A stretch of 64,000 nucleotides of DNA from an uncultured Flavobacteriales bacterium (GCA_943788405.1 CALSQD010000001.1:457200-521199); one strand, 5' to 3'; shown: positions 1-64,000, numbered from the stretch's first letter. Made by a program: numbers and translations. Notes: generated by a model from the letters alone, not told the origin.

Positions 1-498
1 TATAATGACACAACAAATATTAAAGTTTGTGGAGATTTTAATTTAAGTAGAGACACATTGGAGCGAAAGTTATTTGATTTTGCTTTTGAAAATAAAATCC
101 CATTAATTGGAGTGTGCAGAGGAATGCAAATGATGAATGTGGTAAGTGGAGGAACTTTGTATGGTGATATTCCTACAGAAATAGGAACAGAAGTAATCCA
201 TAGGAATAATGGAGAGGTAAATCATGAAATAGTAATGGTGGATACTTGTTCTTTAATTTTTCCTTTAGAAACAGATACAATTATGGTTAACTCTAGGCAC
301 CATCAAGGGTTAAAAATTATGCCCAATCACTTAAGGGTTATTGCTCGTTCTTTTGACGGATTACCTGAGGCAGTAGTAATGAATAATGACCAACATCCTT
401 TTATGATTGCAGTTCAATTTCATCCTGAAAGACTTGGAAAAGAAAACATTATTCACACAACAATGAAAGAGAGTTTCTTTAAAGAAATTGACAAATAA
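1..498 (+). CDS. Class-I glutamine amidotransferase-like / gamma-glutamyl-GABA hydrolase family protein (peptidase C26), 5' end cut by window edge
   Basis: Frame of the 58..498 ORF stays open back to nt 1. It has the nucleophile elbow GVCRGMQ and the C-terminal QFHPE motif. Confidence 0.75.
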   Translation, partial: YNDTTNIKVCGDFNLSRDTLERKLFDFAFENKIPLIGVCRGMQMMNVVSGGTLYGDIPTEIGTEVIHRNNGEVNHEIVMVDTCSLIFPLETDTIMVNSRHHQGLKIMPNHLRVIARSFDGLPEAVVMNNDQHPFMIAVQFHPERLGKENIIHTTMKESFFKEIDK

Positions 499-573
499 AA
501 TAATTGATATTAATTATTTAAAATAGAGGGAATTAGAACAAATCCATTACATTCGCCATCTTAAATTTTAGTA

Positions 574-1017
574 ATGATACAGGACATTTTATTTACTTTC
601 TTAATTAGCTTTTCTCCTTTTGGTGAGGCTAGGGCAGGTATCCCTTATGGAGAGTTAAATGGATTGCCTATTCTGCTCGTTTTTTTTGTAGGACTTGCCG
701 CAAATTTGTTAGTTTTCCCAATATTCTACAAAGCAATTGAACTAGCAAACAAACACCTATGGAAGAATCCTTTATACAAGAAGGCCGCACTTTATTTAGC
801 CTTAAGAGCAAGAACCAAAACAAAAGAAGTGATAAAAAAATATGGGGTTTGGGGCTTAATGGTTTTTGTAATGATTCCACTACCAGTTACAGGTGCTTAT
901 ATTGGAACAATAGCTGCATTTATCTTTGGTATTTCTTATCAAAAATCATTAATAGCAATTAGCACTGGAATAACAATTTCCTCTATTATGGTCGCTTCAT
1001 TCATGCATGTTATCTAA
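574..1017 (+). CDS. Small multidrug-export-like integral membrane protein (COG2426-like)
   Basis: 147 aa with about 4 hydrophobic helices. The N-terminal PFGEARAGIPYG motif is reminiscent of that family. Confidence 0.5.
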   Translation: MIQDILFTFLISFSPFGEARAGIPYGELNGLPILLVFFVGLAANLLVFPIFYKAIELANKHLWKNPLYKKAALYLALRARTKTKEVIKKYGVWGLMVFVMIPLPVTGAYIGTIAAFIFGISYQKSLIAISTGITISSIMVASFMHVI

Positions 1018-1041
1018 GTTTAGCATTGTAAAATAATCCTC

Positions 1042-1049
1042 TATATTTG
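1042..1049 (+). promoter_or_regulatory. Bacteroidota -7 promoter box TAnnTTTG (tatatttg), 5 nt before the gpmI ATG
   Basis: Exact match to the TAnnTTTG consensus. Confidence 0.45.
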
Positions 1050-1054
1050 CATAG

Positions 1055-2572
1055 ATGAAAGGGAAGAAAACAGCACTTATTATTTTAGATGGTTGGGGAC
1101 ATGGCGATAAAACCAAATCGGATGCCATACACCATGCAAATACACCTTTTGTAGATTCACTTTATAGTAAATATCCTAATTGCGAACTCCATACTTTTGG
1201 TGAGTATGTTGGTCTTCCTAAAGGTCAAATGGGTAACTCGGAAGTTGGGCATTTAAACATTGGTGCTGGTAGAATTGTCTATCAGGATTTAGCAAAAATC
1301 AACATTGCTTGTGCAGATGATTCTATTGCTGAAATGGAAAACCTAAAAGCCTCCTTTGCTTACGCAAAAGAAAATAATAAAGCACTTCATTTAATCGGTT
1401 TGGTATCGGATGGAGGAATTCATTCTCATCAAAAGCATTTATATAAATTGTGTAAATTGGCACAAAAACAAGGAATTGAAAATGTATTTGTTCATGCCTT
1501 TACGGATGGTAGAGATTGTGATCCGAAAAGTGGAAAAGGATTTATTCAAGAATTAGAACAGAATTTATTTGGAGCAAAAATTGCTTCCATTTGTGGCAGA
1601 TATTACGCAATGGATAGAGATAAAAGATGGGAAAGAGTACAACTTGCTTATAATCTATTAACAAAAGGGGTAGGAGAATCTTCTCAAAATCTTGTGGAAA
1701 GCATCCAAAATTCTTACGATAATGAAATTACAGATGAGTTTGTAAAACCAATTGTAAGTATAGATGAAAACGGAAATCCTATCGCAACAATAAAAGAAGA
1801 TGATGCAGTAATTTGTTTTAATTTCAGAACTGATAGGTGTAGGGAAATTACAACTGTACTTACGCAAACCAATATGCCAGATTTTGAAATGAATACTTTA
1901 AATCTGCATTATTCCACCATGACAAATTATGATGCATCTTACAAAAATGTAAATGTAATTTACAATAAAGAAAACATCAAAAATACTTTGGGTGAAGTGT
2001 TGGAAAGTAACAACAAAACTCAAATCAGAATTGCTGAAACTGAGAAGTATCCTCATGTTACTTTTTTCTTTTCAGGAGGTAGAGAAGCAGAATTTGTTGG
2101 CGAAAAAAGATTGATGGTAAACTCACCAAAAGTAGCAACTTATGATTTGCAACCGGAAATGAGTGCTCCTGAAGTTACTTCAACTATTGTAACAGAATTA
2201 GAAAAAGGAGAAACAGATTTTATCTGCTTAAACTTTGCAAACCCTGATATGGTTGGACATACTGGCGATTTTTTAGCAATTACAAAAGCAGTAGAAACTG
2301 TAGATAATTGTACCAAAAAAGTAGTGGAAGCAGGATTAAAAAACGACTATGCTTTTATCATTATTGCCGATCATGGAAATGCTGATTTTGCATTGAATCC
2401 TGATGGAACACCTAACACATCACACAGCACAAATATGGTGCCTTGCTTTGCAATAAACACCAATTTTGAAAAAATAGAAAACGGAAAACTAGGAGATATT
2501 GCTCCTACAATTTTATATATAATGGGAGTGGAAACTCCAATAGAAATGACAGGAGAAATCCTAATAAAATAA
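1055..2572 (+). CDS. gpmI: 2,3-bisphosphoglycerate-independent phosphoglycerate mutase
   Basis: 505 aa with the motifs ILDGWG, GNSEVGH, SDGGIHSH and ADHGNA. Confidence 0.95.
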   Translation: MKGKKTALIILDGWGHGDKTKSDAIHHANTPFVDSLYSKYPNCELHTFGEYVGLPKGQMGNSEVGHLNIGAGRIVYQDLAKINIACADDSIAEMENLKASFAYAKENNKALHLIGLVSDGGIHSHQKHLYKLCKLAQKQGIENVFVHAFTDGRDCDPKSGKGFIQELEQNLFGAKIASICGRYYAMDRDKRWERVQLAYNLLTKGVGESSQNLVESIQNSYDNEITDEFVKPIVSIDENGNPIATIKEDDAVICFNFRTDRCREITTVLTQTNMPDFEMNTLNLHYSTMTNYDASYKNVNVIYNKENIKNTLGEVLESNNKTQIRIAETEKYPHVTFFFSGGREAEFVGEKRLMVNSPKVATYDLQPEMSAPEVTSTIVTELEKGETDFICLNFANPDMVGHTGDFLAITKAVETVDNCTKKVVEAGLKNDYAFIIIADHGNADFALNPDGTPNTSHSTNMVPCFAINTNFEKIENGKLGDIAPTILYIMGVETPIEMTGEILIK

Positions 2573-2576
2573 AGAA

Positions 2577-3962
2577 ATGGAACACATTAACAATTACATA
2601 AACGAAAACAAGGACAGGTTCATTAACGAATTGATTGATCTGTTAAAAATACCATCTATCTCAGCCGATCCAGCTTATAGTGAGGATGTTTTAAACTGTG
2701 CAGGTGCAGTAGCAAAAGCAATGGAAAGTGCAGGAGCAGATAATATTGAGATCTGTAAAACGGCAGGTTATCCTATCGTTTATGGAGAAAAAATTATTGA
2801 CGCGAGTTTACCAACTGTTTTGGTTTATGGTCATTATGATGTGCAACCGGCTGACCCTTTAGAATTATGGACAAGCGGACCATTTGAGCCAGTTGTTAAA
2901 AAGACAGAAATTCACCCAGAAGGAGCAATTTTTGCAAGAGGTGCTTGTGATGATAAAGGACAATTTTATATGCATGTAAAGGCATTTGAATTAATGATGA
3001 AAACCGATACTTTACCTTGTAATGTAAAGTTCATGATTGAAGGAGAGGAAGAGGTTGGTTCGGAAAATTTAGGTGTTTTTGTAAAAGCAAATAAGAAAAG
3101 GTTAAAGTGTGACGCCATCTTAATTTCTGATACTGGAATTATTGCAAATGATACGCCATCAATCACAACTGGATTGAAAGGTTTGAGTTATGTTGAGTTA
3201 GAGGTTACTGGCCCTAATCGTGATTTACATTCAGGATTATATGGTGGTGCAGTTGCTAATCCTATCAATATTTTATGTGAGATGATTGCAAAAATGAAAG
3301 ATGAAAATAATCATATTGCAATTCCTAAATTTTATGACAATGTAGTGGAACTTTCAGCAGAAGAAAGAGCTGATATTGCAAGAGCTCCATTTTCTTTAGA
3401 CAAATATAAAGCAGCATTGGATTTATCAGATGTTCATGGTGAAGAAGGATATACTACTATGGAGCGTACTGGAATTCGCCCTACTTTAGATGTAAACGGA
3501 ATTTGGGGTGGATACACTGGTGAAGGAGCAAAAACAGTTATTGCATCCAAAGCATATGCAAAAATATCTATGCGATTGGTTCCTAATCAATCTGATGAGG
3601 AAATCACTACTTTATTCTCAGACTACTTTAAAAGTATTGCACCTAAAAGTGTAAGTGTAAAAGTTAGCCCTCATCATGGTGGGGAACCTTATGTTTCTCC
3701 TACTGATATTCCTGCTTATGTTGCAGCAAGTAAGGCAATGGAAACTACTTATGGCAAAAAACCTGTTCCGGTTAAAAGCGGGGGGTCTATCCCTATTGTT
3801 GCTTTGTTTGAAGCTGAATTAGGTGTTAAGTCTATCTTACTTGGTTTTGGTTTGGATTCGGATGCTATCCACTCTCCAAATGAGCATTATGGAATTTTCA
3901 ACTACTTAAAAGGAATAGAAACCATTCCTCATTTTTTTGCCAATTACGCAAAGGCTCATTAA
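2577..3962 (+). CDS. M20-family dipeptidase / metallohydrolase
   Basis: 461 aa with HYDVQPAD, GACDDKG, EGEEEVGS and a C-terminal HSPNEH motif. Confidence 0.85.
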   Translation: MEHINNYINENKDRFINELIDLLKIPSISADPAYSEDVLNCAGAVAKAMESAGADNIEICKTAGYPIVYGEKIIDASLPTVLVYGHYDVQPADPLELWTSGPFEPVVKKTEIHPEGAIFARGACDDKGQFYMHVKAFELMMKTDTLPCNVKFMIEGEEEVGSENLGVFVKANKKRLKCDAILISDTGIIANDTPSITTGLKGLSYVELEVTGPNRDLHSGLYGGAVANPINILCEMIAKMKDENNHIAIPKFYDNVVELSAEERADIARAPFSLDKYKAALDLSDVHGEEGYTTMERTGIRPTLDVNGIWGGYTGEGAKTVIASKAYAKISMRLVPNQSDEEITTLFSDYFKSIAPKSVSVKVSPHHGGEPYVSPTDIPAYVAASKAMETTYGKKPVPVKSGGSIPIVALFEAELGVKSILLGFGLDSDAIHSPNEHYGIFNYLKGIETIPHFFANYAKAH

Positions 3963-4046
3963 ACTTTTCGGCAATAATTTACTCTAAATTTTGTTATTTG
4001 TAAAAGTTGATGTTTTTATCTACTTTTATGCCTTACAACACATTTC

Positions 4047-4904
4047 ATGAGAAAAGTATTTTTCTTCTTTACTATTATACTAATTGCATCCTGCACAAAA
4101 GTTGAGGATATATTGGTTGATGGAAATATAGTGCCTCCTGATTATACAATTGAAAACACAACAATTGACATCTATATTAACAAGTTGTATATAAGTACAA
4201 TTGGGCGTGAACCAACTGCAAGTGAGTTTGACGCTAATTTTGAAATGCTAAGGGGATCTAATCTGAGTCAGCAAAGTAGAGAGCAAGTAATTGCAGATAT
4301 TTTAAATAAGGAAGATTATAGTAATAATCTATTTAAACTAGAAAGTGCAAATGTCTTAAATGGAGTAGATACTAATATGATAAATGAACGAGTTTATATT
4401 TATCAGTTTTTATTGACTACAGCTAGTGGATTTGATAGCATTTATATTGAGTATGAGTTGGGAAGAATGTTGGAGTTTCAAGATGCCTTACCCGAGTTGA
4501 ATGATGGAGTAATTACAAATACTGAACTGTATAAACGCATGGTGAATAATAATTTCTTTGATGAAATAAATATGGGTACAGAAAATTTTGTTGTGGCTAT
4601 GTTTCAGCACTTTTTATTAAGATACCCTACTGAATCTGAGATAGAAAATTCAAAAATTATGGTGGATGATGGTAACTCAACTGTGTTTTTTGAAACAGGA
4701 AATGGAAAGCTGGATTTTATAAATATCTTTTTTGCCTCTGATGAATATTATACCGGACAAACAAGCATTCTATTTAATCGCTATTTGTTTCGTGACCCTA
4801 CTTCAGAAGAGAGTGTAAATTATAGTTTAGATTACATTAACACAAATGATTATAAAATGCTTCAAAAAAGAATATTATCATCTGATGAATATATTGGCCT
4901 ATGA
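4047..4904 (+). CDS. Lipoprotein with three DUF4214-like repeats (function unknown)
   Basis: Lipobox LIASC. A repeated R-x-P-T-x-x-E core occurs three times (GREPTASE, LRYPTESE, FRDPTSEE), each followed by an [SD]xEY tail. First gene of the coupled operon. Confidence 0.7.
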   Translation: MRKVFFFFTIILIASCTKVEDILVDGNIVPPDYTIENTTIDIYINKLYISTIGREPTASEFDANFEMLRGSNLSQQSREQVIADILNKEDYSNNLFKLESANVLNGVDTNMINERVYIYQFLLTTASGFDSIYIEYELGRMLEFQDALPELNDGVITNTELYKRMVNNNFFDEINMGTENFVVAMFQHFLLRYPTESEIENSKIMVDDGNSTVFFETGNGKLDFINIFFASDEYYTGQTSILFNRYLFRDPTSEESVNYSLDYINTNDYKMLQKRILSSDEYIGL

Positions 4905-5383
4905 AGAAAGTAATTTTTATATTGAGTGTCCTAATTTTGTTTTCTTGTAAAAAAGAAAAGAAGATTTCTTATGCTTTAAATGATGTGAATATTTCCCAAA
5001 ATTCAGCTAATAAAGACCATCTTAAAAGTACAACTGAGTTTATTTCTATTGCTTATTCTGATATTTTTGGAACAGTTATTACTACTGATAAGTTAGCTGA
5101 TTTAAGCACTATGTATAAAGCTTTTGGAGATAAAAAATTGATTGAAGAAATGGTGATTAAGAATTTCTTAAACGAGCCAACTATTCAAATCCCCCAAATT
5201 GATAGAACTTCAGAAATTACTATTCAAAATTTTGTAACTGATTCCTATAAGAAATTATTCAACCGTACACCAGATGAATATGAGCTATGGTTTGTAACTG
5301 ATATGATTCAGAAGGATGCTGATTTAACATCAGAGCTTATTTATCTTTCTTTAATGACGGCTAACGAATACAGATATTACTAA
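4901..5383 (+). CDS. Lipoprotein with DUF4214-like repeat(s) (function unknown)
   Basis: Lipobox ILFSC. Motif FNRTPDEYE followed by ANEYRYY. The start overlaps the upstream stop (ATGA). Confidence 0.7.
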   Translation: MKKVIFILSVLILFSCKKEKKISYALNDVNISQNSANKDHLKSTTEFISIAYSDIFGTVITTDKLADLSTMYKAFGDKKLIEEMVIKNFLNEPTIQIPQIDRTSEITIQNFVTDSYKKLFNRTPDEYELWFVTDMIQKDADLTSELIYLSLMTANEYRYY

Positions 5384-6687
5384 TGGAAAGAAGAAAATTT
5401 ATTAGAAATTTAGGCTTAGGAGCAGCAGCAACTATTGGCGTTCCCTACCTTTTGCCAAGTGGCAGATTATTTGCCTCAACAGGAGTAAGAAAAGCAAATC
5501 ATGTAGTGTTTTGTTTGTTTGCAGGAGGAGTGAGAAATTTAGAATCAGTACATAAAATAGATGGAAATTTAATGCCTTATAGTTTTAAAGGGAATGAAAA
5601 TATTTCATCTGATATTATAAGCGGAATTGATTTAGTGCCTCCAAATACAGGAATAACTTTGCAAGAACAAGGAACCTTGTATAAGGAGTTCCGAATGAAA
5701 TATGGGCCAACAGGACATTATGGAGCGCATGCCACAGCAATGACAGGAGTTTATACTGGAGAGAATTTAAACATAAATACAAATCCTCAATATCCAACTA
5801 TTTTTGAGCTATACCGAAAACATAATTCTCCAGGTATGAGTGCCAAAAATGCTTGGTGGGTTTCTAATTCTTTAGGGCCATATGCACATCTTAATTATTC
5901 ATCTTATGAAGGATATGGAGCGGATTATGGAGCAAATTTCATTCAACCTGGCTCTATTATTTCTCAAGATGGATTTGACAGTTTAGGAAATTCAAGAGTG
6001 TATAACAATACAGAGGAAGATAAAATAAAAGCATTAAGAGGATTTTGTGATGCGCACTTTACCTCTCAATATAATGGAGCTGCTAATAGTATTGTAAATA
6101 CTGAAGCAGACAAAAAAGAGATTGAAAGTTTCATTAATCAATGTTTTACGGATGCAGTTGCTGGGCAGTTTGATGACCCTTGGGGAATAGGACAAGGTTT
6201 GTATAATAATGATATGCGTACTGTACAATTTGCTGAAAAAGTAATTCAGGAATTTAACCCAGAATTATTAGTAGTAAATATGCAAGGGGTGGATGTAGCA
6301 CATGACGATTTTACTGAGTATGCAAGCAATTTACAAAAGGCTGATTATGCTTTAGGGCATTTATGGAATACCATACAGAATACACCAGGAATGGCAGATG
6401 ATACCATATTAATTGCTATGCCAGAACATGGTAGAAATTCTGAAGGAAATGGCTTGTATGATGCTTATGGAAGACAGGCTTTGGATCATACAAATGATGA
6501 AATGAGTAGAGAAATTTTTGCTTTAGTTCTAGGGCCTAATGGGGTGGTGGTTCAGGACCAAGTTTTCTCACAGGAAAAAGGAGAAAGTATAGATATTGTT
6601 CCTACAATTGCAAATATTTTAGGATTTGATGCTGATATTCCTGGCGGTTTACTTAGTGGTAATGTGTTAAACGAAAGTTTTTATTAA
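5383..6687 (+). CDS. Tat-exported alkaline-phosphatase-superfamily protein (DUF1501-like)
   Basis: Twin-arginine leader MERRKFIRNLGLGAAA. AP-superfamily-like motifs CLFAGGVRN, TGHYGAHATAMTG, VDVAHDD and MPEHGRN. TAATG overlap with the upstream gene. Confidence 0.7.
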   Translation: MERRKFIRNLGLGAAATIGVPYLLPSGRLFASTGVRKANHVVFCLFAGGVRNLESVHKIDGNLMPYSFKGNENISSDIISGIDLVPPNTGITLQEQGTLYKEFRMKYGPTGHYGAHATAMTGVYTGENLNINTNPQYPTIFELYRKHNSPGMSAKNAWWVSNSLGPYAHLNYSSYEGYGADYGANFIQPGSIISQDGFDSLGNSRVYNNTEEDKIKALRGFCDAHFTSQYNGAANSIVNTEADKKEIESFINQCFTDAVAGQFDDPWGIGQGLYNNDMRTVQFAEKVIQEFNPELLVVNMQGVDVAHDDFTEYASNLQKADYALGHLWNTIQNTPGMADDTILIAMPEHGRNSEGNGLYDAYGRQALDHTNDEMSREIFALVLGPNGVVVQDQVFSQEKGESIDIVPTIANILGFDADIPGGLLSGNVLNESFY

Positions 6688-6688
6688 G

Positions 6689-7597
6689 ATGAGAAAGTTA
6701 CTTTTTTTAGGGTTTATATTGTCTTTGTGTTTAGTAAATTGTACAGAAGATAATTTGCCGATTAATCCTTATGATGGGGTGGATTATGGCAATACAACTT
6801 TGGTGATTGATACGGTTTCTTCTACCTCTTTTGTAAAATTACACAGAGATGTTTTAGGCCCTTCATGTAATGTTATGGGATGCCATGATGGTTCTTTTGA
6901 GCCTGATTTTAGAACAGTAGAGAGCTCTTATAATACTTTAGTTTATCATGAAATTATCAAAAATAACTTAGCGGAAGATTTTACTTATAGAGTAGTTCCA
7001 GGGGATACTGCTTTATCCGTTTTACATGAGCGATTAACCAATTGTTGTTTTGTAAATACGAATGATAGGATGCCTCAGGATAACATAGGAAATGCTTTAC
7101 CTCAAGAAGATTTAGATGCAGTAACCGCTTGGATTTTAGGTGGGGCAAAAGACATTACAGGAGCAATCTCTAGTGAGCCCAATAATTTACCAAATATAGA
7201 TTTCTTTTTTGTTATGGATTTAATGTATGATTCTACATATTCTGACAATAGAATTGGGGAATGGTATGAGCCGTTTTTAATGCCTGAAAACGAACAAGTG
7301 AATTTTATATTTAGAGTATGGGATGATAAAACTAACCCAGCAGACATGTTAGTTAATGAAGTGATGATTTCTGAATTTCAAGATGATTTTTCTAATGCAA
7401 TTACGGCTACCGCAACTTATTATGACCCTACTTATGATGTGTGGTCAGTTCCTGTTAATACGACTGTTTTGCAAAGCGGTGAAACATATTATGTACGATA
7501 TAAAATTAATGATGGAGAAAATTCAAGCAATACAATTTACCCAAATAATCAAACCTCTTTTATTTTTAAAAGCATGTGGTCCTTTATTGTTCAATAG
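6689..7597 (+). CDS. Lipoprotein with planctomycete-type cytochrome-c-like (PSCyt-like) domain and a C-terminal beta-rich domain
   Basis: Lipobox LVNC. The pattern SCNVMGCHDG ... VVPGDTALSVLHERL ... DRMPQD ... LPQEDLDAVTAWILGGA follows the PSCyt1 layout. Confidence 0.6.
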   Translation: MRKLLFLGFILSLCLVNCTEDNLPINPYDGVDYGNTTLVIDTVSSTSFVKLHRDVLGPSCNVMGCHDGSFEPDFRTVESSYNTLVYHEIIKNNLAEDFTYRVVPGDTALSVLHERLTNCCFVNTNDRMPQDNIGNALPQEDLDAVTAWILGGAKDITGAISSEPNNLPNIDFFFVMDLMYDSTYSDNRIGEWYEPFLMPENEQVNFIFRVWDDKTNPADMLVNEVMISEFQDDFSNAITATATYYDPTYDVWSVPVNTTVLQSGETYYVRYKINDGENSSNTIYPNNQTSFIFKSMWSFIVQ

Positions 7598-8029
7598 ATG
7601 AAAATACTAATTTTTATACTTTTTGCAATTCTGCTTTTTTCCTGTAAAAAAGAGGATGCAGTTTCTGATATTCCTCAAATTGAATTTCTAAGTATTTCTC
7701 CTACTACAGCACAAGAATATATTGATGATATTATAGTTAAAATATCATATGCTGATGCAAATGGGGATTTGGGAGAAAATAATCCTGATATATTTAATCT
7801 ATTTATTACCGATAAAAGAAATGAAATAGAGTATAAGTTTCGTATTCCTGAACTTACTCCAAATGGCAGTGATATTGCAATAGAAGGTAATTTTAATATT
7901 ACGATAAATGGTACAGGAATTACGAGTGAATCATCTAGCCAAAAAGTTGCTTATTCTATTTATGTAAAAGATAGAGCTGGAAATAAGAGTAATATCATTA
8001 CTACTTCTGAGATTACAATCCAAGAATAA
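7598..8029 (+). CDS. Small lipoprotein (function unknown)
   Basis: Lipobox LLFSC. 143 aa, beta-rich. The start codon directly abuts the upstream stop. Confidence 0.65.
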
Positions 8030-8031
8030 AA

Positions 8032-10134
8032 ATGAAATTTTTTAATTTAGTGAGTATTTGTTTATTGCTCACAATGAGTTTTAATAGTCAACACAAAGAA
8101 ATAAAAACTGTGGAAAATCATCATCAATATACCAATGCTTTAGTTAATGAAACAAGTCCTTACCTTTTGCAACACGCACATAATCCTGTGGACTGGTATC
8201 CTTGGAACGAGCAAACTTTGGATAAAGCAAAAGCGGAAGGGAAGTTATTACTGATTAGTATTGGTTATTCTGCTTGCCATTGGTGTCATGTAATGGAACA
8301 CGAAAGTTTTGAGGATGCTGAGGTGGCAAAGATTATGAATGATAATTTCATTTGCATTAAGGTAGATAGAGAAGAAAGACCAGATATAGATCAAATTTAT
8401 ATGACGGCAGTTCAACTGATGAATCAAAGAGGAGGTTGGCCATTGAATTGTGTAGCATTGCCTGAAGGTAAGCCGTTTTGGGGAGGAACTTATTTCAGAA
8501 AAGAGGATTGGAAAAAACAAATTTTAGGTTTAGCAAATACTTATAAAACGGAGCCTAATCGAGTAAAAGAATTTGCCGATAGACTTGCAAAAGGAATACA
8601 AGAAGTAGAAAATATTGGTTTGAATACTGAAGCAGTGAACTTCACTTGGAAGGATTTACATAATATGGTTAGTCCTTGGGCTGAACGATTTGATAATATG
8701 GAAGGAGGGAGCAATGGAGCTCCAAAATTTCCTATGCCAAATGCCTACCATTTTTTATTAAAGTACGCTCATCTTTCTAAAAATAAAGAGGTGCTAAATC
8801 ATGTTGAACTCACTTTGGGTAAAATGGCTTTTGGTGGTATTTATGATCAAATAGGGGGTGGTTTTTCTCGTTATTCAGTGGATAAATTATGGAAAGCTCC
8901 CCATTTTGAAAAAATGCTGTATGATAATGGACAACTCGTAAGTTTATATTCGGATGCTTATTTAAAATTTAAAAAGCCTTTATATAAAGAGGTTGTTTTT
9001 GAAACACTAGACTTTATTGATCGTGAATTAATGGCAGAAAATGGAGCCTTTTATTCTGCTTTGGATGCCGATAGTGAAGGGGAGGAAGGAAAGTTTTATG
9101 TATGGAATGAAACGGAATTGAAATTATTTATCCGTGAGGATTATGATATTTTTAAGGACTATTACAATGTAAATTCTGTTGGGCTTTGGGAACATGGAAA
9201 TTATATTTTACTGAAAAAGAAAACCAAAGCACAAATTGCTAAAAAGCATAAAGTTTCAGTTGCTGATTTGGAAAATAAAATTGAAAATTGGAAAGCAATT
9301 TTAATGAAAGAAAGAGATAAACGCATTCGCCCAGGATTGGATGATAAATCCTTAACCTCTTGGAATGGTTTAATGCTAAAAGGATATGTGGATGCTTATA
9401 TGGCTTTTGGGAAAAAGGAACATTTGGAAGTGGCTTTAAAGAATGCAAATTTCTTAGCCAATACACAAATACAATCAGATGGAAGATTATGGCACTCCTA
9501 TAAAGATGGACGCTCCACTATCAATGCTTATTTGGAGGATTATGCCATTGTAAGTTCGGCATTTATTCGTCTATATGAAGCCACTTTTGATGAGGTTTGG
9601 TTAAGTAGAGCTAATCAATTAGTGGCTTATGCTTTGGATAATTTTTATGATAAAAACTCTGGGATGTTTTATTTTACTTCCAAGTTAGATCCTGAATTGG
9701 TTGCTAGAAAAATGGAGATTAATGACAATGTTATTCCTGCTTCTAATTCAGTAATGGCAAATGTATTGTACGATTTAGGAACACTTTTGGATAATAGGAT
9801 TTACAAGCAAAAAGCAGTTATTATGGCAAATAATGTAAAGCCTGATATGCAACAATACGCTTCAGGATATGCAAATTATGCTACCCTTATGTTAAAAGAA
9901 ATTGTTCCTTTTCATGAAGTGGCCATTGTGGGGAAAGATGCCCATGCAAAGGCTATGGAATTGAATAAAAAATATATCCCTAATAAATTGTTATTAGGGA
10001 GTGTAAAGGAAAATGAGTTGGAATTATTGCAAGAAAAATATGTTCAAGGCAGTACAATTATTTATGTTTGCGAAAACAAGGCTTGCCAATTGCCAACTAG
10101 TAATATAATGAAGGCTCAAAAATTAATGAATTAA
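8032..10134 (+). CDS. Secreted thioredoxin-domain protein, DUF255/YyaL family (thioredoxin fold plus alpha/alpha-6 barrel)
   Basis: 700 aa with an N-terminal signal peptide. Contains [26 protein letters not shown] and a long GlcNAc-2-epimerase-like C-terminal region. Confidence 0.85.
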
Positions 10135-10586
10135 TGAACTATATATTTGAAGAAAATCAGAAGTTTACCCAGTGGTGGTTGTGGGTAATTTTATTGTCGT
10201 TTCCAATTATGGCCTTTGGGCCTTTTGATGAAAATGAAGTTAATATTGAGTATGTATTGATAGGGCTAGCATTACCATTATTATTCTACCTATTTGAGTT
10301 AAGAATTAAAGTAAGCAATGATGGTTTGCATTATCAATTTTTCCCATTTCATTTCAAATCATATACGATAAAGCATGAGGAAATTGAAAAAGCTAAAGCC
10401 ATGGAATACTCCCCTCTAAAAGAATATGGAGGTTGGGGAATAAAGTACGGATTTAAAGGAAAGGCCTATAATGTAAGCGGTAATAAAGGCGTGAAGATTT
10501 TCCTGAGAAATGGAACAAACATTATGTTTGGAAGCCAAAAACACAAAGAGTTGGCAAAGGCTTTGAAAAATGCTAAGCAACAATAA
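10134..10586 (+). CDS. Hypothetical membrane protein
   Basis: 150 aa with two N-terminal hydrophobic helices. TAATG overlap with the upstream gene. The 3' end overlaps tyrS by 14 nt. Confidence 0.55.
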
Positions 10587-18953: not shown

Positions 18954-21626
18954 ATGAAAAAGGGTATAATTGTAATTTTAAGTGTTTTCCTTGGTTCTGG
19001 GATTTTTGCACAGACTACTTTAAGTGGAAAAATAACAGATGCTAATACGGGAGAATCTCTTATTGGGGCAACTATAATTTACGGTAAAGGGCAGGGAACA
19101 GCTACTGATTTTGATGGAAATTATTCCCTTAAAATTCAACCAGGAGAAAGAAGTATTCAGGTTTCCTATGTAGGTTATAAAGCCGTAAGTCAAGTTGTAA
19201 GTATAAAAGGAAAATCACAAGTTTTGGATTTTAAACTAAAAACTGTTCTGCTAAATGAAGTGCAAGTAGTAGCTGATATTGCTCGAGATAGAGAAACACC
19301 AGTTGCTTTTTCTACAATCCCTATGAAAAAAATAAATGAGGAATTGGCTTCACAAGATATTCCTATGGTATTGAATTCAACTCCTGGGGTATATGCAACA
19401 CAAACTGGTGGTGGTGATGGAGATGCAAGAATTACAATCAGAGGATTTAACCAAAGAAATGTAGCAGTTATGTTGGATGGAATCCCTGTAAATGACATGG
19501 AAAATGGTTGGGTGTATTGGTCAAATTGGTTTGGGTTAGATGCAGTAACTTCTAATATACAAGTACAAAGAGGATTAGGGGCTTCAAAAATTGCGATTCC
19601 ATCAGTAGGAGGAACAATGAACATCCTTACAAAAGGAACAGGAAATAAAGCAGGAGGTACTATAAAGCAGGAAGTAGGTTCATTTGGAAAATTAAGAACT
19701 TCACTAGGTTATAATTCAGGGAAATTGGATAATGGTTGGGGCTATACTTTGGCAGGTTCTTATAAAAATGGAAATGGATTTGTAGAAGAAACTTGGAGTG
19801 AAGGTTACTTTTATTATGCAAAAATTCAAAAAGAGTTAGGAAATCATATTTTGAGTTTATCGGCAATGGGAGCGCCACAAAAACACGGGCAAAGATCCTA
19901 TAAAAGTAGTATTGCTACTTATTGGAACAAAGCTCAACAGATGTATAGAGCAGATTCTTTAAATGGAGAGTTTAAAAGTATGGATTATTACTTTAAGGAG
20001 GCAATAAAATATAATCAGCATTGGGGACATTTAGATAGATGGACTTTAGCTAGTAATGGTGATACTATTCATAATAAAGAAACTTTAAATACAAGACAAA
20101 ATTATTACCATAAACCACAGTTTTCTTTAAGAGATTTCTGGACAGTTAATGATAAATTTTATGTTTCTAATATTTTATATGCCTCTCTTGGTAATGGAGG
20201 AGGAACAAGGGGTGAAGGTATTGGAATGTTAGAGGGACAACAAAATTTACAAGCTGCATATGATGCAAATGTTGGAGCAGGTCCTTTTGGTCCGTTTATT
20301 GATACTGAATATTCAGATACTGAATATAAATCTGGTAGTTTTTTAAAATCATCTATAAATAATCATTATTGGTACGGAGGCTTATCTACTTTAAATTATC
20401 AGGTAACTGATGAGTTAGCTCTTTCATCAGGAATAGATATGCGTTATTATAAAGGAGAACATTATAGCGAAATATATGATTTATTGGGTGGAGATTATGC
20501 CGTCTCAACTGATGATGTAAATCAGTTATCAGCAGTAAAAAGAGTAGGAGATAAGATTGGTTATTACAATGATGGAATAGTTAAATGGAGTGGAGTATTT
20601 TCCCAAGCAGAATATAGTAATGGAATGTTAAGTGCTTTTTTCAATGTTTCAGGGTCAAATTCAGCTTATAAAAGAATTGATTATTTTAAAGAAAAAGTGG
20701 AAGGTAAATACGCTTCAACTGATTGGAAATGGATAAGAGGATATACCGTAAAAACTGGTGCTAATGTAAATTTGGATGAATATAATAATGTGTTTTTTAA
20801 TACAGGATATATTTCAAAAGCACCAAGGTTTGATAATATTTTTACAAGAAATAATACTTTACAAGAGTATATTCGCAATGAAGAAGTAAAGGCAGTTGAA
20901 GGAGGATATTCTTATCGTTCTTCTTTGTTTTCAGCTAATGTAAATGCTTATTATACACTATGGGAAAATAAACCTGCAAATATTAGTGAGACAATTGGAG
21001 GTACAAGATATTCTGATGTTGTGCCAATGAACGCTCTACATAAAGGGTTCGAATTAGATTTTTCTTATAAAGTGAATCATAAATTAAGTGTAGAAGGTTT
21101 ACTTTCTTTGGGTGATTGGGTTTGGACTTCTGGCGGGGAGGCTGTTATTTTGGATAGTGATAATAATGCACCTTCAGCTGAGCTAGGGCATACTAATTCG
21201 GATACATTAAAATATAATGCTGATGGCGTTCATGTAGGAGATGCAGCACAGACTCAGTATGGATTGAGCATAAGATATGAGCCAACTTATAAATCATACA
21301 TTAAATTAAGAGGTACTTATTTTGATGATTATTACTCTGATTTTGATGCAGCAACTTTAAGTGGAGAAAACTCAGGAAGAGAAAGTTGGAAAATACCAGC
21401 CTACCAATTAGTGGATTTACATTGTGGATATAAATTTAAATTATCAGATAAGAATAAATTAGATATTAGGTTATCAATTTTAAACCTATTGGACGAAATG
21501 TATATTTCAGATGCTAAAAATAATGATAGTTATAGTTCGGTTTATAGTGATTTTGATGCTAAATCAGCTAGTGTATTTTTTGGTTTAGGAAGAAGAATTA
21601 ATTTGTCAGCAAGATTTAGTTTTTAG
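18954..21626 (+). CDS. TonB-dependent outer-membrane receptor (CarboxypepD_reg domain + plug + barrel), no SusD partner
   Basis: 890 aa with signal peptide. LSGKITDANTGESLIGATI (CarboxypepD_reg), plug motifs ITIRGF and VMLDGIPVND, and a C-terminal ...LSARFSF. Confidence 0.9.
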   Translation: MKKGIIVILSVFLGSGIFAQTTLSGKITDANTGESLIGATIIYGKGQGTATDFDGNYSLKIQPGERSIQVSYVGYKAVSQVVSIKGKSQVLDFKLKTVLLNEVQVVADIARDRETPVAFSTIPMKKINEELASQDIPMVLNSTPGVYATQTGGGDGDARITIRGFNQRNVAVMLDGIPVNDMENGWVYWSNWFGLDAVTSNIQVQRGLGASKIAIPSVGGTMNILTKGTGNKAGGTIKQEVGSFGKLRTSLGYNSGKLDNGWGYTLAGSYKNGNGFVEETWSEGYFYYAKIQKELGNHILSLSAMGAPQKHGQRSYKSSIATYWNKAQQMYRADSLNGEFKSMDYYFKEAIKYNQHWGHLDRWTLASNGDTIHNKETLNTRQNYYHKPQFSLRDFWTVNDKFYVSNILYASLGNGGGTRGEGIGMLEGQQNLQAAYDANVGAGPFGPFIDTEYSDTEYKSGSFLKSSINNHYWYGGLSTLNYQVTDELALSSGIDMRYYKGEHYSEIYDLLGGDYAVSTDDVNQLSAVKRVGDKIGYYNDGIVKWSGVFSQAEYSNGMLSAFFNVSGSNSAYKRIDYFKEKVEGKYASTDWKWIRGYTVKTGANVNLDEYNNVFFNTGYISKAPRFDNIFTRNNTLQEYIRNEEVKAVEGGYSYRSSLFSANVNAYYTLWENKPANISETIGGTRYSDVVPMNALHKGFELDFSYKVNHKLSVEGLLSLGDWVWTSGGEAVILDSDNNAPSAELGHTNSDTLKYNADGVHVGDAAQTQYGLSIRYEPTYKSYIKLRGTYFDDYYSDFDAATLSGENSGRESWKIPAYQLVDLHCGYKFKLSDKNKLDIRLSILNLLDEMYISDAKNNDSYSSVYSDFDAKSASVFFGLGRRINLSARFSF

Positions 21627-21691
21627 TAAAGGAGATGGTTATTTGTTGATGTGATTATTTGTTTATTTTAGAGTACAAGCAATAATTAAAT

Positions 21692-21728
21692 ATCAACTAA
21701 ACCAATAATCAGTTAAACGAATAAACAA
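21692..21728 (+). repeat. 37-nt conserved core of an intercistronic structured element (copy 2, upstream of the PLD gene)
   Basis: atcaactaaaccaataatcagttaaacgaataaacaa. 36/37 identical to the reverse complement of 15072..15108, and in the same orientation relative to the downstream gene. Confidence 0.9.
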
Positions 21729-21769
21729 GAAAAAAATAACAACATATAAACGAATAAACATATTTTAAA

Positions 21770-23923
21770 ATGAAAAAGAGAGTTTTATTAATGAGCGCAA
21801 TACTACTAAGTATAGTAGGATTTGCACAAACAGATATCGCAACAGCAAGAGCTCAGGGGTTAGGGTCAAGTGTAACTATTACCGGGGTAGTAACTAATGG
21901 GAGTGAGTTAGGACCTATTAGATATATAGAAGACAACACTGGAGGAATGGCTTTGTATAGCAGTTCTTTATCTGGTTTGCAAAGGGGAGATGAAGTAACG
22001 GTTTCGGGTTCATTAAAGGATTATAATGGTCTTTTAGAAATGGATCCTATAAGTTCAAATACAGTTAACTCAACAGGAAATACATTAACTCCACAAGTGT
22101 ATACTCCACTACAAATTGGGGAGGCAACTGAATCTCAATTAGTACAAATTAATAATGTAATTTTTAATAGTGGAGGATCTTTATTCACTGTTGGTACACA
22201 TGATTTTACAGCTAATGGCGAATCAGGAAAAATATATATTAAAACAGGACATTCTTTAGAAAATACACTTATCCCTATGGGAACGGTAACTTTAATTGGA
22301 ATATCATCACAACACACTTATAATTTTGGTTGTCCTCATACTTCTGGAATTTGTCCTGCAAGTGATGGGCATCAAATTTTACCTAGAGATACAGCTGATA
22401 TTATTCAATCAGGAAATATAGTGTTTACTTCTGCTGTTAATCAAACAAATATAACAACTACAAGTTATGATTTGTCTTGGAGTGTTTCAGCTAACTCAAG
22501 TACTAATTGTAATTATGGCACTACAACAGCTTTAGGTACGAGTATAAATAGTGGAGGGAATACTCAAAATCATAGTATAAGTTTAACTGGGCTTTCTCCT
22601 GCAACTTTTTATTATGTGCAATGTTATTCAATTGATGGCTTGGATACAGCCTTTTCAAATGTTGGTATTTATTCAACTGCCTCCCTTTCTTCAGGGAAAA
22701 TTCGCCCTTATTTCAATCATTCAGTTGATAATTCTTTTTCTAATGGAGTAGATGCACAAGATATAGGTTCAGGATTTGCTGATACTATTTCGGCATACAT
22801 TGCTTTGGCTCAAAATACTTTGGATATTTGTGTTTATAATGCTTCATCATCAATAATTGCAACTGCAATAAATGCTGCATATAATAATGGGGTTGCTGTT
22901 AGGTATATTGCTGATGATGATGTTACAAATATAATGTTGAGTAGTTTAAATGCAAATATTCCTGTAGTGTATAGAGATCCTGCACCTGCTGGAATTATGC
23001 ATAATAAATTCATTATTGTAGATGCAAACTCTACTAATAACTCTTGGATTTTAGGTGGTTCAACTAATTGGACAAACCCAAGTAATTTGCTTAATGATTA
23101 TAATAATATGATTTTTATACAGGATGAAGCAATTGCAAAAGCGTATACTTTAGAGTTTGAAGAAATGTGGAGTGGAGTTTTTGGAGACAATAAATTAGAT
23201 AATACGCCTCATAAATTTATGGCAGATGGGAAGTTGGTAGAAGTTTATTTCTCTCCTTCTGATCAAACAACTTCTCAAATTTTAAGAACGATTGAAGGGG
23301 TGGACAATACCTTGGAGTTTGGATTACTTTCGTTTACGCGTGATGATTTAGGACAAGCAATTATTGATAAGGATATTGAATTTGGCGTTACAGCAAGAGG
23401 AATTATTGAAATGAAAAATTCTAGTAATGGAGGAGAGTATGATAATTTAGTAGCTGCTAGTGTTAATGTTCGTTCACATGAGGGAGTTGCACATCAGTTG
23501 CACCATAAATATTTAATTACTGATGCAAGTGCCACAAGTTCTGACCCTATAGTTTTAACAGGCTCACATAATTGGAGTAATAATGCAGAAAATAACTCTG
23601 ATGAAAATACGCTTATTATTCATGATGCTACAATTGCAAATATCTATTTACAAGAATTTGAAAAAAGATGGGGAGAGCTTGGGACTCCAAATGCAATTGA
23701 TGATTTGATTGATATAGAGTTAACTGTTTTCCCTAATCCTTCAGCTGGTATAGTAAATATTAAAAGTGATTTAAAAGTGGAACAAATCAACTTGTACGCT
23801 ATTGATGGGAAATTTATTTCAGCTACAGATGAATCAACTATTAATATTGATACAAAAGGAGTTTACTTCTTAAAGATTATTACAGATAAAGGAAACTTGG
23901 TTAAGAAAATAGTAGTTGAATAA
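21770..23923 (+). CDS. Secreted phospholipase-D-family phosphodiesterase (two HKD motifs) with N-terminal OB-fold-like and Fn3-like domains and a T9SS CTD; probable extracellular nuclease
   Basis: HKD motifs HNKFIIVD...GSTNWT and HHKYLITD...GSHNWS. N-terminus VTITGVVTNG...GDEVTVSGSLKDYNGLLEM resembles the OB module of extracellular nucleases. C-terminal FPNPSAGIVNIK...GVYFLKI. Confidence 0.8.
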   Translation: MKKRVLLMSAILLSIVGFAQTDIATARAQGLGSSVTITGVVTNGSELGPIRYIEDNTGGMALYSSSLSGLQRGDEVTVSGSLKDYNGLLEMDPISSNTVNSTGNTLTPQVYTPLQIGEATESQLVQINNVIFNSGGSLFTVGTHDFTANGESGKIYIKTGHSLENTLIPMGTVTLIGISSQHTYNFGCPHTSGICPASDGHQILPRDTADIIQSGNIVFTSAVNQTNITTTSYDLSWSVSANSSTNCNYGTTTALGTSINSGGNTQNHSISLTGLSPATFYYVQCYSIDGLDTAFSNVGIYSTASLSSGKIRPYFNHSVDNSFSNGVDAQDIGSGFADTISAYIALAQNTLDICVYNASSSIIATAINAAYNNGVAVRYIADDDVTNIMLSSLNANIPVVYRDPAPAGIMHNKFIIVDANSTNNSWILGGSTNWTNPSNLLNDYNNMIFIQDEAIAKAYTLEFEEMWSGVFGDNKLDNTPHKFMADGKLVEVYFSPSDQTTSQILRTIEGVDNTLEFGLLSFTRDDLGQAIIDKDIEFGVTARGIIEMKNSSNGGEYDNLVAASVNVRSHEGVAHQLHHKYLITDASATSSDPIVLTGSHNWSNNAENNSDENTLIIHDATIANIYLQEFEKRWGELGTPNAIDDLIDIELTVFPNPSAGIVNIKSDLKVEQINLYAIDGKFISATDESTINIDTKGVYFLKIITDKGNLVKKIVVE

Positions 23924-23939
23924 TTAAAATAAGAGCAAT

Positions 23940-23970
23940 AAAAAAGCCCACTATTAAGTGGGCTTTTTTT
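23940..23970. terminator. Bidirectional rho-independent terminator between convergent genes
   Basis: aaaaaagcccac-tattaa-gtgggcttttttt, a stem flanked by A and T runs. Confidence 0.75.
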
Positions 23971-23984
23971 ATTATTTAATGGAA

Positions 23985-25319
23985 TTACATTTCAAATGTT
24001 TCCATGAATTTTGTAGTATAATTTCCTGCTCGGAAATCTTTATCTTTCATCAGTTTTTGATGGAAAGGAATAGTAGTTTTAATTCCTTCAATAATAAATT
24101 CATCTAAAGCTCTTTCCATTTTAGCAATTGCTTCTTCTCTTGTTTGGGCAACTGTAATTACTTTAGCAATCATAGAATCGTAAAACGGAGGAATCATGTA
24201 GTTTGCATATACATGTGTATCAATTCTGATTCCGTGTCCTCCTGGAGCATGGAAGTTAGTAATCATTCCAGGGCAAGGTCTGAAATCATTTTCAGGATCC
24301 TCAGCATTTATTCTACACTCAATTGCATGCAATTGTGGGTCGTAATTCTCTCCTGATATTTTAACACCAGCAGCTACTTTTATTTGTTCACGAATTAAAT
24401 CGTAATCAACAACTTCTTCAGTAATAGGGTGTTCTACTTGAATACGAGTATTCATTTCCATAAAGAAGAATTTTCTGTGTTTATCCACTAAAAATTCTAC
24501 TGTACCTACACCTTCATAGTTTACTGCTTCAGCAGCTTTAATGGCAGCCTCTCCCATTTCAGCTCTTAATTCTTCTGTCATAAATGGAGAAGGAGTTTCT
24601 TCAGCTAATTTCTGATGTCTTCTTTGAATAGAACAATCTCTTTCAGATAAATGGGCAGCTTTCCCTGTATGATCTCCAATAATTTGAATTTCAATATGTC
24701 TTGGATCTTCAATGAACTTTTCCATATACATACCATCATTTCCAAATGCTGCTTTTGACTCTTGTCTTGCACTATTCCATGCATCTTCAAGGTTTTCTGC
24801 TTCCCAAACTAAACGCATACCTTTACCACCACCACCAGCAGTTGCTTTTAGCATTACAGGGTATCCAACTTCAATAGCAAGTTTTTTACAAGCTTTAAAA
24901 TCAGGAATAATACCTACTGAACCAGGTATTGTAGGAACACCTGCTTTTTTCATAGTCTCTTTAGCTGATGCTTTATCTCCCATTCCATCAATCATACCAG
25001 GTGAAGCACCAATAAACTTGATGTCATTTTCACCACATATTTTTGAAAAATTAGAGTTTTCAGCTAAAAAACCATATCCAGGATGTATTGCGTCAGCATT
25101 TGTAATTTCAGCAGCAGCAATAATATTAGGAATTTTTAAATAAGATTCTGAACTTGCAGCAGGACCAATACATACGGCCTCATCAGCAAAACGAACATGT
25201 AAACTATCTTTATCGGCAGTAGAGTAAACGGCAACAGTTTTTACCCCCATCTCTTTACAGGTACGGATAATTCTAAGTGCAATTTCTCCTCTATTTGCTA
25301 TTAGGATTTTCTTAAACAT
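23985..25319 (-). CDS. accC: Acetyl-CoA carboxylase, biotin carboxylase subunit
   Basis: 444 aa ATP-grasp protein. Begins [14 protein letters not shown] and contains GGGGKGM and [10 protein letters not shown]. Confidence 0.95.
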
Positions 25320-25341
25320 AATTAATTATTTTAAGGGTAAA

Positions 25342-25839
25342 TTATGAAGGATCAACCAAGAATAATGGTTGGTCAAATTCAATAGGAGAAGCATCATCAA
25401 CTAAAACTTTTACAATTTTACCTGATACTTCTGATTCAATTTCATTGAATAATTTCATTGCTTCAATAATACAAATTGTATCTCCTTCTTTTATAGTATC
25501 CCCAACATTTGCAAATGGAGGAGTTTCTGGTGAAGAAGAACGGTAGAATGTACCAATCATTGACGCTTTAATTGTGATATAATTTGCATTTTCATCAGCT
25601 GCAGGAGCAGGTGCGTTTGCAGTAGGAGCTGCAACTGGTGCAGCAGCAGTAACTACAGGAGCTGCTACAACTTGTGCAGGAGCTTGTTGAATAATAGTAG
25701 TGATTTCATCTACTTCACCTCTTTTTTTCTTAGCAGGTGATTTAATAGAAATCTTTATGTTATCAATTTCTAAATCTACTTCTGTTGCGCCTGATTTTGC
25801 AACAAATTTTATCAATTCTTGAATGTCTTTTAAATCCAT
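25342..25839 (-). CDS. accB: Acetyl-CoA carboxylase, biotin carboxyl carrier protein
   Basis: Ala/Pro-rich linker and the biotinylation motif IEAMKLFNEI. Confidence 0.95.
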   Translation of the reverse strand: MDLKDIQELIKFVAKSGATEVDLEIDNIKISIKSPAKKKRGEVDEITTIIQQAPAQVVAAPVVTAAAPVAAPTANAPAPAADENANYITIKASMIGTFYRSSSPETPPFANVGDTIKEGDTICIIEAMKLFNEIESEVSGKIVKVLVDDASPIEFDQPLFLVDPS

Positions 25840-25870
25840 GTTTTAAATTTTATTTATAGTACAAAAGTAA

Positions 25871-26872
25871 TTATTTCTTTGAGTCGTACGCCCATTTTAT
25901 AAAAATTGAACCCCAAGTGAATCCTCCACCAAATGCGGCCAATACAATATTGTCTCCTTTATTCAATTGATTTTCCCATTCCCATAAGCACAAAGGAATA
26001 GTTCCATTAGTTGTGTTTCCATATTTTTCAATGTTTAACATCACTTTCTCATTTCCTACTCCCATCCTTCTGGCAGTAGCATCAATTATTCTTTTATTTG
26101 CTTGATGAGGAACTAGCCAAGCTACATCATCAGCTGTTAAATTATTTCTTTGCATAATTTCTTCTGAAACATCTGCCATAGATTTTACAGCTGCTTTAAA
26201 TACAGGTTGCCCGTCCTGAAAAACAAAATGTTCACGAGCATCAACTGTAGCATGTGAAGCAGGTTTTGCTGATCCTCCAGCTTTCATGTGTAAAAATTCT
26301 CTTCCTGCACCATCACTTCTAAGTATTGCATCTTGAATTCCTAATCCATCTTCAGTAGGCTCTAATAATACTGCACCTGCACCATCACCAAAAATAATAC
26401 AAGTAGCTCTATCCGTATAGTCAACAATTGATGACATTTTATCGGCACCAACTACAATTACTTTTTTATAAGTACCTGTTTCAATAAATTTTGATGCAGT
26501 TGATAGCGCATATAAAAATCCTGAACAAGCTGCCATTAAATCATAAGCAAAAGCATTTTTAGCACCTACTTTATCAGCAATAATGCAAGCGGTAGAAGGG
26601 AATACCATATCAGGAGTAGCAGTTGCACAAATGATCAAGTCAATATCCTCAGCATTGGTATTAGTTTTTGCTAAAAGCCCATTAATTGCCTCAGTTCCTA
26701 AATCAGAAGTTCCTTTTCCTTCACCTTTTAAAATTCTCCTTTCCTTTATTCCTGTTCGTGAAGTAATCCATTCATCATTTGTTTCAACATAAGTTTCTAG
26801 CTCCTTATTTGTTAAAATATAATCAGGCACATAGCCTTGAATACCTGTTATTGCAGCATTAATTTTTCCCAT
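25871..26872 (-). CDS. fabH: 3-oxoacyl-ACP synthase III
   Basis: Active-site AACSGF, HQANKRI and GGGFTWG. Confidence 0.95.
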
Positions 26873-27810
26873 TAGTTTAGGTTGTTTTTTATTTTACTTG
26901 CTAATTCTGCTTCTACAACATCTTTAGTAAGTGTAATCATATTTTTTATTGCAATCTCATTAGAAATTCCATGTCCAATAATAACAGTTTTATTGAGTCC
27001 TAGGATAGGTGTTCCTCCATAATTTTCATAATTGAAACGCTTAAAGTAATCGTCAAGCAATCCTCTTTTTTCCATGATTGAATAGATTCCTTCTGCTTCT
27101 TTAAGCACTATGTTCCCTGTGAAACCATCACAAACAATAACATCAGTTTCTGAATCAAAAATATCTCTACCTTCAATATTTCCAATAAAATTGTAATCAG
27201 AGTTTTCTTCCATCATGCTGTAGGATGCTTGAGTAAGCATGTTCCCTTTAGTTTTTTCTTCTCCTAAATTTAAGAGGCTTACTTTTGGGTTTTTTATTCC
27301 ACAAACGTGTTCTGAAAATAATGAGCCAAGAATACCAAATTGATATAATACATCAGGTTTACAATCTGCATTTGCTCCAACATCAAGCAAAACTGTTACT
27401 CCTCCATCATTTCTTGGAATTAAAGTAGATATTGCTGGGCGTAAAATACCCTCAATTGCTTTCACAGAATAAAATCCTCCAACAAACATTGCGCCAGTAT
27501 TTCCTGCTGAAGCAAAGCCATCAATTTCCCCTTTTGCTAAATATTCAAAGCCTTTAGCGATAGATGAATTTGGTTTTGATTTAAATGCTTTTGTTGGGTG
27601 TTCTCCCATATCAATAACATCAGCACAGTTAATAATTTCAAAATTATTTGCACTAATATTGTGTTGTTTTAGTTCAGCAAGAATTTCAGATTCTCTACCA
27701 AACAAAACTATTTCTGTGTCCTTTGGGAGTTCATTAAGAGCAAGAATTGCTCCATGAACAGTTTTTTGAGGAGCATAATCTCCCCCCATAATATCTATAC
27801 CGATTCTCAT
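26872..27810 (-). CDS. plsX: Phosphate acyltransferase
   Basis: [12 protein letters not shown] at the N-terminus. Conserved position upstream of fabH. Confidence 0.9.
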
Positions 27811-27860
27811 AAATAGATTGTAGTTTTAAGCTGATAAAACTACAAAATTCTATTAAAGAA

Positions 27861-28046
27861 TTATAAAGATACTTGTTTTTCTATTGCTTGTTTTCCTCTG
27901 TAAGTTCCACACTCTTCACAAACTCTGTGATATTGTACTGGAGTACTACAGTTAGGACAAGAATACATTGTAGTAGCAGATGCTTTATAATGTGTTCTTC
28001 TTTTATCTCTTCTAGTCTTAGAAATTTTTCTTTTAGGATGTGCCAT
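27861..28046 (-). CDS. rpmF: 50S ribosomal protein L32
   Basis: MAHPKRKISKTRRDKRR followed by a CPNC...CEECG zinc ribbon. Confidence 0.95.
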   Translation of the reverse strand: MAHPKRKISKTRRDKRRTHYKASATTMYSCPNCSTPVQYHRVCEECGTYRGKQAIEKQVSL

Positions 28047-28059
28047 TTTCTTTCTTTTA

Positions 28060-28578
28060 CTATTTTGTTTTTAAATCTTTTAATGCGTCCCACCTAGGGT
28101 CAGACGACTTTTCTTCTTTTACAGTATATTTTTCTATCAAATCTACCATTTCTTTATTGCATGTTACTCGTCCTTGCTCATTTAAGGGGTGTTGTCGTTT
28201 TCTTGGTAAGTTTAAAATGATCAACTCAAAGATTAATTGTTTTAAATCAATAGAATTTTCACTCTTTTTAATGTAAAAAATCTCATCAGTTGAGCTTAAA
28301 TCATCATCTGTTGTTTTGATAATTACATTAGTTTCTGCATTAATATTTACTGAAATTTCATCAGCACAAATATCGCAAAGCAGCTTGTTTATTTTACCGT
28401 CAATTTGTAGTGTTAATGCTAATTTTTCTCCATCTTTATCTAGTAAAGCTGTGGCGATAATTTCTGCATATTCTACATCCGACAATGTAAATGCTTCAAA
28501 GAACTGGTCCTTTATTTCAAATGAAAAAGAGTTTTTACCACCTCTAATTCCTCCTAATTTTATCTCATACTCATTCAT
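28060..28578 (-). CDS. DUF177/YceD-family protein (large-subunit ribosomal RNA accumulation protein-like)
   Basis: 172 aa directly upstream of rpmF, the conserved yceD-rpmF-plsX-fabH arrangement. Confidence 0.8.
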   Translation of the reverse strand: MNEYEIKLGGIRGGKNSFSFEIKDQFFEAFTLSDVEYAEIIATALLDKDGEKLALTLQIDGKINKLLCDICADEISVNINAETNVIIKTTDDDLSSTDEIFYIKKSENSIDLKQLIFELIILNLPRKRQHPLNEQGRVTCNKEMVDLIEKYTVKEEKSSDPRWDALKDLKTK

Positions 28579-28600
28579 TCACCTGAATTTTAAAGGGCTG

Positions 28601-28608
28601 CAAAGATA
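28601..28608 (-). promoter_or_regulatory. -7 box TAnnTTTG (tatctttg), 22 nt upstream of the yceD-rpmF-plsX-fabH operon
   Basis: Exact consensus match on the minus strand. Confidence 0.5.
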
Positions 28609-28637
28609 CAAATTTATTCGTATTCAGTATATTAAGT

Positions 28638-29675
28638 TTACTTTCTTGTTTTAAAAGCTAAAGGATTGCTATTAATCTCCTTAAATTCTGCTCTTTTTTT
28701 AAAAATATCGCAAGCCATAAATACAGCTTCACGAAATGATTGCTCATCTGCTTCTCCTTTTCCAGCAATTTCTGCTGCTGTTCCGTGAACAGGTGAGGTA
28801 CGAACAATATTTAGTCCTGCAGTATAATTTACGCCTTCTGAAAAAGAAAGAGTTTTAAAAGGAGTTAATCCTTGATCATGATACATGGATAATATTCCAT
28901 CAAATGCAGTTAAGTTTTTAGGAGTAAAAAAACTATCAGCAGGATAAGGGCCGAAAGCCATGACATCCGCTTCTTTCAATTTTTTTATTGCAGGAATAAT
29001 AATTTCATTTTCTTCACTGCCAAGCATCCCGTCTTCACCAGCATGAGGGTTAAGACCGATAACAGCAATTTTAGGTCTTCTGATACCAAAATCAGCCATT
29101 AAGGAATGATTAAGTTGGTTGGTAGTTTTAATTATTTTTTCAGCTGTGATTGCTGTTTTTACATTTTCCAAAGGAATATGTCCTGTAACAAATGCTATTT
29201 TCATAGCTTCACTTGCCATAATCATTAATGATTCGCCATCAAAATTACCTTGTAAAAACTCGGTATGCCCTACAAAATTCTTTATTTTTTCTTGTATTGA
29301 GGATTTGTTGATAGGAGCAGTAACCAGTACATCAATCTTCCCGTCTTTTAATGCATCACAAGCTAGCTTTATGGATTGAAAAGCATACTCGCCAGAAGTA
29401 GCAGTTGCTGTGCCAAATTTTACATCAATATCATTTTTCCAGCAGTTTAGTAAATTAACCTTATTGGCTTTTGCTTCTTCAATTTTATTGATAGTATAAA
29501 AGTTGAAATCTTGTAATTCAAGTGCCTTTCGGTGAATAGATGCTACTTTGGTTGAACCAAATATAATAGGGGTGCAAAAATCTGCCATGCGTGAATCCTT
29601 AAAGGTTTTAAGAATTACTTCCATGCCTATCCCATTTAAATCTCCAATAGAAATCCCTACTTTTATTTTACTCAT
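28638..29675 (-). CDS. pdxA: 4-hydroxythreonine-4-phosphate dehydrogenase
   Basis: GDLNGIGMEV, GHTEFL and NPHAGE motifs. Confidence 0.9.
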   Translation of the reverse strand: MSKIKVGISIGDLNGIGMEVILKTFKDSRMADFCTPIIFGSTKVASIHRKALELQDFNFYTINKIEEAKANKVNLLNCWKNDIDVKFGTATATSGEYAFQSIKLACDALKDGKIDVLVTAPINKSSIQEKIKNFVGHTEFLQGNFDGESLMIMASEAMKIAFVTGHIPLENVKTAITAEKIIKTTNQLNHSLMADFGIRRPKIAVIGLNPHAGEDGMLGSEENEIIIPAIKKLKEADVMAFGPYPADSFFTPKNLTAFDGILSMYHDQGLTPFKTLSFSEGVNYTAGLNIVRTSPVHGTAAEIAGKGEADEQSFREAVFMACDIFKKRAEFKEINSNPLAFKTRK

Positions 29676-29676
29676 C

Positions 29677-31110
29677 CTAATTGTTTTTTATAAAGTGATA
29701 TAATAATCGTACTCCCATTCCAGTAGCACCTTTACCTCTGTAACCATATTTTGCTTTGGTGTATGATGGGCCTGCAATATCCAAATGAATCCAAGGGAAA
29801 TCAGCAAAATGAGCTAGGAATTTTCCTGCAGTAATTGCTCCAGCATGAGGTCCTCCTAAGTTTTTAATATCTGCAACATCTGATTTTATAAGCTCATCAT
29901 AATCCGACCAGAAAGGCATCTCGGCTAATCGCTCATGAGTATTTGCTCCTGTTTCTTTTAACTGAGCATGTTCTTTTATTGCATTTTCATGCATACTTAC
30001 AATACCATAATGCCCAATAGCCGCTACAGCTGCACCCGTTAAAGTAGCCAAATCAATTACTAATTCAGGATTGTATTTTTTTGCGAAACTAAGTGCATCA
30101 GCTAGTACTAACCTTCCTTCAGCATCAGTATTTAATACCTCAACAGTTGTGCCATCATGCATAGTAATTACATCCCCAGGAGCATAAGCATTACCTGAAG
30201 GGCGATTATCAGTTGCAGGAATTAAAGCAATAACATGTTTATCTAATTTATTAGCAGAAATAGCATTCATTGCACCAATTACTGTACCCGCACCACCCAT
30301 GTCCGTTTTCATTAAATCCATAGAGTTGGCAGTTGGTTTTAAGCTTAAACCACCGGTATCATACACAATACCTTTTCCTACTAAAATGATAGGTTGCTTG
30401 TTGGTTGCATTTTTTGGATTCCATTCCATAATTGTGAATGTTGGCTCGTCAATAGACCCTTTATTTACTGCTAAAAGGCCTCCCATTTTTAAAGATTCTA
30501 TCTTCTTTTTATTGAAAACAGTAACTTTCATTCCATGTTCTTTTCCTGATTGTACAGCTGATTCTGCTAGTTCCTTTGCTGTAAGGTGTGAGAATGGTTC
30601 GTTAATTAAATCCCTAGTAAGATAAACTGAATCAACAGTGTTTTCTAGTTCTGCAACATCCTCCTTAATCTCATCATGATTTGATAAGTAGATATTTTCT
30701 AACTTATTTGGTTTTGGGTCGGTTTTGTGCTTTATGAAAGTATAATTAGCTAATGCTAACCCTTCAATAAGTAATAATGCTTTTTCTTTATCTTCAATAG
30801 TAAAAAGAACATGAACAGTAGTTTCGTCCTTTACTAATGCTTGTAATTTATCTCCAAGCAATCTGATGTCTTCAGCAGCTTTGTTTTTATCTTTTTCATC
30901 CTTAATATTAACTACATGAACAAAACGCCCCAATTGATTAATACTTACAATAGCTTTGTCATTTTCAATTTGTTTTTGGACATATTCTAACTCATCTTCA
31001 TCAAGAAACAATGCACTTGAAGTTGATTCTGTACTATGAAAAAGAATTACATTTTCTTGGGAAATTGCCTCTTCATTTTTTGTTGGATTGATTTTGATTG
31101 TAGTCTTCAT
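29677..31110 (-). CDS. pepA: Leucyl aminopeptidase (M17)
   Basis: NTDAEGRLVLAD signature and VGKGIVYDTGG. Start set at MKTTIKINP, with a tagttttg -7 box 23 nt upstream. The ORF-track start at 31134 is a GTG inside that box. Confidence 0.9.
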   Translation of the reverse strand: MKTTIKINPTKNEEAISQENVILFHSTESTSSALFLDEDELEYVQKQIENDKAIVSINQLGRFVHVVNIKDEKDKNKAAEDIRLLGDKLQALVKDETTVHVLFTIEDKEKALLLIEGLALANYTFIKHKTDPKPNKLENIYLSNHDEIKEDVAELENTVDSVYLTRDLINEPFSHLTAKELAESAVQSGKEHGMKVTVFNKKKIESLKMGGLLAVNKGSIDEPTFTIMEWNPKNATNKQPIILVGKGIVYDTGGLSLKPTANSMDLMKTDMGGAGTVIGAMNAISANKLDKHVIALIPATDNRPSGNAYAPGDVITMHDGTTVEVLNTDAEGRLVLADALSFAKKYNPELVIDLATLTGAAVAAIGHYGIVSMHENAIKEHAQLKETGANTHERLAEMPFWSDYDELIKSDVADIKNLGGPHAGAITAGKFLAHFADFPWIHLDIAGPSYTKAKYGYRGKGATGMGVRLLYHFIKNN

Positions 31111-31133
31111 AATATTGTGTAATTTTGAACGCA

Positions 31134-31141
31134 CAAAACTA
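31134..31141 (-). promoter_or_regulatory. -7 box TAnnTTTG (tagttttg), 23 nt upstream of the pepA ATG at 31110
   Basis: Exact consensus match on the minus strand. Confidence 0.45.
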
Positions 31142-31150
31142 AGTAATTTT

Positions 31151-32272
31151 ATGGATAGTAAGCTATTGCTTGAAAGGGCATTGAAAAAAGAATTTTTATC
31201 AGCAGAGGAAGGTCAGTTTTTATATGAAAATGTACCTACTGCTGATTTGATGTGGACAGCAAATGAACTAAGGCAAATGCAAGTGCCTGGCAATGTAGTT
31301 ACTTGGCAGATTGACCGCAATGTAAACACGACTAATGCCTGTACTGCAAACTGTAAGTTCTGTAATTTTTTCCGTCATCCTAAGCATGAAGAAGTTTATG
31401 TAACTGACCTTGAAACTTACAAAACAAAAATTGAAGAAACTATAAAATATGGTGGGGATCAGTTGTTGTTGCAAGGTGGGCATCACCCTGGGTTAGGATT
31501 GGATTATTACACGAAATTATTTACTGACTTAAAGGCACTTTATCCGAATATAAAATTGCACGCTTTAGGACCGCCAGAAGTTGCACATATCTGTAAAATA
31601 GGTGGGCATACGCACAAACATGCGCTTACTGAATTGAAAGCAGCAGGAATGGATAGTATGCCAGGAGCTGGAGCAGAAATTTTAAGCGATAGAGTAAGAA
31701 GGCTTATATCCAAAGGAAAATGTACTGGGCAAGAGTGGTTGGATGTAATGAAAGTAGCCCATAAAGTAGGATTAACCACATCAGCAACTATGATGTTTGG
31801 GCATATAGAAACGATAGAAGAACGCTTTGATCATTTAGTAAGAATAAGAGAAGTACAAGCGCAAAAACCTGAAGGAGAAAATGGATTTTTAGCCTTTATT
31901 TCTTGGCCATTTATGGATGATGGCACACTCCTGCAAAGGGTGAAAGGAATAAACAATAATACCTCAGCTGATGAGTATATGCGTATGGTGGCTATAAGTA
32001 GAATAATGCTACCGAATATTATAAATATTCAAACTTCATGGCTTACGGTTGGTGCAGATACAGCACAACTTACTTTGCATGGAGGAGCAAACGATATGGG
32101 TTCAATTATGATTGAGGAAAATGTAGTTTCAGCAGCAGGTGCGCCACATAGGTTTACAGCTGAAAGTATACAAAACTGCATAAAGGAAGCAGGGTTTGAG
32201 CCTAGGCTAAGAACACAGCATTATGTGGAAAGAGAAATGCCAGAAATGGAAGAGCAGGTGATTGACTACTAG
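31151..32272 (+). CDS. Radical-SAM menaquinone (futalosine pathway) enzyme, MqnC/MqnE (CofH-like) family
   Basis: CTANCKFCNF (CxxxCxxC), LLLQGGHHP and MMFGHIET. Start set at MDSKLLLE (31151); the upstream extension is hydrophobic junk overlapping pepA. Confidence 0.8.
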   Translation: MDSKLLLERALKKEFLSAEEGQFLYENVPTADLMWTANELRQMQVPGNVVTWQIDRNVNTTNACTANCKFCNFFRHPKHEEVYVTDLETYKTKIEETIKYGGDQLLLQGGHHPGLGLDYYTKLFTDLKALYPNIKLHALGPPEVAHICKIGGHTHKHALTELKAAGMDSMPGAGAEILSDRVRRLISKGKCTGQEWLDVMKVAHKVGLTTSATMMFGHIETIEERFDHLVRIREVQAQKPEGENGFLAFISWPFMDDGTLLQRVKGINNNTSADEYMRMVAISRIMLPNIINIQTSWLTVGADTAQLTLHGGANDMGSIMIEENVVSAAGAPHRFTAESIQNCIKEAGFEPRLRTQHYVEREMPEMEEQVIDY

Positions 32273-32384
32273 GGAAAAGAAAGTGATTAGTTTTTAGTGA
32301 CGAGTAAAATAGGGAGGGGCAATAAATAGTACAAGAACTAGTAACTAGTGACTTATAACTAGTGGCTTTAAAAAAACAACAAAT

Positions 32385-32972
32385 ATGTTTACAGGAATAA
32401 TTGAAGAAATAGCAGAGGTTATTGCCCTTAAAAATGAGGGGAGTAATTTGCATATTTCATGTAGGGCTAGTTTTACTGATGAGTTAAAAATTGACCAAAG
32501 TGTAGCCCATAATGGTGTATGCCTTACAGTAGTGGATATACAAGAGGATGTATATACTATTACCGCTATAAAGGAAACGCTAGACAAAACAAACTTAGGA
32601 AAATTACTGGTAGGCGACAAGGTAAATATAGAAAGGTGTATGCTGCTGGGAGCTAGGGTTGATGGACACATGGTGCAAGGGCATGTGGACCAAACTGCAG
32701 TGTGTACTTCAGTAAAAGAAGAAGGAGGTTCCCATGTGTTTTCGTTTAAGCATAAACTAAGCGATAACATGACGGTAGAGAAAGGATCAGTTTGTGTGAA
32801 TGGGGTAAGCCTTACGGTTGTAAACTCAGGAGATACTACTTTTTCGGTGGCTATAATACCTTATACTTATGCCCATACTAACTTTCATACTTTTAAAGAG
32901 GGTACAGTAGTGAACATAGAATATGATATACTAGGAAAGTATATTTCAAAACTATTTTTAAAAAATATATAA
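32385..32972 (+). CDS. ribE: Riboflavin synthase
   Basis: Begins MFTGIIEE, with two lumazine-binding repeats (GVCLTV and NGVSLTV). Confidence 0.95.
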   Translation: MFTGIIEEIAEVIALKNEGSNLHISCRASFTDELKIDQSVAHNGVCLTVVDIQEDVYTITAIKETLDKTNLGKLLVGDKVNIERCMLLGARVDGHMVQGHVDQTAVCTSVKEEGGSHVFSFKHKLSDNMTVEKGSVCVNGVSLTVVNSGDTTFSVAIIPYTYAHTNFHTFKEGTVVNIEYDILGKYISKLFLKNI

Positions 32973-32982
32973 ACAGATAAAA

Positions 32983-33882
32983 ATGAAACCAACATTATTA
33001 ATTTTAGCAGCAGGAATGGGAAGCCGATATGGTGGATTAAAACAAATAGATGGGATAGGCCCAAATGAAGAGCCAATTATTGAATATTCAATATATGATG
33101 CCATCAATTCAGGATTTGGGAAGATAGTATTTGTTATCAGAAGAGAATTTGATGAAGCTTTTCGCTCACGCTTTGATAAATTTGCCGATAAAATTGCAAT
33201 TGAATATGTATACCAAGAAGTAAACCTAAATGTGCCAGGAATTACTACTATTGAGCGTACAAAACCTTGGGGAACATCACATGCTGTACTAGTAGCAAAG
33301 GATGTGATAAATGAACCTTTTGCTGTAATTAATGCTGATGATTATTATGGTGCTGGATCGTTCCAATTAATTGCTGATTTCTTAACGAATGATTGTTCGC
33401 CATCATTAATGGCAATGGTGGGTTATACTCTGCATAATACTTTATCCGAACATGGTACGGTAAATAGAGGAGTGTGCCAAGTAGATGATAAAAACAACCT
33501 TGTTGAGGTGATTGAGCGTACAAAAATTGCTGAACAAAATGGAGTGGTAAACTATAATGTAGGTGCAGATGAGCCACTAGGAACGGTAGATAAAAATGTG
33601 CCAGTTTCAATGAACTATTGGGGTTTCCATCCTTCTATTTTTGATGAGATAGAAAAAGGATTGCATGACTTTATGAGGGCTAACCCTGATAACCCAACTG
33701 CTGAATATTATATTCCTAATATTGTTACGGACATGATAGTAGGGGAGCAAATGGCTGTGCGTGTAATTCCTACTGATGATAATTGGTTTGGAGTAACTTA
33801 CAAAGAGGATAAGCCAATGGCAGTTGCTGCAATTACAAAGTGTATTGCTGATGGGGTGTACCCAACAAAACTTTGGAGCTAG
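32983..33882 (+). CDS. Sugar-phosphate nucleotidyltransferase family protein
   Basis: N-terminal LILAAGMGSRYGGLKQ (NTP-transferase G-loop) and an INADDYYG motif. Confidence 0.75.
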   Translation: MKPTLLILAAGMGSRYGGLKQIDGIGPNEEPIIEYSIYDAINSGFGKIVFVIRREFDEAFRSRFDKFADKIAIEYVYQEVNLNVPGITTIERTKPWGTSHAVLVAKDVINEPFAVINADDYYGAGSFQLIADFLTNDCSPSLMAMVGYTLHNTLSEHGTVNRGVCQVDDKNNLVEVIERTKIAEQNGVVNYNVGADEPLGTVDKNVPVSMNYWGFHPSIFDEIEKGLHDFMRANPDNPTAEYYIPNIVTDMIVGEQMAVRVIPTDDNWFGVTYKEDKPMAVAAITKCIADGVYPTKLWS

Positions 33883-34892
33883 TTCAAATAAATAAAATTG
33901 TAAAACAGTTTTTTCCTAATGAGGAAGTAATTGCTTTTAGCGTAAATGATAAGGGTCTGATTAATCAGACCTTTGTTGTTTCTATTGGAAAGATAAATAC
34001 AAAACAATTTATCCTTCAATCCATAAACACGGCTATTTTTCCGCTTTATGAAAAGGGATTGGAGAATACTATTTTAGTAAAAAATGAATTGCAGAAACAG
34101 GGCTTTTCATTTTCTTTTCCTACTCCAATTGATGATAAATATATTTGTGTTGATGAGGTAGTATGGCGTATGTTCCCTTATGTAAAGGATAGTATTTGTT
34201 ATGAAAAAGTAAAAGATAAAGCACAGGCTTTTGAAGCTGCAAAATGCTTAGGAGAATTTTATTATTCCCTCAAGGATTTTGATGCAAAACAACTGTATGT
34301 TACTTTGCCTAAATTCCATAATGCTGCTTTTCGTTTTGCTGAGCTTAACAAAGCGATACAAACAGCAGCTCCTAGCCGGTTGAATACTGCAAAGCAGCTT
34401 ATTGCTGCAATAAACAAGGAACAAGATGTACTGCATAAATTTGATGAACTCAATGCTGAATTACCTAAAAGAGCAGTTCATTTTGATGCGAAAATCAGTA
34501 ATTTTTTATTTGATAAAAAAACTAATAAAGCAAAGGCAATTATTGATTTAGATACTTTAATGCCAGGCACTGTGCTTTCAGATATTGGTGATATGATAAG
34601 GACTTATAGTAATATTTTGGGTGAGGAATACCAAGCGATAACTTTAGTAAAAGCAGATACAGAAATAATAGAACATATTATTGCTGGCTTTTTAGCTACT
34701 TGTGGTAACACCTTAAGTGCAGCCGAAAAAGATAGTTTAGTGTTTTCAGGAAAGGCTTTAAGCCTTATTCAGTGTATCCGATTTTTAACAGATTACCTAA
34801 ATAATGATAGTTATTTTAAAACAGTATATCCTGATCAAAATTGGGTGCGCACTCAAAACCAATGGGCTTTGTATTGCTCACTTAAAGGCTAG
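33873..34892 (+). CDS. APH-fold phosphotransferase (anomeric sugar kinase-like, NahK/AmgK-like)
   Basis: Brenner-type catalytic motif VHFDAKISNFLFD and IDLDTLMPG. TTG start overlaps the upstream gene by 10 nt. Confidence 0.65.
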   Translation: MELVQINKIVKQFFPNEEVIAFSVNDKGLINQTFVVSIGKINTKQFILQSINTAIFPLYEKGLENTILVKNELQKQGFSFSFPTPIDDKYICVDEVVWRMFPYVKDSICYEKVKDKAQAFEAAKCLGEFYYSLKDFDAKQLYVTLPKFHNAAFRFAELNKAIQTAAPSRLNTAKQLIAAINKEQDVLHKFDELNAELPKRAVHFDAKISNFLFDKKTNKAKAIIDLDTLMPGTVLSDIGDMIRTYSNILGEEYQAITLVKADTEIIEHIIAGFLATCGNTLSAAEKDSLVFSGKALSLIQCIRFLTDYLNNDSYFKTVYPDQNWVRTQNQWALYCSLKG

Positions 34893-34894
34893 TT

Positions 34895-35917
34895 TTAAAG
34901 CTTAATTTCTGGAGGGCATTCTTTGGTAAGAAAACGGTAGTTTATTCCAAATGTAAATTGCTGTTGAGAAGCAAACTGTACACCATTTAGGTTTTGGTAC
35001 AATGGAATTTCATAACTAGCAAAAATTGTAAAGTTGTTTTGAGAATAACTTATTTGTGGAATGAAAAATAATTTTTTTCCACCTGTTGCGTTTTGTTTTT
35101 CAAGAAAATTTGGCAAACCAAAGTATTGATCACTAACAATTAAGTCAATTAATTTAGATTGTTTTGCTTGTAATTGACCAACATTTTCTCCTTTTATTTG
35201 GGAGGTTAGTCCCCATTTTCTAAAAAATGTTTTACTAGCAAATACGGATAAACTTGTATAGTCCCCAAACTTCTCATCTAAAGAATTGTACCCCTTTTTT
35301 ATGTAAAGTGAATTTGCAAAAACACGGAACTTTTGTTTTTTATATTGCCTAAAAAAGAAAGAATAAAACATTAGGTCAGTACCACCAGTAGAAAGCTGAA
35401 TAGTTGGTGGTATTAAGTCCCAAACACCTGGTACTGTTTCGGTAGTATCGGTATGAGAACCAATAGGTAATTTACCCCTAATCCTAAAGTAACTTCTGTA
35501 CGGATGTTTCCATTTGTTTCATTGTAAATGTCATATCTTGGAAAGATAATTATATCCCCCATTCCTGAAGTAGTAGCGCTAGAATCTTCTCCTTTTAGGC
35601 TCAATGATTTATTTAAATGATATCCTGTAGCTAAAGATAGGGTTAGCTTTTTATTAATCCCATAATCAGTCATTAAAAATAGGTATTCACTACTGAACTG
35701 ATCATATAACCCTTCTTGTGCAATTTCTTCTGATCCTTTAAAAATGTGCCTGAAGTATTATTTTGATAGTTTAAGGAAACTTCCATTTGATATTGTTGCA
35801 AATCTCCAGTTGCACGACCTCCTGCTATAGGATTGCTCCCTCCCCCCGAACAACAGCCTTGTGCAAAGACAATATTTTGAAACAGTAAGATACCTCAAAC
35901 CAATACATTAAACGCAT
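34895..35917 (-). pseudogene. Disrupted gene for an outer-membrane beta-barrel/transporter-like protein with N-terminal AQGCCSGGGSNP motif
   Basis: The reading frame changes at least three times (near 35737-35746, near 35466-35478, and just after the candidate ATG at 35915-35917). There is an in-frame TGA (35895-35897) inside the predicted signal peptide. The fragments at 35413..35673 and 34895..35371 join into one sensible protein when the frames are spliced (…GLGVK-LPIGSHTDT…). Confidence 0.75.
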
Positions 35918-35918
35918 A

Positions 35919-36680
35919 TTAGTTATTTAGGGTAAATTTAAGACTTGTTGTCTTTGCATCAGTACTCATTCTTAAAAAATAAATTCCTTTAGTTAAACTG
36001 CTTACATCAATTGTAAAGTTTTGAGTGTTATTTGTATTTTGAATTAACACCTTTTCACCTAGCATATTTATTACTTCAAACTGAACAGGGGACTGTGAAG
36101 TGTATTTAATATTAACTAATCCAGTTGTAGGGTTAGGGTATGCCTTTAGTTGTAAATCACTTGTATATTCATTTAGCCCAGTTGCAGATGTAAGTGCAAG
36201 TGTTATTGCATCTTCTACACCAATTTGAGTGATTTTATTATCATTTTTGTTATAATAAATAGTGTGAGAATTTTTACCTAAAACAACTACTTTTGGCATT
36301 CCTGCTGTTCCATAATCATTCATATCTAATAGTCCATCAGAAAAAACAGCATCAGTTGAAATATTATAATTGGATGCCCAACCTGATAAATAAGAGCAAG
36401 TAGAATTTGCATAGTCGTCAGCTAGATAATGTTTGACTCTACCTGGATGGCTTGTTGCAAAAGCTTGTACTGCATCAGCTGCATATCCTGCATAGGTAGC
36501 GCAAGGTGTACAAGGCATTACCCAAGTAACTACAATTACTTTTTCATTGTCCAATTCATCAAACAAAGTATGTGATGTTCCGTTACAATCATTAGTAGTA
36601 AAATCAGTTGCTGTAGTTTGTGCGTAAGCAAATCCTAAAGATGTTAGGATAGTAAGAAAAATAAGTAGTGTTTTTTTCAT
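35919..36680 (-). CDS. Secreted thioredoxin-fold (TlpA/redoxin-like) protein with CxxC motif and T9SS CTD
   Basis: Signal peptide. VIVVTWVMPCTPC (CTPC) and GMPKVVVL (cis-Pro loop-like). C-terminal YPNPTTGLVNIKY...GIYFLRM. Confidence 0.7.
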   Translation of the reverse strand: MKKTLLIFLTILTSLGFAYAQTTATDFTTNDCNGTSHTLFDELDNEKVIVVTWVMPCTPCATYAGYAADAVQAFATSHPGRVKHYLADDYANSTCSYLSGWASNYNISTDAVFSDGLLDMNDYGTAGMPKVVVLGKNSHTIYYNKNDNKITQIGVEDAITLALTSATGLNEYTSDLQLKAYPNPTTGLVNIKYTSQSPVQFEVINMLGEKVLIQNTNNTQNFTIDVSSLTKGIYFLRMSTDAKTTSLKFTLNN

Positions 36681-36688
36681 TTTATAAT

Positions 36689-37036
36689 TTATTGTTCTCT
36701 TTCGTATTTACAGCAGTAGTGTAGGTTGTTGTAGGCTACATCAGTTGCTTTGTATTTTTCAGTATCATAGCCAATGCTAGCTATTGTTTCCTGTATTTTA
36801 TCGGCATTTGTAAGCTCAGGATTAAATTTTACTTTCATTTTCCCATTTACAACATTCCATTTTGCAGTTTTTACTCCTTCAATACCTTTAGCTGAATCTT
36901 CAATTTTTGTTTTACACATTTCACAATTTCCTGAAACTTGGAAAGATGCTTTTTCCCATTTTGGTTTTTGAGCAAATGCAGTTAAGCAAATAAATGTAAG
37001 GCATATTATGCTTAGGGTTTTTATAAATTTTATCAT
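36689..37036 (-). CDS. Periplasmic heavy-metal-associated (HMA) domain protein
   Basis: Signal peptide from MIKFIKTLSIICL (start moved in from 37102). Contains GNCEMCKTKIE (CxxC) and a C-terminal HYCCKYE. Confidence 0.8.
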   Translation of the reverse strand: MIKFIKTLSIICLTFICLTAFAQKPKWEKASFQVSGNCEMCKTKIEDSAKGIEGVKTAKWNVVNGKMKVKFNPELTNADKIQETIASIGYDTEKYKATDVAYNNLHYCCKYEREQ

Positions 37037-37129
37037 GATTAAGATATTTGAAGCCAAAGATACTAAATATAATGCTCTAATTGAGATGTTAAAAAATAAC
37101 ATCTTTTTTATTCAATTGGTAAATCTTCT

Positions 37130-37137
37130 TACTTTTG
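37130..37137 (+). promoter_or_regulatory. -7 box TAnnTTTG (tacttttg), 4 nt before the purT ATG
   Basis: Exact consensus match. Confidence 0.45.
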
Positions 37138-37141
37138 TGGA

Positions 37142-38302
37142 ATGAGAAATAAGATACTATTGTTAGGTTCAGGTGAACTAGGGAAAGAAGTGGTAATTGC
37201 AATGCAAAGGTTGGGGCAATATGTAATTGCAGTGGACAATTATGAAAACGCACCTGCCATGCAAGTGGCACATGAGTGTGAAGTAATTAATATGTTAGAT
37301 GGTGCAGAGCTAGATAGAATTGTTGCCAAACATAAGCCTAATTTTATTGTTCCTGAAGTGGAAAGTATCCGAACTGAACGCTTTTATGAGTACGAAAAAC
37401 AAGGGTATACAGTAATTCCATCAGCAAAAGCAGCTAACTTTACCATGAACCGTAAAGCAATTCGTGATTTGGCAGCTATTGATTTAGAAGTAAAAACGGC
37501 TAAATATAAATATGCTACTTCCTATGAAGAACTTAAGGCAGGAGTTGCTTTTACAGGAATGCCTTGTGTGGTAAAACCTTTAATGTCAAGTTCAGGAAAA
37601 GGACAATCCGTTATTAAAACAGAAGCCGATATTGAAAAAGCTTGGAACTATGCTTTGGAAGGTTCAAGAGGAGATTTAATGGAAGTAATAGTTGAAGCAT
37701 TTATTGACTTTGACTATGAAATAACGCTTTTAACACTTACCCAAAATAATGGAAAAACACTTTTTTGTCCGCCAATAGGGCATAGGCAAGAAAGAGGAGA
37801 TTATCAAGAGAGTTGGCAGCCTATGGCTATGGATGATGCACATTTAAAAACTGCACAACAAATGGCTGATGAAGTAACAAAAGCATTGGGTGGTAGCGGA
37901 ATTTGGGGAGTAGAATTCTTTATAGGAAAAGAGGGAGTTTATTTTTCTGAACTCTCACCAAGACCACATGATACTGGAATGGTAACTTTGGCTGGAACAC
38001 AAAATTTCACAGAATTTGAATTGCATGCTCGTGCTATTTTAGGAATTCCTGTTTTGGATATTCCATTGGTTAGAAATGGAGCTTCTGCAGTGGTACTTGC
38101 CAATAAAGAAAATAATAATTGGCCTACTTTTACTGGGTTATCTGAGGCAGTAGCATTCCCAAATACTGATTTTAAAATTTTTGGAAAACCAACTACTCGC
38201 CCGTACAGAAGAATGGCAGTTGGTTTAGCACATGGTAAGGAAAGTACTACTGAATTAGTAGAAAAAGCAAAAGAGGTTGCTGCTAAAATAAAGGTTAGTT
38301 AA
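37142..38302 (+). CDS. purT: Formate-dependent phosphoribosylglycinamide formyltransferase (GAR transformylase 2)
   Basis: 386 aa ATP-grasp protein with [10 protein letters not shown], a SSSGKGQS P-loop and [10 protein letters not shown]. Confidence 0.9.
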
Positions 38303-38612
38303 TTATAACATATTTAGAATCATTTCCTTCACTAATGTATCCACTTGAATCATAACTTTTTATGTTTCCGTTACTTTGGATTATATAATATTCTTCATTC
38401 TTATTCTTTAGATGGTATTTATCTCCTTCTTTATATAATCGTTTGATAGTCTCTCCCTTTGTCTTCATAACTTCAAAATAGTCATTATCCCTTTGGTAGA
38501 TTTCAATTATGTAAAGTGTCTCATTATATTTCCATCCTTTTAAAGTTGATACAATTTTCCATTTCCCAATTACTTGAGATTCTTCCTTCAGTATCTCATA
38601 TTCGGACTTCAC
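38295..38612 (-). CDS. Small hypothetical protein; probably the C-terminal part of a 146-aa membrane-anchored protein split by a homopolymer frameshift
   Basis: The ORF begins at a GVG-class (GTG) codon just after a T7 run (38617-38623). An upstream ORF from ATGATG (38736) encodes the signal anchor MMKKILKWFIIFPVCIGLVV and stops at 38597-38599, 13 nt inside the GTG ORF. Removing one A/T fuses the two. Confidence 0.5.
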
Positions 38613-38777
38613 TTCCTTTTTTTGTTTCTACCTGTACCTCATCTTCTTTAATAACTTCTTTATCATTAAATAAGGAAACTACCAACCCAATACACACAGG
38701 GAAAATTATAAACCATTTTAGTATTTTTTTCATCATCTTCTTTATTTTTTTCAAATATAGTTATTCTTACTTGCTAA

Positions 38778-40088
38778 TTACAAACTAGCTTCTCCAAAGT
38801 AAAATTCCAATACTTTCAGTTTGAAAATATAATTGTATTTGGTTTTTATCAATTCTGATTGTGCAGCCTCATACCTTTGTCCTGCTTGTAAAAAATTAAA
38901 GGTATTCATTCCTCCATTATCAAAACGCTCTTTAGCATAATCATAAGCTGATTTTCTTGCGGCAAGTGTTTTTTCAGCTGCTTGATAGGCTTTTAAAGAA
39001 CCTTTAGCATCATTATAAGCTTGGTTAATTGTATTTTCTAAATCCAACTTTACTTGCTCCAAAGCATAGGTTGATTTTTGAATACCAATTTTACTTCTTT
39101 TGATATTGGTATTATTCCCCATTCCATTAAAAATAGGAATAGACAATTGTAGTCCAAAATTCTGTCCTGCATTCCTATCCAACTGATGTGATATATCACT
39201 AGGGTCATCAAAAAGAACTCTAGAATTATAAGAATAGAAACCGCTTAATTTTGGCAGAAGAATACCTCTTGCAATAGCCAAGTCTTTTTTTGCAATTTTA
39301 AGGTTTGTTTCAGCTAACCTTACATCATTTCGCTTACCTACAGCCGTGTTATATATTGTATTTACAGGAGTATTTAATATTGATGAACTTGTATTTAAAT
39401 CCTGGTTTTGTGCAATTTCAAATTGATCAACATCTTTTATTAAAAGTAATTGTGCCAAGGCAATTTTAGAAAGTTGATAATTGTTTTCGGCCACAACAAC
39501 ACCTTGTTCAATAGTAGCAACATTGGCTTCAATTTCCAGTACATCTCCTTGTGGGATTATTCCTGTTTTTAAGCGTTCCTTTGCAATTATTAATTCTTCA
39601 TTGGCTACATTTAGTTGAGATTTTTGAACCCCTAAACTTTCTTGATTAAATAGGATTTGCAAATAAGAATTAGCAACTAGCAATGAGATGTTTTCTTTCA
39701 TATCAGCCAATTGATATTGACTAGCCAGAATACTAAGGTTAGCACGGTATAATTGCTGTATGTTTTGCAAGCCATTAAATAAATCAATTCCTACATTCGC
39801 GTTCATGGAGGCCGAACGAGTAGTCATGTTTTCCAAAATTCCAGTTGTAATATTTTGGTTAAGTCCCACATTCCAAGAGTGTGAAGCTCCTAAGTTGAGG
39901 TTTGGTAAAAAGTTAGCAATAGCTGTAGTTTTATTTAGGCTTGTGCTTTTTAAATCAGCTTGCGATTGCTTAATAGAAATGTTTTTATCAATTGCACGCT
40001 TTACACATTTTTCAAGTGTCCATACTTCTTGGGCTTGTATGTTAGTGCTTAAAAATAGTAGGAGTATGCTAAGTTTTAATATTTTCAT
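38778..40088 (-). CDS. TolC-family outer-membrane efflux protein
   Basis: Signal peptide MKILKLSILLLF...AQE and two TolC-type repeat halves. Last gene of the ABC-MFP-OMP operon. Confidence 0.85.
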   Translation of the reverse strand: MKILKLSILLLFLSTNIQAQEVWTLEKCVKRAIDKNISIKQSQADLKSTSLNKTTAIANFLPNLNLGASHSWNVGLNQNITTGILENMTTRSASMNANVGIDLFNGLQNIQQLYRANLSILASQYQLADMKENISLLVANSYLQILFNQESLGVQKSQLNVANEELIIAKERLKTGIIPQGDVLEIEANVATIEQGVVVAENNYQLSKIALAQLLLIKDVDQFEIAQNQDLNTSSSILNTPVNTIYNTAVGKRNDVRLAETNLKIAKKDLAIARGILLPKLSGFYSYNSRVLFDDPSDISHQLDRNAGQNFGLQLSIPIFNGMGNNTNIKRSKIGIQKSTYALEQVKLDLENTINQAYNDAKGSLKAYQAAEKTLAARKSAYDYAKERFDNGGMNTFNFLQAGQRYEAAQSELIKTKYNYIFKLKVLEFYFGEASL

Positions 40089-40098
40089 AATCGTATTT

Positions 40099-41217
40099 TT
40101 AATGTAGTTCAATACTTACTCCTGATTTTTTTTCAGGTTCAGTTTCGTTCCAAATTTTTATTTTATCCTCCTTAGTAACACCCGAAAGAATTTCGGCATT
40201 TACTCCATCAGATAGCCCAAGCGTTATTTCCCTTTTTTCAAATTCTTGCTCCCCAACTTCTACCTCAATATAAGCTTCTTTGGTTTTTAAGTCATATTGT
40301 AAAAGTGCCTCACTAATAGCAAGTACGCTATCTCTTTTTTCAGTTATAATTGAAGCATTAGCACTGTAACCTGCTCTTACAAAGTATTCGTCATCCAAAT
40401 AAACTTCTCCTTCTATTTTGAATTGTACAGCTCCTGCTTCCTCTATCCCTTTAGGTGCGATAAACTTTAGTTTTGCAGCATATTCTTTATCCTCAATAGC
40501 AGCAAGTGTAACTACAAGTGGCATGTCTTGTGCCAATTTTCCTACTTCTGCTTCATCCACCTTTCCTTCAAAAATCATGATGTTCAAATCAGCAATAGTG
40601 GCAATAGTTGTACCTGCATTAAAGGTATTTGCTTGTATAACTTGATCCCCTTTTTTTACTGGAATTTCAAGTACTGTCCCTGTTACTGTTGCACGAATAT
40701 TAGTGTTAGCTATGCTTGATCCTCCTGCTGAACCGAGCTTGATAATTTGTAAATCACTTTTTGCATTTTCCAAATCCTGTACGGATTGATTGTATTTCAA
40801 TTCAATGTTACTGTACTCTTGTTCTGATATAATTCCTTTTGAAAATAAAGTTTTATTTCTATCAAACTCTGATTGCATATTGGTTAAGATATATTCCGAA
40901 TTTTTAACACGCCCTTGTGCATTGTTAAGGCTCTGTTCGTTCGGTACAACTTTAATGGTTGCCAATAAATCCCCTGCTTTTACTTGCTCTCCTTCTTTCA
41001 CTAAAATCTTTTCAATGATTCCTGTAATTTGAGGTTTTATCTCTACTTCATCTTCAGGAATTACTTTTCCTGTAGCTACTATTTTATTTTCAATAGTTGT
41101 CACTGTAAGGTTAGAAGTTTCGTAATCCACCAAGGCCTTACTATTGGATTTAATAAAGAAGGCACTTGCGTATACAATGCCAAAAAATAAAAGTGCTATT
41201 CCGATTTTTTTTTTCAT
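40099..41217 (-). CDS. Efflux membrane-fusion (HlyD/MacA-like periplasmic adaptor) protein
   Basis: 372 aa with an N-terminal anchor, a lipoyl-like GEQVKAGDLLATI, a coiled-coil hairpin and a beta-barrel domain. Confidence 0.85.
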   Translation of the reverse strand: MKKKIGIALLFFGIVYASAFFIKSNSKALVDYETSNLTVTTIENKIVATGKVIPEDEVEIKPQITGIIEKILVKEGEQVKAGDLLATIKVVPNEQSLNNAQGRVKNSEYILTNMQSEFDRNKTLFSKGIISEQEYSNIELKYNQSVQDLENAKSDLQIIKLGSAGGSSIANTNIRATVTGTVLEIPVKKGDQVIQANTFNAGTTIATIADLNIMIFEGKVDEAEVGKLAQDMPLVVTLAAIEDKEYAAKLKFIAPKGIEEAGAVQFKIEGEVYLDDEYFVRAGYSANASIITEKRDSVLAISEALLQYDLKTKEAYIEVEVGEQEFEKREITLGLSDGVNAEILSGVTKEDKIKIWNETEPEKKSGVSIELH

Positions 41218-41253
41218 AGTTATATTATTTATTGTTATTCTTTTAGTTGTTTA

Positions 41254-42519
41254 TTATTCTTCTCTTAATGCGTCAATAGGTTTTATGCTTACTGCCCTAT
41301 GTGCAGGAATTAGCCCAATTAATGTTCCTAAAACTACCATTAAAAATAAGGCTCCTAATATATAAGGAATAGGTACGGTTGGGTTGGTGAAAGGTAAGTC
41401 GGTCATATTTTTTGTTACAATATTTATTCCTGAAAGGACTAAAGCGCCAAGTATAATTCCAATAATTCCTGCAATTACTGTTAGAAAAACAGATTCTAAC
41501 ATAATTTGTGTTTGTATTTCTTTTGGAGTTGCTCCTATTGCTCTTCTTATGCCTATTTCTTTTGTCCTTTCTTTCACAGATATAAGTAGGATATTCCCAA
41601 TTCCGATAATCCCCCCTATAATAGTAGCTAAACCAATTACCATGGAAAGGAAAGTTATTCCTGATGCAAACTGAGTAATTTGTTTAAACATTTTACCAAT
41701 ATTAAAGCCTCCTAATGCTCTTTTATCATTAGGGCTTACATGATGCAATTTTTTTAAGACTTCACGGATATCAGCTTCTACTTTTACAATATCAGCTTCA
41801 GGGTAAGCGGAAACTAGCAGGAAGTCAACATATTCCCCTGTATTATATAGCCTTTCATAAGTAGTAAAAGGAATAAATATATCTCCATCAGTGTCAATTG
41901 GGCCGCTTGTAATAAATTTATTCACACCAATGATCTTGAAATAAATTCCATTGATACGGATAAATTTTCCAATTGGGGTTTCATCTTCTTCAAATAGTTC
42001 TTGTAAGGTTCTCTCTCCAATCACACATACTTTTCTTTTATTTTGAATGTCAGATTCATTAATAAACCTTCCTCCCTTAAAAATATTTTTGGTAGTAATA
42101 GTTGTGAGAATTGGAAAGTCTCCATAAATGTTATAGCTTCCTTTTTTTTGACCATTTACAAGTTGAGCTTTAGAGCCTCCAAAAACACCACTACTATTTC
42201 TAGGGGCAATATGCTGAATTTCAGGAATTCTATTTTTTAGAGCAATAACATCACTGAGTTTAAAATTTATCGATCTTCCTGTTTTAAAGCCATCATAAGG
42301 AACTGAGGTTGCTTCCCCCCAGATAAATAAACTATTGGAAGATATGCGTTCAAACTGTCTTTCAAAACCATTATCAACTCCTTTAGCAGCACCTGAAAGT
42401 ACTATGTATAAAAAGATTCCCCAAAGTACGCCAATAACTGTAATTATAGTACGCACTTTATTCTGCCCTATAGAACTGAAAATCTCTTGCCAAGTATCTT
42501 TATCAAATAGTATTTTCAT
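41254..42519 (-). CDS. ABC transporter permease (MacB/FtsX-like)
   Basis: N-terminal TM helix, large periplasmic domain and a C-terminal FtsX 3-TM bundle with KERTKEIGIRRAIGA. Confidence 0.9.
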   Translation of the reverse strand: MKILFDKDTWQEIFSSIGQNKVRTIITVIGVLWGIFLYIVLSGAAKGVDNGFERQFERISSNSLFIWGEATSVPYDGFKTGRSINFKLSDVIALKNRIPEIQHIAPRNSSGVFGGSKAQLVNGQKKGSYNIYGDFPILTTITTKNIFKGGRFINESDIQNKRKVCVIGERTLQELFEEDETPIGKFIRINGIYFKIIGVNKFITSGPIDTDGDIFIPFTTYERLYNTGEYVDFLLVSAYPEADIVKVEADIREVLKKLHHVSPNDKRALGGFNIGKMFKQITQFASGITFLSMVIGLATIIGGIIGIGNILLISVKERTKEIGIRRAIGATPKEIQTQIMLESVFLTVIAGIIGIILGALVLSGINIVTKNMTDLPFTNPTVPIPYILGALFLMVVLGTLIGLIPAHRAVSIKPIDALREE

Positions 42520-43752
42520 TTATTCGTCTCTTAGGGCAATAATTGGTTTTATTCTAGCTGCCCTCCTTGCTGGAAGATAACCTGCCAATGCACCAAATAC
42601 AATAAGAATAATAGTGGCAGTTATGGCTGTAGATAATTCTATATAAGGATTGGTGATGTAGTATTCTGCTTCTAGGGTATCGCCAATTAAACTTAATGTA
42701 GCAATACCAATAATAAGCCCAAAATAACCTGAAAAAGTAGTGATAAAAATGGCTTCTTGTAATATCATAGCAATAATACTTCTTGGGCTTGCCCCAATAG
42801 CTTTTCGTATTCCTAATTCTTTGGTTCGTTCTTTCACTACAAACACCATTATATTACTTATTCCAATAATTCCTGCAATTAGAGTACCAATTCCAATAAA
42901 TGAAATTATCCACTGCAATACACTAGCAAATTGTTGGTTTTCTTTAAGATTATCAGCTACATTACGAATATATATTCCTCCTCTATCTCTTGGGGATATA
43001 TCTTTTCTTGCTTTTAAAAATCTTTTTAGTTTTTGTTCAAATTTAACTGCACCTGCATAACCAATTTCTGGTTTGTAGCTTAGGATGATTTCGTCTATCT
43101 TATCGGTATTTTTCTTTATTTTTTGTAAGCTTGTATAAGGAATATAAACGGTTCTCTCTTCCCTGTCTCCACCATCATCTTGGAAAACTCCAATTACTTT
43201 CCAAGTATGTCCGCCTCCATCAATATATTTTCCAATTGGATTTTCATTTTCAAATAAATCCAGTGCTACTAAACGCCCAATTACAGCATGCCTCTTTTTA
43301 TGAGTAATATCATCTTCATGTAAAAAACGCCCTTGCATCATTATTGTCATTTCATTATATTGATGAGACGGGCTGACTGCTCTTATTGGGTAATTATTGC
43401 TTTTATGTTTGTACTTTATATTGGCATAATCATAAATCCTAGGGCTAATGCTCTCCAAATATTCCTCAAAATTATCAGTAATGGCTTTTAAGTCAGCATT
43501 ATCAAATTCTATTCTTCTCCCTGTTTCATACCCTTTAAATGGCTCGGTAGTTCTCCCAGAAAAGATGAACATACTATTGGTGTTGTCATCATTAAAGAAT
43601 TTTTGAAAAGTGTTGCTTAGGCCATTTCCAAATCCAAAGAGAATAACAAAGATGAAGATTCCTAAAGCAACCGTAAAACCAGATAAGAAAGTCCTTAACT
43701 TATTTTTACGAATGGTATCAAAAATTTCTATCCAGCTGTCTTTATTGAACAT
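42520..43752 (-). CDS. ABC transporter permease (MacB/FtsX-like)
   Basis: Same architecture as its neighbour, with KERTKELGIRKAIGA. Confidence 0.9.
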   Translation of the reverse strand: MFNKDSWIEIFDTIRKNKLRTFLSGFTVALGIFIFVILFGFGNGLSNTFQKFFNDDNTNSMFIFSGRTTEPFKGYETGRRIEFDNADLKAITDNFEEYLESISPRIYDYANIKYKHKSNNYPIRAVSPSHQYNEMTIMMQGRFLHEDDITHKKRHAVIGRLVALDLFENENPIGKYIDGGGHTWKVIGVFQDDGGDREERTVYIPYTSLQKIKKNTDKIDEIILSYKPEIGYAGAVKFEQKLKRFLKARKDISPRDRGGIYIRNVADNLKENQQFASVLQWIISFIGIGTLIAGIIGISNIMVFVVKERTKELGIRKAIGASPRSIIAMILQEAIFITTFSGYFGLIIGIATLSLIGDTLEAEYYITNPYIELSTAITATIILIVFGALAGYLPARRAARIKPIIALRDE

Positions 43753-43755
43753 GAG

Positions 43756-44448
43756 TTAAATCGCCTTTTTTTGGTTTACTAAAGTGTCCTCTACAATTAC
43801 ACCATCTTTTAGGCGTACTACTCGTTTGCACATCAATGCAATTTCTTCCTCATGAGTTACAACAAGTATTGTTTTTCCCTCATTATTTATTTCTTGTATC
43901 AGCTTCATTACCTCATTTGAGGTTGTGGAATCTAAAGCTCCTGTTGGCTCATCAGCTAATAAAACTTTGGGTTGACTTACCAATGCTCTGGCTATGGCAA
44001 CTCTTTGTTTCTGCCCTCCTGAAAGTTCACTTGGCAAGTGTGTTGCCCATTTTTTTAATCCAACTTTCTCTAAATATTCTAAAGATTTTTCTTGCCTTAC
44101 ATCTCTTTTTTTTCCTTGATAATATAAAGGTAGTGCAACATTTTCCAAAGCGGTTTTATAATTGATAAGGTTAAAAGATTGAAATATAAAACCTAAAAAT
44201 TTATTGCGGTATTTGGCAGCTTTGGTTTCATCTAGGTTTTCAATAGGAACATTGTCAAGCGTATAAGTTCCTTCATTTGCAACATCCAACATACCTATAA
44301 TATTTAGTAGTGTAGATTTCCCTGAACCTGATGACCCCATAATAGCTACTAATTCACCTTCCCCAACCTTGAAATCAATTCCCTTTAATACATGTAGGGA
44401 GTTTTTTCCCATTTGGTAAGATTTATGAAGGTTTGTAATGTTTATCAT
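43756..44448 (-). CDS. ABC transporter ATP-binding protein (MacB/LolD-like)
   Basis: Walker A GSSGSGKST, signature LSGGQKQR and Walker B LLADEPT. Confidence 0.95.
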   Translation of the reverse strand: MINITNLHKSYQMGKNSLHVLKGIDFKVGEGELVAIMGSSGSGKSTLLNIIGMLDVANEGTYTLDNVPIENLDETKAAKYRNKFLGFIFQSFNLINYKTALENVALPLYYQGKKRDVRQEKSLEYLEKVGLKKWATHLPSELSGGQKQRVAIARALVSQPKVLLADEPTGALDSTTSNEVMKLIQEINNEGKTILVVTHEEEIALMCKRVVRLKDGVIVEDTLVNQKKAI

Positions 44449-44468
44449 AGTTATTGCTTTGTTGATGG

Positions 44469-44476
44469 CAAAAGTA
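44469..44476 (-). promoter_or_regulatory. -7 box TAnnTTTG (tacttttg), 20 nt upstream of the ABC efflux operon
   Basis: Exact consensus match on the minus strand. Confidence 0.5.
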
Positions 44477-44603
44477 AATAAAATATAGTACTATGCAAAG
44501 CAAAGTACCTAAAAATATATTTACTATATTTAAAGTTAAAATATTAAAGTAGTTTTTTCAATAAAATTGAAAACGAAAAGACTAATAATATATTGTAATT
44601 AAG

Positions 44604-46535
44604 TTAGTAGATTTTATCAGTCTCCTTTCTTTCTACCCAATCCCCATGTTCTTTTATAAGGTCAATTAAGGCAGTTACTGCCTTTTCTTCAGAGATATTT
44701 TTTTCTACAACAGTTTGTTCTTTGTAAAGGGTGATTTTTCCTTTTCCGGTACCTACATAACCATAATCGGCATCTGCCATTTCTCCAGGTCCGTTTACAA
44801 TACAACCCATAATTCCTATTTTCACTCCTTTTAAATGATCAGTTTCTTTCCTGATTTTTGCAGTAGTTTCTTGCAAGTCAAAAAGAGTTCTTCCACAACT
44901 TGGGCAAGAAATATATTCTGTTTTAGAAATTCTTGTTCTGCTGGCTTGCAATATTCCGAATGCTAAGGAATTTACAGATTGGTCAGATCCACAATTTTCT
45001 GCTGCAATAAATATACCGTCTCCTAATCCATCTAACAATAAAGCCCCAAAATCAGCACTTGCTGAAAGTTGTAATTGTTCGGAAGATAAATCGCCATAAG
45101 CCCTCCCAATTACTACAGGAGTTTTTATTCCATTATTCATTAGTTCTGTGAATAATTTTCTTTGTTCGGCTATACCATTTTCGTTATAAGTATCTATCAT
45201 CAAAACAGCTGTTGTATCTGTTTTTAGTTTGGCAAAAAGTTCCTCACTCAAATCAGAAAGACATACATAAACTACATTCAATTTATCAGATAATTCCGTT
45301 TCATCTAAATAATCGTTTATCGTTAAAAACGGATATCCTTTTTTGTGTTCTAGCCATTTTTTGTAATTGTAAATAATCCCTAAAGTTCCAGGCACTTCAA
45401 AATCTACCTCATGATTTCCTACAAAAACATAATCGGCTGCCATATCGGTAAGGTGCCATTTATCTAAAGGAACAGAGTAGTTAGAGCCAATTCCAAAAAA
45501 GGATGCTGGAGTAATTTTTTCTTTTAGGCAGAAATCCGCCATTACAATCGGAACATTTTTACCTCCAATATTCAGGACTTCATTTGTTTCCCTTCTTACA
45601 TAATCAAAGGAATGTAAAGGGTTTTCTATAATCTCATCTATTTTTTCATGTCCTTCAACCCCTTCAAAATGAGATAATAATTGCTTTGCAACAGGCATCT
45701 CAAATTCTGGAGCTTCTGTTAAAGAAACCCTAATAGTTTCTCCTAGTCCATCTGCTAAAAGTGTACCAATCCCAACTGCTGATTTTATTCTTCCATCTTC
45801 TCCTTCCCCAGCTTCTGTTACTCCTAAATGTAATGGGTAATTCATGCCTTCTTTTATCATTCCGGCTACTAACATACGGTAAGCCTGTACCATTACTCTG
45901 GTGTTAGAAGCTTTCATGGAAAGAATAATTTCATGATAATCTTCATCACGGCAAATACGCAAAAACTCCATTGCCGATTCAACCATTCCTTTTGGTGTAT
46001 CTCCATAACGGCTCAAAATCCTATCGGATAAAGAACCATGGTTTGTACCAATTCGCATAGCGGTACCATGTTCTTTACAGATTTTTACAAGAGGAATAAA
46101 TTTCTCTCTTATTCTGATAAGTTCTGCATTGTAACTTTCATCCGTATATTCTATGTCTTCAAACTTCTTTTTGTCGGCATAATTTCCAGGATTCACCCTT
46201 ACTTTTTCTACAATTTTAGCAGCTATTTCTGCAGCATTTGGAGTATAATGAATGTCGGCAACAATAGGTGTATTGTACCCTCTTTTTGCTAATTCATCTT
46301 TTATGTTTTGTAGGTTATGTGCCTCCTTTTTGCTAGGAGCTGTGATACGCACTAATTCGCAACCCGCCTCTATCATTCTTATGGACTCTTCCACAGTTGC
46401 AATAGTATCCATAGTATCGGTGGTAGTCATGGATTGCACACGAATAGGATTATCTCCACCAAAAATTAAATTTCCTACTTTTACTTCTCGCGTTTTAAAT
46501 CGAGAATATTGAGTTAATGAATTGCAATATTTCAT
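44604..46535 (-). CDS. ispG: 4-hydroxy-3-methylbut-2-en-1-yl diphosphate synthase, long form with inserted domain
   Basis: 643 aa with N-terminal TIM-barrel motifs (VQSMT), a C-terminal CPSCGRT ... GCIVNGPGE Fe-S domain and a large central insertion. Confidence 0.9.
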   Translation of the reverse strand: MKYCNSLTQYSRFKTREVKVGNLIFGGDNPIRVQSMTTTDTMDTIATVEESIRMIEAGCELVRITAPSKKEAHNLQNIKDELAKRGYNTPIVADIHYTPNAAEIAAKIVEKVRVNPGNYADKKKFEDIEYTDESYNAELIRIREKFIPLVKICKEHGTAMRIGTNHGSLSDRILSRYGDTPKGMVESAMEFLRICRDEDYHEIILSMKASNTRVMVQAYRMLVAGMIKEGMNYPLHLGVTEAGEGEDGRIKSAVGIGTLLADGLGETIRVSLTEAPEFEMPVAKQLLSHFEGVEGHEKIDEIIENPLHSFDYVRRETNEVLNIGGKNVPIVMADFCLKEKITPASFFGIGSNYSVPLDKWHLTDMAADYVFVGNHEVDFEVPGTLGIIYNYKKWLEHKKGYPFLTINDYLDETELSDKLNVVYVCLSDLSEELFAKLKTDTTAVLMIDTYNENGIAEQRKLFTELMNNGIKTPVVIGRAYGDLSSEQLQLSASADFGALLLDGLGDGIFIAAENCGSDQSVNSLAFGILQASRTRISKTEYISCPSCGRTLFDLQETTAKIRKETDHLKGVKIGIMGCIVNGPGEMADADYGYVGTGKGKITLYKEQTVVEKNISEEKAVTALIDLIKEHGDWVERKETDKIY

Positions 46536-48749
46536 TTATATTTTTACTACTTTTTTAGTTATTTCCTCTTTTGAATTGGAAATTTTTATGAAATAAATTC
46601 CATTTTCAAATTCGTTTAAGTTCAAAGTTTCAGAGATAAAACCTTTATTAGAAATTGTTCTAGTAAGTATTACTTTTCCAAGGTTGTCCTGAAAGGTGAT
46701 ATTTGTTTCTCCATCTGACAACCCTTCAATAATTAGGTTATTTTTTGTAGGGTTTGGAAATATATCCCAATTATTATCTGTATTTATAGTTGTAGTTGTT
46801 TGCCCATAACCAACTGTAAATTGGTGGATAATATTAGTTCCAAAATCAGCATTAAATGGTTTTAACCAGCTAGCTCCAATTTCACGAAATCTTACTATTC
46901 CTCCTCCATCATTATTTGCCCAAAAGTCTAAACCATCTTCATCAGTATCAGTCATTATAAAAGTATAACAACCTGGGGTAAAAGTTAAAGTATCTCGATA
47001 ATCCGTGTTTGCTAATAAATTTCCGCTACTAATAGATAAGTTTCCGTTTTCATCATAGAAATCCCAGGAAGTTTCAGATATTTGTGAAGAATTAATTACC
47101 CCTCCGTTTGTATTTACCCAAAGGGTAAAAGTTTCAGGATATTGGGGTACATATTCAAATTCACTTTGCATAGTATTATTTGCTAAATAATCATCAGCTT
47201 GTCCATTTGGGTTTTTAAGTGTTACTTCAAAAGTATTTTCGCTTCCTGCCCAATTTGTAAGATTTGGTAATTCTACTTCTTGTGTTTCTAAAAAGGCAAG
47301 GTTCCCTGTCCAGTTAAAAGTATGCACTGAGCCACCTACAACTTTATATTCAATATCTAAAGTAGTTAATGGTGAGCTTCCATAATTTCTAATTGTAATT
47401 AAAGGCTTGCCACAAATAGGATTTTTTCGACTATGTTCATCCTTTAAAGAAGGCTTTATAATATCAATAATCTCTACAGAATTACTAAAATTTGCTTCTT
47501 CATATTGAAATAATTGACATTGAATAATATAAGAAGGAGTTTGTGTTCCGCTCCAAGTATAAGATTGGAAATCAACATTAATTTCTATAGAATCTCCAGC
47601 AGTAATATGTGGTGTTATTTCATGGTCAAAAGCTTCAGCTCTTGTTCCAGGACACCAATTTGCCCTATCATAAATCCAAGTTCCTCCCTGTGGATAAATA
47701 GGATTTTCACCACATTTGTCATCCCAATTGTATTGAGTATGGGTTAAGTTCCCATCAATATTTACATAGTAGTTTATAGGTTTAAATTCTGCAGCTACTT
47801 GATTATTATCAAAACCATGTCCTGTTGTTACCATTTTTACCATTGCAGCTTTACTGTTTGGTTCAATAAATTTAGTTTGTGCAGTTAGTTTATTGGCTTC
47901 AAAATCAGTTGATGAATTATAGTTGTATCCTCCTGAATAAATATTTTCCATTTTTACTACATCTCTTGCAGGTGTACCTTCAATAAATTCAAAATCGAGT
48001 GTTGCACTAAATCCTGATGACCAACCACTATAATGACATCTTATTTCTACAGAATCTCTAAGGATTTGAATAAAGTCTGTTACATCAAAAGTAGTTGTGA
48101 ATTCCCAGTTGTTTGCTAAACCACTTCCGTAAGGTGTTATAACACGCGCTAATTCATAGTTTTCAATAACATCAAAAACTTGATACCAACTATGATAAGT
48201 AAGGTAAATTGATGTGTTAGCACTAACAAAATTAGAATCAATAATATTTCCTAAACTATCAAATTCCATATTGTAAAAATTAGCCATCCAACCATTTGTA
48301 GTGTCGGTAGGAGTTGTTGGGTTATTGGCATCATTAAATTCTATTATTTCATAATGCGTGTAAAGTGTGGAATCTAATGTATTTGTTATGGTGTCCCAAA
48401 AATGAAAATAAGTTGAATCACTGCTGTAATGAATAGAGTCAGTTGCTGTACCATTCACTGTAAATAAAGGTGCAGTTTGTAAGGAAGAATCAATTGCTCC
48501 TGTTCTATGGCGAACAAATATTTGAGAGGTATAATCCCAATCAGAACAACCACCAGTTGCACAGCCCATAGTATAATGTAAATAGACTTTTCTATAATCT
48601 TTTGTTGCATCAGGGAGTACGCCCCACTCATCATAATTTCCGTACCAAGTCATATCGGTATGATCATGAATACGAACGGTAGTTGTGTCGCCAGCAAAAA
48701 GACTAAGGCTAAAAATAAGAGTAAATAAAGTAAGTAATTGTTTTTTCAT
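46536..48749 (-). CDS. Secreted PNGase F-like domain protein with additional beta-sandwich domains and a T9SS CTD
   Basis: Start set at MKKQLLTLF (signal peptide). GGCSDWDY, ITPYGSG, TTGHGF..AAEF and CGENPIYPQGGTWIYDRANWCPG parallel the PNGase F motifs CDEWDR, ITPYWVG, GWGH..CAEW and CSANPINNQSPGNWAPDRAGWCPG (from memory). C-terminal FPNPTKNNLIIE...GIYFIKI. Confidence 0.7.
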   Translation of the reverse strand: MKKQLLTLFTLIFSLSLFAGDTTTVRIHDHTDMTWYGNYDEWGVLPDATKDYRKVYLHYTMGCATGGCSDWDYTSQIFVRHRTGAIDSSLQTAPLFTVNGTATDSIHYSSDSTYFHFWDTITNTLDSTLYTHYEIIEFNDANNPTTPTDTTNGWMANFYNMEFDSLGNIIDSNFVSANTSIYLTYHSWYQVFDVIENYELARVITPYGSGLANNWEFTTTFDVTDFIQILRDSVEIRCHYSGWSSGFSATLDFEFIEGTPARDVVKMENIYSGGYNYNSSTDFEANKLTAQTKFIEPNSKAAMVKMVTTGHGFDNNQVAAEFKPINYYVNIDGNLTHTQYNWDDKCGENPIYPQGGTWIYDRANWCPGTRAEAFDHEITPHITAGDSIEINVDFQSYTWSGTQTPSYIIQCQLFQYEEANFSNSVEIIDIIKPSLKDEHSRKNPICGKPLITIRNYGSSPLTTLDIEYKVVGGSVHTFNWTGNLAFLETQEVELPNLTNWAGSENTFEVTLKNPNGQADDYLANNTMQSEFEYVPQYPETFTLWVNTNGGVINSSQISETSWDFYDENGNLSISSGNLLANTDYRDTLTFTPGCYTFIMTDTDEDGLDFWANNDGGGIVRFREIGASWLKPFNADFGTNIIHQFTVGYGQTTTTINTDNNWDIFPNPTKNNLIIEGLSDGETNITFQDNLGKVILTRTISNKGFISETLNLNEFENGIYFIKISNSKEEITKKVVKI

Positions 48750-48782
48750 AATTGTAATTTTTAATGCAGACAAATTTAAGGT

Positions 48783-49334
48783 TTAATTTTCAATTTCGGT
48801 AACACCACCTGAAACGATTAATTTCATTATTTCGGAGGACGACTTATCAATTGGGGTTATGTAGGATTTTTCCACTACAAAAAGCTGCCCTGAAAAAGCA
48901 TAAGAATGTGGTAAGTACACTAAAACTTTTTCGCCTTTTATTCCTAAAGAATTCAAATCTTCATTTGTGATAAATCCTATGCGTTCAATTGTTGAGTTTT
49001 CATATAGTTTAATTAAAACGGCCTGATCAAATCCTTTCTTTTTTCCTACAAAAGTTCGCATTAAATCTTTCATTGATGTATAAATAGTTTGTAATAATGG
49101 TGCTTTTTTTAATAAGCCTTGAAAGAAAGAATTGATAGGGCTAGCAATAATTGCCGAACCTGCAAAACCAATAAAGGTAATTAATGCAATAATTGCAATA
49201 AGCCCAAGCCCTGGGAATTGAAAAGGTAAAATTCCATCAATTTTTATGAATGTCCAATACACCACATAAAGAGTTACTGATATGGGAACAATGTATAGTA
49301 ATCCTTGTAAAAAATAATTAATAAATTTTTTCAT
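48783..49334 (-). CDS. DUF502-family membrane protein
   Basis: 183 aa with two N-terminal TM helices and a soluble C-terminal domain (GFITN...VYLPHS). Confidence 0.6.
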   Translation of the reverse strand: MKKFINYFLQGLLYIVPISVTLYVVYWTFIKIDGILPFQFPGLGLIAIIALITFIGFAGSAIIASPINSFFQGLLKKAPLLQTIYTSMKDLMRTFVGKKKGFDQAVLIKLYENSTIERIGFITNEDLNSLGIKGEKVLVYLPHSYAFSGQLFVVEKSYITPIDKSSSEIMKLIVSGGVTEIEN

Positions 49335-49395
49335 ACTTTTAAACTTTAGTTTTCGTTAGAAGTCATAAAAGTACTAATCTTTAAAATATATAGCC

Positions 49396-49815
49396 ATGAA
49401 AAAAATAGTTTTTAGTTTCCTGCTTCTTTTTGCAGCTTCTTTATTTATTACTCAAAATATTTCTGCACAAGTAGTAGTAAAGTCAAAACGCAACAAAACA
49501 ACCAAGAAGGTAACTGTTAAAAAACCAAATCGCCATAGAGGGGTTACTGTTAAAACAAGGCCTACTCATCATAACCCTCATAGAGTTGTGGTGGTAAAAC
49601 CTAACCGACCAAGAGTAATTGTAAAGCGCCCTAATCGAATCAGAAAAAATTATATTTGGGTAGATGGGCACTGGAAATGGAGCGATTTTTATGGTGATTA
49701 TATCTGGGTGCAAGGGAAGTGGATGCGTCAAAAAAGAGGTTATCATTGGGTCCCAGGTTTTTGGGAGATTAGTCTGGACGGATTTATTTGGATAGAAGGC
49801 TATTGGTCACGCTAG
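49396..49815 (+). CDS. Secreted basic protein with YXWGXW/WxxGxW repeats
   Basis: Signal peptide. Lys/Arg-rich VKKPNR/VKPNRPR/VKRPNRIR repeats, then WVDGHWKW, WVQGKWMR, WVPGFWEI and WIEGYWS. Confidence 0.7.
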   Translation: MKKIVFSFLLLFAASLFITQNISAQVVVKSKRNKTTKKVTVKKPNRHRGVTVKTRPTHHNPHRVVVVKPNRPRVIVKRPNRIRKNYIWVDGHWKWSDFYGDYIWVQGKWMRQKRGYHWVPGFWEISLDGFIWIEGYWSR

Positions 49816-49909
49816 TATTTTATCATCTTTTCCTGTTGAAAAGTATTATTAGTCAGCCTCTTTCTTCCTTTCTTCCTTTGTAATTTTGAGAAGATTAAAA
49901 TTTTTAAAA

Positions 49910-50908
49910 ATGCAAAAATCTATTCTATACATTGGCGTACTCCTTTTGGGGCTAAGTGCTTGTGTAACTCCAAAAATTCATAACGCTTTAATTGCTGATC
50001 AAGAAAGTACAAAATTAGCATTAACTTCATCTGAAAAAAAGGCACTTGCCTTGGCTAGTAATTTGGAAGAAAAGGAAGGGACTATAGTTTCTTTGCAAAC
50101 CCAAATTTCTGAGTTGAGAAATGATTCTGTTCAGAATGGAAAATCCTTAGTTATTTTACAAAATAAATATGATGAATTGAGTGATGCTTATGATTTGCTG
50201 ACTTCCAAGAATAGCCGATACATGGCCGATAAAGCTAAAGAAACCAAAAAACTTTTGGAACAATTGGAAGAAGCTCAAACTGAACTTTTTGCAAAAGAAG
50301 ATGAATTAAATAAACTATCTAACTCCTTAGATGCAAAAGAGAATGAATTGAAATTAGCACAGGAAGAGTTAGAGGCTCGATCGGTTAGAGTAACTGAGCT
50401 AGAAATGATAATTAATAAAAAAGATTCAATTGTTACTGCTTTAAAACAATCTATCTCAAAAGCATTAAGAGGGCTAGAAGGAGAAGGGCTAACGATAGTT
50501 CAGAAAAATGGAAAAGTATATATTTCACTAGAGGAAGATTTGTTATTTGCATCAGGAAAATATGTAGTAAATAGCGGAGGAGTAGCTGCATTGAATAAGT
50601 TGGCAACTGCACTTTCGGTACAGAAAGATTTAGAGATATTAGTAGAAGGACATACCGATAATATCCCTTTAAGTGGTAGGGGTTTGGTAAAGGATAATTG
50701 GGATTTAAGCGTGATGCGTGCTACAAATGTGGTAAAAGTATTGCTTCAAAATCCAAGTTTAGATCCTTTGCAATTAACAGCTGCAGGTAGAGCTGAATTT
50801 ATGCCTATTGCTGAAAATGACACTAAACAAGGAAGAAGCGCCAATAGAAGGATTGAAATGATTCTTTCTCCTAATTTGGACGATTTATATAACCTATTAG
50901 AAGAATAA
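49910..50908 (+). CDS. OmpA/MotB-family lipoprotein with long coiled coil
   Basis: Start set at MQKSILYIGVLLLGLSAC (lipobox). Central heptad-rich region and a C-terminal OmpA-like domain with GHTDN and SANRRIEM. Confidence 0.85.
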   Translation: MQKSILYIGVLLLGLSACVTPKIHNALIADQESTKLALTSSEKKALALASNLEEKEGTIVSLQTQISELRNDSVQNGKSLVILQNKYDELSDAYDLLTSKNSRYMADKAKETKKLLEQLEEAQTELFAKEDELNKLSNSLDAKENELKLAQEELEARSVRVTELEMIINKKDSIVTALKQSISKALRGLEGEGLTIVQKNGKVYISLEEDLLFASGKYVVNSGGVAALNKLATALSVQKDLEILVEGHTDNIPLSGRGLVKDNWDLSVMRATNVVKVLLQNPSLDPLQLTAAGRAEFMPIAENDTKQGRSANRRIEMILSPNLDDLYNLLEE

Positions 50909-50909
50909 G

Positions 50910-51257
50910 ATGAAACATTTACCTTTAATTATATTATGTATTATTGCTTTTTTCTTTTTGAAGAAAAGATTTTTTGACAATACGGATTATAAATCCATGC
51001 TTGCTAATGGTGGAATTATTATTGATGTGAGGTCAAGTGGAGAGTTTTTTGGAGGGCATATTGAAAACTCATTAAATATTCCATTAGGTGATTTGCCTGA
51101 TAAATTAGATTATCTAAAAGATAAAAACCAACCAATTATTACTTGTTGTGCTTCAGGAATGAGAAGTGCAGGAGCAGCAAAATTACTTTCAGCTAAAGGC
51201 TATACTAATGTAGTGAATGGTGGAGGTTGGTCCAGCTTAGAAAGTAAGCTCAAATAA
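50910..51257 (+). CDS. Rhodanese-domain protein (membrane-anchored)
   Basis: N-terminal TM helix and the active-site loop CASGMRS. Confidence 0.8.
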   Translation: MKHLPLIILCIIAFFFLKKRFFDNTDYKSMLANGGIIIDVRSSGEFFGGHIENSLNIPLGDLPDKLDYLKDKNQPIITCCASGMRSAGAAKLLSAKGYTNVVNGGGWSSLESKLK

Positions 51258-51264
51258 AACTGAG

Positions 51265-51963
51265 GTGTCAGTTTTTAAATTCAAACAGTTTTCCATAATA
51301 CAAGAAAAATCAGCCATGAAAGTGGGGACTGATGGCGTATTGCTTGGGAGTTGGGTAACTTGCAAACACGCAAATACTATTTTAGATATTGGCTGTGGCA
51401 CAGGATTGATAGCATTGATGCTTGCGCAAAGAAACTCAAAAAGCAGCATTACTGGAATTGAAATTGATGCAATAGCTAGTCAAGAAGCACAGTTGAATGT
51501 TAGTAATTCTGATTGGCAAGAAAGGATTAAGATTGAGCATACATCTTTGCAAGATTTTAAACCTCAAACTCAATTTGATTTAATCGTTAGCAATCCTCCT
51601 TTTTTTCATGAAAATAAAGCGCAAGATAGAAGGTCGACTGCACGGCACACCAACACTCTTTCTTTTGAGGAGTTAGTTGAGAGTGCTGCAAATTTACTTT
51701 CAGCAAAAGGAATTTTGGGGGTAATTATTCCTAAATCTGCTGAGGTTAATTTTTGTAAAATTGCTGCATCCCATAATTTATATTGTAATAGAGTTTGTAA
51801 TGTAAAGGGGAATGAAAATGTAGCGGTAAAAAGAGTAATGTTAGAATTTTCTTTTTTCAAATCTGAAACGACAACAGAACATTTAACAATTGAAACAGCA
51901 AGACATCAGTACACGGTTGAGTACATACAATTGTGTAAGGATTTTTATTTGAAGATGTGTTAG
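51265..51963 (+). CDS. tRNA (adenine-N6)-methyltransferase-like SAM-dependent methyltransferase (YfiC/TrmN6 family)
   Basis: FKFKQFSIIQEKSAMKVGTDGVLLG at the N-terminus, SAM motif DIGCGTGLIALM and catalytic NPPF. GTG start. Confidence 0.8.
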   Translation: MSVFKFKQFSIIQEKSAMKVGTDGVLLGSWVTCKHANTILDIGCGTGLIALMLAQRNSKSSITGIEIDAIASQEAQLNVSNSDWQERIKIEHTSLQDFKPQTQFDLIVSNPPFFHENKAQDRRSTARHTNTLSFEELVESAANLLSAKGILGVIIPKSAEVNFCKIAASHNLYCNRVCNVKGNENVAVKRVMLEFSFFKSETTTEHLTIETARHQYTVEYIQLCKDFYLKMC

Positions 51964-52054
51964 AATTTTATATTTAAGCATATAACTTTAATAGTATTTG
52001 TATATTTAAAGTAATATCTTTAATATTGCACAATCAATTTAAAGTTATAACTTT

Positions 52055-52498
52055 ATGGAAAGTTCAGAAACTCAATTATTATTGAATCAAACCCAAGATA
52101 AAATCAATTCTTTTTCTGTATTAAAATCTGTAGAAAAACCAGATAAAGGTTGGGTGAATACTATTCGTATTTCCATTAAAATGTCATTAAGGCAATTAGG
52201 AGAAAGGCTTCATATTTCCCCTCAAGGCGTTAAGGATTTGGAAAAAAGAGAAGAGTCAGGGTCAATTACTATTAATTCCTTAAAAGAAGTAGGTCGTGCT
52301 TTGGATATGGATTTGGTATATGGGTTTATTTCTCGCCACAATAGCTTAGAGGCTATGATTGAAGAAAGAGCAAGAGAAATTGCAGAGGAGGTTATTCTAA
52401 AAACAAATAAAGTGGGTTCCGATAAAGAAATAAAAAAAGCAATAGAGAAAAAAACTTATGAGATAGCATCTAAAATGCCATCCTATTTGTGGGATTAG
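52055..52498 (+). CDS. HTH (XRE-type) protein of the 'mobile mystery protein A' family
   Basis: GWVNTIRISIKMSLRQLGERLHISPQGVKDLEKREESGSITINSLKEVGRALDMDLVYGF plus the C-terminal ...MPSYLWD match my recollection of the TIGR02612 pattern. Confidence 0.65.
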   Translation: MESSETQLLLNQTQDKINSFSVLKSVEKPDKGWVNTIRISIKMSLRQLGERLHISPQGVKDLEKREESGSITINSLKEVGRALDMDLVYGFISRHNSLEAMIEERAREIAEEVILKTNKVGSDKEIKKAIEKKTYEIASKMPSYLWD

Positions 52499-52700
52499 TT
52501 GTGAGCAAGGGATTATTGCATGATTCCGTTTTGGTTTATTACAAAAGCAAAGTCCTAACTCAATTGTTCGTTTTGCAATTTTCATTTGAATTTTCTTGCA
52601 AATAAATTTGTGTTAAATTAAAAAGGAAGGGATATTTCGATTGTTCCAATCTCAAGAATTTTATTTCGAACAAGGGTTCTCATCAAACTTAAACTATCTT

Positions 52701-52738
52701 AAAACAAGAAAATACCCATTTGGGTATTTTCTTGTTTT
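52701..52738 (-). terminator. Perfect 18-bp hairpin immediately 3' of tRNA-Ser
   Basis: aaaacaagaaaataccca-tt-tgggtattttcttgtttt, with A/T runs at both ends. Confidence 0.8.
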
Positions 52739-52741
52739 ATG

Positions 52742-52828
52742 CGGTGAGGAAGGGATTCGAACCCCCGAAACAGTTTCCAGTTTACACGCTTTCCAAGCGT
52801 GCGCCTTAAGCCACTCGGCCACCTCACC
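52742..52828 (-). tRNA. tRNA-Ser (anticodon GGA)
   Basis: The reverse complement GGTGAGGTGGCCGAGTGG...CTTGGAAAGCG...GGTTCGAATCCCTTCCTCACCG folds as a cloverleaf: 7-bp acceptor stem, long variable arm and T-loop GGTTCGAATCC. CCA is not encoded. Confidence 0.9.
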
Positions 52829-52851
52829 AATTGGGCAGCAAATCTAAAAAA

Positions 52852-53853
52852 TTAGTTGGTAATCTCTCCCCTTATATTTTTTTGTAATTCTGCTTTAATC
52901 TCTCCATCATTCAATCCTTTTCCTAACAAGAACATCAGTTTAGTAATAGCTGCCTCAGTAGTTAAATCTTTTCCAGAAATAACTCCAGCTTTCCCAAATG
53001 GTTCGCTTGTTTCGTATTGCCCGTCAACTGCACTACCGTGTAAGCATTGGGTAATATTAATCATTATTTTCCCTTCCTTATTTGCAGTTGTAAGTAAAGC
53101 GCTTAACTCAGGTGAGGTAGGTGCATTTCCTGCTCCAAAACTCTCAATAATAATTCCCCTTGCACTATTAATAATTGCTTTAATAGTAGCAATAGTAATT
53201 CCAGGAAATAATTTTAAAATAGCTACATTATCGGATAATGATTTGTGAACTAAAAGATTGTTTTCATCCTTTTTTTGTAATGTTCTTTTGTACTTTATTT
53301 TTACTCCTGCTTCAGCTAATATTGGATAGTTAGGTGATTCAAAAGCTTCAAAATGTTCGGTATTTATTTTTACAGTTCTGTTTCCTTTATATAGTTGGTC
53401 TTCAAAATAAATACAGACTTCATGTACTTTTCCGCTAGTTGCAATTTCGACTGCTGTAATTAGGTTTTCCTTGGCATCACTTCTTCTAACTCCTATAGGA
53501 ATCTGTGAACCTGTAAAGATGACTGCCTTGTTTAATCCTTCCAACATAAAGCTCAGTGCTGATGCTGTGTAGGCCATAGTGTCCGATCCATGCAAAATGA
53601 CAAAGCCATCATAATTACTATAATTATCTTCAACAATTGTGGCTATTTCTATCCATACACTTGCATTTATATTGCTAGAGTCAATAGGATTAGAAATACT
53701 GATGTTGTCTAAATCCACTTCATCACTTTTTAGTTCAGGAATTGCTTTAAGTAATTCATCAAAATTAAAGGGAACTAAAGTGTTTTTTACTTTATCCTTT
53801 ACCATTCCGATAGTTCCACCGGTATAGATAAGTAGTATTTTTTTATTCATCAT
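52852..53853 (-). CDS. ansA: L-asparaginase, type I
   Basis: YTGGTIGM threonine motif, HGSDTMAYTA, and 333 aa length. Confidence 0.9.
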   Translation of the reverse strand: MMNKKILLIYTGGTIGMVKDKVKNTLVPFNFDELLKAIPELKSDEVDLDNISISNPIDSSNINASVWIEIATIVEDNYSNYDGFVILHGSDTMAYTASALSFMLEGLNKAVIFTGSQIPIGVRRSDAKENLITAVEIATSGKVHEVCIYFEDQLYKGNRTVKINTEHFEAFESPNYPILAEAGVKIKYKRTLQKKDENNLLVHKSLSDNVAILKLFPGITIATIKAIINSARGIIIESFGAGNAPTSPELSALLTTANKEGKIMINITQCLHGSAVDGQYETSEPFGKAGVISGKDLTTEAAITKLMFLLGKGLNDGEIKAELQKNIRGEITN

Positions 53854-54623
53854 AATCCGAATAATTTTTTTGCATTTAAGGTAGTCGTTTCAGCCACTTT
53901 TTTAATGCCAATTTGATGTACATCTGCTAATTTTTCAGCAATATTTACAATGTACTTGCTTTCGTTTCTTTTCCCTCTGAAAGGAGTAGGAGCAAGGTAA
54001 GGCGAATCTGTTTCTAAAATTAAATGTTTTAAATCAACTTTAGCAATAGTTTTGTCTAATCCAGAGTTTTTAAAAGTAAGTACTCCTCCGATTCCTAAAT
54101 AAAAACCATCCAAATTGATGACTCTTTGAGCCTCTTCAGCATTGCCAGTAAAACAATGAAAAACACCTCTTAAATTTTCATCATTTAGTTTTTCAATAAT
54201 TTTAATTGCTTCAGCAAAAGAATCACGCACATGAATGGCAATCGGTAATTTGTATTTTTTAGCCAACTCAATTTGGTAAATAAATGCTTCTTTTTGTACT
54301 TCAAGTTTTGTTTTGTCCCAATATAAATCTAGGCCAATTTCACCTACTGCAATATAAACTCCTTTTGCTAATTCCTCCTCTACATGAGCTAACTCCTCCT
54401 TTATGTTTTCGTATTTTACATCACAAGGGTGTAAACCCATCATTGGATAGCAATTATTAGGGAATTCAGTACATAAATCTAACATTCCTTTTGTGTATTC
54501 ACTGGAGATATTTGGTAATAGAATAGTAGAAACGCCAGCAGCAATTGCTTCATTAACGGCATTAGTTCGGTCTTCATCAAACTGGCTGCTGTATAAATGG
54601 CTATGGGTATCAATAAATTGCAT
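53850..54623 (-). CDS. TatD-family metal-dependent hydrolase
   Basis: IDTHSHL, a mid-protein HCF motif and ETDSPYLAP. Confidence 0.9.
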   Translation of the reverse strand: MQFIDTHSHLYSSQFDEDRTNAVNEAIAAGVSTILLPNISSEYTKGMLDLCTEFPNNCYPMMGLHPCDVKYENIKEELAHVEEELAKGVYIAVGEIGLDLYWDKTKLEVQKEAFIYQIELAKKYKLPIAIHVRDSFAEAIKIIEKLNDENLRGVFHCFTGNAEEAQRVINLDGFYLGIGGVLTFKNSGLDKTIAKVDLKHLILETDSPYLAPTPFRGKRNESKYIVNIAEKLADVHQIGIKKVAETTTLNAKKLFGL

Positions 54624-54660
54624 GGCTGCAAAACTAGGATAAATTTCTTAGTTTTACCCT

Positions 54661-55617
54661 GTGCAAGAACCACTTAAAATATTAGTTGTCCGATTCTCGT
54701 CAATTGGCGATATTGTACTTACTTCTCTAGTGGTACGGATGCTTAAAAAACAATTGAATGCACAGGTACATTATCTTACCAAATCAAGCTATATTTCTTT
54801 GTTAAAGAACAATCCTTATATTGATTCAGTCTATCAGATTAATGATTCTATAAATGAGGTAATTGCTGATTTGAAACAAGAGAACTATGATTATGTAATT
54901 GATTTGCATAATAACTTGAGAACACAAATTTTAAAATTCAGATTGGGTGTTCCTGCAAAGAGTTTCAATAAACTGAATATGGAAAAGTTCATGCTAACCA
55001 CCTTTAAGTTGGATAGTATGCCAAAGGTTCATATTGTGGATAGATACCTTGAAACAGTAAAACATTTGGGAATTAAAAATGATAATGAAGGCTTAGATTT
55101 CTTCCTTTCTGCCACTGATAAAGTGGATGTTAGTATTTTTCCTAAGGACTATATTGTTTTTGTTATTGGTGGGCAACATGCAACTAAAATATTGCCAAAT
55201 GAAAAGATTATTTCTATAATCAAAAAAGTAAATAAACCTGTATTGCTTATTGGTGGCCCTGAAGATTTTGAAAGGGGAGAACAAATAATTGAAAACACTA
55301 CTAATAGTATAAATACTTGTGGTAAGTATTCTGTTTTACAATCGGCATCACTTATTCAACAAGCCAAAATGGTAATTACACACGATACAGGAATGATGCA
55401 TATTGCAGCTGCTTTTAATAAAAAGATTTATTCTGTTTGGGGAAATACTGTACCTGAATTTGGGATGTATCCTTATCTAGAAAATGAACAATCAAAAAGG
55501 ATTGAGGTAAAGGGTTTGAATTGCCGACCTTGTTCTAAAATTGGGTATTCAAAATGCCCAAAGGGACATTTTAAATGTATGCAAGAAATTGATGAAAATT
55601 TATTTCTAAGCGAATAA
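54661..55617 (+). CDS. Glycosyltransferase family 9 (heptosyltransferase-like)
   Basis: KILVVRFSSIGDIVLTS at the N-terminus and a C-terminal ITHDTGMMHIAAA. GTG start. Confidence 0.8.
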   Translation: MQEPLKILVVRFSSIGDIVLTSLVVRMLKKQLNAQVHYLTKSSYISLLKNNPYIDSVYQINDSINEVIADLKQENYDYVIDLHNNLRTQILKFRLGVPAKSFNKLNMEKFMLTTFKLDSMPKVHIVDRYLETVKHLGIKNDNEGLDFFLSATDKVDVSIFPKDYIVFVIGGQHATKILPNEKIISIIKKVNKPVLLIGGPEDFERGEQIIENTTNSINTCGKYSVLQSASLIQQAKMVITHDTGMMHIAAAFNKKIYSVWGNTVPEFGMYPYLENEQSKRIEVKGLNCRPCSKIGYSKCPKGHFKCMQEIDENLFLSE

Positions 55618-56115
55618 AGCTTTCAGCTCTGTAGCTTCACTCGGCTTCATTCTTCCGGATAAGATTAAAGATAATTGTCTTCTTCTTAATGCACCTTCAA
55701 AACGACTTTTTTCTTCTTTAGTTTCTGCAACTAAACTAGGTACATCAATAGGGTTCCCTAACTGATCTACCGCTACAAAAGTATAAATTGCTTCATTGCA
55801 TTTTACTTTTCCTTTGTGCTGATTATTTTCCATCCAAACATCAACAATTACTTCCATTGATGAGGTGAAAGCACGAGATACTTTGGCTTCAAGTGTTACA
55901 ATACTTCCTGCAGGAATTGCTTTGGCAAAAGAGACATTATTCACAGATGCAGTAACTACAATTCTTCCACAATGCCTATGTGCAGCAATTGCAGTTGCAA
56001 TATCCATCCAATGCAAAAGTCTTCCTCCCATAAGATTATCTAAGTTATTAGTATCGTTAGGAAGTACTATTTCTGTAGTAATAGATAAGGATTCGATTGC
56101 CTTTTTTGATTTCAT
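55606..56115 (-). CDS. Acyl-CoA thioesterase (hotdog fold, YciA-like)
   Basis: PNDTNNLDNLMGGRLLHWMD motif, 169 aa. Confidence 0.8.
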   Translation of the reverse strand: MKSKKAIESLSITTEIVLPNDTNNLDNLMGGRLLHWMDIATAIAAHRHCGRIVVTASVNNVSFAKAIPAGSIVTLEAKVSRAFTSSMEVIVDVWMENNQHKGKVKCNEAIYTFVAVDQLGNPIDVPSLVAETKEEKSRFEGALRRRQLSLILSGRMKPSEATELKALFA

Positions 56116-56120
56116 AATTT

Positions 56121-57068
56121 TTATTTAGTTAGCAACCAAGCAGCTGAATTTTCTTGCTTTATTTTGTTTAGAGCAAGGATAGCATCTTCTCTATTATTAA
56201 AAGAATCATAACTAACACGCATTAAATTTCCTCCTGGAACAATCTCAGTATTGTAATTCCATTTCTTAAGTTTTGCAATCATTTTATCTGCATTTTTCTG
56301 TTCAGCAAATGCTCCTGCAATAATATAATACATCTTTTCTGTAATAATGTTTGGAGCAATTTCTTCTTTAATAATCTCAGCTATTGGTGAAGGTTCAACT
56401 TCAATGTTTATTTCAGTAATCACTTCAGTAATTGGCTTTTCAATTGCAGTATTTTCAAACGGATTTAAACTTGCCATTTGTGTGTAAACTGTGTTGATTC
56501 TATCTTGCTGAGTTATGCTAATATAAGAAAGTGCAATCAAAGGAATAATAACTGCAGCAGCTTTTAAAAATGTTCTTGGATTATTACTTTGTGATCGAAT
56601 AGATTTAATTGTAGCGGCTACTTTTTCTTCTACAATAGTTTCTCTTTCAACAGTTTTGTTGTGAGTAGCTTTCATCCCAAAAGCATCTAAGCTATAATTG
56701 CTTGTGCTGTCTTGTAGGAAAATAATATTCCCTTCTCTACCCAAAGTGAATAAACCGATTTTATCTATGCGTAAAACTTTTGATCCGTCTAATTTTGCAG
56801 TAATTTTAGTAGCATAATTTGCTACTTCATTTTTGGCTATCTCTTGTGTAATTTCCTCTTGATTAGAAACATGAGTAATTAATAAACCATCATTCGTTTT
56901 TAAGTTCGCATTAAAAAGAATTTGCTTAGATGGAGGACTTAATACACCTGTTGTCTTGTTTAATTTGGCAGATTGAGGGTTCCCCACAAATCCTCCGAAA
57001 TTAGGAAGGATTACACAATCATGTAAAAATAAGAGTTCCGAAATATAGTGTTCAACCGTTTTATTCAT
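56121..57068 (-). CDS. HU-CCDC81-like N-terminal domain plus C-terminal SPOR-domain protein
   Basis: ILPNFGGFVGN (HU-CCDC81 pattern), a central TM segment and a C-terminal YYIIAGAF...REDA...LNKIK SPOR-like domain. Confidence 0.7.
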   Translation of the reverse strand: MNKTVEHYISELLFLHDCVILPNFGGFVGNPQSAKLNKTTGVLSPPSKQILFNANLKTNDGLLITHVSNQEEITQEIAKNEVANYATKITAKLDGSKVLRIDKIGLFTLGREGNIIFLQDSTSNYSLDAFGMKATHNKTVERETIVEEKVAATIKSIRSQSNNPRTFLKAAAVIIPLIALSYISITQQDRINTVYTQMASLNPFENTAIEKPITEVITEINIEVEPSPIAEIIKEEIAPNIITEKMYYIIAGAFAEQKNADKMIAKLKKWNYNTEIVPGGNLMRVSYDSFNNREDAILALNKIKQENSAAWLLTK

Positions 57069-57087
57069 AGGAACAAAACTAAGGAAT

Positions 57088-57801
57088 TTATCTCATTTGG
57101 GCTTTAATTTTTGCAATATCCTCAGGGGTGTCAACCGATAGCCCTTCATGAGTAGTAATCCCTACCTTGATTAAATAGTTATTGTCTAGCCACCTGAGTT
57201 GTTCTAAGCGTTCATTTATTTCATTTTTAGATGGCGATAATTTGCAAATTTCAGCTAGTGTTTTAGTACGGTAGCCATATATTCCAATGTGTTTGAAATA
57301 GGTTTTTTCATCTGAAAAATCAGTAATTTCTCTGCAAAAATTTTGTGCAATTCCGTTTGCATCAAAAATTGCTTTAGGGCTATTTATATCTGAAATTATT
57401 TTCTTGTCTTCAATCTTTTTTGCCAAAGTTGCAATGCTTACTTCAGTTTCAGTAAATAAATTAGCTACTTGATCAATTTGTTCAGGATTAATGTAGGGTT
57501 CATCTCCTTGAATATTAATAGCAATATCGTATTGTTCAGTTAAGGTTTGAATAACTTCATTGCACCTATCAGTTCCTGAAGGATGATCACAGGAAGTCAT
57601 AATAGCTTTTCCACCAAAGTTTAAAACATGATTAAAAATTCGTTCATCATCAGTAGCCACTATAACCTCAGCAAGTGAAGATGCTTTTTTGCATTGTTCG
57701 TACACTCTCTGAATCATGCTTTTCCCAAGAATATCAGCTAAAGGTTTCCCTGGGAAACGGCTTGAACCATAACGAGCAGGAATTATGCCGATTATATTCA
57801 T
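57088..57801 (-). CDS. kdsB: 3-deoxy-manno-octulosonate cytidylyltransferase
   Basis: IIPARYGSSRFPGKPL and IQGDEPYI motifs. Confidence 0.95.
   Translation of the reverse strand: MNIIGIIPARYGSSRFPGKPLADILGKSMIQRVYEQCKKASSLAEVIVATDDERIFNHVLNFGGKAIMTSCDHPSGTDRCNEVIQTLTEQYDIAINIQGDEPYINPEQIDQVANLFTETEVSIATLAKKIEDKKIISDINSPKAIFDANGIAQNFCREITDFSDEKTYFKHIGIYGYRTKTLAEICKLSPSKNEINERLEQLRWLDNNYLIKVGITTHEGLSVDTPEDIAKIKAQMR

Positions 57802-64000: not shown

Follow-up and report, generated by a model that had tools for sequence, protein, structure and literature searches.

What do seven open reading frames packed almost end to end on one strand encode, and do they act as one unit? The window examined here, a 64,000-nucleotide stretch of DNA from an uncultured Flavobacteriales bacterium, had been described in a first-pass annotation as carrying a translationally coupled operon of seven exported proteins whose architecture was not recognised. 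Translation of the window returns all seven plus-strand frames, termed g1 to g7, exactly where that annotation placed them (positions 4047 to 10586). Their junctions are as tight as described: g1 and g2 overlap by 4 nt, g2/g3 and g6/g7 overlap by 1 nt, and the gaps at g3/g4, g4/g5 and g5/g6 measure 1, 0 and 2 nt. No convincing internal terminator was found when we looked for one. The export signals are likewise present, with lipobox-type N termini on g1, g2, g4 and g5, a twin-arginine (RR) leader on g3, a hydrophobic leader on g6 and two hydrophobic segments in g7. The lipobox and RR features of g1 through g5 are kept in orthologues from several Bacteroidota orders, and the lipobox cysteine of g1, g2, g4 and g5, read directly from the sequences, is invariant in the alignments, as expected of SPase II substrates.

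Gene neighbourhoods were compared across 80 Bacteroidota loci, the best of 481 species-level genome hits, which come from Flavobacteriales, Chitinophagales, Sphingobacteriales and Cyclobacteriaceae. The core genes g1, g2, g3, g4 and g5 are found at 75, 77, 80, 79 and 74 of these loci, respectively, with identical order and strand wherever they are found and with median gaps of −1, 9, 1 and 0 nt at g1/g2, g2/g3, g3/g4 and g4/g5. Most of the missing core genes belong to loci at contig ends. Clustering of g1 through g5 lies far beyond chance, but that of g6 and g7 does not, such that the proposed seven-gene unit stands only in part: all seven genes abut in this genome, but the conserved unit comprises five. 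We regard it as an evenly balanced judgement that this five-gene cassette (4047-8029) is the conserved functional unit. Marine and freshwater Bacteroidota carry the cassette widely, mostly at one copy per genome; it sits among housekeeping genes, here in a small host genome (∼2 Mb). Public sources list all core proteins as unnamed or ‘hypothetical’, and literature searches on the five-gene architecture returned nothing, in keeping with the initial impression that the arrangement is undescribed.

The cassette probably has its own promoter, judging from the sequence upstream of g1. A candidate Bacteroidota-type promoter on the plus strand (3997-4028) consists of TTTG at 3997-4000, a 20-nt spacer and TACTTTTA at 4021-4028, and ends 19 nt before the g1 ATG; we take these to be promoter elements from the published Bacteroidetes −33/−7 consensus. 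The exact sequence TAnnTTTG does not occur in the gap between g1 and the M20 gene upstream. Seven relatives keep both TTTG and TACTTTTA between M20 and g1; among them is the locus L007, where the elements persist although the coding sequences have diverged far more. Together with the abutting or overlapping genes, their conserved tight spacing and the lack of a convincing internal terminator, this promoter-like element hints indirectly that g1-g5, or g1-g7, may be transcribed together. The upstream gene (2577-3962, plus strand) encodes a CNDP2/Dug1-like M20 dipeptidase that lacks a signal peptide (PDB 4ruh, 7e-67; Dug1 4g1p, 5e-58). It is a frequent neighbour, adjoining the cassette on the same strand in 23 of the 56 loci with enough upstream flank, and its link to the cassette is uncertain.

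The first two core genes encode related lipoproteins. The product of g1 (4047-4904, plus strand) is a 285-aa protein with three helical repeats that resemble DUF4214 and phycobilisome linkers, and that of g2 (4901-5383, plus strand) is a 160-aa protein with one DUF4214-like motif. The R-x-P-[TD]-x-x-E motifs reported previously read GREPTASE, LRYPTESE and FRDPTSEE in g1 and NRTPDEYE in g2. The accompanying claim of DUF4214 resemblance is borne out only in part: g1 and g2 of the window score 16.4 and 19.5 bits against DUF4214 (PF13946), below its gathering score of 23.2 bits, whereas 33 of 34 g1 orthologues match, with a best E of 2.8e-8 and with scores of 34.1, 33.6 and 29.8 bits exceeding the threshold. 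Orthologues of g2 match this family weakly (18 of 35). Against the phycobilisome linker family PBS_linker (PF00427, gathering score 28.7 bits), g1 of the window scores 18.9 bits and orthologue L009 31.9 bits; 12 of 34 g1 orthologues match, and the g1 profile finds the phycobilisome linkers ApcH and LR linkers in the PDB at 5e-5 to 5e-3. Sixteen of the 34 weakly match the last ∼25 positions of PSD1/DUF1553 (PF07587, gathering score 28.5 bits; positions ∼215-243, best 0.0026), although these matches cover only ∼25 residues, a short motif. No g1 or g2 orthologue matched DUF1800 at E ≤ 1. The g1 and g2 HMMs match each other, with an hhalign E of 9e-5. Because the phycobilisome linkers matched by the g1 profile are protein-protein scaffolds, g1 and g2 might form a helical scaffold that would hold g3 at the membrane.

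The central gene, g3 (5383-6687, plus strand), encodes a 434-aa Tat-exported protein of alkaline phosphatase (AlkP) fold, with the RR leader MERRKFIRNLG and no lipobox, and is the presumed catalytic metalloprotein. It had been credited with AlkP-superfamily-like motifs and a resemblance to DUF1501, and only the former claim is borne out directly. The protein matches Phosphodiest (PF01663) marginally (25.1 bits; gathering score 23), and its orthologues weakly match Phosphodiest, Metalloenzyme and Sulfatase. Foldseek searches with its AF2 model (pLDDT 82, pTM 0.84) return sulfatases, PafA, NPP and LtaS with E values down to 9e-12, at TM-scores of only 0.4-0.48 and identities of 10-15%. The modelled core fold and the profile match together place g3 in the AlkP superfamily. 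In contrast, g3 of the window shows no match to DUF1501 (PF07394, threshold 27 bits) at E ≤ 1, and 6 of 38 orthologues match weakly (best 0.034), such that this link runs solely via distant relatives. The family is small, its profile gathering 879 representatives of 1.84 billion without merging with the large DUF1501 family. The setting of g3 is of the DUF1501 type, with a conserved RR leader and with g1, g2 and g4 adjoining in 75-79 of the 80 loci, a pattern like that described in PMC3542564.

Several g3 motifs are kept in the family and its distant relatives, namely GG-x-R after strand 1, H112, D304-x-x-H307, P-E348-[HF]-G-R and D368-H369. In the register given by sequence and secondary structure, A47-G48-G49-x-R51 closes strand 1 (residues 40-49), and an invariant His opens the helix from residue 112. 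Read this way, neither the canonical first Asp that binds metal nor the Ser/Thr/Cys nucleophile seems to be present in g3, with GG-x-R and His112 standing there instead. A His/Asp/Glu cluster at the expected AlkP metal-site positions is kept even in relatives with E ∼1e-40. In common with AlkP-superfamily hydrolases (type I sulfatases, NPP, PafA, LtaS and iPGM), g3 has the alpha/beta fold of the core and the positions of the distal metal ligands (D-x-x-H, [DE]-H and H); it differs from them in the apparent replacement of the first Asp and of Ser/Thr/formylglycine. To our knowledge, no characterised hydrolase of this superfamily works with a cytochrome.

The next gene, g4 (6689-7597, plus strand), encodes a 302-aa lipoprotein with an N-terminal four-helix domain and a C-terminal Ig-like beta-sandwich. 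The PSCyt-like domain proposed for this protein by the first-pass annotation was not recovered: neither g4 of the window nor any of 31 orthologues matches PSCyt1 or another cytochrome family (0 of 32 at E ≤ 1 for PSCyt1, PF07635), and the motif is CX4CH rather than CXXCH. When the N-terminal domain alone was compared with PSCyt1, one paralogue and one orthologue gave values of only 0.052 and 0.29. Pfam and PDB searches with g4 gave no sequence match, and Foldseek with its AF2 model (pLDDT 86.5) matched Ig-like domains only; the N-terminal domain draws no support as a cytochrome from these profile and fold searches. Its hhalign comparison with the CxxCH region of a distant-clade protein (L092, described below) was not significant. 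The CX4CH motif has fixed spacing in an alignment of 75 orthologues, and C60, C65, H66, M128 and P129 are invariant among 130 aligned sequences. CX4CH is an unusual haem motif. In the model, whose confidence is low exactly at residues 62-67, helix 48-56 is followed by CX4CH, helices 77-82 and 111-117, the Met, and helix 139-150, an order that we read as the layout of a class I cytochrome c. The domain is a candidate mono-haem c domain, to which haem would be attached at CX4CH. The last core gene, g5 (7598-8029, plus strand), encodes a 143-aa lipoprotein with a conserved D-x-x-G-D-L-G-E-N; it has no PDB match, and its matches to Ig-like or DUF5126 families are weak hints of a beta-sandwich. Except for the marginal Phosphodiest match of g3, g3, g4 and g5 lie outside every curated family.

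Distant relatives supply the bridges from these proteins to named families. Two remote g3 relatives, P0409 and P0418, just pass the DUF1501 threshold (28.0 and 28.6 bits versus 27) and have GG-x-R, H, D-x-A-H, P-E-[FH]-G-R and L-D-H in common with g3. At nine metagenome loci of their distant clade, a protein with 8-11 CxxCH motifs is encoded immediately after the AlkP-like gene or shares one uninterrupted ORF call with it. Seven of these cases are unambiguous; in them, Pfam assigns Cytochrome_C7, c3 and MtrC-like domains, and LVIVD repeats are present in the six whose sequence is not truncated at the end of a contig. At L092, the upstream gene encodes a fusion of a signal peptide, a single CxxCH, a PKD domain, a g1-like region (2e-10) and a region matching nearly all of g2 (2.5e-13). 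The equivalent protein at L088 (1859-2878) scores 32.7 bits against DUF4214 and 30.1 bits against PSCyt2/DUF1549 (PF07583, gathering score 29.8 bits), and matches PSD1 weakly. These AlkP-like plus decahaem-LVIVD clusters (L084-L096, on high-GC metagenome contigs), for which our searches found no description, contain an AlkP-like protein that is the closest outgroup to g3 and shares its motifs, and an upstream partner that matches the g1 and g2 profiles. They differ from the cassette in that the partner is a single fusion, followed by a ∼1000-aa protein with 10-11 CxxCH and LVIVD that has no counterpart in the cassette.

Modules of DUF1501 and PSCyt proteins in Planctomycetes and Verrucomicrobia were reportedly first noted in about 2004, by Studholme. 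DUF1501 (Tat) + PSCyt1/2 + PSD1 modules have been described in the PVC superphylum with no function given (Kamneva 2012, PMC3542564; He 2017, PMC5615132). Like the PVC modules (Planctomycetes, Verrucomicrobia and Lentisphaerae), the cassette sets a Tat-signal AlkP-clan protein beside exported partner proteins, and the partners in both systems carry a Cys/His haem-type motif, Ig-like domains and helical domains with L-G-R-x-P-x-x-E. The connection runs from g3 via P0409 and P0418 to DUF1501, and from g1 and g2 via the L092 and L088 partners to DUF4214 and PSCyt2. However, all window proteins fall below the DUF1501, PSCyt1, PSCyt2 and PSD1 thresholds, and four separate small lipoproteins take the place of one large multidomain PSCyt/PSD protein. 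The cassette also has CX4CH as its haem-type motif and is mostly single copy in another phylum, whereas the PVC modules are heavily amplified. The five-gene cassette looks like a variant of these already known, uncharacterised DUF1501/cytochrome modules. The earlier suggestion of an exported, co-functioning set related to PSCyt/DUF1501 pairs has gained stronger evidence than before, with the correction that the set has five genes and that DUF255 is an add-on.

With a probability of roughly one half, we interpret the cassette as a membrane-anchored periplasmic complex of metalloprotein (g3), cytochrome (g4) and scaffold (g1/g2) that is a remote, split counterpart of the PVC DUF1501(Tat) + PSCyt/PSD modules. 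In such a complex, g3 would be folded in the cytoplasm, where its metal would probably be loaded, and exported by Tat without a lipid anchor of its own. It would serve as the catalytic subunit, with a site formed by the cluster of H112, D304, H307, E348, D368 and H369 instead of Asp and a Ser/Thr/Cys nucleophile. The mono-haem domain of g4, with CX4CH and Met128 as distal ligand, might exchange electrons with g3 or with its substrate, and the Ig-like domain of g4 together with g5 could provide docking or substrate binding. Against this, the Bacteroidota cassette has no equivalent of the decahaem partner seen in the distant clade, so that redox coupling may not extend to it. In the periplasmic Sox thiosulfate-oxidising pathway, SoxB, a Tat-exported hydrolase of a phosphatase superfamily, works together with the c-type cytochromes SoxAX and the small Ig-fold proteins SoxYZ. 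The likeness is a mechanistic analogy only, with no sequence or fold relationship, and the cassette lacks a SoxY-type C-terminal Cys arm. DUF1800-DUF1501 gene pairs, which are widespread, likewise combine a helical partner with a Tat AlkP-like protein. According to one paper, DUF1800 proteins are similar to ApcE, a phycobilisome linker (PMC12981691), and g1 is also phycobilisome-linker-like. The DUF1800-DUF1501 pair has no cytochrome-like member.

A rival reading is a purely hydrolytic cassette for nutrient scavenging. Here g3, exported by Tat, would act as a phosphatase, phosphodiesterase or sulfatase and liberate phosphate or sulfate by cleaving organic esters, substrate binding would fall to the lipoproteins, and CX4CH would bind metal or form disulfides rather than hold haem. 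We consider this proposal unlikely. Its appeal lies in the fold of g3, which structurally comes closest to sulfatases, PafA and NPP, in the weak hydrolase-family matches of its orthologues, in the wide distribution of the cassette in marine and freshwater Bacteroidota, and in the fact that Tat export is common among metal-dependent phosphatases. However, the low TM-scores and identities to real hydrolases weigh against it, as does the finding that no SusC/D, transporter or Pho-type gene adjoins the cassette in any of the 80 loci. The apparent loss of the Asp and the nucleophile, together with the recurrent coupling of g3 relatives to c-type cytochromes, points away from a plain hydrolase. That same loss could instead mean that g3 is a pseudo-enzyme, a non-catalytic tether, chaperone platform or receptor in a structural or envelope-maintenance assembly whose AlkP fold and Cys/His motif would contribute structure or binding only. 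The linker-like g1 and g2, the housekeeping neighbours and the small genome would suit such an assembly; conversely, the retained metal-site cluster, Tat export, which suggests that a cofactor or metal is loaded beforehand, and the invariant Cys, Cys, His and Met of g4 make it improbable.

We judge the original seven-gene machine, with a DUF255 protein and a two-TM protein as integral subunits alongside g1-g5, to be equally hard to credit. The identification of g6 (8032-10134, plus strand) as an exported DUF255/YyaL protein is secure: the 700-aa product, with a thioredoxin fold and an alpha/alpha barrel, scores 219.7 bits against Thioredox_DsbH (PF03190), and residues 34-596 align with a solved structure (PDB 7tkv, 1.7e-112). 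The 150-aa product of g7 (10134-10586, plus strand), with two N-terminal hydrophobic segments, received no family assignment from profile searches. All seven genes are contiguous, with junctions of mostly a few nt, in this genome and at L001, L002, L004 and L005, and g1 to g6 are contiguous at L007, where g7 was not found. In Flavobacteriales-type loci, most DUF255 copies beside the cassette have a signal peptide or lipobox, a hint that the protein has been functionally recruited in this lineage. On the other hand, among the 61 loci with enough downstream sequence, g6 lies in the fetched 10-kb flank of 15 (adjacent in 10) and is missing from 46, and g7 is found in only 8 of 80 loci, those of a few close relatives. 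At L006, g7 directly follows g5 without g6, and DUF255 copies in other lineages lie 0.5-5 kb away and, with one exception, lack a signal peptide. The two genes are lineage-specific accessories outside the core and were probably added later.

The interpretation of the cassette as a metalloprotein/cytochrome/scaffold complex invites a broader proposal, which we put forward tentatively and consider rather doubtful: the DUF1501-like branch of the AlkP superfamily, including g3, could consist of non-hydrolytic metalloenzymes linked to redox chemistry, each exchanging electrons with dedicated c-type cytochromes of its own. The partners would then be, again tentatively, PSCyt in the PVC superphylum, decahaem-LVIVD proteins in the other clade and the g4 CX4CH lipoprotein in Bacteroidota. 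If the proposal is true, the five-gene, mostly single-copy Bacteroidota cassette would represent the minimal form of such systems, and would offer a tractable way into the unexplained, amplified DUF1501/PSCyt modules of Planctomycetes and Verrucomicrobia.

Seven plus-strand open reading frames lie in the window exactly where the first-pass annotation had placed a seven-gene operon of exported proteins. In translation, g1 (4047-4904), g2 (4901-5383), g4 (6689-7597) and g5 (7598-8029) have lipobox-type N-termini, g3 (5383-6687) opens with the RR leader MERRKFIRNLG, g6 (8032-10134) has a hydrophobic leader, and g7 (10134-10586) has two hydrophobic segments. Successive genes overlap by 4 nt at one junction and by 1 nt at two others, and at the remaining three they are spaced by 1, 0 and 2 nt. 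Upstream on the same strand are an iPGM gene (1055-2572) and a gene for a CNDP2/Dug1-like, cytoplasmic M20 dipeptidase (2577-3962), the latter separated from g1 by 84 nt; downstream, tyrS is convergent on the opposite strand. GC content is even across the region, at about 30-35%, and thus gives no hint of a foreign island. Also on the plus strand, positions 13333-13677 encode a predicted lipoprotein of 114 aa, whose core is rich in Cys (…CCAPKAAACCCGDATCDGSCHGD…) and whose C-terminus carries HGDHDHAGDDHDHAGDDHDH repeats; it has no match in Pfam and looks like a metal-binding periplasmic protein.

Scanning a g3 alignment against one genome per GTDB species reveals relatives in 481 species. The best 80 loci among these hits all derive from Bacteroidota MAGs and are spread over Flavobacteriales, Chitinophagales, Sphingobacteriales and Cyclobacteriaceae. 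In tblastn searches of these 80 loci with the window proteins, g1 was found in 75, g2 in 77, g3 in all 80, g4 in 79 and g5 in 74, with contig ends accounting for the majority of misses. The five genes keep one order on one strand throughout, with median intergenic distances of -1, 9, 1 and 0 nt. For comparison, g6 is within the fetched flank in 15 of the 61 loci with enough downstream sequence (adjacent in 10), and g7 is present in 8 of 80 loci, among them L006, where it directly follows g5 without g6. The clustering described by the first-pass annotation is therefore real and non-random, and gene order is conserved across Bacteroidota as far as g5, but g6 and g7 fall outside the conserved unit. 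What emerges is a five-gene Bacteroidota cassette that is widely conserved and appears to be undescribed: literature searches on DUF1501, DUF4214, DUF255, DUF1800, PSCyt and LVIVD yielded no account of it, NCBIfam supplies no meaningful names for the window proteins, and all core proteins are unnamed or “hypothetical” in public sources. One MAG (CAYQRR01) carries a cassette copy on each of two separate contigs, L008 and L033, which may be a rare duplication or else the product of a mixed bin.

Clustering of all neighbour genes yields few other recurrent neighbours, and no SusC/D, transporter or regulator genes are among them. A few other genes are each common to 4-9 related loci, and none hints at function. 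The M20 dipeptidase gene immediately precedes the cassette on the same strand in 23 of the 56 loci whose upstream flank is long enough, in several orders, an adjacency unusually persistent for a gene without an obvious tie to an exported complex. A functional link was weighed and is regarded as uncertain, given the cytoplasmic location of the M20 protein and the lack of a mechanism that would tie it to the cassette. In 11 loci, a lipoprotein with a LEA_2 domain (168 aa and 27.9 bits at L064:12749-13255) is encoded on the cassette strand immediately 3' of g5; like g6 and g7, it may have been added in particular lineages only.

The gap between the M20 gene and g1 contains a promoter-like element at 3997-4028, in which TTTG is followed after 20 nt by TACTTTTA. 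Comparison of this gap among relatives shows the element kept in seven of them, one well diverged, and from the sequence it is plausibly a Bacteroidota -33/-7 promoter of the cassette itself. Exact TAnnTTTG is absent from the gap, a sigma-70 promoter scan scored the real sequence no better than shuffled sequence, a terminator scan was uninformative, and an Rfam search of window positions 1-14000 found nothing. An exact Bacteroidetes-type -7 box, TATATTTG, occurs at 1042-1049 and ends 6 nt ahead of the iPGM start codon (1055), such that a leader initiated from it would be very short or absent.

The g1 and g2 products are helical, scaffold-type lipoproteins. The window proteins score 16.4 bits (g1) and 19.5 bits (g2) for DUF4214, below the Pfam gathering score of 23.2; 33 of 34 g1 orthologues match this family, several of them above threshold. 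Among the same 34 orthologues, 12 match a phycobilisome linker domain and 16 weakly match PSD1/DUF1553, and a search of the PDB with a g1 profile picks up phycobilisome linker proteins (5e-5). The PSD1 matches are confined to the final ~25 positions of that profile, corresponding to a short L-G-R-x-P-T-x-x-E motif in a region common to g1 and g2, and so were not counted alone as domain homology. DUF1800 is the other common partner of DUF1501, and no DUF1800 matches were found among g1 and g2 orthologues. DUF1800 proteins resemble the phycobilisome linker ApcE (PMC12981691), a likeness that parallels that of g1 to phycobilisome linkers.

The Tat-exported g3 protein has a marginal Pfam match to Phosphodiest (25.1 bits vs 23) and none to DUF1501. 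Its AF2 model is confident (pLDDT 82, pTM 0.84) and resembles sulfatases, PafA, NPP and LtaS, with TM values of only 0.4-0.48 and identities of 10-15%; sequence searches of the PDB with g3, g4, g5 and their profiles returned nothing useful. A g3 profile run against 1.84 billion representatives gives only 879 matches at E<=1e-3, of which 72 reach E<=1e-30, indicating a small family that stays separate from the large DUF1501 family. Among distant relatives, P0409 and P0418 barely exceed the DUF1501 threshold, and others match Metalloenzyme, Phosphodiest or Sulfatase. An alignment of g3 with 26 distant relatives shows as shared features the RR leader, a strand 1 that terminates in GG-x-R without Asp, and an invariant residue, His112, at the start of the next helix, the nucleophile position in characterised members. 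Also common to this set are PT[IV]FE-x-[YL]RK, D304-x-A-H307, P-E348-[HF]-G-R and L-D368-H369. Judged by sequence register, g3 seems to keep the distal metal-site positions and to have other residues in place of the canonical Asp and nucleophile. Just past the hydrophobic region of the Tat leader, residues 21-31 (5443-5475; P-Y-[IL]-L-P-S-G-R-L-F-A) are near-invariant across orders and present in some distant relatives. Such conservation is unusual in a cleaved signal peptide, and the segment may act as an anchor that is retained, bind a chaperone or dock a partner.

Neither g4 nor g5 of the window has a Pfam match. Seventy-five g4 orthologues share a strictly spaced C-x4-C-H-[DV]-G-x-F-E-P-D-[FY]-R, followed by RV-x-P-x-D-x-x-x-S-x-L, a Cys-Cys pair in most cases, an invariant M-P, and W-I-x-x-G-A; across 130 sequences, C60, C65, H66, M128 and P129 are invariant. 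The AF2 model (pLDDT 86.5) comprises a four-helix N-terminal domain and a C-terminal beta-sandwich, with low confidence precisely at the CX4CH loop. We interpret the order of elements in the modelled N-terminal domain (helix, Cys/His motif, two helices, Met, C-terminal helix) as a probable class I cytochrome c layout. PSCyt1 was not recovered in Pfam scans of individual orthologues and isolated N-terminal domains, and hhalign of this domain with the CxxCH region of a fusion protein from a distant locus (L092) was not significant (E 0.11). The Cys-Cys pair (residues 119-120, 7043-7048) is vicinal, within T-N-C-C-F-V-N, and occurs in most orthologues; one sub-branch has a shorter loop instead and keeps Met-Pro. 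Candidate roles for the pair are a disulfide, a metal site or a persulfide carrier. In three Chitinophagales MAGs, a divergent minus-strand gene just upstream of the cassette (L028:7880-8260, L049:8007-8522, L059:7999-8460) encodes a stand-alone lipoprotein of about 127 aa with a g4-type C-x-x-x-G-C-H-D motif, a C-K-P-M-P segment and a weak PSCyt1 match (0.052). The g5 product, a small lipoprotein, conserves the motif D-x-x-G-D-L-G-E-N and gives no more than weak hints of an Ig-like fold. The idea that it is a paralogue of the C-terminal domain of g4 was dropped after hhalign showed no relationship.

Downstream of the core, Pfam clearly assigns g6 to DUF255/Thioredox_DsbH (219.7 bits), and the protein aligns over almost its full length with 7tkv, a solved structure of uncharacterised function; g7 has no Pfam match. 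A signal peptide or lipobox is present in seven of eight DUF255 copies that abut the cassette (L004 is the exception), whereas seven of eight copies located 0.5-5 kb away have neither (L032 is the exception). This split points to recruitment of an exported DUF255 variant in a single sub-lineage. The window g6 has Phe at the lipobox Cys position (…LLTMSFNSQ…).

A metagenome scan with an alignment of P0418, P0426 and P0409 recovered 13 high-GC loci. In nine of these (L084, L087, L088, L090, L091, L092, L094, L095 and L096; metagenome contigs of 60-70% GC), the next gene after an AlkP-like gene, which itself codes for a borderline-DUF1501 Tat protein, encodes a protein with 8-11 CxxCH motifs. This partner is ~1000 aa long, with 10-11 CxxCH in full-length copies; in L090 and L094 both genes fall within one uninterrupted ORF call, leaving the boundary between them ambiguous. 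The seven unambiguous multihaem proteins match Cytochrome_C7, c3 and, in part, MtrC/MtrF-like domains, and the six not cut off by a contig end carry LVIVD repeats. A literature search on LVIVD plus multihaem proteins turned up no account of this cluster. Directly upstream of the AlkP-like gene, L092 encodes a 614-aa fusion protein (5126-6967), in which a signal peptide, one CxxCH and a PKD/Ig domain are joined to two further regions, one matching the g1 HMM (2e-10) and the other nearly all of the g2 HMM (2.5e-13). Fusion proteins of this type occupy the same position in L088 and L086, and the L088 copy exceeds the thresholds for DUF4214 (32.7 bits) and PSCyt2/DUF1549 (30.1 vs 29.8), with a weak PSD1 match. 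A DUF4214/PSCyt2-type protein thus precedes the AlkP-like gene in at least three loci, indicating that g1/g2-like partners and g3-like proteins are associated well outside Bacteroidota. The union of cytochrome, Ig-like and g1/g2-like parts in one protein of one lineage is Rosetta-stone-type evidence of joint action, and the intermediates connect both cassette halves to the DUF1501 and PSCyt/PSD families.

Conserved modules in the PVC superphylum place DUF1501 proteins, often twin-arginine, beside PSCyt1/Big_2/PSCyt2/PSD1 proteins; membrane targeting and electron transport were suggested for them, with function stated to be unknown (Kamneva et al., PMC3542564), and the same conclusion was reached for Verrucomicrobia (He et al., PMC5615132). 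The Bacteroidota cassette follows the same logic. However, it reaches none of the DUF1501, PSCyt or PSD thresholds, is split into four small lipoproteins and a Tat protein, uses CX4CH, and is usually present as a single copy among housekeeping genes. We regard it as a variant, remote and split, of the DUF1501/PSCyt/PSD modules, which are themselves uncharacterised. The connection to DUF1501/PSCyt modules drawn in the first-pass annotation thus survives, by way of bridging homologues, and its seven-gene unit does not. Among the profile assignments it suggested, DUF255 holds for g6, DUF4214 is sub-threshold for the window g1 and g2 but above threshold in several g1 orthologues, and DUF1501 for the window g3 and PSCyt1 for g4 found no match.

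We give roughly even odds (about 0.5) to a membrane-anchored periplasmic complex of the core cassette products. The g3 protein would fold in the cytoplasm, probably be loaded with metal there, and then be exported through Tat; having no anchor of its own, this catalytic metalloprotein would be tethered by g1 and g2. The g4 protein would supply a haem c domain for electron exchange and an Ig-like docking domain, and g5 could be an accessory binding protein. Two observations suggest redox coupling: cytochrome partners recur in three contexts that are independent of one another (the PVC literature, the decahaem clade and g4), and g3 has an apparently non-canonical active site.

A scavenging system built on a plain phosphatase or sulfatase would suit the fold of g3, and would sit less easily with the apparent replacement of its nucleophile and with the cytochrome partners; we regard it as unlikely. 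Still less probable is a non-catalytic envelope structure, which would accommodate the scaffold-type g1 and g2 and the apparently altered active site, and would leave the apparently retained metal-site positions of g3 to be explained. We rate equally low the integral seven-gene machine of the first-pass annotation, to which the tight junctions of the window lend themselves and the sporadic occurrence of g6 and g7 does not.

The cassette bears on a long-standing problem, as DUF1501 and PSCyt/PSD proteins are among the most amplified function-unknown families in Planctomycetes and Verrucomicrobia, where their multiplicity hampers genetics. The compact cassette, usually one per genome in hundreds of aquatic Bacteroidota species, is tied to these modules by bridging homologues and one fusion protein, and g3, g4 and g5 represent three protein families outside every current curated family library and solved structure. 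If the link holds, the cassette would offer a minimal parts list for biochemical reconstitution, and a testable hint that a DUF1501-like branch of the AlkP fold works with cytochromes. We know of no precedent for this in the AlkP superfamily. With its few parts, the cassette offers a convenient way into a long-standing puzzle, and hints that chemistry on the AlkP fold may be tied to cytochromes.
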